A DNA stretch of 63,577 nt, counting the filler, from Octopus bimaculoides (lineage: Eukaryota), in the NCBI RefSeq assembly GCF_001194135.2. It is 9 parts of 8 records of this genome, joined end to end, with 100 filler letters (N's around TTAATTAATTAA, not from the genome) between each part and the next. Parts side by side here need not be neighbours in the genome. Positions count along the whole stretch, not along the records: positions 29,118 to 32,600 come from NC_069009.1; 8 more parts are not named here. One strand, written 5' to 3'. The position numbers and the translations under genes are program-made. The notes below the pieces were generated by a model, which did not search any database, was not told the origin of the DNA, and saw only the letters and a list, made by a program, of their open reading frames with translations. Below are positions 1-63,577 of this stretch, in pieces. Within the stretch, counting starts at the first letter, position 1. Every line of letters starts with the position of its first letter.

Positions 1-160
1 TTCATCCTGTTTTTTGGTTTGTTTTCTTTTGAAGCAGACAAAATTACAGAAAAATGGTAATTTATACGCATATATTGTTTATATAATAAATTATGCTGTG
101 CGTATCTGTGTTTGCAACAATTTTTCGCCAGTACTCAGTAACACATTTTCTAAATGATGG

Positions 161-451
161 TAGAGTTTGATTTGAAGAAGATTTGGCTGCTATTATGCTT
201 GAATTACACTATTCTACTTGTTTCAGTTGATTGAATAATAGCTAATAAGAGGAAAGAGCCATCAAAATACTTGAATATTGCCTGCACTTGTTATTGGAGC
301 TGGCAGAATTATTAATGCACCTCCACCAAGTGCTTCATTTCCTAGAAATAGCAGTCAAATCTTCTTCAAATCAAACTCTAGTGGAGGTGCATAAATAATT
401 CTGCCAACTCCAATAACAAGTGCAGGCAATATTCAAGTATGTTGATAGCTC
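161..451. repeat. Two interleaved inverted-repeat pairs: A 161-194 / A' 347-380 and B 256-326 / B' 381-451
   Basis: TAGAGTTTGATTTGAAGAAGATTTGGCTGCTATT is the reverse complement of 347-380 with 1 mismatch. The 71-bp segment 256-326 is the reverse complement of 381-451 with about 4 mismatches. Confidence 0.9.
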
Positions 452-516
452 ATAGGAAATGTCAGAACTAACAGGGATTAATACCATATACACCGCCACA
501 GCAGTAACTGTATTCA

Positions 517-713
517 ACTGAATAGACGTCAGTGATTGGTTGAAATTATCCAAATAAGACAATTTTTAACATGAAATAACTTCGAATACAAAATGTTTTA
601 TCTGTTCTATAACACAAAATATACAAGTATACGAAGTTTGAAAGTGTTTCGGTACCAAAAACACTACATAAAACATAAATGAAAAATGTTGCCCGTCATA
701 CCAAAAAGATCCG
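517..713. mobile_element. Right arm of the foldback element family found complete at 33254-33828
   Basis: Reverse complement of the left arm 33254-33445, ending in the same terminus AAAAAGATCCG at 713. The spurious ORFs 371..562 and 33291..33626 share the peptide DNFNQSLTSIQ. Confidence 0.85.
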
Positions 714-2342
714 TGTGTGCACATATATTCATTAGTTTTAACGTTGAAGTGAGTTCCAGGTCTCACCGCAACCGGTTTTTTTTCAAACTGAAGTTTAGAA
801 TGCTTGGGAAGTATTTATACAGCAAACCATAACTGTCACTTGCAAGAAAATATGATTTCATATCAAGAATCAGGCTTTTGTTAATCTTGTAGGCGCATGA
901 AGGTGTGTGCCCTAGTGGCACAAAATTATGCGTGCGCTGGTCGGAGAAAATTATGCAACAGTTCAGAATACATACGTGACTTGGCAAACTTAGAGGAAAA
1001 CACAAAGATAGAGATGAAGGAAAAAAAAGTTACAGAAGATGATGAACATTTTTTTATTTTTAAAAATGGAGGAAAATAATGGATTGCTCGCCTCGTGCTG
1101 TACTAATCAAAAGGTAGTGCTGCAGTCGCTTGCTGTCCTTAGATAGTAATGCTACTCTAGTTTACCTAATAATGACATCACTGCCTTGTGGTACTTTTAA
1201 AGCTGACTCACTCCATCTATTGTTCCTTGTCGTAAGTAACCGTTGCTAATTGTTTTGGTTAACGTTGTCAGCAACGTCAGTAGTTCTTTCATTTATCAAC
1301 AATACTAGCGTTCGGAATTAGAAAAAGAGACGGACAAAATTGAATGTTAAGTCCGTGACGATTGAATATTAAGTCCGATACAGGTAGAGAAGAAAAGTAA
1401 AATTGTAATGAGGAAAACACTCGTAGTGTTCTTTTCTTCTAACTAAAGATTAGTGTTCTAATATCGTTCTATCGGACGGTGCGTGTGTTGTTGATAAAAC
1501 GCGGTGCTAAAAGTAAACAAATTATATAAGTTTATATATACTTCATAGAAAAACGTTGCAGATGAATGTAAAGGCAAGATGTATATAAATAATTTTTTTA
1601 GGAGAAAATTACAGAAACAAATTAACTAATAAACACACCCAGGATATATAGCTCTTCTGCAGTATTTTTCTGCTTTCTCTAACTATATATACACTATTTA
1701 GTTTCTGCAAACTGCTTTTGTCTTTGCACAAAAAACATACGTCAAAATCCTTTGAGAACGCTATTAGAACTCAATTTGTATAAGTAAATAAGTACACCGT
1801 TTACTCGCGTTTTTCTAGCTATTATTTCTTTTCCCTCTGTCTCAACATTAAACTGTCCGCGATTATCTAAATTCTTTACTTTTTCCCAATGGTCTCTTTC
1901 TATGCTAATTTCTAGAATTCTTCGTTTAAACTCTTACTCTACCTACGTGAGTTTGTTAATCTGTATACATTGGACTGTATATCCATTCTGAATTATTGAT
2001 CGCGTATAGTAATTGAACTGTAATTAAAGTTACAAAGGCGCTTAGTATTTCTGTGTATAAACATGTTTGTGCTTCTGAGGTTTGTCTTCCGTGCTTTCAT
2101 ATATACCATCTTGCATCTCTCTTTCTCCTTGTCTTTCCTATCTTTGGTTCTGCTTTTAATATTTCGAAGCTTCGATGTTTTGATCTCACCCTTTACCGAT
2201 AACAACACATTCTTTACTAATTTGACATACTTCATTCTTTTATGTACTTGTATTTTTCAATCACAACAACCAATCAGAGTTTCTTCCCGCCAATTAGTTT
2301 TCACCTTAAGTACTGCATAAACGGTGGTACAATAATTATAAA

Positions 2343-2377
2343 CTAGCTGGGCTGGACCCGTGAAAAAATTCACGGGT
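2343..2377 (-). other. Helitron 3' terminal hairpin plus CTAG
   Basis: 9-bp perfect stem with a 4-nt loop, 9 nt upstream of CTAG|T. This is the established Helitron termination signature. Confidence 0.9.
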
Positions 2378-2634
2378 AATTTAAATATCTAAATATCGTC
2401 CAATGAATAGTTATCATTTAATCAAAATTGTTTAATTTGCACTATTTTGGTTAATGAAAAATTCTATCATCATTTGTTATATTTATTAATAATATAAGTA
2501 TATATTAAGTTATTGTGTGAAAGTATATGTTAAATACATCCGTTACAGCACTTCCCTATATACAATGTTTCTAGTGTAGGTGATTCCCTTTCTGCGAACA
2601 TGAATGGATTAGTTTTGAGGTATTACTTTAACCC

Positions 2635-3830
2635 TCACACTGCTCTTGAAAAGCGACGTAAAGCTGGCCATAAGAGAAGCATGTGTATGCCAACTCTATC
2701 GAATGTTTGCCCCTGTGCTTTATTGATTGTCATAAAATAGGACAGACGAACTGGGAACTGGGTCCGATGCAGAACGAATGGAATGTTTGTATCACTTGGA
2801 GTAAGTTTGATTCTTGGAATCATTACTCTCGTGAGAGAATGAGATCCACTTATAGTTGACGCTTCGATGCTATCTCTTGGAGCTGAAATAGTTCCAAGAG
2901 TTCCGTTTCTTATACCTTGTGTTATAGAGAGGTTTCTAAGAAGCATAATAAGTGCTTCAAGTTTTAAGTTAAGGCGATGGGGAGGCATTCCAGAAAGTGT
3001 AAGAAAATTTATAAACTCTATGGGATAATTCTGGGCTTCTTCTTCATTATCAGAAGTTACTGAGTCGGTGCTTAGATATGTCTTAGTTTCAGTTGGCAAT
3101 CTACTTAGAATTTCTTCATTTACTACTGAGCAGTCCGCATTTTTAGGGGATAAGATCACTCTAATTTTCATTTCTTCTGCTGTACATTTGTCAAATATAT
3201 CAGATACCAAAGAATTGTTACATATGTATACTTCATGAATATCAATAGTATCTTCTGCAAGATTATCAATAGAACTTTAAAGGAATCCACTTTCAAGTTA
3301 TAGTAGCCACCTCGAAATATCTTGTTCATTTGCATTTGATGAAAATTATCCCACACAGAGGAGCGCTTGAGGCAGACATCAAATACAACCGCAGGGGGAG
3401 CTCCGGAAACAACTGGAAGGGCTTATCTAACATCTCCTACTACGATAATTTTCCCACCAAACATACTATTACTATTCATAGTCTCTATTAAAAAATGATC
3501 TATAGCTTTCAAAGCATAAATTGATATCACTAAAACTTCGTCAATAATGAAGACTTTTACTCGCCTAAGAATGCTTCCTTGATCCGATTTTGGTGGAACA
3601 TTGTACACACTTGTTTCACTCAAAGGACCTGCAAGCTTGAATATACTGTGAAGAGTTTTACCACCTTTCAAGTGTTGTAGCAATGCCAGCCCAGGTAACT
3701 CTCCTTACTGTTGTATTGTAAGCAGTAAGACGATCGTAAATCATATTGAACAAAAAACTTCTCTCAACTGAAAATGCAGCATCAATCACGCTACTAAATG
3801 CTTCTTTTGTTCAATGTTCAATACATTTGC
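2635..3830 (-). pseudogene. Helitron PIF1-family helicase domain (frameshifts and stops)
   Basis: Motifs across frames: VTWAGIA..LKGGKTLHSIFKL, FIIDEV, FGGKIIVVGD, LPVV, RTQFPVRLSYFMTINKAQGQTFDRVGI and, after a frameshift, FSYGQLYVAFSR. Confidence 0.95.
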
Positions 3831-3896
3831 GTTTACGATTCGTTGTTCTGTATTATTTTCCTTTCCAGGGGCATCTCTGACCATTTCTGGAAGGCC

Positions 3897-4920
3897 CTAT
3901 ATGCTACAATATATGCCAAATATGGCATTCATCAAATAAAGAACGATATTTTCAGCAGTAGTGTTGTCATTTCTTAGTAAAAGATCCTCAATCATGAATT
4001 CTTTGTTTTCATTCCATATTTGCAAAGCATTGAGAGGTTGATTGAAGAGGCAAATCTTAGCAAACATTTTTAAAAGGTGCCGTGGCATTTCGTATGTTGC
4101 TGCTTCTGTCAAAGTGTCTTGTAGTTCATTATCATTATCAAGAAGTGTCAATGTAATACACGCCTCTTTGAAAGTTTCAAATACTTCACCTTCAACAGTT
4201 CTTAAATGATTGAATGATGCCGAGCCAGGGATATGCAGGGGTAGCATCCTCAAATAAAATTTTTCTGCATTACGTGGACTTGCTGAGTACATTCTGGTTA
4301 CAATATTATGGAAGCGCAGTCGCCGTGTCCACTTTGTTGTCTGCTTGTGAAACATATATTGCTCAGGGATATCACAGTAAAGAAGATTGATTTAGCTTGA
4401 ACCAAGCGGTGAAATGTGTGTCACGCTCTTGTGCTCGTGCAGCTGCTTGTCATTGCTCTCCTGCTATGTAGTAGACTTGTTGCTCATCGGGTAAATGTAG
4501 AGCCAAACGGTATACTGTGTGGGAGTGCCCATGCATTTTGAATTCCGATAATCGCGGAAATGCTTCAGGCGGAGACACGTACCTTCATTAATTTGTTCGT
4601 TGTTTTCTGTAATGTCATTTCTAACTTCCATCATTGCACAATCGTGTCCTTTAAAGATATATTTAAAAAAAATATTTCACACTTTCACAGAAGAGCATAC
4701 TTCAACGTTAATGTATGCATGATGTTTTTCCGACAAATATCGTTTATATGGAACAACAAATCTATTGTCCACTTGGTGACTTCCAACTTGTACCGTGTCT
4801 TCATTGTTCCTCCGTTTGTATGCGAGGTATCCTGAAATGTTGTTGATGGTCTCTTCCTGATATTCCTTAGGGAATTTCTTCTGACATTGTCCGTCGACCA
4901 CACATACAGAATTTGGATTC
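3897..4920 (-). pseudogene. Helitron Rep C-terminal part and Rep-helicase linker
   Basis: NPNSVCVVDGQCQKKFPKEY, DNRFVVPY, INVEVCSS, VKYFFKYIFKGHD (catalytic Tyr motif, ~4640-4682), RYVSPPEA, RLALHLPDEQQV, RMYSASPRNAEKFYLRML, TFKEACI. Confidence 0.93.
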
Positions 4921-4924
4921 GATA

Positions 4925-5345
4925 TTCTTTTGTTCTTTTACTTGTTTCAGTCATTTTGACTGCGGCCATGCTGGAGCACCGCCTTTTGTCGAGCAAATTG
5001 ACCCAGGACTTATTCTTTGGAAGCCTAGTACTTATTCTATCAGTCTCTTTTGTCGAACCACTAAGTTATGGGGATGTAAACACACCAGCATCAGTTGTCA
5101 AGCGATGTTGGGGAGGACACACACACACACACAAACGCGCGCGCNNNNNNNNNNCACACACACACACACACACACACACACGCAAATATATATACGAATG
5201 GCTTTCAGTTTCCGTCTACCAAATCCGCTCACAAGGCTTTGGTCGGCCCGAGGCTATAGTAGTTGCCCAAGATGTCACGCAGTGGGAGTGAGCCCGGAAC
5301 CATGTGGCTGGTAAGCAAGCTACTTACCACACAGCCACTCCTGCT
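4925..5345 (-). mobile_element. Full-length tRNA-type SINE (family A) inserted in Helitron Rep
   Basis: The minus strand reads head GCAGGAGTGGCTGTGTGGTAAGTAGCTTGC, then (TG)n, then tail ...GGCCGCAGTCAAAATGACTGAAACAAGTAAAAG. Flanked by GATA at 4921-4924 and 5346-5349 (candidate TSD). Related copies occur elsewhere in the window. Confidence 0.85.
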
Positions 5346-7130
5346 GATACTCCAGAAAGTCCATGGATCACCAGTGTTCGAACCAACTGTCTCATCTCCA
5401 TTTTCTTCCATGGGCAGAATCTCAGCAATGTTATCAATTTATTCTTTTGTTCTAATTTTATCTTCATCACGCAGCACAATAAGCATATGAAAATGCGGAA
5501 GACCGCTTTTCTGGAATTCAGTCACATGTAAATGAGCAATATGTATACCAAGTACATGTTTTTCTTTGATATCAATCATCAATTCATTAAGATGCAACTT
5601 GTAAACGCGCACTTCTAAATCTGGCTTGTTTTGAGCTTCTTCGTGAGGTAATTTCTTGACATTTCGGATTGCAAGTGTAAGTTAGAAATAGGTCAGGTCT
5701 TCCATATTTGCAAGCTATCGCCATTGCGTCGTGATGTGATTCTTGCATATTCCTTGGACTTCTGGAGAAAGTTGAAGGCAGGATGACAGGGACTTCCGGC
5801 ACATCATTTTGATTATTTCTCGCTAGGTGATCCATGAGGCCAGAGTATATTGTAACTCTCAACTGTGCTTGGATATTTTGAATGAAATTCAAACGACATC
5901 TCTCTACTTCAACACAGGCGTCAACAATGTATTGTTGAAATAATTTTCCCGCTCGATGTATTGCGCTGAAACCAGCCAAGCGATATGTGTAGAATTCCTG
6001 CATTGTTACTTCGTTACGAACTCTTGTATGATGATGTTCTACGTGCGGCATGTTAACATGCCGTTCTTGGTCGCCATTTGGAAAAAGAAGAGGATAAAAC
6101 AGTGATATAAATGGCAAGAAATGTACGATATTCTCTCTTTATATTGTCCTATAGGATATACAACAATATCACGATGTATTGGCGGCGCTCCATCTTCGCC
6201 AACAAAAATTGCTGCAATCTCATTGTTTGTTGGAATATTGTATCATCTTGCATCAAGACCTGGGATGAAGTGCATGGTTACTTTTATAGAAGAAATATTT
6301 CCTCTTTTAACTCTTTCTTGCTCTTGCACTTCAATGGTTCTCATATTATTATATGCTGCTGCATAAGGGTTATTATTCATTGCAACAGATATTTGTTCAA
6401 ATACCGAGAATAAGCAATTGGCATTTTCATTAGCATTAGCTCGGGTATGGATTGCTTCATATGTTTCAATGCTTCATATGTTTCAATATCTTCTTTGTTC
6501 AATTTCATTTGGATACAGATTGCTGGCGTAATGACATATTTGACCTTGTAATTGGAAGCAATAAGGGCCAGGTCCTGGTGGAGGTTTGATATTAGCACCA
6601 AAAGAAGCAGAAGCAAAGGCAGAATTATATTTTCTCATGCTGTTCCTAAAATTAGATCCTTCGCGATTATTTATATCAAATAATTGCCTAAGATTACCAG
6701 GATATTCTTGTAAAGCAGGAATTAATACTTTTCCATTGTGACAACAATTCAGGATCTCTATTGAGAATCTTAAAACTCCACATTATCGATAAATAACATT
6801 CATATTACCAATATGGAACCCTAAAGGTTGATCTACATTTATGGCATTTCTTCGCTGTTGAAATCTGTTTCTCATATTTTGTAGATAAGCTTTTCTCTCC
6901 TCGGGATTCATATTATTTCTTCTCTTTTAATTTCTGTTTCTTCTATTCTGAAGATGAAGACCTCCTCTCCCCTCTTGTTTCATATTATTCTTCATTTCTT
7001 GCATTTATTTTCGAATACGGTCACGGATTGCTTGCCTCTCTTCTGCTGGTAACCGTTATCGTCGTCTTCTCTGTCACTCTCTTGCTGCGGTTCTTTGTTG
7101 ACTTATTCTCTCTTCTATTTTTAAGAATGG
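5346..7130 (-). pseudogene. Helitron RepHel N-terminus and Rep (HUH endonuclease) region
   Basis: Basic N-terminal RLPAEERQAIRDRIRK, CCHNGKV (~6740), MRKYNSAFASASFG..GPYCFQLQGQI, LFYPLLFPNG, GKLFQQYIVDA, VILPSTF..SPRNM, KYGRPDLFLTYTCNP, and HUH motif TEFQKSGLPHFHMLI (~5480-5530). Confidence 0.93.
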
Positions 7131-7484
7131 TTAAATGAGTAACTGATATAAGAAAACAGCTCCCTTAACGTGATAAACACCGACGGTAGAATCGTATTAA
7201 TATATAGAATGCTAAAGTAAATTATATGTAATCAGTTGTAACTATACTACAATGAATTCCTTCAGGAATATAATACAACGTTAAAATAGCTTTAGCTACA
7301 CTATATGCTCCCGTGTCAAATCTTTACTTGTGGAAGTCTACAATCGCATCCCACCATTTTTAATTTCCATAGGCTGTACGCAAATTGTGCCAGATGAAAA
7401 AATTTGGGAATGTTATGTAAGTTTTTATTTATTCAATATTCTCAATAATTATGATGGTTAGCACACTAGACAAAATGCTCAGTG

Positions 7485-7670
7485 GAATTACTTGCTTCAG
7501 TCATTTTGACTGCGGCCATGCTGGGGCACCGCCTTGGAGAGTTTTAGTCGAACAAATCGACCCTAGAACTTATGTTCTGAAGCCTAGTACTTATTTTCTC
7601 GGTCTCTTTTGCCGAAACGTTAAGTTACGGGGACGTAATCACACACCACCGCAAATTGTCAAGCGGCGGT

Positions 7671-7718
<48 letters not shown>
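7485..7718 (-). mobile_element. SINE family A, 3' half (the rest is probably in the N gap)
   Basis: Close match to 4935-5130, followed by (CA)n and a gap. Confidence 0.8.
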
Positions 7719-8288
7719 NNNNNNNNNNNNNNNNNNNNNNNNNNNNNNNNNNNNNNNNNNNNNNNNNNNNNNNNNNNNNNNNNNNNNNNNNNNNNNNNNN
7801 NNNNNNNNNNNNNNNNNNNNNNNNNNNNNNNNNNNNNNNNNNNNNNNNNNNNNNNNNNNNNNNNNNNNNNNNNNNNNNNNNNNNNNNNNNNNNNNNNNNN
7901 NNNNNNNNNNNNNNNNNNNNNNNNNNNNNNNNNNNNNNNNNNNNNNNNNNNNNNNNNNNNNNNNNNNNNNNNNNNNNNNNNNNNNNNNNNNNNNNNNNNN
8001 NNNNNNNNNNNNNNNNNNNNNNNNNNNNNNNNNNNNNNNNNNNNNNNNNNNNNNNNNNNNNNNNNNNNNNNNNNNNNNNNNNNNNNNNNNNNNNNNNNNN
8101 NNNNNNNNNNNNNNNNNNNNNNNNNNNNNNNNNNNNNNNNNNNNNNNNNNNNNNNNNNNNNNNNNNNNNNNNNNNNNNNNNNNNNNNNNNNNNNNNNNNN
8201 NNNNNNNNNNNNNNNNNNNNNNNNNNNNNNNNNNNNNNNNNNNNNNNNNNNNNNNNNNNNNNNNNNNNNNNNNNNNNNNNNNNNNNNN

Positions 8289-8338
<50 letters not shown>

Positions 8339-9119
8339 TGTGTGAATATACTCGTATATGGGGAACGTTCATTCTTTGCCAAACGTAAGTCTTAACACCA
8401 AAAACTGTCCAATTATATGCATATAATTTGAATTCTTCTTATTTAATATTCTGTAGTGACGTGTTTTGCGTTGAAAAAAAAATTAAACAAAATATAAGAA
8501 CAAAAACATGATAAAAGAAGCTATAAAACACCAGAAGGAACAAATTAATGCGAGAGAAACAAAATTAGTTAATTAGTAAACGAGTGCTATTTCTATTTTT
8601 TGCGGTAAACATCACAGAAAGAGACAATTTCTTTCTTTAAAAATTAAAACGAACTTATTTTAAAGAGAAATGACATCTTTTCATTGTTTCATCTGAACTG
8701 GAAATAATAATCAAAAGGTGAATTTTTCTAATAAACTGAATGATAAGATCTTTTCAAGTAGCATGTTAGTGGTGCCAACGTTTATATTATACCAAAAGAG
8801 TTACTACTTCTTCGTTATGATAGTTTGTTTACAGAATATCTAAGAAGTGTAAAGTTCCTTAATTGTAAAATACTGAAATTTTGCATCCGGTTATACTGCA
8901 GGATTCACTGGATGTTTCACACAGTAACATACAGGAGTTAATAGATAGCATCTACGCAGAAATTCGTGGTGCTAAACCAGCTAAATTTTCCTCAAATTAC
9001 ACCCTACTATTTTAAGAAAGGAGGATACATTTGATTATGGAGTTATGCATATATTACATCTAAAAAAAAAAAAAAAAGTTCACGCTAAAAGGTCTTCGAT
9101 CATAAATAGTCTTGATCCG

Positions 9120-9440
9120 AGACACACAAGGGGAGGGCCGTATGTTTACATTGGGCAGATGGCTGATTCATTTAAGAATCGCTATCGTAACCATATTGCC
9201 AGCTTTAAGACAATCAATAACAGACATTTAACATCTTTGGCAGATTTTGCATGGCGACTGAAAAGGGATAAAACGAAGAACAGCATAAACTGGTCCATAG
9301 TAAGGTACGCGTAATCATACAATATAATTTCCAGGAGATGCCGTCTCTGCTCTGAGGAATTCTTGTGAATTCTAATGAGAAGATCATTAATAGAATTTCT
9401 GAATGACTCTTGAGATGCCTACACGCATATAAATGTACTT
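9120..9440 (+). mobile_element. Penelope-like element remnant, GIY-YIG endonuclease region
   Basis: YVYIGQMADSFKNRYRNHIASFK..TSLADFAWRLK..INWSIVRYA, then SRRCRLCSEE and LNRISE..RCLH, the C-terminal pattern of PLE ORFs. Stops are present. Confidence 0.8.
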
Positions 9441-10729
9441 TTGCACAATGCAGTGGGAATGAATTTTGAGGTATGGATAACTTAAGCTTACTTTTAACCT
9501 CCCCATTCTTACAAACACCAAGTAGATAGCTAACTCGCTTTGTGATCATGAGTGCATCAAACCTCACGTGTGCGTATGCTCACATGTTTGCGGGTGCTTG
9601 TATGAGCGAGTGTACTCGCGCTGTGCAGCTTACCCGAGGGTGTTTATACATCCATATTTGTCAACGGTTATTTTTAATACTTTTCTCGCTAGATTGTGTG
9701 TTCGTTTCTCTTTTTGTCATCTGTGATTTTATTTTTGATCTTCTATATAAATGAAGATATTTTATCCGTCTGGCTGCTTTTTTCTTCTACAAAATGGGTA
9801 GTTACATTGTAGAACAGTTATTTTAAGGCGTTATATTCATATAACACCCGACGAGATACATATGCACCGCCGGATGCTCCTGAACTAGTTGTTGAGTGTC
9901 CCACTTATGAAGAATCGATGCTAGATGTGTCGAAACAATTGTGATTAATGATAAATTCTCGTGTCTTCGTGTGAGGTTTTGTATTGTATGGTCTTGAACG
10001 ATGAAGTTATATCTGTTAGCTCTGTAGTATAACAGAACCTCAGGGTGTGTCAATTTTTAATCCATGGATTAAAAATCCCTTCCATCCAAATATTTAACTA
10101 ATTATACGTGATAAGATTTCGCATTCTTTCAGTAATAAAATTAGCGAGGGGAATTTATAACCGGTGATTTGAAGAAACGATATTGAAGAGAATGTGCATT
10201 TCTTGTGTTCAATTTTAACAAAGCAAAATGGCCGGATTCAAGTTGATATTTCTTAGACGTTTTCTTAGATTCTTTTAATCTATAAAAGAAAAGTGCTTGC
10301 AGTGATTTTGGTTTTTAAAACCATAAACTTATCATCAATAATGTCTTTCTGGGAGCATTTAAAAAATTTTGTGAGAGAAAATTTCTTTCTCGAATGTTTC
10401 AAAATTTTCTTTGATGATATTAGACTTTGTAGAATAGTTCAGAATAACTTTTAATATCAAGTTTTAATCTAATAAGGTTAATAAATTTACTAGTTTCAGT
10501 AAGTCTTATAGGAAAATAGCGGTTAGTTCGTTGTAGAGAAATATATTTTGTTTTTGTATATATCACATTATATCTAACCGTCGAACTTTTCGGTATATAA
10601 AGCATAGTGGCTCTAATATAGGAAAACAGTTTTAAAGTTTCAATCGACTTAGTAAGCTCTATCAATTTTCTACAAAGAAAATTAGTCTTAATAAAATGTG
10701 ATCGCCAAATCACCGTTTTGGTTATAGAT

Positions 10730-11070
10730 ACAGGTGTGGCTGTGTGGCAAGAAACTTGCTTCCCAACTGCATGGTTCTAGGTTCAGTCCCACTAGGTAGC
10801 ACCTTGAGAAAGTACCTTCTACTATAACCGGCACGACTAAAGCCTGGTGAGTGGATTTAGTAGATGAGGACTGAAAGAAGTCCGTCTTATATTTTTTTAT
10901 TATTTTACTTGTTTCAGTAAAGGGTGTTAGTCAAAGAAATCGATCTCAGGACTAATTCTTTGTAAGCCTAGTACTTATTCAATCGGTCTCTGTTGCCGAA
11001 CCGCTATGTTTCGGGGACATAAACACACCAGCATCGGTTGTCAAGCGCTGATGGGTGGACAAACACATAC
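10730..11070. mobile_element. Two opposed SINE family A fragments: head on + (10730-10890), tail on - (10905-11070)
   Basis: The head GGTGTGGCTGTGTGGCAAG...GGTTCAGTCCCAC matches the 5345 head. 10905-11070 matches 4935-5120 in the same orientation. Confidence 0.75.
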
Positions 11071-11881
11071 ACACAAATACACACACACGCACACACACCT
11101 ATATATATATATATATNNNNNNNNNNNNNNNNNNNNNNNNNNNNNNNNNNNNNNNNNNNNNNNNNNNNNNNNNNNNNNNNNNNNNNNNNNNNNNNNNNNN
11201 NNNNNNNNNNNNNNNNNNNNNNNNNNNNNNNNNNNNNNNNNNNNNNNNNNNNNNNNNNNNNNNNNNNNNNNNNNNNNNNNNNNNNNNNNNNNNNNNNNNN
11301 NNNNNNNNNNNNNNNNNNNNNNNNNNNNNNNNNNNNNNNNNNNNNNNNNNNNNNNNNNNNNNNNNNNNNNNNNNNNNNNNNNNNNNNNNNNNNNNNNNNN
11401 NNNNNNNNNNNNNNNNNNNNNNNNNNNNNNNNNNNNNNNNNNNNNNNNNNNNNNNNNNNNNNNNNNNNNNNNNNNNNNNNNNNNNNNNNNNNNNNNNNNN
11501 NNNNNNNNNNNNNNNNNNNNNNNNNNNNNNNNNNNNNNNNNNNNNNNNNNNNNNNNNNNNNNNNNNNNNNNNNNNNNNNNNNNNNNNNNNNNNNNNNNNN
11601 NNNNNNNNNNNNNNNNNNNNNNNNNNNNNNNNNNNNNNNNNNNNNNNNNNNNNNNNNNNNNNNNNNNNNNNNNNNNNNNNNNNNNNNNNNNNNNNNNNNN
11701 NNNNNNNNNNNNNNNNNNNNNNNNNNNNNNNNNNNNNNNNNNNNNNNNNNNNNNNNNNNNNNNNNNNNNNNNNNNNNNNNNNNNNNNNNNNNNNNNNNNN
11801 NNNNNNNNNNNNNNNNNNNNNNNNNNNNNNNNNNNNNNNNNNNNNNNNNNNNNNNNNNNNNNNNNNNNNNNNNNNNNNNNN

Positions 11882-11949
<68 letters not shown>

Positions 11950-12010
11950 GAAATAAAGAGAGAGAGAAAGAGAGAGAGAAAGGGAGAGGGAGAGAGAAAA
12001 AGGATTTCAG
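11882..12010. repeat. (GA)n microsatellite
   Basis: Seen directly. Confidence 0.95.
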
Positions 12011-12337
12011 AGAGAAATAAACATCACCATACAACATTTCTGCTGTTGGCAATCGTATTTGGTTGATATATATATAAACAATTCCACCGTGCACCAGAGG
12101 ATACTTAAGCTTGGTGTTTGGCATTATTAGTCTGGTAAGTAATTATGCGCATATATTTGTGTATTCGTTCTTTAAATATCGAGTTCTTATATATTTCCTC
12201 ATGTGAGTGAACTACAAAAACGGTCAGCATCTCGAATATCGATTGTTTGCATTTTAGAATATTGAGAACTTACTTGGAAAATTTGGATTTACAATGAAAA
12301 TAGTTCTCTTCTGGTACTCAATATTACAGACGTGGAT

Positions 12338-12520
12338 ACATGTATGTATGTATGTATGTATGTATGTATGTATGTATGTATGTATGTATGTATGTATGTA
12401 CGTATGTATGTATGTATGTACATGTATATATGTACATGTATATGTATATATGTATTTATGTATGTAAGTACGTGTGTATGTACTATGTGCATGTATCTGT
12501 GTATGTGTATGTAGCATGTA

Positions 12521-12566
<46 letters not shown>

Positions 12567-12577
12567 CCTATCTATCT
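12338..12577. repeat. Compound (TATG)n / (TATC)n microsatellite
   Basis: Seen directly; it produces the spurious YIHT/YVCM ORFs. Confidence 0.95.
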
Positions 12578-12621
12578 NNNNNNNNNNNNNNNNNNNNNNN
12601 NNNNNNNNNNNNNNNNNNNNN

Positions 12622-26629: not shown

Positions 26630-26945
26630 TATAGGTTAATATGTCGGTATTATAAAATCAAAACTGCCGACAAATGGTATAAGCACCACCCTGAGGCTGT
26701 AACCGAGGGAGAAAATGTAACGATTGTTTGGGACTTCGCAGTACGTACAGACAGAACCACCAAAGCTTAATAAACAGGATATCATTGTGAAAGCCCAAAC
26801 CAATAAAGTCTGTTTCTTGATTGAAATGAGCATTCCTTGTGATCATAATATCTCGGCAAAAGAATTTGACAAACTCAGAAAATATAAAGATTTACTGATT
26901 GAAATCGAAATAATGTAGCACCTCAAGACGGTTACAACACCAGGA
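26630..26945 (+). mobile_element. R4/Dong-like fragment 3
   Basis: KWYKHHPEAVTEGENVTIVWDF..TDRT, then DIIVK..CFLIEMSIPCDHNISAKEFDKLRKYKDLLIEIE. Confidence 0.8.
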
Positions 26946-26949
26946 CAGG

Positions 26950-27300
26950 CAAATGGTTAAACGAGACGACCAATTTTGACTTATCCGTGACTTTGTCCTT
27001 TTCTTCTTGATTGAAACGATGATGATCTGTCTTACTTCAATGCCTGATTTTTATTTCGACATCGTAGTCGTAGACCCACGTTTCTTCACCTTTAACGACG
27101 ATTTTCAGAAAGCTTCCACCGATATCTAATCGATCAAATAACTCCTGATTGACTGACTACGATTCAGTTTGATTGCTTTTGCTCATCTGTCAGCAACCAC
27201 GTTATACATTTTGTTGCAACAGAATGCATTTTAAATGTTTCATAAAAAAATATTCGCTGTGGATTTGCATTCCCATTCAGTGATTAGTGATTGATTTCTT
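26950..27300 (-). mobile_element. mariner transposase remnant
   Basis: LKMHSVATKCITWLLTDEQKQ and FLKIVVKGEETWVYDYDVEIK, matching the mariner FL..IVTGDETWVY.YD motif. Confidence 0.78.
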
Positions 27301-28708
27301 TTTAAGATTTCGTCTTAATCTGCACAGCTTTAACACGTAAATTTTCAAACTCAGAATTTCCTGCCAGCAAATTTCTCAACAACCATTCTCAATGATTTGT
27401 CTGGTGTCAGTTCTGTTTCCTTCCAATTTATTTGTCAACCAGTTTTCGTACATATACACATAATTACTCTGTTGATGATCATATAGTGACAGATTATTTT
27501 ATGGTATTAATCCTATAATCTGCATTTCTGAAGCCACAGTCTACAGATTTCGCTTTTAATTCTGTCACAAAGCCACCAATACTAATTTCATTGATTTTTG
27601 ATAATAACTGTAAAAAATTATGTCTCAACATCACAGAATTTCTCTTTACCTCAAAATGTCTAATAAATTTTTTTATGAGTCTAAAAAATATACATTTTTA
27701 CGTAATCTTTTGACATCATCAAAGCATTAGCCAATTTAAACGTTTTACCATTAGTTCCATTGATAAAATATTTTAATTTTATTTCTTCGATGGTAATTTG
27801 GTTTAGATCGAAATAAGTTACCATTCTGATTTTTTAAAAAAATCGCTTTCCAAGGATTCTTTCCATGGCAAAATGTTGGAAAATTTCCTTTCTCTGTTTA
27901 AGAATCTGAACTTGTTCGTCCTGCATCTCTTTCAATTATTTGTAGTACTATATTTTCAAAAGATACTATAAAAAAAAAAAAAAAAAGAAATTGCAATATC
28001 AAAAATATTTCGACGCGAAAATTTTTTTCAACTTTTTCGTTGCCGCATTTATTTGAAAGACATTTTGTTGTTATTTTTATAGCTTAATTTCATTTTCCTT
28101 TCCATTTTTTTGTTGTGTATATTCCCTGGTCGCTCTGTGATCCAGATTGCAAGAAAAAACGATTGTAAATTCTTTTATAACTTCCAGTAATGCATAACAT
28201 AATAATTGTTGCTACTGAAGGGACAAGACCCGAAATTTTTGGGAGGTACTCGAGTGACACTTATTTTATTGACTCCGAAAGGAAGAAAGGCAAACTCTAC
28301 CTTGATAACATTTGAACTCAAAACATAAAACCAGAAGACGAGAACTGAACGTTTTGTACGGCGAACCAACGATTCTGTCAGCTTATCGTCCTTACCAGCT
28401 CGCTGCTAATAAAAGCGAAGAAATAAATTTCAGTAATTAGGTCGCGCCACTGTACGAGAAGAAGCTCAAAAATTTATAGGCTGACTATGAAGGAGTGATG
28501 TTAGAGCCGTGAAATCTTGCCTGCATTAATTTCAACTCATCTTATCAATAACTGCATTGTTTCTTTCCAAGTAAACTGACATCTGATGGTTCAAAGAAGA
28601 CCTCAAATGTAACTAGTAGTGATTTCTCTTGAAAATGGACAAAAGTACCTGCAGAAAACTGGCTTAATATCCATGGACATTTATGCTGACATGGTGGCTA
28701 CATTAGAG

Positions 28709-28773
28709 GTACTGCATCCGAGCATGTACTGCATCCGGGCATGTACTGCATCCGGGCATGTACTGCATCCGGG

Positions 28774-28776
<3 letters not shown>
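28709..28776. repeat. Minisatellite, 4 x 17 bp (GTACTGCATCCGGGCAT)
   Basis: Seen directly; abuts the (ATT)n array at 28775-28853. Confidence 0.95.
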
Positions 28777-28856
<80 letters not shown>

Positions 28857-29017
28857 GTTTGACTTTTGTTTTCTATTTGTACAAGTTGGCTCCAAGTCTC
28901 ACCCAGAGACCTCAAGAGACAACAAGTTAGAAGTCCAAGTTGGTTTTATGCCTAGGGTGTCATATATTTGGTTTTGTACATAGTATTATTCTAGAGAATG
29001 TTTAAGAAAACATAAGA
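28775..29017 (-). mobile_element. Probable non-LTR 3' UTR with (AAT)n tail
   Basis: The minus strand ends ...GACTTGGAGCCAACTTGTACAAATAGAAAACAAAAGTCAAACAT then ~26 AAT units, the same tail type as the R4/Dong-like fragments. No coding part is visible. Confidence 0.5.
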
Positions 29018-29119
29018 NNNNNNNNNNNNNNNNNNNNNNNNNNNNNNNNNNNNNNNNNNNNTTAATTAATTAANNNNNNNNNNNNNNNNNNNNNNNNNNN
29101 NNNNNNNNNNNNNNNNNCA

Positions 29120-29438
29120 ATTCAGTATCCTTTGATTCTCATATTTCTGCCAGCTTTGACTCTTGTATTTTCTGTGACTCCGTTAACTGGAGAATCAACA
29201 TGTAAAGAAGTCATCTTCAAGGAAATCACGAAATCAAAATGCTTGATTGATCAGATGAAAATACATAAAAACACATCTTCTACTGAAGACTGTGCACTTC
29301 GGTGTATTTTACACCATAAGTGCCATTATTTTAGCTACTGTAATGGCTCATGTTATATGCACCGATTGCTTTACGAAAAAGAAATTAAAAAAGATTATGA
29401 TTGCAACTGTTCATCGTATATTTTGCTTTCTGCAAACA
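29120..29438 (+). CDS. Exon 1 (5'-incomplete) of a secreted PAN/apple-like protein: signal peptide plus Cys-rich domain
   Basis: Frame is open from the gap edge: IQYPLILIFLPALTLVFSVTPLTG (hydrophobic), then C-x12-C..EDCALRCILHHKCHYFSYCNGSCYMH, a PAN/apple-like C-x3-C-x5-C-xx-F-x-Y-x-x-x-x-C pattern. Donor A|GTAAGT at 29439 (phase 1). The ATG is probably in the gap. Confidence 0.85.
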
Positions 29439-29826
29439 GTAAGTAAATCACAATTTTCTTGTCTTCTGCTTTTGTAATTTTTAGCATCATTGACCCTATG
29501 TCACTCAAGGTCACCAGCCGCAATACACACGCATACACTTCCACGCTCTCACATACACACGCACGCGCACCTTCATTTTGGGATCACCACTACTTTATTA
29601 TCTCCCCTTTTTCCTAGCTCTCTTGTCTGACCACCTCCGTCCAGCCAGCCGCCATGATCGACTGCTAGCCACTAAAGCTTTTTTTTTTAATTCTCTATCT
29701 GTTTATTTTCTCGTGTTCCTTTCTGTTGAAACCCTATTTATGTAACCCTTTCCTGCCGTTTAAGGGTTAACATCTTGTTTGTACACTTATATCTAAATTA
29801 TTGATTACTATTTAATTCTGATACAG

Positions 29827-29918
29827 ATAAAAACTGGCAGAGAGCATTTGAGATGACCAAAGATTCATTTAAAAGAAGCCCTATTTATTTATACTGGGAC
29901 AAATTGCCTATTGTAAAG
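29827..29918 (+). CDS. Exon 2
   Basis: Acceptor ATACAG|, donor AAG|GTAAGG, 92 bp, phase 1 in and phase 0 out. Encodes NKNWQRAFEMTKDSFKRSPIYLYWDKLPIVK. Confidence 0.85.
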
Positions 29919-30029
29919 GTAAGGAATTTTTGAAATTTCAAAATGAATCTCATTTAATAAATAATCTACATATTTGTCAATCCGATATCTTTTGGAGCAT
30001 TTGGCTTTTTACATTTGTCTGTGACATGT

Positions 30030-30242
30030 GTAAGGATTTTCGAGCGAGATCGTTGCCAGTGCCCTTGGACTGGCTCTTGTGCGGGTGGCACACAAAATAC
30101 ACCATTTTGAGCGTGGCCGTTGCCAGTACCGCTTGACTGGCCTTCGTGCAGGTGACATGTAAAAGCACCCACTACACTCTCAGAGTGGTTGGCGTTAGGA
30201 AGGGCATCCAGCTGTAGAAACTCTGCCAAATCAGATTGAGTT
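30030..30242 (+). mobile_element. SINE-like family C (TGGTTGGCGTTAGGAAGGGCATCCAGCTGTAGAAAC)
   Basis: The same core recurs at 47270-47535(+, CpG-decayed), 55155-55186(-) and 61965-62120(+). Confidence 0.75.
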
Positions 30243-30504
30243 GGGATTGATTCTTGCTGCTTTTGTCTTTTCTTTTTGTTCTGATTTTGTCAGGGTTTTC
30301 TACTTCTCATAGATGCAACAAATCTTTTACAAAGACTCCGAAAGCATAACTTATTAGTTATTTGTCCGATTTTTTTGTCTTATTAGTCACCCGTGTTTTT
30401 CTCCTAAATTCGTACTCTTTCTCTCCCTCTATCTTAATTTTGCACTTCTTTTAATTGTTATTTTGTATTTCCTTCTCTCACTTTCGCTCCTTCTCTCTCT
30501 CTCT

Positions 30505-30878
30505 CTATCTCTATCTATCTATCTATCTATCTACCTTCTCTAATCTTTCTCTCTTTTGCTCTGAGACTCTCTTACTCTCTAACTCTCACTCTTCCTCCAC
30601 TTTTCCCCTCTGTCTCCTTTTCTCCCTCCTACTCCCTCCCTGTATCACATCATAACCTCTTTTCTCTTTATACCACTCTATCTTCTCTCACTTTCTCTCT
30701 CTCTCTCTATCTATCTACCTTCTCTAACCTTTCTCTCTTTTGCTCTGAGACTCTCTTACTCTCTAACTCTCACTCTTCCTCCACTTTTCCCCTCTGTCTC
30801 CTTCTCTCCCTCCTACTCCCTCCCTGTATCACATCATAACCTCTTTTCTCTTTATACCACTCTATCTTCAATCACTTT
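30505..30878. repeat. Tandem duplication of a ~184-bp pyrimidine-rich unit
   Basis: CTACCTTCTCTAA...ATACCACTCTATCTTC starts at 30531 and 30715, nearly identical. Confidence 0.92.
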
Positions 30879-30897
30879 CTTCGATTTCTATTTGCAG

Positions 30898-31046
30898 GTC
30901 AGATTTCGGTTGAGTAGAAAACAAGATAAACGTATATTCATTTTCAACGGTACAGGGACAAATTCTACATCGTGGTTCCAGAAAGACAAAGTCATTACAA
31001 TTCTATGGAACGGCTGGGATCCACAGAACTTAACTTTCAATGAGAA
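30898..31046 (+). CDS. Exon 3
   Basis: Acceptor TTTGCAG|, 149 bp, phase 0 in and phase 2 out (AA|GTATAT). Encodes VRFRLSRKQDKRIFIFNGTGTNSTSWFQKDKVITILWNGWDPQNLTFNE; the reading frame stops 30 nt into the intron. Confidence 0.85.
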
Positions 31047-31098
31047 GTATATATTATCTTTTTGCTCGTAATTAACATCTTTAATTATTTTGTAATAG

Positions 31099-31133
31099 GT
31101 CTTTTGAACACTTTTACAATCAATATTTAAGAG
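31099..31133 (+). CDS. Candidate exon 4a (35-bp mini-exon)
   Basis: TAATAG| and GAG|GTAAGT. The only open frame is the one required (K-SFEHFYNQYLR), phase 2 in and phase 1 out. The upstream intron is only 52 nt. Confidence 0.45.
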
Positions 31134-31182
31134 GTAAGTTTACAGATATACTTTGTATCTCATTGTTGTATCATATTATAGT

Positions 31183-31553
31183 GGAGGCGCAATGGCCCAG
31201 TGGTTACGGCAGCGGTCTCGCAGTCATAGGATTGCGGTTTCGATTCCCAGACCAGGCGTTGTGCGTGTTTATTGAGCGAAAACACCTGAAAAGCTCCACG
31301 AGGCTCCAGCAGAGGATGGTGGCGAACCCTGCTGTACTCTTCCACCACAACTTTTTCTCACTCTTACTTCCTGTTTCTGTTGTGCCTGTAATTCAAAGGG
31401 TCAGCCTGAATATCCCCCGAGAACTACGTTAAGGGTACACGTGTCTGTGGAGTGCTCAGCCACTTGCACGTTAATTTCACGAGCAGGCTGTTCCGTTGAT
31501 CGGATCAACTGGAACCCTCGTCGTCATAAGCGACGGACTGCCAACAAACAACA
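31183..31553 (+). mobile_element. Full-length tRNA-derived SINE (family D) in an intron
   Basis: A box TGGCCCAGTGG (31193-31203), B box GGTTTCGATTCC (31236-31247), ~370-bp body and (AAC)-like tail. A decayed fragment lies at ~48870-48960. Confidence 0.85.
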
Positions 31554-31714
31554 ATCATGAATACAAAACCGGACATGAAACATTCACTAATATCAGAGAC
31601 GAAATGATAACCTCATCGATTTAATTAAACAGAATTGATTGTAAATACAATTCGTAAAAGTGTTATTTATAATGATTTTTATTAAATTTATCAATTTTAA
31701 TATATCAGTTTCAG

Positions 31715-31821
31715 TCACCCGTATTTTAGAATCGAGGGTCCTTCTCAGACTACGATAGAAGCCAAAAGAGAAATCGGAAATAATGAAAAGTATGATATTT
31801 CCGTGAAAAGTTTACTGAGGA
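31715..31821 (+). CDS. Candidate exon 4b
   Basis: Acceptor TTTCAG| (or 31709), donor A|GTAAGT at 31822, phase 2 in and phase 1 out. Encodes HPYFRIEGPSQTTIEAKREIGNNEKYDISVKSLLR. Confidence 0.6.
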
Positions 31822-32187
31822 GTAAGTAATTAAGTCGTCTTTATTTGAATGCAAATGATTGTATGAGTATGAGTGTGTGTGTCCGTGTGTGCACACGCAC
31901 ATGTGGTTTTTAAGAAGCATTTTCTCATACATGTAAATGTTATAAATATTTTTTTCAAGCCAAAACAGTGCAAGTTTTAACAAGTCAACATCTGAACCGC
32001 ACGCAGCCGATTGGATGCTATAGCAATGCAAAACAACCCTTCATAAACACACACTAGGGAGTGGGGAAATCAGCCGTCAACACCTTCTTTACGTTAATGT
32101 GTGTATGCATGCATGTATGATCATTGAGAAATTTAGAGTGAACTTCATAAATCATTAACACATTTTTCTTTTCATTTTTTTTTTCAG

Positions 32188-32237
32188 ATTTAAGCATCAG
32201 TTTCGAAACTCTGTACATCACTGTTCTTTTCAATTAG
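32188..32237 (+). CDS. Candidate terminal coding exon
   Basis: Strong pyrimidine tract CATTTTTCTTTTCATTTTTTTTTTCAG|, phase 1 entry, encodes (N/D)LSISFETLYITVLFN* with TAG ending at 32237. Confidence 0.6.
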
Positions 32238-32700
32238 AATATACATTATTGGAAAAACTGCTTTTTTTTTTTTACATCCACCCATACATACATACATACA
32301 TACATACATACATACATACATGATGGCCGTCCACTCGTGACCGAGGAAGACCATTGCCAACCTTCAGGAACATTGCGCGCTCTAGGACTAACTTATATTT
32401 TGCATTTGCAGCTCCGTTGGTGGCTAATGAGCCCTGCTCTTGACAAGCATACATACATACATACATACATGCATTCATACACACACACACACACACATAC
32501 ATACATACATACATACATACATACATAAATAAATACATAGGCTTGTCAAAACTGGAAGGGAGAAAGCTAATTCGAAGACTACAGATCCAATCCATCACTG
32601 NNNNNNNNNNNNNNNNNNNNNNNNNNNNNNNNNNNNNNNNNNNNTTAATTAATTAANNNNNNNNNNNNNNNNNNNNNNNNNNNNNNNNNNNNNNNNNNNN

Positions 32701-32735
<35 letters not shown>

Positions 32736-33253
32736 CCAGTCAAATTAAGAAGACTAGTGATATTCTTCACAGAGACTCTGATGTTTCCAAGTGAAGTGGC
32801 TTTCACCAGCAGCACCTATCAAGTGTACAAGAGATTAGAGGTCAACCTTATCTGATAATTTCTATTCATAAAAAAAAAAGAAATTGTTATTTAAGAAGTA
32901 CTTGAAATGAAAATACTGAAATTAAATGAGACCAGAATATAATATACCAGAACAATATAAGTGAATACATATAGATTTAAATGCATAGAGGAAACCAATC
33001 AAACTTTATTACATTATGCTTGGATTTTGTAGCACAAATGTTAGTTGCAATATGAATTATGTAAGTTGTGGTGTTTAGAGATTTTCATCTGCATCATTTA
33101 TGCTCCTTCTATCATGCAGTGTCAATAAATTAAATTGGACTTTCTACTATCTACATTTGTGAGAGTATTCATTAGTATACTGTACAATTATAATTATCTT
33201 TATTCAGCCATGAGGTGTATATTGACTTGATATGGCTGCCAAGGCAGAGATAT

Positions 33254-33828
33254 CGGATCTTTTTTAAAACGGGGGCCACATTTTTCATTAATGTTTTACG
33301 TAGTGTTTTTGGTACCGAAAGACTTTCAAACTTCGTATACTTATCTATTTTGTGTTATAGAACAGAAAAATATGTCTGTATTCGAATTTATTTCATGTAA
33401 AAAATTGTCTTATTTCGATAATTTCAACCAATCACTGACGTCCATTCAGCCGATATACATTAAGTGCCGACTACATAAACAAACGATTCTTCGTTTTATT
33501 TGCTTTTTTCATTTTAAATTTGCTTTAACCCTAACCCTAACCCTAGGGTTAGGTTTAGGGTTAGAGTTAGAGTTAGGGTTAGGGTTAATTGTTTCAGAAT
33601 CGTTTGTTTATGTAGTCGGCACTTAATGTATATCGGCTGAATGGACGTCAGTGATTGGTTGAAATTACAGAAATACGACAACTTTAACATGGAATAATTT
33701 ATGGATTTCTTTTTTTTTTTAAGAAGACTAAGAGAAAAAGATGTTTTATATGACACATTCTACCAGTGTTCCAAGTTTCAAAGTGTTTCGTTAATGAAAA
33801 ATGTGGCCCCCGTTTTAAAAAAGATCCG
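33254..33828. mobile_element. Foldback/MITE-like DNA element with long TIRs, 6-bp TSD and a telomere-like core
   Basis: Termini CGGATCTTTTTTAAAACGGGGGCCAC... and its reverse complement. TSD AGATAT at 33248-53 and 33829-34. The inner arms are also inverted, and the centre is (TAACCC)3-TAGGG-(TTAGRG/T)n. Confidence 0.9.
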
Positions 33829-36800
33829 AGATATCTTGTCACTCCCCGCAATATTACATACTTTCTTTTTTTTAAGTTTATTTCTTTTTGTTAAGTTTAT
33901 TTCTATTTCACTTGTTATGGGAGCAATGGATTTTAATAAATTCGTTGATTTTTATATCTCAAACTTTACATATCATAGAGGCATAAGTTTACAAACTGTT
34001 ATAATGTCAGTATGTTACCATCAAAATAAGAGGTTTCCCATATATTTGAAAACTACAGATGAAATCATTAGTAATTTTAAAAATGTCTCTGCTTTTTGAT
34101 ACAATTTTAAAAAGCAAACATTTCTCATTTGTCAGAAGAAAAAAAAATTCTATACTAAAGTCAAAGGAAACAGCAACAAAATGATTATCCATCAAAATTT
34201 CATCTTCAGAATTGTTTTTTGCTACATTCCTTATACAGAACATGTTTTTAAAGTAGGCGAGGTATATTTTATTTGATGCTAATATACAAAACATCTATTT
34301 CCTTACCAACCATCCACCAAAATAAATATTTGTCATTTCCTGTCTTTAACCTTCTAATGTTTTCAAAATTTTCACAGAAACATCCGTTACTTACAAAGTG
34401 GAATTTCCTATCAAATAATTCAGAAACAAAATTTGCTTCATGATACTGCACAGATATTTGGTTTCAATTAGCAAAAGTGAAGCCAATGTTAAGTAATGAT
34501 ACTAACATGACAGGATACCTTTTTTGTTTTTTCATTTATGAATAAGTATTTTTTTTTATTTGTTTTTAAATAGATCTAAAGCTAAATCTATATATTCTCA
34601 CACATGGCAAGTTATAGATGTAGTGCAGCACTAGAAGATCCCAACAGAATTAAACTTTAATAAAACATTGGGTTATTAAAATACCATGGAGAATTTTTGT
34701 CTTTGTGTAATACATCTATGGAAATAAATCTCACAGATCTAGTGACAATCTATAACCATATAAAGACTTAATTTCAGCAATGCAAAGTAATGAAATACTC
34801 ATTAAATATCCTTTCATGCTGTCTACATTCACGCTTACAAATGATATCCATTTCATGTAGCACTTCAATTTTAAATGTCTTTTACCAAAAATACAGCAAA
34901 GAACCACTAATAATCTGGTAGGACAACAAACTCTTGATGCAATTTCCCTATTTGAATATTTATTTTAAAGAAAAAAATTAACAATTTTGAGAAAAAAATA
35001 CATAAAATCACTTGTCTTACTATTTTTATTTAAATTTCGATTCTCTTTGTTTCACATATTAATATTAAAATGCTTTGTTTTTTTTTTAGTATTTTTAAAC
35101 TATAAAGTCCCCAATTAACTGACAATAATTTTCATTGTTTTGAAGTATAATGAAGTCAATGAAGTTGAATGCATGTTTTAAGACAGCGGGCATCTAATTT
35201 GTCATTAAATTTCAAAATTATGAATGCCAACTCTCTAATCTAAGAAATATCTGTAATACTTAATTAAATTTACATATTCTATTTACAAGGTGAAACCATT
35301 GTAAGGAGAGAAACAATTATGACTGAGAGAGAAATAATGAGATGAGATGAAACTGTGATTGCTTACTCCCATATGAGCCATGATTCAGCATACCTCTCAC
35401 CAACCTCTTCATAGAGTGTATTGGGCACTTTTTACATGGCACCCAGCACTAGCAATGTCACAAAGTAACTTGAAAGACAATGACCCCTCAACTGAGAGGG
35501 ATAGTAGTATTGAGGGAGGTAGCTTTGATGCATGTATGTATGTATGTAAAATCACAGACATCTTAACAATATTGGATTTTCTTTTCAATGTCTAATCAAG
35601 ACATGTCACTAAAAAAAATATTGTCATACAGAAAATACAATAAAGTGACAAATGGCATTTTGATTACATATATAACAATTATCTTTTTAAACCCTTTTAG
35701 CAATACACAGCCTACACCCTAAGCTATGGCCAATGAGCTCTGTTATGCAATATTCCTAGTTATATCTAGGGATATTGTTATACATACTAAACTGGAAAGT
35801 TGGTGAAGATGGAGATTTTGTACATAAAATCTAAACTAGTTTATGTGAAAGTTATATTTAACAGAGGTTACTGTCAAATCGGGTTACTCAGGAGGAATTT
35901 TGGCTTTATATATAAGTTGAAAGATAGTTTTTTCTTTATAGAAATATACAGGCAGGTTCTTCAACATTATATGTAATGAACTCATGATGTCTGAACTTAA
36001 GTTGAAACAAATTTGGCTATGAATGTATTCACTGACACATTATCTTGATTTCAAAAGTTATAGTCATATAAAATTGAAATGACTATGTATGCAAATTTTA
36101 AACAGTATAAACACTTAACATAATATCGATTTGTACGAAGTCTGAACAAAATTCTGAGTGATTTTAATTTGCTATTTTAAAATTTTATTTTCCTCTCTAT
36201 ATTCCATCAAAGGTTATCTGTTTGTTTCTGTCCATGATCAAGACAATTTTGTATTGATATAGTAAGGGGAATGAGTGAGATATAGTACTTAACTTACAGG
36301 AAATTAGATTTAGGGAATCTCTAAGATTTCCTTTCACTTATCAAATCAATTATATCAGAATCTAAGTGCAACAAATATTTCTCTGTGGACTGTGTGTAGA
36401 TATTTCCTCTAGGACTTTGTATAAACATTTAGTATGGCTGAGTTGATTGTTTTATTTCTCTTCTTTTTATTTTAATTCAAATAGCATCATGACTGAAGGC
36501 TGAAACATTCTCCCCAGGGGCTCATAAAGCTGGTGCCTTGCTCTGGATTCAATAGCACTGCAAATGAAAGACAAATGTCCCTCCATGTGATAAGATGTAA
36601 TGTACCCAGCAGAATAGATACCTATCATCTGTGGTAAGATGGCTGAAGCATAAAAAATTGCTTAGTGATCTTTCAACAAAATACGCGGATGTTCCAGCAA
36701 TAAAGATAAACTCTTGACTGTCAAATTAATAATTATTTGCTTTATCTAACAATTTATTTTGTTAATGCAAATTGCATTGTTCAAATAATGAACTATGCAT

Positions 36801-38406
36801 GTTCAGATAGTCTTCTCTAGATATCGATAAGTAAACTAGAGATCTTACACCAGTGAAATTTCATTGAAGTATATTTGATTTTTGAAATGTGTTAAAAGGT
36901 TAGCCAATGAGATATGCATGATTGCCATGAAAACACCGGTTATTTGTTGCAGTGAAGATACTACCAAACTTAAACTATGTGGATTCGGGTTATAATGAAA
37001 CTTTATGAAAAAAAAAAACTTAACTTTTTACGTAACACTGATTACTTTATCTATTCCAGCTAGAAAGACATCTAATTCATTATTATTCTTAAAATAATTT
37101 CACTTCTTTTTCTTTGCATGTGTGTTTGGAATACTTAATTCTTTCTTTCCATATTTCTCTGCAAATGTTTAGTTATAGAGAGAAATTATGTGCACTAATT
37201 AGTATGTTTTATTGAAAAAATAAAAAGCATCTCTCTTCGATATTATTTTTTTAACCAAAGTCAATCCTGAGATTAAACATTAAAACTTTTGACTGAGCAA
37301 ACCTATGATCAAAAGTATTTCTACTGTGACCATTCAGTCTTTTTAACACATCAAGTAATCATATAGATGGTTCCTTCAATGACTTGTAGTGGAAGTTTAC
37401 ACATGAGCAACACATGTTGAAGCATACAGATAAATTATATTTATAATATTGTTAGGTCTTACTCTGATTTTAGTCTTAATAATTTGCATCATTTCTTTAT
37501 CAGTGAAATATGATTATACCAATTTTCTCCAATGCACAAGTAATGTCAGTGGCATAGTTTGAAAGAAGGAACCTAATAGACATAACATACTGTACATTAA
37601 TTACAAATAGACACAAAATAGATGGATAGACAACTTTATTTCTATTTAAAAGTAGATTATGAAAATACTTATAAAGTGCTTGGAAATATATATTGTTTAA
37701 ATCATACTGAAACTCAACTTGGAAGCTTTAGAATTATCCCATATTCATCAAAAGTTTGCCTATGATAATAGGCAAATTACTGTATGATTGATAGATCACC
37801 AGAAAATGATATAGATGTAATAAATTACATCTATATGCAGTAACTCTTGTCTAAAAAAATATGAGGGATTAGCTCAGGAAACAGAATAAGTCTAGTGGTG
37901 AAATGATATATATATATATATATATATCTTCTCCCATCACCACTAACAGGTGTTCCCACAGAAGACCAGCTGAATTTTACTATTCCCAGTGCAAGCATTT
38001 TGTACCAATTTCCTGTTACCTCCATATCCGGCGATCTAATTTCTCACAACTCCACATTTTTACTATAGCCTGTTGGCTAAATAAGACATGCACTTAATAA
38101 CCTATAAAATTTGCTGATTATGTGTAACCAGTCAACCTTTAAAGTTCTTACTCAAAACAGTTTCTTCAAACAAAAACGAAAAAAAACAAGGCACCATGAA
38201 ATAAATATTCTTGTGACTACTGCTCATTAAATATTAATTAAAAATACACAAGAAATTATATTAGTAGTTTAACAGTATTGATTATGAGTAGTTACTAGAA
38301 GACATTAATTATGTAACTATGTACTTTGATGCAAATATTATAACATATGTACCTTTAATATATTATTTAGTCAAATGAGGAAGAGGGCATGAATGTGTGT
38401 GTGTGT

Positions 38407-38438
<32 letters not shown>

Positions 38439-38953
38439 ATTCTCTCTTATTCCATTGACTAAATAATATACACATAAAAGAGAGAGATGTATAGATAGAT
38501 GAAAAAGCAAAGAAATGCTATGTATAGGTGGCTAACTACAATTGGTCAGATATTTCTTACAACTAAATACTACTTGCTAAATATACTCTGAAAATTTATA
38601 GTGTTTTATCATCTCCATAACTTTATATTAAAAAAAAAAATTTAAATATCCTATGATGAGAGTTAACTTAAATGCCATTAAAAAGTGCAAAAATATATGA
38701 AGAAATATAACTGAATACTGATTATTCAAGAAAATGTGCTATTAACTGGGACCTGTTTCCTAAATTAATTACAGAATATTTTATCACCTTTTATAGTATC
38801 TCTCAGAGCTTAGATTTAAAATTTCAGGAAATATATTAGATAACATTATCAATTTGCTGAAAGAACCAAAAACAGCTGCACTTTATATCTGGGAACATTT
38901 ATTAGAGCAACTGCTTGTCTTTACTGAAATTTTTTAGCATAGAGTAATTTTAA

Positions 38954-39164
38954 CCCTATCATTACCATATTTCTGCTGAAATATAGTGTTTTGTTTCAAT
39001 GAATTTTTTTAAATAATGAAGAATTTAGTAAAATAATTTAGCTGGTGTTTGGAACCTAAATTAACATGAAAATTTGAAGGGAGTTTTTAATTTAGATAAC
39101 TGTAAAACATGAAGTTTGTATCATAGAACCAAGGGTGGTCTCAGGCACGTTGGCATCAAAGGGG
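38954..39164. mobile_element. piggyBac-type MITE
   Basis: TTAA|CCCT...GGGG|TTAA (TTAA at 38950-53 and 39165-68), 211 bp, non-coding. Confidence 0.65.
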
Positions 39165-42100
39165 TTAAATCATTCTTCAAAGTAATAACCAGCTTAAAAT
39201 TAAAGACATTAGAGCAGTTACTAAATAGTTGGTTAATATATCAACATAGTTTTTAATACAATCAGCTTATTTTGTACATTTACTCTGTAAAAGCTAACTT
39301 CCATAACCTTACAAATGTTAACTGATGTTGTGTAAGATCTTGATTTTCCATACTATTTATCCCAAAGATGCTCAGCAATTTTGTTTGAAAAGGAAGGGAA
39401 CTCACAAAGAATTAGATTGTAATTGACCGAAGTTGTTCCTTCTTTTACCCCTAAACCATACACATTTACACTCTGTCAACCTTTCTTTCTCTCTCTTCAA
39501 GGATCTTTTCTAATCTAATCTTTGGAAACATGCTACTGGAAAACTACCAACAACTACACCATCATCATCATCAACACCTCAAAATTAGCAGAAATAGATG
39601 TAAATAACTGCATTCTTTATCATCTTCAGTATTGTTCTTCACAGTGACTACCAGATAATTTCCTTATATATATAAGTAGACTCTGACTCAGGAAATTTTA
39701 GCAAAAATTGTATTGTTGCACTTTCATCAGTATAGACTTTCTTTATACTTATCAGTGGAACTTCCTACCCTTGGATTAAAAGTTTTTATGTTTGACTGAT
39801 GTCCCCAACTCATAATCTACTGAGCTTCAGAGTTCGGTTATGTCTCCTCATATTCTACATTTTTCACATTAAATATAAACATGCAACATAAACAACCTTT
39901 ACTGCTTCCATGAACAAAGATCTTAAAATATATTCTTCAATAACACTTTAACACATTTATTCAACACATCAACAAAAGATTCTTTTCCCAAAACTCCATC
40001 CCTAATCATGAACAGTATACAACTTAAACCTTTAAATGTAAATCATAATTTCTGATGATTCACAATCTCTTATGACAACCATGCAGCTATATCATTGCCA
40101 AAAGGTTAGATTACCTCTCCAAAGACATATTTCCACTTTGATTGTTGTTGACTTTCCATAAACCATAAATGTGATTCACTTTAAAGTACAACTCGCATAT
40201 CTAGAATAGTTCTGTTATACGCATATAACCATTTAAAAAAAAAAGATTATCTAGGAGTTAAGCAAACTGTTACTCATCACCATTAGTACACCAATGAGCT
40301 ATGTTTTCGCTGTATCATCTGTTTATTGCCTTTCTAATAGTTTTTACTTCTCCAAACTGGCAAAACTCTATAATCACTTCTGCTCAAGCAGAGTGGTACA
40401 TGTATAATGACCTACTTCTCAACCTATTTTGTTTCACCTCAGAAATTCTGTACTAAACACTTCATTCAATCATTCCACTCTCTCCTTTCAGACTGCACTC
40501 CTTTGGGACAACCATCTTTGGCACGTTTTGTCTAGAGACATCATCCTCCAGAAGTTTAGCTTAGGATTATAGGGTAAAGGTCAATGGATCTACTCTAAAT
40601 ATGAAAACTTTTTTTTAAATATCTGTGCTGTACTTCAATGTTAACCAAACTTTAGACAGCTAATAACACAGGATCAAGTTCATCAGCTTTGTTAATTAAA
40701 CTCATAAAGAGCAATTGGTCAATTTGTCTGCTTAATTGGCACATTTCAAGTTTTAATGCAATATTATCTGCCTGGGTGTTGAACAAACTACTATTCAAAA
40801 TAAGAATTTTTCACATTGGCACAAGACCATAAAATTTTAGGAGAGGTTTATAGTATACTGGGTTGACCACAGTATATGACTGGTACTTAATTTATCTCCT
40901 GCTGGGTAAAAGACATAATTAAAACTGACAGGATTTGAAACCAGAATGTAAAGAGATCTAATTAAATGCATGAAGAATTTTTCTGATTGATGCTTTATTG
41001 TTCTGCTTCACTTGACAATTAGGAATGAGTTTATAAAACAATATTGTTTATAGAACAATAATGTTTCAACACCAGCAATTTCAGTGGAAAATCACAAAAA
41101 AGGAAAGAGATATTATTAGGTTTTATTCATATAGATTTCTGAATATTTGACCCTCTGAATCCAAACTGCCTGAAACTGCCTCATCCTTTGATATAAACCT
41201 GCTTGTTTTAAAGTTTTTCTATTAAAATTAAACCTATCTACCATCAGTAACAACCTTCTGCTATGTTACATTCCAAACATAAATAAAAGTGTTTTGGAAA
41301 AAATAAATTACAGTGAGTTGAATAGGACATTTATACTTCTTTAGAGAGAAAGAGTACAGAGGCTAATACCACTAGGTTTGTGCTCAAATAGTTATAGACC
41401 CAGGTAAAATGTGAAATGTAAACCATGTTTCAAATTACTCACCAAAGTATTTAGTAATGTATTTAGTGTTAAAATATATATGATTTATGTGAAAGTTAAG
41501 ATATATACACACAGCTGTAATGTACATAATGTAGTTACTAGTAAAAGAAGAGAATAAAAGAACTCGAACAAATTATTAGAAAGATAATTTTCTACCAAAC
41601 GGTCCTCACTTAACATCTGACCAGAAATACAAGAGCTCTTCAAAATTATAAACCAATGACAGCAACTCCAGTACATTGCATTAAAAATATTTAAGGTCAG
41701 AAAAGGAAGAAATTCATAAAAAATTTCTTTGGTTTAGGCATTTCTCTTCTGATTTGTTTGGCTAATTCATATGACCAAATGCAATAATAAACTCTTTATT
41801 GTATATTTAATTTGTTTTCTTACTGTGTGGTAAAGAAACGTACAAATAATGATAATTAATGATAAATTTATTTATTTAAATATATTTGATGTGGCTAAGT
41901 TGATGTGAAATAGCATACAATCACCGACCAGTAATTGGTGAATTAGCGGTTTTTTTTTAAATATCTTCATTAGATAAATTAGTTTACATATGCACATTAA
42001 ATAAATATGCATTTAGCTTTGCTGTGTATGGTTAAAACACAGAGATCTTTCTGCAGGATAAATCTAGGAACAGCTTGTTTAGTTTCAGTTGATTATTGCC

Positions 42101-42913
42101 ATTTTGTCAACGAGGCCTTCTTAAGATCATCATACAGAGAAAGAAAGCCACTTAGAACTTATTACAAATTTATATATAATATATATAATGAGAAATGTGG
42201 AAAGTAACAGGAGCTAATTTTATTCATTTACATATTCAGTACATTCACTGATATGTAAATGAGTGAAATTTTCTTTAAAAGTCTAAGTAGCTCTAAAATT
42301 TTTCTTGATCTTGTGTGGCAAACTTGGAATATCTTTCTATGAGACAATAGCTAATTGAAACTAGCTGAGCTGTTCTCAGGTTCATCTTGCAGAGAGAGTC
42401 CTGTGTTTTAACCACAGAGTCTGTTCTATGCACTGAAGCTGGATGTACATTTATAAAAATTTAAATACACACTGTGAATTTATTTACAATTTATCCATAA
42501 ACATATACACTGTCATGGTATTTTAGTTCTTCATAGATACAACTGGGTCACATGCTCTCTTTAATTTAGACAGGCACATATAACTTAGGAAATATATATA
42601 CATTCATCCAAGACTCAAAACAAACTAAAAACCTTTAATTTAAGTGAAGTGTATTAACATTATTCAACTTGGTAATAAGATACCTAAATGGATACCAACT
42701 TTGTTGGAATCATCAATATAACATACTAGTAGTCCAGATAATTATCTTCTTAATAACAATCACACATCTCAGAACTTTATAGATTCAATCAAAATCTCAA
42801 TCTTCCATACTCTATCCTTAACCGGCATCCTTTCATATGGTACTTTCTTCTTTAAATAAATTTTGCAACAAGTTAGTTTTAAAAATTCTGAATAAATTCA
42901 ATCACTTTTTCTT

Positions 42914-42914
<1 letters not shown>

Positions 42915-42967
<53 letters not shown>
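42915..42967. repeat. (GT)n microsatellite
   Basis: Seen directly. Confidence 0.95.
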
Positions 42968-42971
<4 letters not shown>

Positions 42972-44049
42972 ATGCATGCGCATGCATTTTTGTATCTGAC
43001 TAAACAATGAACTGATTCTGTGTAAGAAATTATTTCTTGCCTTTGCCTAAAACAATTTGGAGTTTAACTCTTAGAAAGCACATGGGTATCTAACAACCAA
43101 TTAGGTCTCATCAGCTACTGTTTAATGAGAACTGTGTTTGTACTCTCAGTCAGACGGTTTAATATAACCTTAACAATCCTTCCAGTATGAATGTTTATGT
43201 TCTCCCATGGTATTTTACAACAAATTGCAAGTAACCCTTTTTTATATAGAATTAATACAGTGGATGTTGTATAATTTTCTGCAAATGACAAAATTTTCAA
43301 AACTATATTCTAGAGATTATTCTAACTACAAGTATGATAAAACCCAGCTAAACAGAAGCTGTAACCTACATGTTTCTCTAGGATTTTAATCCTAAAATTG
43401 CTTTACAGAACTAAAAATATTTTCCAAGAGTTCTATGATGTAACATTTTCCTGACATAAGAAAATTCTTAAAATCTTTTAATGATTCCATTTATCTTTAA
43501 TTTAAGATTAGCACACACCATAAAACTTGATTAAACCAGCAATATCGCTACTGTAGCACATGTCGTAGCAAGCACATTCTCTGGTTTAAGATAACTAAAC
43601 CAGCATGATAATAATAATCATCATCATCCACATCGTTATCATGTGACCCAAATTACATCACCTTCTCATTGCTCTTCCTTTTCCCAACCAACATTCATCT
43701 TATCACATAGCCACTACTAAACAATTCTTCTGCATAAATATCATCTACACTAATATCACAGGCTTTTAGTTTGATGTTGACCTTCTCACTGTCTCCTACT
43801 AACATACAAATCACACACTTTTATTTCATTCAGAGACACAAACCTTACATCCCCTATATCTAACCAACTTCTGCATTCCAGGCTACATTCTATATTCCAT
43901 CTTCTTTCCTAAAATTGGTGTCTGCACTTACATAGAACAATTGTCTCCACCGCTCACCTCTTTCATCACCCATAGCAAACACTTCCTTGTTACTTTGGCT
44001 CAAGGTCTCTCTTCCCCATTTCTCTAAGCTACTCAAACTTTTCCAATCA

Positions 44050-45420
44050 CCAGTAGTAAATTAATAAATCTTATTCTATATTAATACATCCATACTAATT
44101 CACCTCTTTCTGAAGTCATCATTCTTGGTGAAATCAGCTAAGTGGATGACAAACATCATCACCCTAGAAATGTCTCTCTATGCTTCTCACTCAACCAAAG
44201 CATGCATCCCTTAAGTGGTTCACTCACAGATTTGCTTTTGCTGTACAGAAAAAGAAAATTTCCTACAACACATGAAACAAAAGGTGCTTCCATACATCAC
44301 ACAGTATTTATACTCTGTTGCTTTATAAATTGAATTTGAACCAACTAAATATCTTGCAAAGAGGACCTCTCTTTGCAGAGTTCTCTTATCTATCACTCAT
44401 TAACAAATATAACCTATAAGTATCACTGACCGATAAGGACAAATCTCACTTGTGTTTGTTTTATTTTTCCTTTCCTACTGCACATAAAACTCTTCCCAAA
44501 TTTTCTTTGCACCTCCCTGTTTCCATCACATGCACACTGTTGCCAAGTATGAAAATTCCTCCTTGTCAGCAAGACCAACGAACCCAAAAAGTTAACCAAT
44601 TCTGATAACGATCTTATATTACTCTTCTGAGATAACCCCTATCTTCATAAACTCTTCAATATTACTCTCTCCTAGAAATTAATACGAACCCATAGAAATA
44701 CACAACCATGCATCCTAATTGTGAAAAATGTCAATGCATTCCTTTGTATTCACTTTTAACCGTCTAAAGATAAGGAAGTAGTCATAAGCAATCTTCTTTT
44801 TCATCTCCTTCATACCTTTCCCATCTTACTGACCATCAATACGGTTTTCATAAAGCCAGATAATTGAAACTTACCCTCCTACTTCTTATTTAGTTGTGGT
44901 TTTTCTCTCTTGAGAACTTCAGTGAAAGCAAAGTTGTTATCTTTGCCACCAGCAAAGCCTTTGATCATGTCTGGCATGCAAACCTCCTAAGTTTACCACC
45001 TACGTCCACCATCTGTTTCTCATTTCAGGGGTCAGAAACTTCATGTACATTACTCTAACACAGCAATCACTGACAGTGCTCTTTTCAATACATTTCTATT
45101 ATTTCTGACTATTAGAGTCTGACTGTCTTCCACACACTTCTGCATATTAACTACCTATCACTGTAACTTTCATATCTTCCTTAATTTTCCACACACCAGC
45201 ATCCTCCACATGTACTCTATAAACCTTATCCCATGCACAGAAGCCACACAAATATCCTCCAACAAGGACATGACAATATAATTTCTTCAAAAGCACCATG
45301 ACGACATCATTACATAGATGTTGCTTTTGCATTACATTTATCCTTTGCATGAGGGATACCCAACTAAATCTCTCAATATTGCCTAAAATATAATACCTCA
45401 TAATTTCTGATGACCTCACA
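44050..45420 (+). mobile_element. Old CR1/L2-like LINE remnant
   Basis: SEVIILGE (endonuclease ILGDFN-like, ~44110) and ENFSESKVVIFATSKAFDHVWHANLL (~44910-44990; RT ALDISKAFDRVWH motif). Confidence 0.7.
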
Positions 45421-47534
45421 GTATTAGAAAACAGTATTAGAAAGATGAAGAGTAATCTGACTAATCAGAAAATATTTTTAAATAATTAAAAATTTCTCTT
45501 GTTATATGTGCATTTTCATTTGATTAGAAATTCTGCTTGATTCACTAGATTAATAGATTAGCTCACACTTTAGGTCTATATTCTTAATGTGGAGAGAAAA
45601 TTTTCATATGAAATTATTTTAAATTTACCTAATCAGTGAACAGTTTTTCACTTAGTCATTCTTAGATCTGCTAAGTATGTTTAACGATTTGCATTACTGA
45701 GGAGGTCTAATAATGCTGAAACATATCTAAAGCTGTTACAGTACTTATGCACCCACCACCACTGCATGCTTCTATTCAATAGATTTGAATTTCTGAGTTG
45801 TTTCCTTTGCATTTTCTGACAAGAAGTTACTAACACTAATGAATCTTCTTTACCTTGCAGATGTAATCACAATTGATTAAAAAACTCTTTTAGACTCATT
45901 GCATTACATATGTTAGCCCAAACTTAACTATATGTTCTTGATGCAGAAGGGACCCTTAAGATATTTTCTCATATATTTCTAAATTGCTTTTTAGATATTT
46001 TAGCAAAGTAATTTCTAATATGTATTTTAATTCATAATTATAAGAAAAGTTCTCAGAATATTGAAACCATGGAGTGGAGATTCAGAGAATGTAAAGATGT
46101 ATGTATAGACAACTGAGGAAATGTTCTATTTAAATATTACTATACTACATTTTAGCTTCAAGAATTTAAGCTGATGCTGACTCATCATAAAGTAAGTTGG
46201 GCCATTCTAAAGCTATCAGTTTACCACATACATCTTCCTCACTGACTGCTGCTTACACAAACAACCATTGTATAAACAATTCAAAAGGTTACCTACTAAA
46301 GAGAAGTCACAAAATAAGATTAAGCAAAGGACCTGAAATAAATAACTTGTAAATTTCTTATCTAAATAAAACTTACGTCAGCCATTTCAGAATTATCATG
46401 ATTGTGAAAAAAAAAAATTTACATTAGAAAAAATTTACTAAAGAACCCCCTCCACAAAAAATAAAAAAATTAAGAAGAACATTTAGGAGATATATTTGCT
46501 TGAGATATGGTTGTGGGAGAATTTCTGGGAAAGTCTTTATAAAAAGGCTTTACTATTCACACTTTTTTTTTAATTGTAAGAAGAGGATTAGTTATATTTT
46601 GAATTTTTATTAGAATAAATTAGATGTTTGTAATTGTTCATTAACGGTTTAGAAAATCAAAACAATTTTCTTGTTGCTATGGACTACCCCATCCTCCTGT
46701 AGTAGTTTAACACATTTCTCATCCTCTATCTCTAAGCTAATATTCCTGTCTCTATATTTCAACTTCAAGTGGTGGATGTCAGAATCTAATTAATTTATCA
46801 CAGAATGGAATGTTACAGACCAGTCTTTACAGATATCATATCAAATGGCACATATGGACAAAATGCCTACAAACAACTCTGGTCTTCATCCAGTGCAGGA
46901 ATGGCCATGGCATTGGAAAAGAAATTAGCTTTGCAGCCACAAGGATCTAGGTATTTTTCTCACTGCTCTGCATCTGGGGCATTTGCCTATTACTGTCACC
47001 TTAGGACAACCAATAATTTGTGTGTGTGTGTGTGTGTACACACATGTATATAGATATATATATGTACATACATGTGTATGTATATATGAAAATCCTTTCT
47101 CACAACTTTGGCATGTGATGAAGTGATTAAAAAGGATCTTCAGATGTTCAGCCTCACAGAGGAAATGACAAGGGACCGGAAGTTGTCGCAATTTCATGTA
47201 CTTGAGAAGATATATCAAACTAAGTAAAATTACAGTCATTCATACACTCTATGTATACAAACGTGTCTTTTTCAGGTGCTGGTACCATGCAAAATCCACT
47301 CATGCTGGTGCCATGTAAAATGCAGTTGTGCCAGTGTTGCATAAATGCACACATGCCAGTAGCACGTAGAAGGCATCCAGCATGCTTTGTAAAGTGGTTG
47401 GCATTAGGAAGAGCATCCAGCCATAGAAACCATGCTTAAACAGACAATCAGAGTCTGGCCAGCACCTGTCAAATCATCCAACCCATACCAGCATGGAAAA
47501 CAGACGTTAAATGATGGTGATGATGATGATGATG

Positions 47535-47565
<31 letters not shown>

Positions 47566-48214
47566 TAGAGTCAATATTGAAATCCAGGCATGATCAATAT
47601 AGAAAACACATAATAGTGTTCAAATGATTTAAACTTACTCTATAAAATGTTTTCCCAGGATTAAGTCGGTGGTGTGAAGAGTGGCTATGAGAGGAATCCA
47701 GATGAGTTGATATGGAGATAATGATGCAAATAAATAAACTTCCTGAGCTTGCTATATAAACTGTACATACATATATACATATATAGAGAGAAGCAAAAGT
47801 GAAAATATTCAGATGAACGTTCATGTATAAGCATATAGATATTTATGTATTTATAGAACAGATGTACATGGAGTACAAAAGATACAGAAAACTAAAGGGA
47901 GAGGGCATGTTATTTCAGGACCAACACCTGTTTCTGGAGGGCTCAGAATTACACAGTAGTTGTAATGTTGGCAGATGGAGTATGCAAAAAAGTCAAGAAT
48001 ATGCAACCAGTAGTGGATGCATATACTGCAAATCCAGCCTCATTACTGAAAATCCAGCCTCTGTTTTCAGGGTGGAGAGATTGGCATTTCAGATCATAAT
48101 ACAGGGAATTTAAGGGCATATATATGCACATGTTTATATATGTATGTCTTATATATATCAAGCCCAAACATATTTATTTGCATCAGAGTGTGTATGTATC
48201 TTTTATCTGTAAGT

Positions 48215-48870
48215 TGTTTCAGTCATTAGATTGCAGCCATACTGGGGCACCACCTTGACAAATTTTAGTCATACAAATGAACCTCAGTACTTTTCTTTTT
48301 ATGCCAGGTACTTACTTATTCTATTGGTCTTTTTTGTTGAACTGCTAAGTGAATGAATATAAACTCACTAATACTGATTGTCAAGCAGTGGTGGGATACA
48401 AAATCACACACACACACACACAATCATATTTTATGCATACATATATATATATCCACAAGACTAAATGTATAATGTGTATGTTTGTGTCTTTATGACTTGA
48501 TATTGTGCAATAGCTGTAAACTTGCAACACTGTCATACAATTGGTGTCATTTGTTTCTAATCTTCTGTGAAAACATGTTTGGCCATGGATTGATAATAGG
48601 AAGGGCAGACAACTGTGGATAATAATTTGCCTTGACAAACTCTTTCTGACCCATATAAATATGGAAAAGTAGACATTAAAATGATGATAATACAACAGGC
48701 TCAATAAGGTATACAACACCTGATAGACTTTCATTCAGTTGCCATCTACCCAATTATGGGTCAACTCAAGGCTATGAAAAAAATGACATTAGCCCAAGAT
48801 ACCATGCAGTGAAGTCAAACCCAGGACCACATGATTGTGAAGTGAACTTCTCAACCATTCAGCCACACTG
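48215..48870 (-). mobile_element. CpG-decayed SINE family A pieces (tail 48215-48400, head 48720-48870)
   Basis: Align to 4925-5345 with repeated CG to CA/TG changes. Confidence 0.7.
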
Positions 48871-50289
48871 CACTGGTTCAGCCTGAGAATTACATTAAGG
48901 GTACACATGTGTGTGGAATACTCAGCTATTTACACCTCAATTCAGAAGCACGTTTGAACAACAAAATCCTTATTCATGAGCAATGAGGATCCACCACCAC
49001 CATATATATATATATATATACATATTCTTGTAAAACAATGGATCTGCACCTGGTATATCTTATTTCAGTCTTCTTGGTAAAGTAGCATCTGTTTTGCTTA
49101 TAGTAAACCCACATGAGATCAACAGTGCTAACTGCTGCAATGACTGCATTTGAAGGCACTTGGTCTTGTCCTGGTGCTGGTTTTGCATTGAGTTTGCTAT
49201 TCTTTATCAAGAAATCTCACTTTCTCCTCTCATCTTTTTAAACTCTTCTCTATGTGTGTGTATGTGTGTGTGTGTGTGTGTGTGTATTTACCAGTTTAAA
49301 TGTTAACTTATTTCCCTTTACATTAAAAAATAACATAGCTATTTGATAAACAGAGATTGATAAAATAAGTATCAGACTGAAATAAATGCTAGAGTTCATA
49401 TGATCTACTAAAATCCTTGAAGGTGATGCCTCATTGTGGCCACATTCCAGTCACTGAGGCCATTAAAAGCATAAAACAAATATAAAATTGTGGCTTGAGC
49501 AGATGAAATTAAAATTTTCTATTTGAAAATATAAAGCAATACAAGAGAACTGCTAAACTGGAGAAACTAAAACTATATTTCAGACCTTAATGTTATTGTA
49601 TTGGCTGTTACAATATTGAGTGAAATTTCAAATCATCGACAGATATAAAGTAAACCTTACAATCTATCATATTCATTTTACTTAGTCTTGGATTACTGAT
49701 ATAATCCAAGATTGAGTGCTGCAAGTATGATAGATTGTATGATGAGAGTGCAAGTTGATCAGTTTTCAGATTGTTCCTCGAACAGAATTTAACTATTTTT
49801 CAAATGCATATTCTCAAATTCTCAGCTATAGTTTTGTTAAAGTTTGGACTGATTTGTAATATCCAGCTTCTATCAACCACTAATGTTGCAAAACCACCAC
49901 AAAGCATTTCCTTTGAGGAAAACTTTGTATGTATGAGTTAACTGTATATTTTTTTTAAAAAGTCAAAATCATCCACTAACAATGGCATTTTTACTTGTCT
50001 ATTCTAGTAATGGAATATTAAACATCTTCCATCTGTTGAATTACAGAAGTATATGGGTTTTATGCCTCCTTTATAGTTAAGTGGATGACTGATATGATAC
50101 TCACTCTTAAGTATGTTCTTTCACATCCCTCGTATAACCCTTATATTGGTGAGTTTTAATTATTTTAAACTTTTATGCTTATTCTGGAACAAATATTTCT
50201 TCAAGTATGTTTACTCATACCATTTTTAAGTGCAGTCTTCAATCTATTAATTCATGCTATCGGTCTGGTTTCCACCATCAAATTAAAGA

Positions 50290-51110
50290 CGGAAAATAGA
50301 AAATTCGAGTGATTTAATTATATGAATTCAAAATGGAATGCAAAGCAACAAAAATGCTCAACATATAGCTCAGCATTGGTTCCACGAATTTCATAGCACA
50401 GGTGAAACCTTGAGAGTTAAGGAGGTTGTAAAAGACCTTCACCATTTGACAGTGATCGATTAAAGGTCATTGTTGAAGTGGGACCATATAAAACAACTCA
50501 GAACATTGTATGAGAACTAAATGTTGACTATTCAGCAATTTATTATTTGCATTATATTGTCAAAAAAGTTAAACAATTCGGTGTTGTATGAACCGAACAA
50601 AAATCTTCACTATTACAGAATGTGCTTTGTGCTTTTTTTAATACAGTAAAGCCTTTCCATTTCTTGATTGTATTTGGATGGGAAAATGAACAGGTTTTGT
50701 ATGACAACTAGAAGTCTTCTGCAAAATAATAGAATGGGGTGAAACACTAAAATTGATGCAGCATCCAAAAAAATGTTATGCTCAGTGTTTGGAGGCCAGA
50801 AAGTGGAATAATGCTCTATTGTACATTGAATCTTCACAAAGCCATCACAGCAAAGACATATTGTGAAGAAATTGATAAAATACACCAAGAAATGTAACGT
50901 TTATGCTGTGCATTTGTCAGTAGAAAAGTTCCAATTATGGACTATCACAAAAGCCTGATCTTACAGCACAAATATCTCTTCAGAAATTGAATGAGATGAG
51001 CTAAGAAACAATCTCATTCAGCTTATTCCCTAAACCTCTCAGCAACCATCTACCACTTTTTACAAGTATTTGATAACTTATCTCAAAAATGCTCTTTAAC
51101 TATTGAGCAG
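50290..51110 (+). pseudogene. mariner transposase pseudogene
   Basis: KIRVI.LYEFK, AQHWFHEF, FDSDRLKVIVE, LYDN, TITAKTYCEEIDKIHQ, SLQKLNE, and a decayed YSPDLS..YHFF-like region; many stops. Confidence 0.8.
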
Positions 51111-51419
51111 CAGCTCAAAATGCTTTCAAAGAACTCAATGGCACCAAGATTCCAGAATTGCATACAATCACAATAAATAGTATTTTGTTTTGTTCCTTTT
51201 TAGGTAAATATGTGCAGATTATGATAGTTATTATTTCAATTAATAAAACCTCTGAGCAGAGACATATTGCTTTAAAGCTGAGGGTTAAAAACTTCAACTT
51301 AGTAACTTCCAAGTGGTTCACACACAGGTGTGTTCCAGCTGCCTGTTCCATTGCCAACAACGTAAGGAATAAATAACTTCCTTCATCAACTAAAAGCATT
51401 TACCAAAGATCATGACACA

Positions 51420-52272
51420 TATGATGACCATCACAACAGTAAAGGATGCTTGGATGCCTTCCAAAGGCTCGATGTGAAACTGCAACTGGAATGACTAATT
51501 GTAAGTCACATCAATAATTTAGTAGAGCTCTCTGGCCCATTATTAGTTTTGAATCATAGTGAATCTGTATTGCTCCTGTTGATAAAACCACTGCTTTCTC
51601 ATATTCTACCTAAATTTCATTTCCATTCCAACCATCTTTTCTTCACATACAGTTTCCAAATGCAGAAACATTTCCAGTCACTTGAAGCCATAAAAATTAA
51701 CAAGGCAATCAACAACTCTAACAGTGTTTCTTTTATTACTCTCCAACAGTACTTCTATTCCATAGGCTTCTTTCGAGTGCATTCAATGTATCTCACCTCA
51801 AAAGATTTGGCTGCTATTTCTAGCACATCCTGCTACCACGTAACAGCTATTTGCGATAAATACCTGTTACGTGGTAGCAGGGCGTGCAAGAAATAGCAGC
51901 CAAATCTTTCCATTTCTGGGAAAAGGAGACGTTTACGCATGATTTTGATGTCACATTTATTGAAAATGTGCGAAATTACATGGAAAAGAACAAAAAACCC
52001 ACAAAACAAAACTCCATTGCTGGGAAACTCAGACTTCCCCGGTGATCCAACGGACCATGAGTAGTCTAGTACTTATTAATGACCTCTCACTGTTATCTTC
52101 TAACCACACACTGCTGTTCGGATACCACCATTATTCACTACTCAGTAACCTTCGTGATTCTCATTTAACTTCAGCATCCCTCACCACACCTCCACGAAAC
52201 ATAACAACCGAGATATTTTCACCAGTACCAAGACAAAACCAATACACATGTATAGGAAACTATTTCCCATGA
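51420..52272 (+). mobile_element. CR1/L2-like LINE RT remnants interrupted by a MITE
   Basis: LEAIKINKAI..SFITLQQYFYS and LVLINDL..SNHTLLFG (FINDL..FADD-like). A related C-terminal piece lies on the minus strand at ~53240-53500. Confidence 0.5.
51803..51907. mobile_element. 105-bp palindromic MITE (TIR AGATTTGGCTGCTATTTCT)
   Basis: 44-bp arms with about 2 mismatches and a 17-nt loop. The same TIR motif occurs at 178-194, 343-363 and ~54068. Confidence 0.8.

Positions 52273-63577: not shown

What the first reader, a model, noticed from the sequence alone, without database searches (positions are those of the whole stretch)
29120..32237. Hidden five-exon gene for a secreted glycoprotein with a PAN/apple-like domain and an unassigned second domain
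Seen: exons 29120-29438, 29827-29918, 30898-31046, a fourth exon (4a or 4b) and 32188-32237 join with GT-AG sites in matching phases (1, 0, 2, 1) into ~215-240 codons. The product has a hydrophobic N-terminus and at least six N-x-S/T sequons (NTS, NGS, NCS, NGT, NST, NLT). Known: the Cys pattern fits PAN/apple domains, which mediate protein or carbohydrate binding. Inference: the second half (W..AFE..Y.YW..V.F.L..F.FNGTG..SWF..W) resembles, from memory, an uncharacterised domain in marine-invertebrate secreted proteins. The gene could be a lineage-specific mucus, gland or immune lectin-like protein. Only exon 1 is in the ORF track.
Basis: partly seen in the sequence, partly recalled or inferred. 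Interest (0 to 1): 0.75.

Follow-up and report, generated by a model that had tools for sequence, protein, structure and literature searches.

The report
Octopus secreted apple-domain gene, already annotated
The piece holds a real, spliced Octopus bimaculoides gene, already in RefSeq as an uncharacterised protein, for a small secreted sugar-decorated protein with an apple (PAN) domain and a beta-sandwich domain.

Summary
The exon chain is real. The piece is 100% identical to O. bimaculoides CM046629.1:1181627-1185109 and carries RefSeq LOC106879016.

- **Exons:** 29120-29438, 29827-29918, 30898-31046 and 32188-32237 are confirmed.
- **Missing start:** an upstream mini-exon (MNLK-G) and 8 codons lie in a 1433-N assembly gap.
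- **Product:** hydrophobic leader, a divergent PAN/apple domain and a 131-residue Cys-free beta-sandwich. The PAN call is below Pfam cut-off but supported by the fold: Foldseek probability 0.99 to factor XI apple 4. There are eight N-x-S/T sequons against 2.5 expected.
- **Second domain:** it has no Pfam family but is homologous (hhalign 98.9%, E 1.7e-17) to a longer unnamed extracellular domain of bivalves, snails, amphioxus, acorn worm and starfish, often behind a PAN domain.
- **Family:** the short form occurs only in Octopus, as dozens of clustered, fast-changing paralogues. The O. vulgaris orthologue lacks exon 3.

Function is inferred only: an extracellular binding protein. Modest interest.

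The parts
29118..29438 (+). It encodes (P)IQYPLILIFLPALTLVFSVTPLTG..., the signal-peptide core, and the whole PAN/apple domain. Donor is CA|GTAAGT, phase 1.
   Evidence: tblastn E to 1e-45; gap; orthologue alignment, donor conserved.
29129..29191 (+). Hydrophobic leader PLILIFLPALTLVFSVTPLTG, the predicted signal-peptide h/c region. The n-region MNLKGMETP is missing in the gap.
   Evidence: KD 2.14; paralogue and orthologue N-termini; AF2 pLDDT below 50 with a short helix there.
29210..29428 (+). Divergent PAN/apple domain, residues about 31-103 of the 240 encoded here, with 8 family-conserved Cys.
29439..29826 (+). Intron 1 (GT...AG).
29827..29918 (+). Exon 2, the start of the C-terminal domain (WQRAFEMTKDSFKRSPIYLYWDKLPIVK). 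Ends in phase 0.
29919..30897 (+). Intron 2. It holds an interspersed repeat (30051-30238) and a 184-nt CT-rich tandem duplication (30500-30867).
30898..31046 (+). Exon 3, the most conserved core of the domain (VRFRL...IFIFNGTGTNSTSWFQKDKV...LTFNE). Ends in phase 2.
31047..31708 (+). Intron 3, with a tRNA-like SINE-type interspersed repeat at about 31173-31376.
31709..31821 (+). Exon 4 with the corrected acceptor: (N)FSHPYFRIEGPSQTTIEAKREIGNNEKYDISVKSLLR. Ends in phase 1.
   Evidence: RefSeq P0001; O. vulgaris FSYPYFSIKG in frame; the segment is a beta-strand.
31822..32187 (+). Intron 4.
32188..32237 (+). Last coding exon part, (N)LSISFETLYITVLFN plus TAG. It forms the final beta-strand of the sandwich and matches the family C-terminus ..EALVISVLFK.

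Best explanation
**The gene (shown).** The piece is a fragment of Octopus bimaculoides chromosome CM046629.1 carrying the protein-coding gene LOC106879016. Five of its probably six coding exons are present. The start (MNLK-G mini-exon plus METP) lies in an assembly gap.

**The product (shown or modelled).** The protein is about 250 aa long. It has a cleavable hydrophobic leader, a divergent PAN/apple domain held by up to four disulfides, and a 131-residue Cys-free beta-sandwich. It carries about eight N-glycosylation sequons, two of them inside the nearly invariant loop NGTGTNSTSWF.

**The second domain (shown).** The beta-sandwich is a shortened derivative of a roughly 190-residue, two-disulfide, still unnamed extracellular domain. 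That domain is found in molluscs, amphioxus, hemichordates and echinoderms. It often sits directly behind a PAN domain or next to EGF, C-type lectin, Sushi, kringle, TSP1 or ZP modules.

**The family (shown).** The gene belongs to an Octopus-restricted, tandemly clustered family that changes quickly by gene birth and death.

**Mechanism (inferred, not shown).** The protein is secreted and glycosylated and acts as a soluble bivalent binder. The variable PAN domain contacts a carbohydrate or protein ligand, as other PAN/apple domains do. The conserved core of the second domain provides a second binding or self-association surface. This fits a recognition or coating role such as a mucus, gland or immune lectin-like protein.
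For: - **Identity and annotation:** 100% identity to the O. bimaculoides assembly. The RefSeq model P0001 matches all junctions.
- **Exon support:** per-exon homology to paralogues.
- **Family:** 29 Octopus members found, with a conserved exon-encoded architecture. A head-to-head paralogue lies 5.7 kb upstream.
- **PAN domain:**
- **C-terminal domain:** the AF2 model has pLDDT 91.5 and pTM 0.85 and is all-beta. The exhaustive HMM search gave 70 hits at E<=1e-3, including amphioxus at 5e-30 and 9e-19 and the bivalve PAN+domain proteins P0045 and P0050. hhalign gives 98.9%, E 1.7e-17.
- **Extracellular partner domains in relatives:**
- **Sequon excess and leader:**
- **Intactness:** the ORF is open and all splice sites are canonical. 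NG86 dN/dS against the O. vulgaris orthologue is 0.39, bootstrap 0.24-0.67.
Against: - No transcript, proteomic or binding data could be consulted.
- Literature searches on the locus, protein accessions and family returned nothing.
- The ATG and signal-peptide n-region are not in the piece.
- PAN is below Pfam gathering for this protein.
- The O. vulgaris and O. sinensis orthologous loci lack exon 3.
- Non-synonymous divergence is about equal to intron divergence, so constraint on this particular copy is not secure.
- The C-terminal domain has no significant PDB match, so no ligand can be inferred from structure.
Confidence: 0.8

Rival explanations
1. The copy in this window is a decaying or unexpressed member of a birth-and-death family. 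It would be an intact-looking ORF without function, effectively a young pseudogene.
For: - The orthologous locus in O. vulgaris (fully sequenced, no N) and the one in O. sinensis lack exon 3; skipping it shifts the frame.
- Exons diverge faster than the flanking introns (0.141 against 0.089, Fisher P=0.005), and codon positions 1+2 diverge at about the intron rate.
- Many family models are truncated or fused to repeats.
Against: - All five exons are open and all splice sites are canonical.
- The invariant family motifs are intact.
- dN/dS is 0.39 with the bootstrap upper bound at 0.67.
- At sites that differ from O. vulgaris, the neighbouring O. bimaculoides paralogue agrees with the window 24:6. 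Most changes therefore lie on the O. vulgaris side or reflect local gene conversion.
Confidence: 0.12
2. The protein is a structural component (mucus, sucker or skin coat, egg envelope or other extracellular matrix) rather than a recognition lectin. The conserved second domain would serve polymerisation.
For: - Relatives carry the long-form domain in large matrix-type proteins with ZP, EGF, TSP1, Sushi and D8C modules.
- Glycosylation potential is heavy.
- P0003 has the domain in tandem.
Against: - The protein is small and has two domains.
- No low-complexity or repeat region typical of structural proteins is present in this copy.
- The PAN domain and the C-terminal third vary rapidly while a loop stays invariant, which looks more like diversified binding.
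Confidence: 0.3
3. The C-terminal domain is a much reduced fibrinogen-related domain and binds acetylated sugars as ficolins and tachylectin 5A do.
For: Among the Foldseek PDB hits, fibrinogen-related domains are the only recurring family and hold all matches with TMq of 0.35 or more. L-ficolin has probability 0.91 and TMq 0.42; Angptl3 has 0.84 and TMq 0.45-0.47. FGL1, M-ficolin and tachylectin 5A also appear.
Against: - All E-values are 0.07 or higher and rmsd is 7.6-8.6 A.
- There is no Pfam Fibrinogen_C hit in short or long forms.
- HMM searches against PDB sequences find none.
- hhalign of both forms against three fibrinogen-related sequences gives a probability of only about 0.1% (that is, 0.001).
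- The octopus domain (about 131 aa) lacks the Cys pairs and the P-subdomain region.
Confidence: 0.12
4. The exon chain is a chance concatenation of ORF fragments and there is no gene.
For: None beyond the fact that short in-phase GT-AG exons can arise by chance. Candidate 4a is one such case.
Against: Every exon has significant homologues. The same chain is a RefSeq model. Orthologous exons are collinear in two other Octopus genomes.
Confidence: 0.01

Closest known systems
RefSeq LOC106879016, 'uncharacterized protein' of Octopus bimaculoides (P0001, 195 aa)
   Same: It is the same gene. Exons 2-5 and the 3' part of exon 1 are identical, including the 31709 acceptor.
   Different: The RefSeq protein starts at an internal Met (MKIHKNTSS). 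It therefore lacks the leader and the first PAN strand, which the window still encodes (45 more residues). It carries no domain or function annotation.
Octopus short-form paralogues, some named 'Apple domain-containing protein' by UniProt (e.g. LOC106867736, LOC106880400, O. sinensis LOC118761055)
   Same: They share the exon plan, leader, PAN plus compact beta-sandwich architecture, the NGTGTNSTSWF loop and the ..ALVISVLFK end. Identity is 45-65%.
   Different: The PAN surface and the last third of the C-terminal domain differ. Some members have a tandem second C-terminal domain (P0003) or a Ser/Ala/Asn/Asp-rich insert (P0009).
Long-form 'PAN + unnamed domain' proteins of other molluscs and of Octopus and Argonauta (Dreissena KAH3750350.1, Mercenaria XP_053387289.1, Mytilus trossulus LOC134709575, O. 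bimaculoides LOC106873068, Argonauta GAB1608503.1)
   Same: They have the same two-domain order and a similar size (240-300 aa). The core is homologous: F/YR.PI.D.W..L.I.KVK..LY....F.G.G....WFS. Their PAN domains are homologous to this one.
   Different: Their second domain is about 55-60 residues longer, has two conserved Cys pairs (..C...YR, GGC..D.GW...C.W) and the RRF.I motif. All of these are absent from the window protein.
PAN/apple domains of known structure (factor XI and prekallikrein apple domains, HGF N domain, Toxoplasma MIC4, Sarcocystis SML-2 lectin)
   Same: The fold is shared: a helix packed on an antiparallel sheet with the C-x3-C ... C core. Foldseek probability is 0.99 and TM 0.52 to factor XI A4. 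These domains bind proteins or galactose-type sugars.
   Different: Sequence identity is 15-18%. The match is below the Pfam cut-off. There is an extra C-x-C pair at the domain end. No ligand is known.
Fibrinogen-related lectin domains (ficolins, tachylectin 5A, Angptl3, FGL1)
   Same: There is only a weak similarity of the beta-sheet core in Foldseek.
   Different: No sequence or profile similarity was found. The domain is about 90 residues shorter and has no Ca or acetyl-binding P-subdomain motifs.

Membership tests
PAN/apple domain (Pfam PAN_1 PF00024, PAN_4 PF14295) | Pfam HMM score at or above the gathering cut-off | tested here: not met
   For the window protein, PAN_4 scores 16.8-17.1 bits (cut-off 27) and PAN_1 scores 14.7-15 bits (cut-off 21.4). 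In the family, 12 of 23 members hit at E<=1, best 1.1e-4.
PAN/apple domain (Pfam PAN_1 PF00024, PAN_4 PF14295) | Core Cys pattern (..S.eeC...C.....C..F.Y.....C..) aligned to known apple domains | tested here: met
   The family profile aligns TSSxEDCALRC...C.YFSYC..G.C to MIC4, prekallikrein and factor XI apple domains. All 9 PDB hits are apple domains, though E is 0.05-4.5. Eight Cys are conserved in the family.
PAN/apple domain (Pfam PAN_1 PF00024, PAN_4 PF14295) | Apple fold: a central helix on a five-stranded antiparallel sheet | tested here: met
   In the AF2 model of paralogue P0002 (65% identical), residues 42-110 show strands, helix 64-73, then strands, at pLDDT 81-94. Foldseek probability is 0.99 to factor XI A4 (TMt 0.52, rmsd 3.4 A) and to the HGF N domain.
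PAN/apple domain (Pfam PAN_1 PF00024, PAN_4 PF14295) | Profile-profile homology to PAN domains that pass Pfam | tested here: met
   hhalign of Octopus N-domains against the PAN regions of P0102, P0045, P0050, P0058, P0078 and others gives probability 86.9%, E 4.2e-6 over 40 columns. Three of those were shown to pass Pfam: P0045 and P0050 exceed the PAN_1 cut-off and P0102 carries a precomputed PF00024 hit.
Unnamed invertebrate extracellular domain (long form: W.LVF...YR..I..W..L.I..VK..LY...F.G.G....WFS..RL..S.W.DL...FSI.G...RRF.I..YGGC..D.GW...C.W...AD..AIF.K) | Significant HMM or profile similarity of the core | tested here: met
   The Octopus C-domain profile hits amphioxus P0032 at 4.9e-30, P0033 at 9e-19 and Acanthaster at 4e-10, and bivalves, Pomacea and Ptychodera at 1e-5 to 1e-3. 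hhalign gives 98.9%, E 1.7e-17 over 56 columns.
Unnamed invertebrate extracellular domain (long form) | Two conserved Cys pairs and the RRF.I / GGC..D.GW segment; length about 190 aa | tested here: not met
   The window domain (W110 to N240) has no Cys and is about 131 aa. The hhalign match does not extend beyond the core. It is therefore a reduced variant, not a typical member.
Fibrinogen-related domain (Pfam Fibrinogen_C) | Sequence or profile similarity to fibrinogen-related domains | tested here: not met
   There is no Pfam hit. hhalign probability is about 0.1% (that is, 0.001). HMM searches against PDB sequences give none.
Fibrinogen-related domain (Pfam Fibrinogen_C) | Fold similarity | tested here: inconclusive
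   Foldseek gives probability up to 0.91 and TMq 0.42-0.47, but E is 0.07 or higher and rmsd is about 8 A.
Secreted N-glycoprotein | N-terminal signal peptide | tested here: inconclusive
   A hydrophobic core is present, and the n-region MNLKGMETP is seen in orthologues and paralogues. The ATG is not in the piece and no signal-peptide predictor was available.
Secreted N-glycoprotein | N-x-S/T sequons in excess and conserved | tested here: met
   There are 8 sequons against 2.46 +/- 1.39 in shuffles, P=6e-4. NGT and NST are nearly invariant in the family.
Secreted N-glycoprotein | Actual secretion and glycan occupancy | not testable with these tools
   This needs expression, a PNGase F shift assay or glycoproteomics.

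The most novel reading that the evidence does not exclude
The second domain would define an ancient metazoan extracellular domain family that has so far gone unnamed. It is present in Lophotrochozoa and invertebrate deuterostomes and may have a fibrinogen-like sheet core. Octopus would have stripped it to a Cys-free 131-residue module and expanded PAN+module genes into a rapidly diversifying, gene-converting repertoire of secreted recognition proteins, analogous to snail FREPs or amphioxus VCBPs.
Probability: 0.2. Interest if true: 0.55.

Novelty: new member of a known kind. Interest (0 to 1): 0.33.

Why it matters
- **Annotation:** the RefSeq model of this gene is N-terminally truncated by an assembly gap, and the true product has a leader and a complete PAN domain.
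- **Domain databases:** a domain found in many invertebrate phyla, with a confidently modelled compact Octopus form, still has no Pfam family and no structural or functional assignment.
- **Cephalopod biology:** the Octopus-only, clustered, fast-evolving PAN+module family is a candidate for lineage-specific secreted recognition or coating proteins. Nothing here shows which.

None of this overturns current knowledge.

Tried and rejected
rejected against the RefSeq model and family conservation.
- **tRNA and Rfam scans:** no tRNA was found. The only Rfam matches are far below gathering and sit on (CATA)n microsatellites: mir-297 at 46 bits against 90, and sno_ZL1.
- **Fibrinogen-related link:** tested by Pfam, PDB HMM searches and hhalign, and not supported by sequence.
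- **DUF7922:** one weak summed hit in a four-repeat amphioxus protein only, absent from all other members, so dismissed.
- **Hits P0060-P0062 to the C-terminal half of the profile:** these are bacterial Ig or cadherin repeat proteins and were treated as spurious.
- **My recollection that the long-form domain equals the coral 'uncharacterized skeletal organic matrix protein 5':** this could not be tested. No hit whose name was looked up carried that name, and the papers found do not give sequence. It stays a memory lead only.
- **Literature searches:** searches for the locus names, accessions and 'apple domain' with octopus found nothing.
Full report
**What the piece is.** Positions 29118-32600 are 100% identical to Octopus bimaculoides assembly GCA_001194135.2, CM046629.1:1181627-1185109. 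The piece is bounded in the source genome by assembly gaps of 1433 N upstream and 3171 N downstream. It is AT-rich eukaryotic DNA with microsatellites and interspersed repeats.

**Check of the observation.**
Exon 5, 32188-32237, ends in TAG.
- A protein search with the spliced product found the RefSeq protein 'uncharacterized protein LOC106879016 [Octopus bimaculoides]' (P0001, 195 aa). It is identical except at exon 4.
- RefSeq reads ...TFNE|NFSHPYFRIEGPSQ..., which puts the exon 4 acceptor at 31709 and makes exon 4 = 31709-31821.
The two in-phase GT-AG candidates I found are 31099-31133 and 31730-31821.
- The first has no homologue. The second is 21 nt too short and would remove the family-conserved (N)FSxPYFxI strand.
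- Exons 1-4 each hit independent paralogue proteins by tblastn, best E about 1e-45, 1e-18, 1e-31 and 1e-21.
- The gene is therefore real but not hidden.

**The missing 5' end.**
- Paralogues start MNLKGMET(S/P)IQY....
- In the O. sinensis and O. vulgaris orthologues and in the neighbouring O. bimaculoides paralogue, the genomic sequence reads ...TTTTTCAG|GAATGGAAACACCAATTCAA.
- MNLK plus the first base of Gly therefore come from an upstream mini-exon, and the family has six coding exons.
- In this copy the mini-exon, the acceptor and the codons for (G)METP are in the gap. The first two bases of the piece (CA) complete the Pro codon.
- The RefSeq model consequently starts at an internal Met and lacks 45 residues that the window encodes.

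**The product.**
- The piece encodes 240 residues.
- The N-terminus PLILIFLPALTLVFSVTPL has Kyte-Doolittle 2.14. No other segment exceeds 0.8, and the hydrophobic C-terminal YITVLFN is the last beta-strand of the model, not an anchor.
- There are 8 N-x-S/T sequons against 2.46 +/- 1.39 expected (P=6e-4). NGT and NST lie in the nearly invariant NGTGTNSTSWF loop.

**PAN/apple domain.**
- Pfam PAN_4 and PAN_1 match below gathering (E 0.006 and 0.02).
- At family level, 12 of 23 members hit PAN_1, best E 1.1e-4.
- A family profile against PDB sequences finds only apple domains: MIC4, MIC5, prekallikrein and factor XI, at E 0.05-4.5.
- AlphaFold2 on paralogue P0002 with the family alignment gave pLDDT 82.9 and pTM 0.76, with a helix-on-sheet module at residues 42-110.
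- Foldseek matches that module to factor XI apple 4 (probability 0.99, TMt 0.52, rmsd 3.4 A), the HGF N domain (0.99), SML-2 and MIC4.
- hhalign against the PAN regions of same-architecture relatives gives 86.9%, E 4e-6. Three of those relatives were shown to pass Pfam PAN_1.
- I accept a divergent PAN/apple domain.

**The second domain.**
- It has no Pfam family in short or long form.
- A model of the domain alone (P0014) reached pLDDT 91.5 and pTM 0.85 and is an all-beta sandwich.
- An exhaustive HMM search of 1.84 billion representatives with an Octopus C-domain profile gave 70 hits at E<=1e-3.
- Hits outside Octopus include:
  - amphioxus multi-repeat proteins (4.9e-30 and 9e-19; partner domains ZP, EGF and C-type lectin);
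  - Acanthaster and Ptychodera;
  - the molluscs Saccostrea, Mytilus, Sinanodonta, Mercenaria, Dreissena and Pomacea, and the octopod Argonauta.
- All are named 'uncharacterized'.
- They share a longer domain of about 190 aa with two Cys pairs. hhalign between the two alignments gives 98.9%, E 1.7e-17 over the 56-column core.
- Several relatives have the same PAN-then-domain layout in 240-300 aa: Dreissena P0045, Mercenaria P0050, Mytilus P0102, O. bimaculoides LOC106873068 and Argonauta P0057.
- An O. bimaculoides cluster (LOC106876621-25) looks intermediate, because it keeps the ..SxPW motif.
The Octopus version is a reduced, Cys-free derivative.
- Partner domains elsewhere are Sushi, kringle, TSP1, LDLa, D8C, F5/8-C, SUEL lectin and ILEI, all extracellular.

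**Fold relatives of the second domain.**
- There are no significant PDB matches.
- Fibrinogen-related domains are the only recurring family and hold all matches with TMq of 0.35 or more (L-ficolin probability 0.91; Angptl3 TMq 0.45-0.47; E>=0.07).
- Sequence tests are negative. hhalign against fibrinogen-related sequences taken from PDB output gives a probability of only about 0.1%, that is 0.001.
- I leave this as a weak lead.

**Family and evolution.**
- All 29 profile hits in the 5.8-billion-protein set are from O. bimaculoides, O. sinensis or O. vulgaris.
- A paralogue (P0021) lies head-to-head 5.7 kb upstream. Other members cluster on the same and on other chromosomes.
- The orthologous loci in O. 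vulgaris (L003) and O. sinensis (L002) are collinear. In O. vulgaris exons 1, 2, 4 and 5 are all intact at 76-89% nucleotide identity (exons 1, 2 and 4 at 85.5-89%). In O. sinensis only exons 1 and 2 were recovered within the fetched locus. Exon 3 is absent from both loci.
- NG86 dN/dS is 0.39, bootstrap 0.24-0.67.
- However, exons diverge faster than the flanking introns (0.141 against 0.089, P=0.005). Codon position 3 is at 0.20, and positions 1+2 are at about the intron rate.
- At exon 1 sites that differ between species, the neighbouring paralogue agrees with the window 24:6.
- These points suggest local gene conversion, acceleration or decay on the O. vulgaris side, or both. This is unresolved.

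**Most likely function.**
- Shown: a spliced gene, its architecture, and the homology of both domains.
- Inferred: secretion, N-glycosylation, and a role as a soluble extracellular binder. In this reading the variable PAN domain recognises a carbohydrate or protein ligand and the conserved core loop of the second domain provides a second interaction.
- The biological setting (immune, mucus, gland or matrix) cannot be decided here.
- No paper mentions these loci.

**Verdict.** The gene is already annotated (truncated) and is a new, uncharacterised member of known kinds: PAN-domain secreted proteins and a widespread unnamed domain. Interest is modest.

Noticed in passing
L003 (O. vulgaris OX597817.1) 15942-22720; L002 (O. 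sinensis): In the orthologous O. vulgaris locus, exons 1, 2, 4 and 5 are intact and collinear, but there is no trace of exon 3, the most conserved part. The O. sinensis locus shows only exons 1 and 2 and also lacks exon 3. Skipping exon 3 would shift the frame, so the orthologue may be broken there.
   Followed up: partly
window exons 29118-29438, 29827-29918, 31709-31821, 32188-32237 against their flanks: Against O. vulgaris, the exons diverge more than the adjacent introns (0.141 against 0.089, P=0.005), with codon position 3 at 0.20. At differing exon 1 sites the neighbouring O. bimaculoides paralogue matches the window 24:6. This hints at exon-biased gene conversion or lineage-specific acceleration.
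   Followed up: partly
L001 3778-4128, minus strand (about 5.7 kb upstream of the piece in the source genome): A head-to-head paralogue sits here (UniProt A0A0L8G5H6, 'Apple domain-containing protein', P0021). The family is tandemly or divergently clustered.
   Followed up: partly
window 30500-30867: A 184-nt CT-rich unit is duplicated in tandem (96% identity) in intron 2, ending 30 nt before the exon 3 acceptor. This stretch and exon 3 have no counterpart in O. vulgaris.
   Followed up: no
window 31173-31376 and 30051-30238: Two interspersed repeats lie in introns 3 and 2. The first starts with a tRNA-like head by eye (GGCCCAGTGGTT...GGTTTCGATTCC), but ARAGORN and Rfam call no tRNA. Both have several copies, in both orientations, in the O. 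sinensis and O. vulgaris loci.
   Followed up: partly
window 32283-32321 and 32448-32539: Two (CATA)n microsatellites lie in the 3' flank. They produce sub-threshold Rfam mir-297 and sno_ZL1 matches and a 108-aa low-complexity minus-strand ORF, all artefacts.
   Followed up: yes
window 31047-31073 (just after the exon 3 donor): Read-through of the exon 3 donor gives ...NEKYILSFCS*. The O. sinensis paralogue model P0005 ends in the near-identical read-through ...NEKYILSLLNS. This is either a shared annotation artefact or a conserved intron-retention short isoform lacking the last third of the domain.
   Followed up: no
P0003 (O. sinensis LOC118764386) and P0009 (LOC118761791): P0003 carries the C-terminal domain twice in tandem. 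P0009 has a five-fold SSAND-type insert inside the PAN domain. Both are examples of modular change within the family.
   Followed up: no
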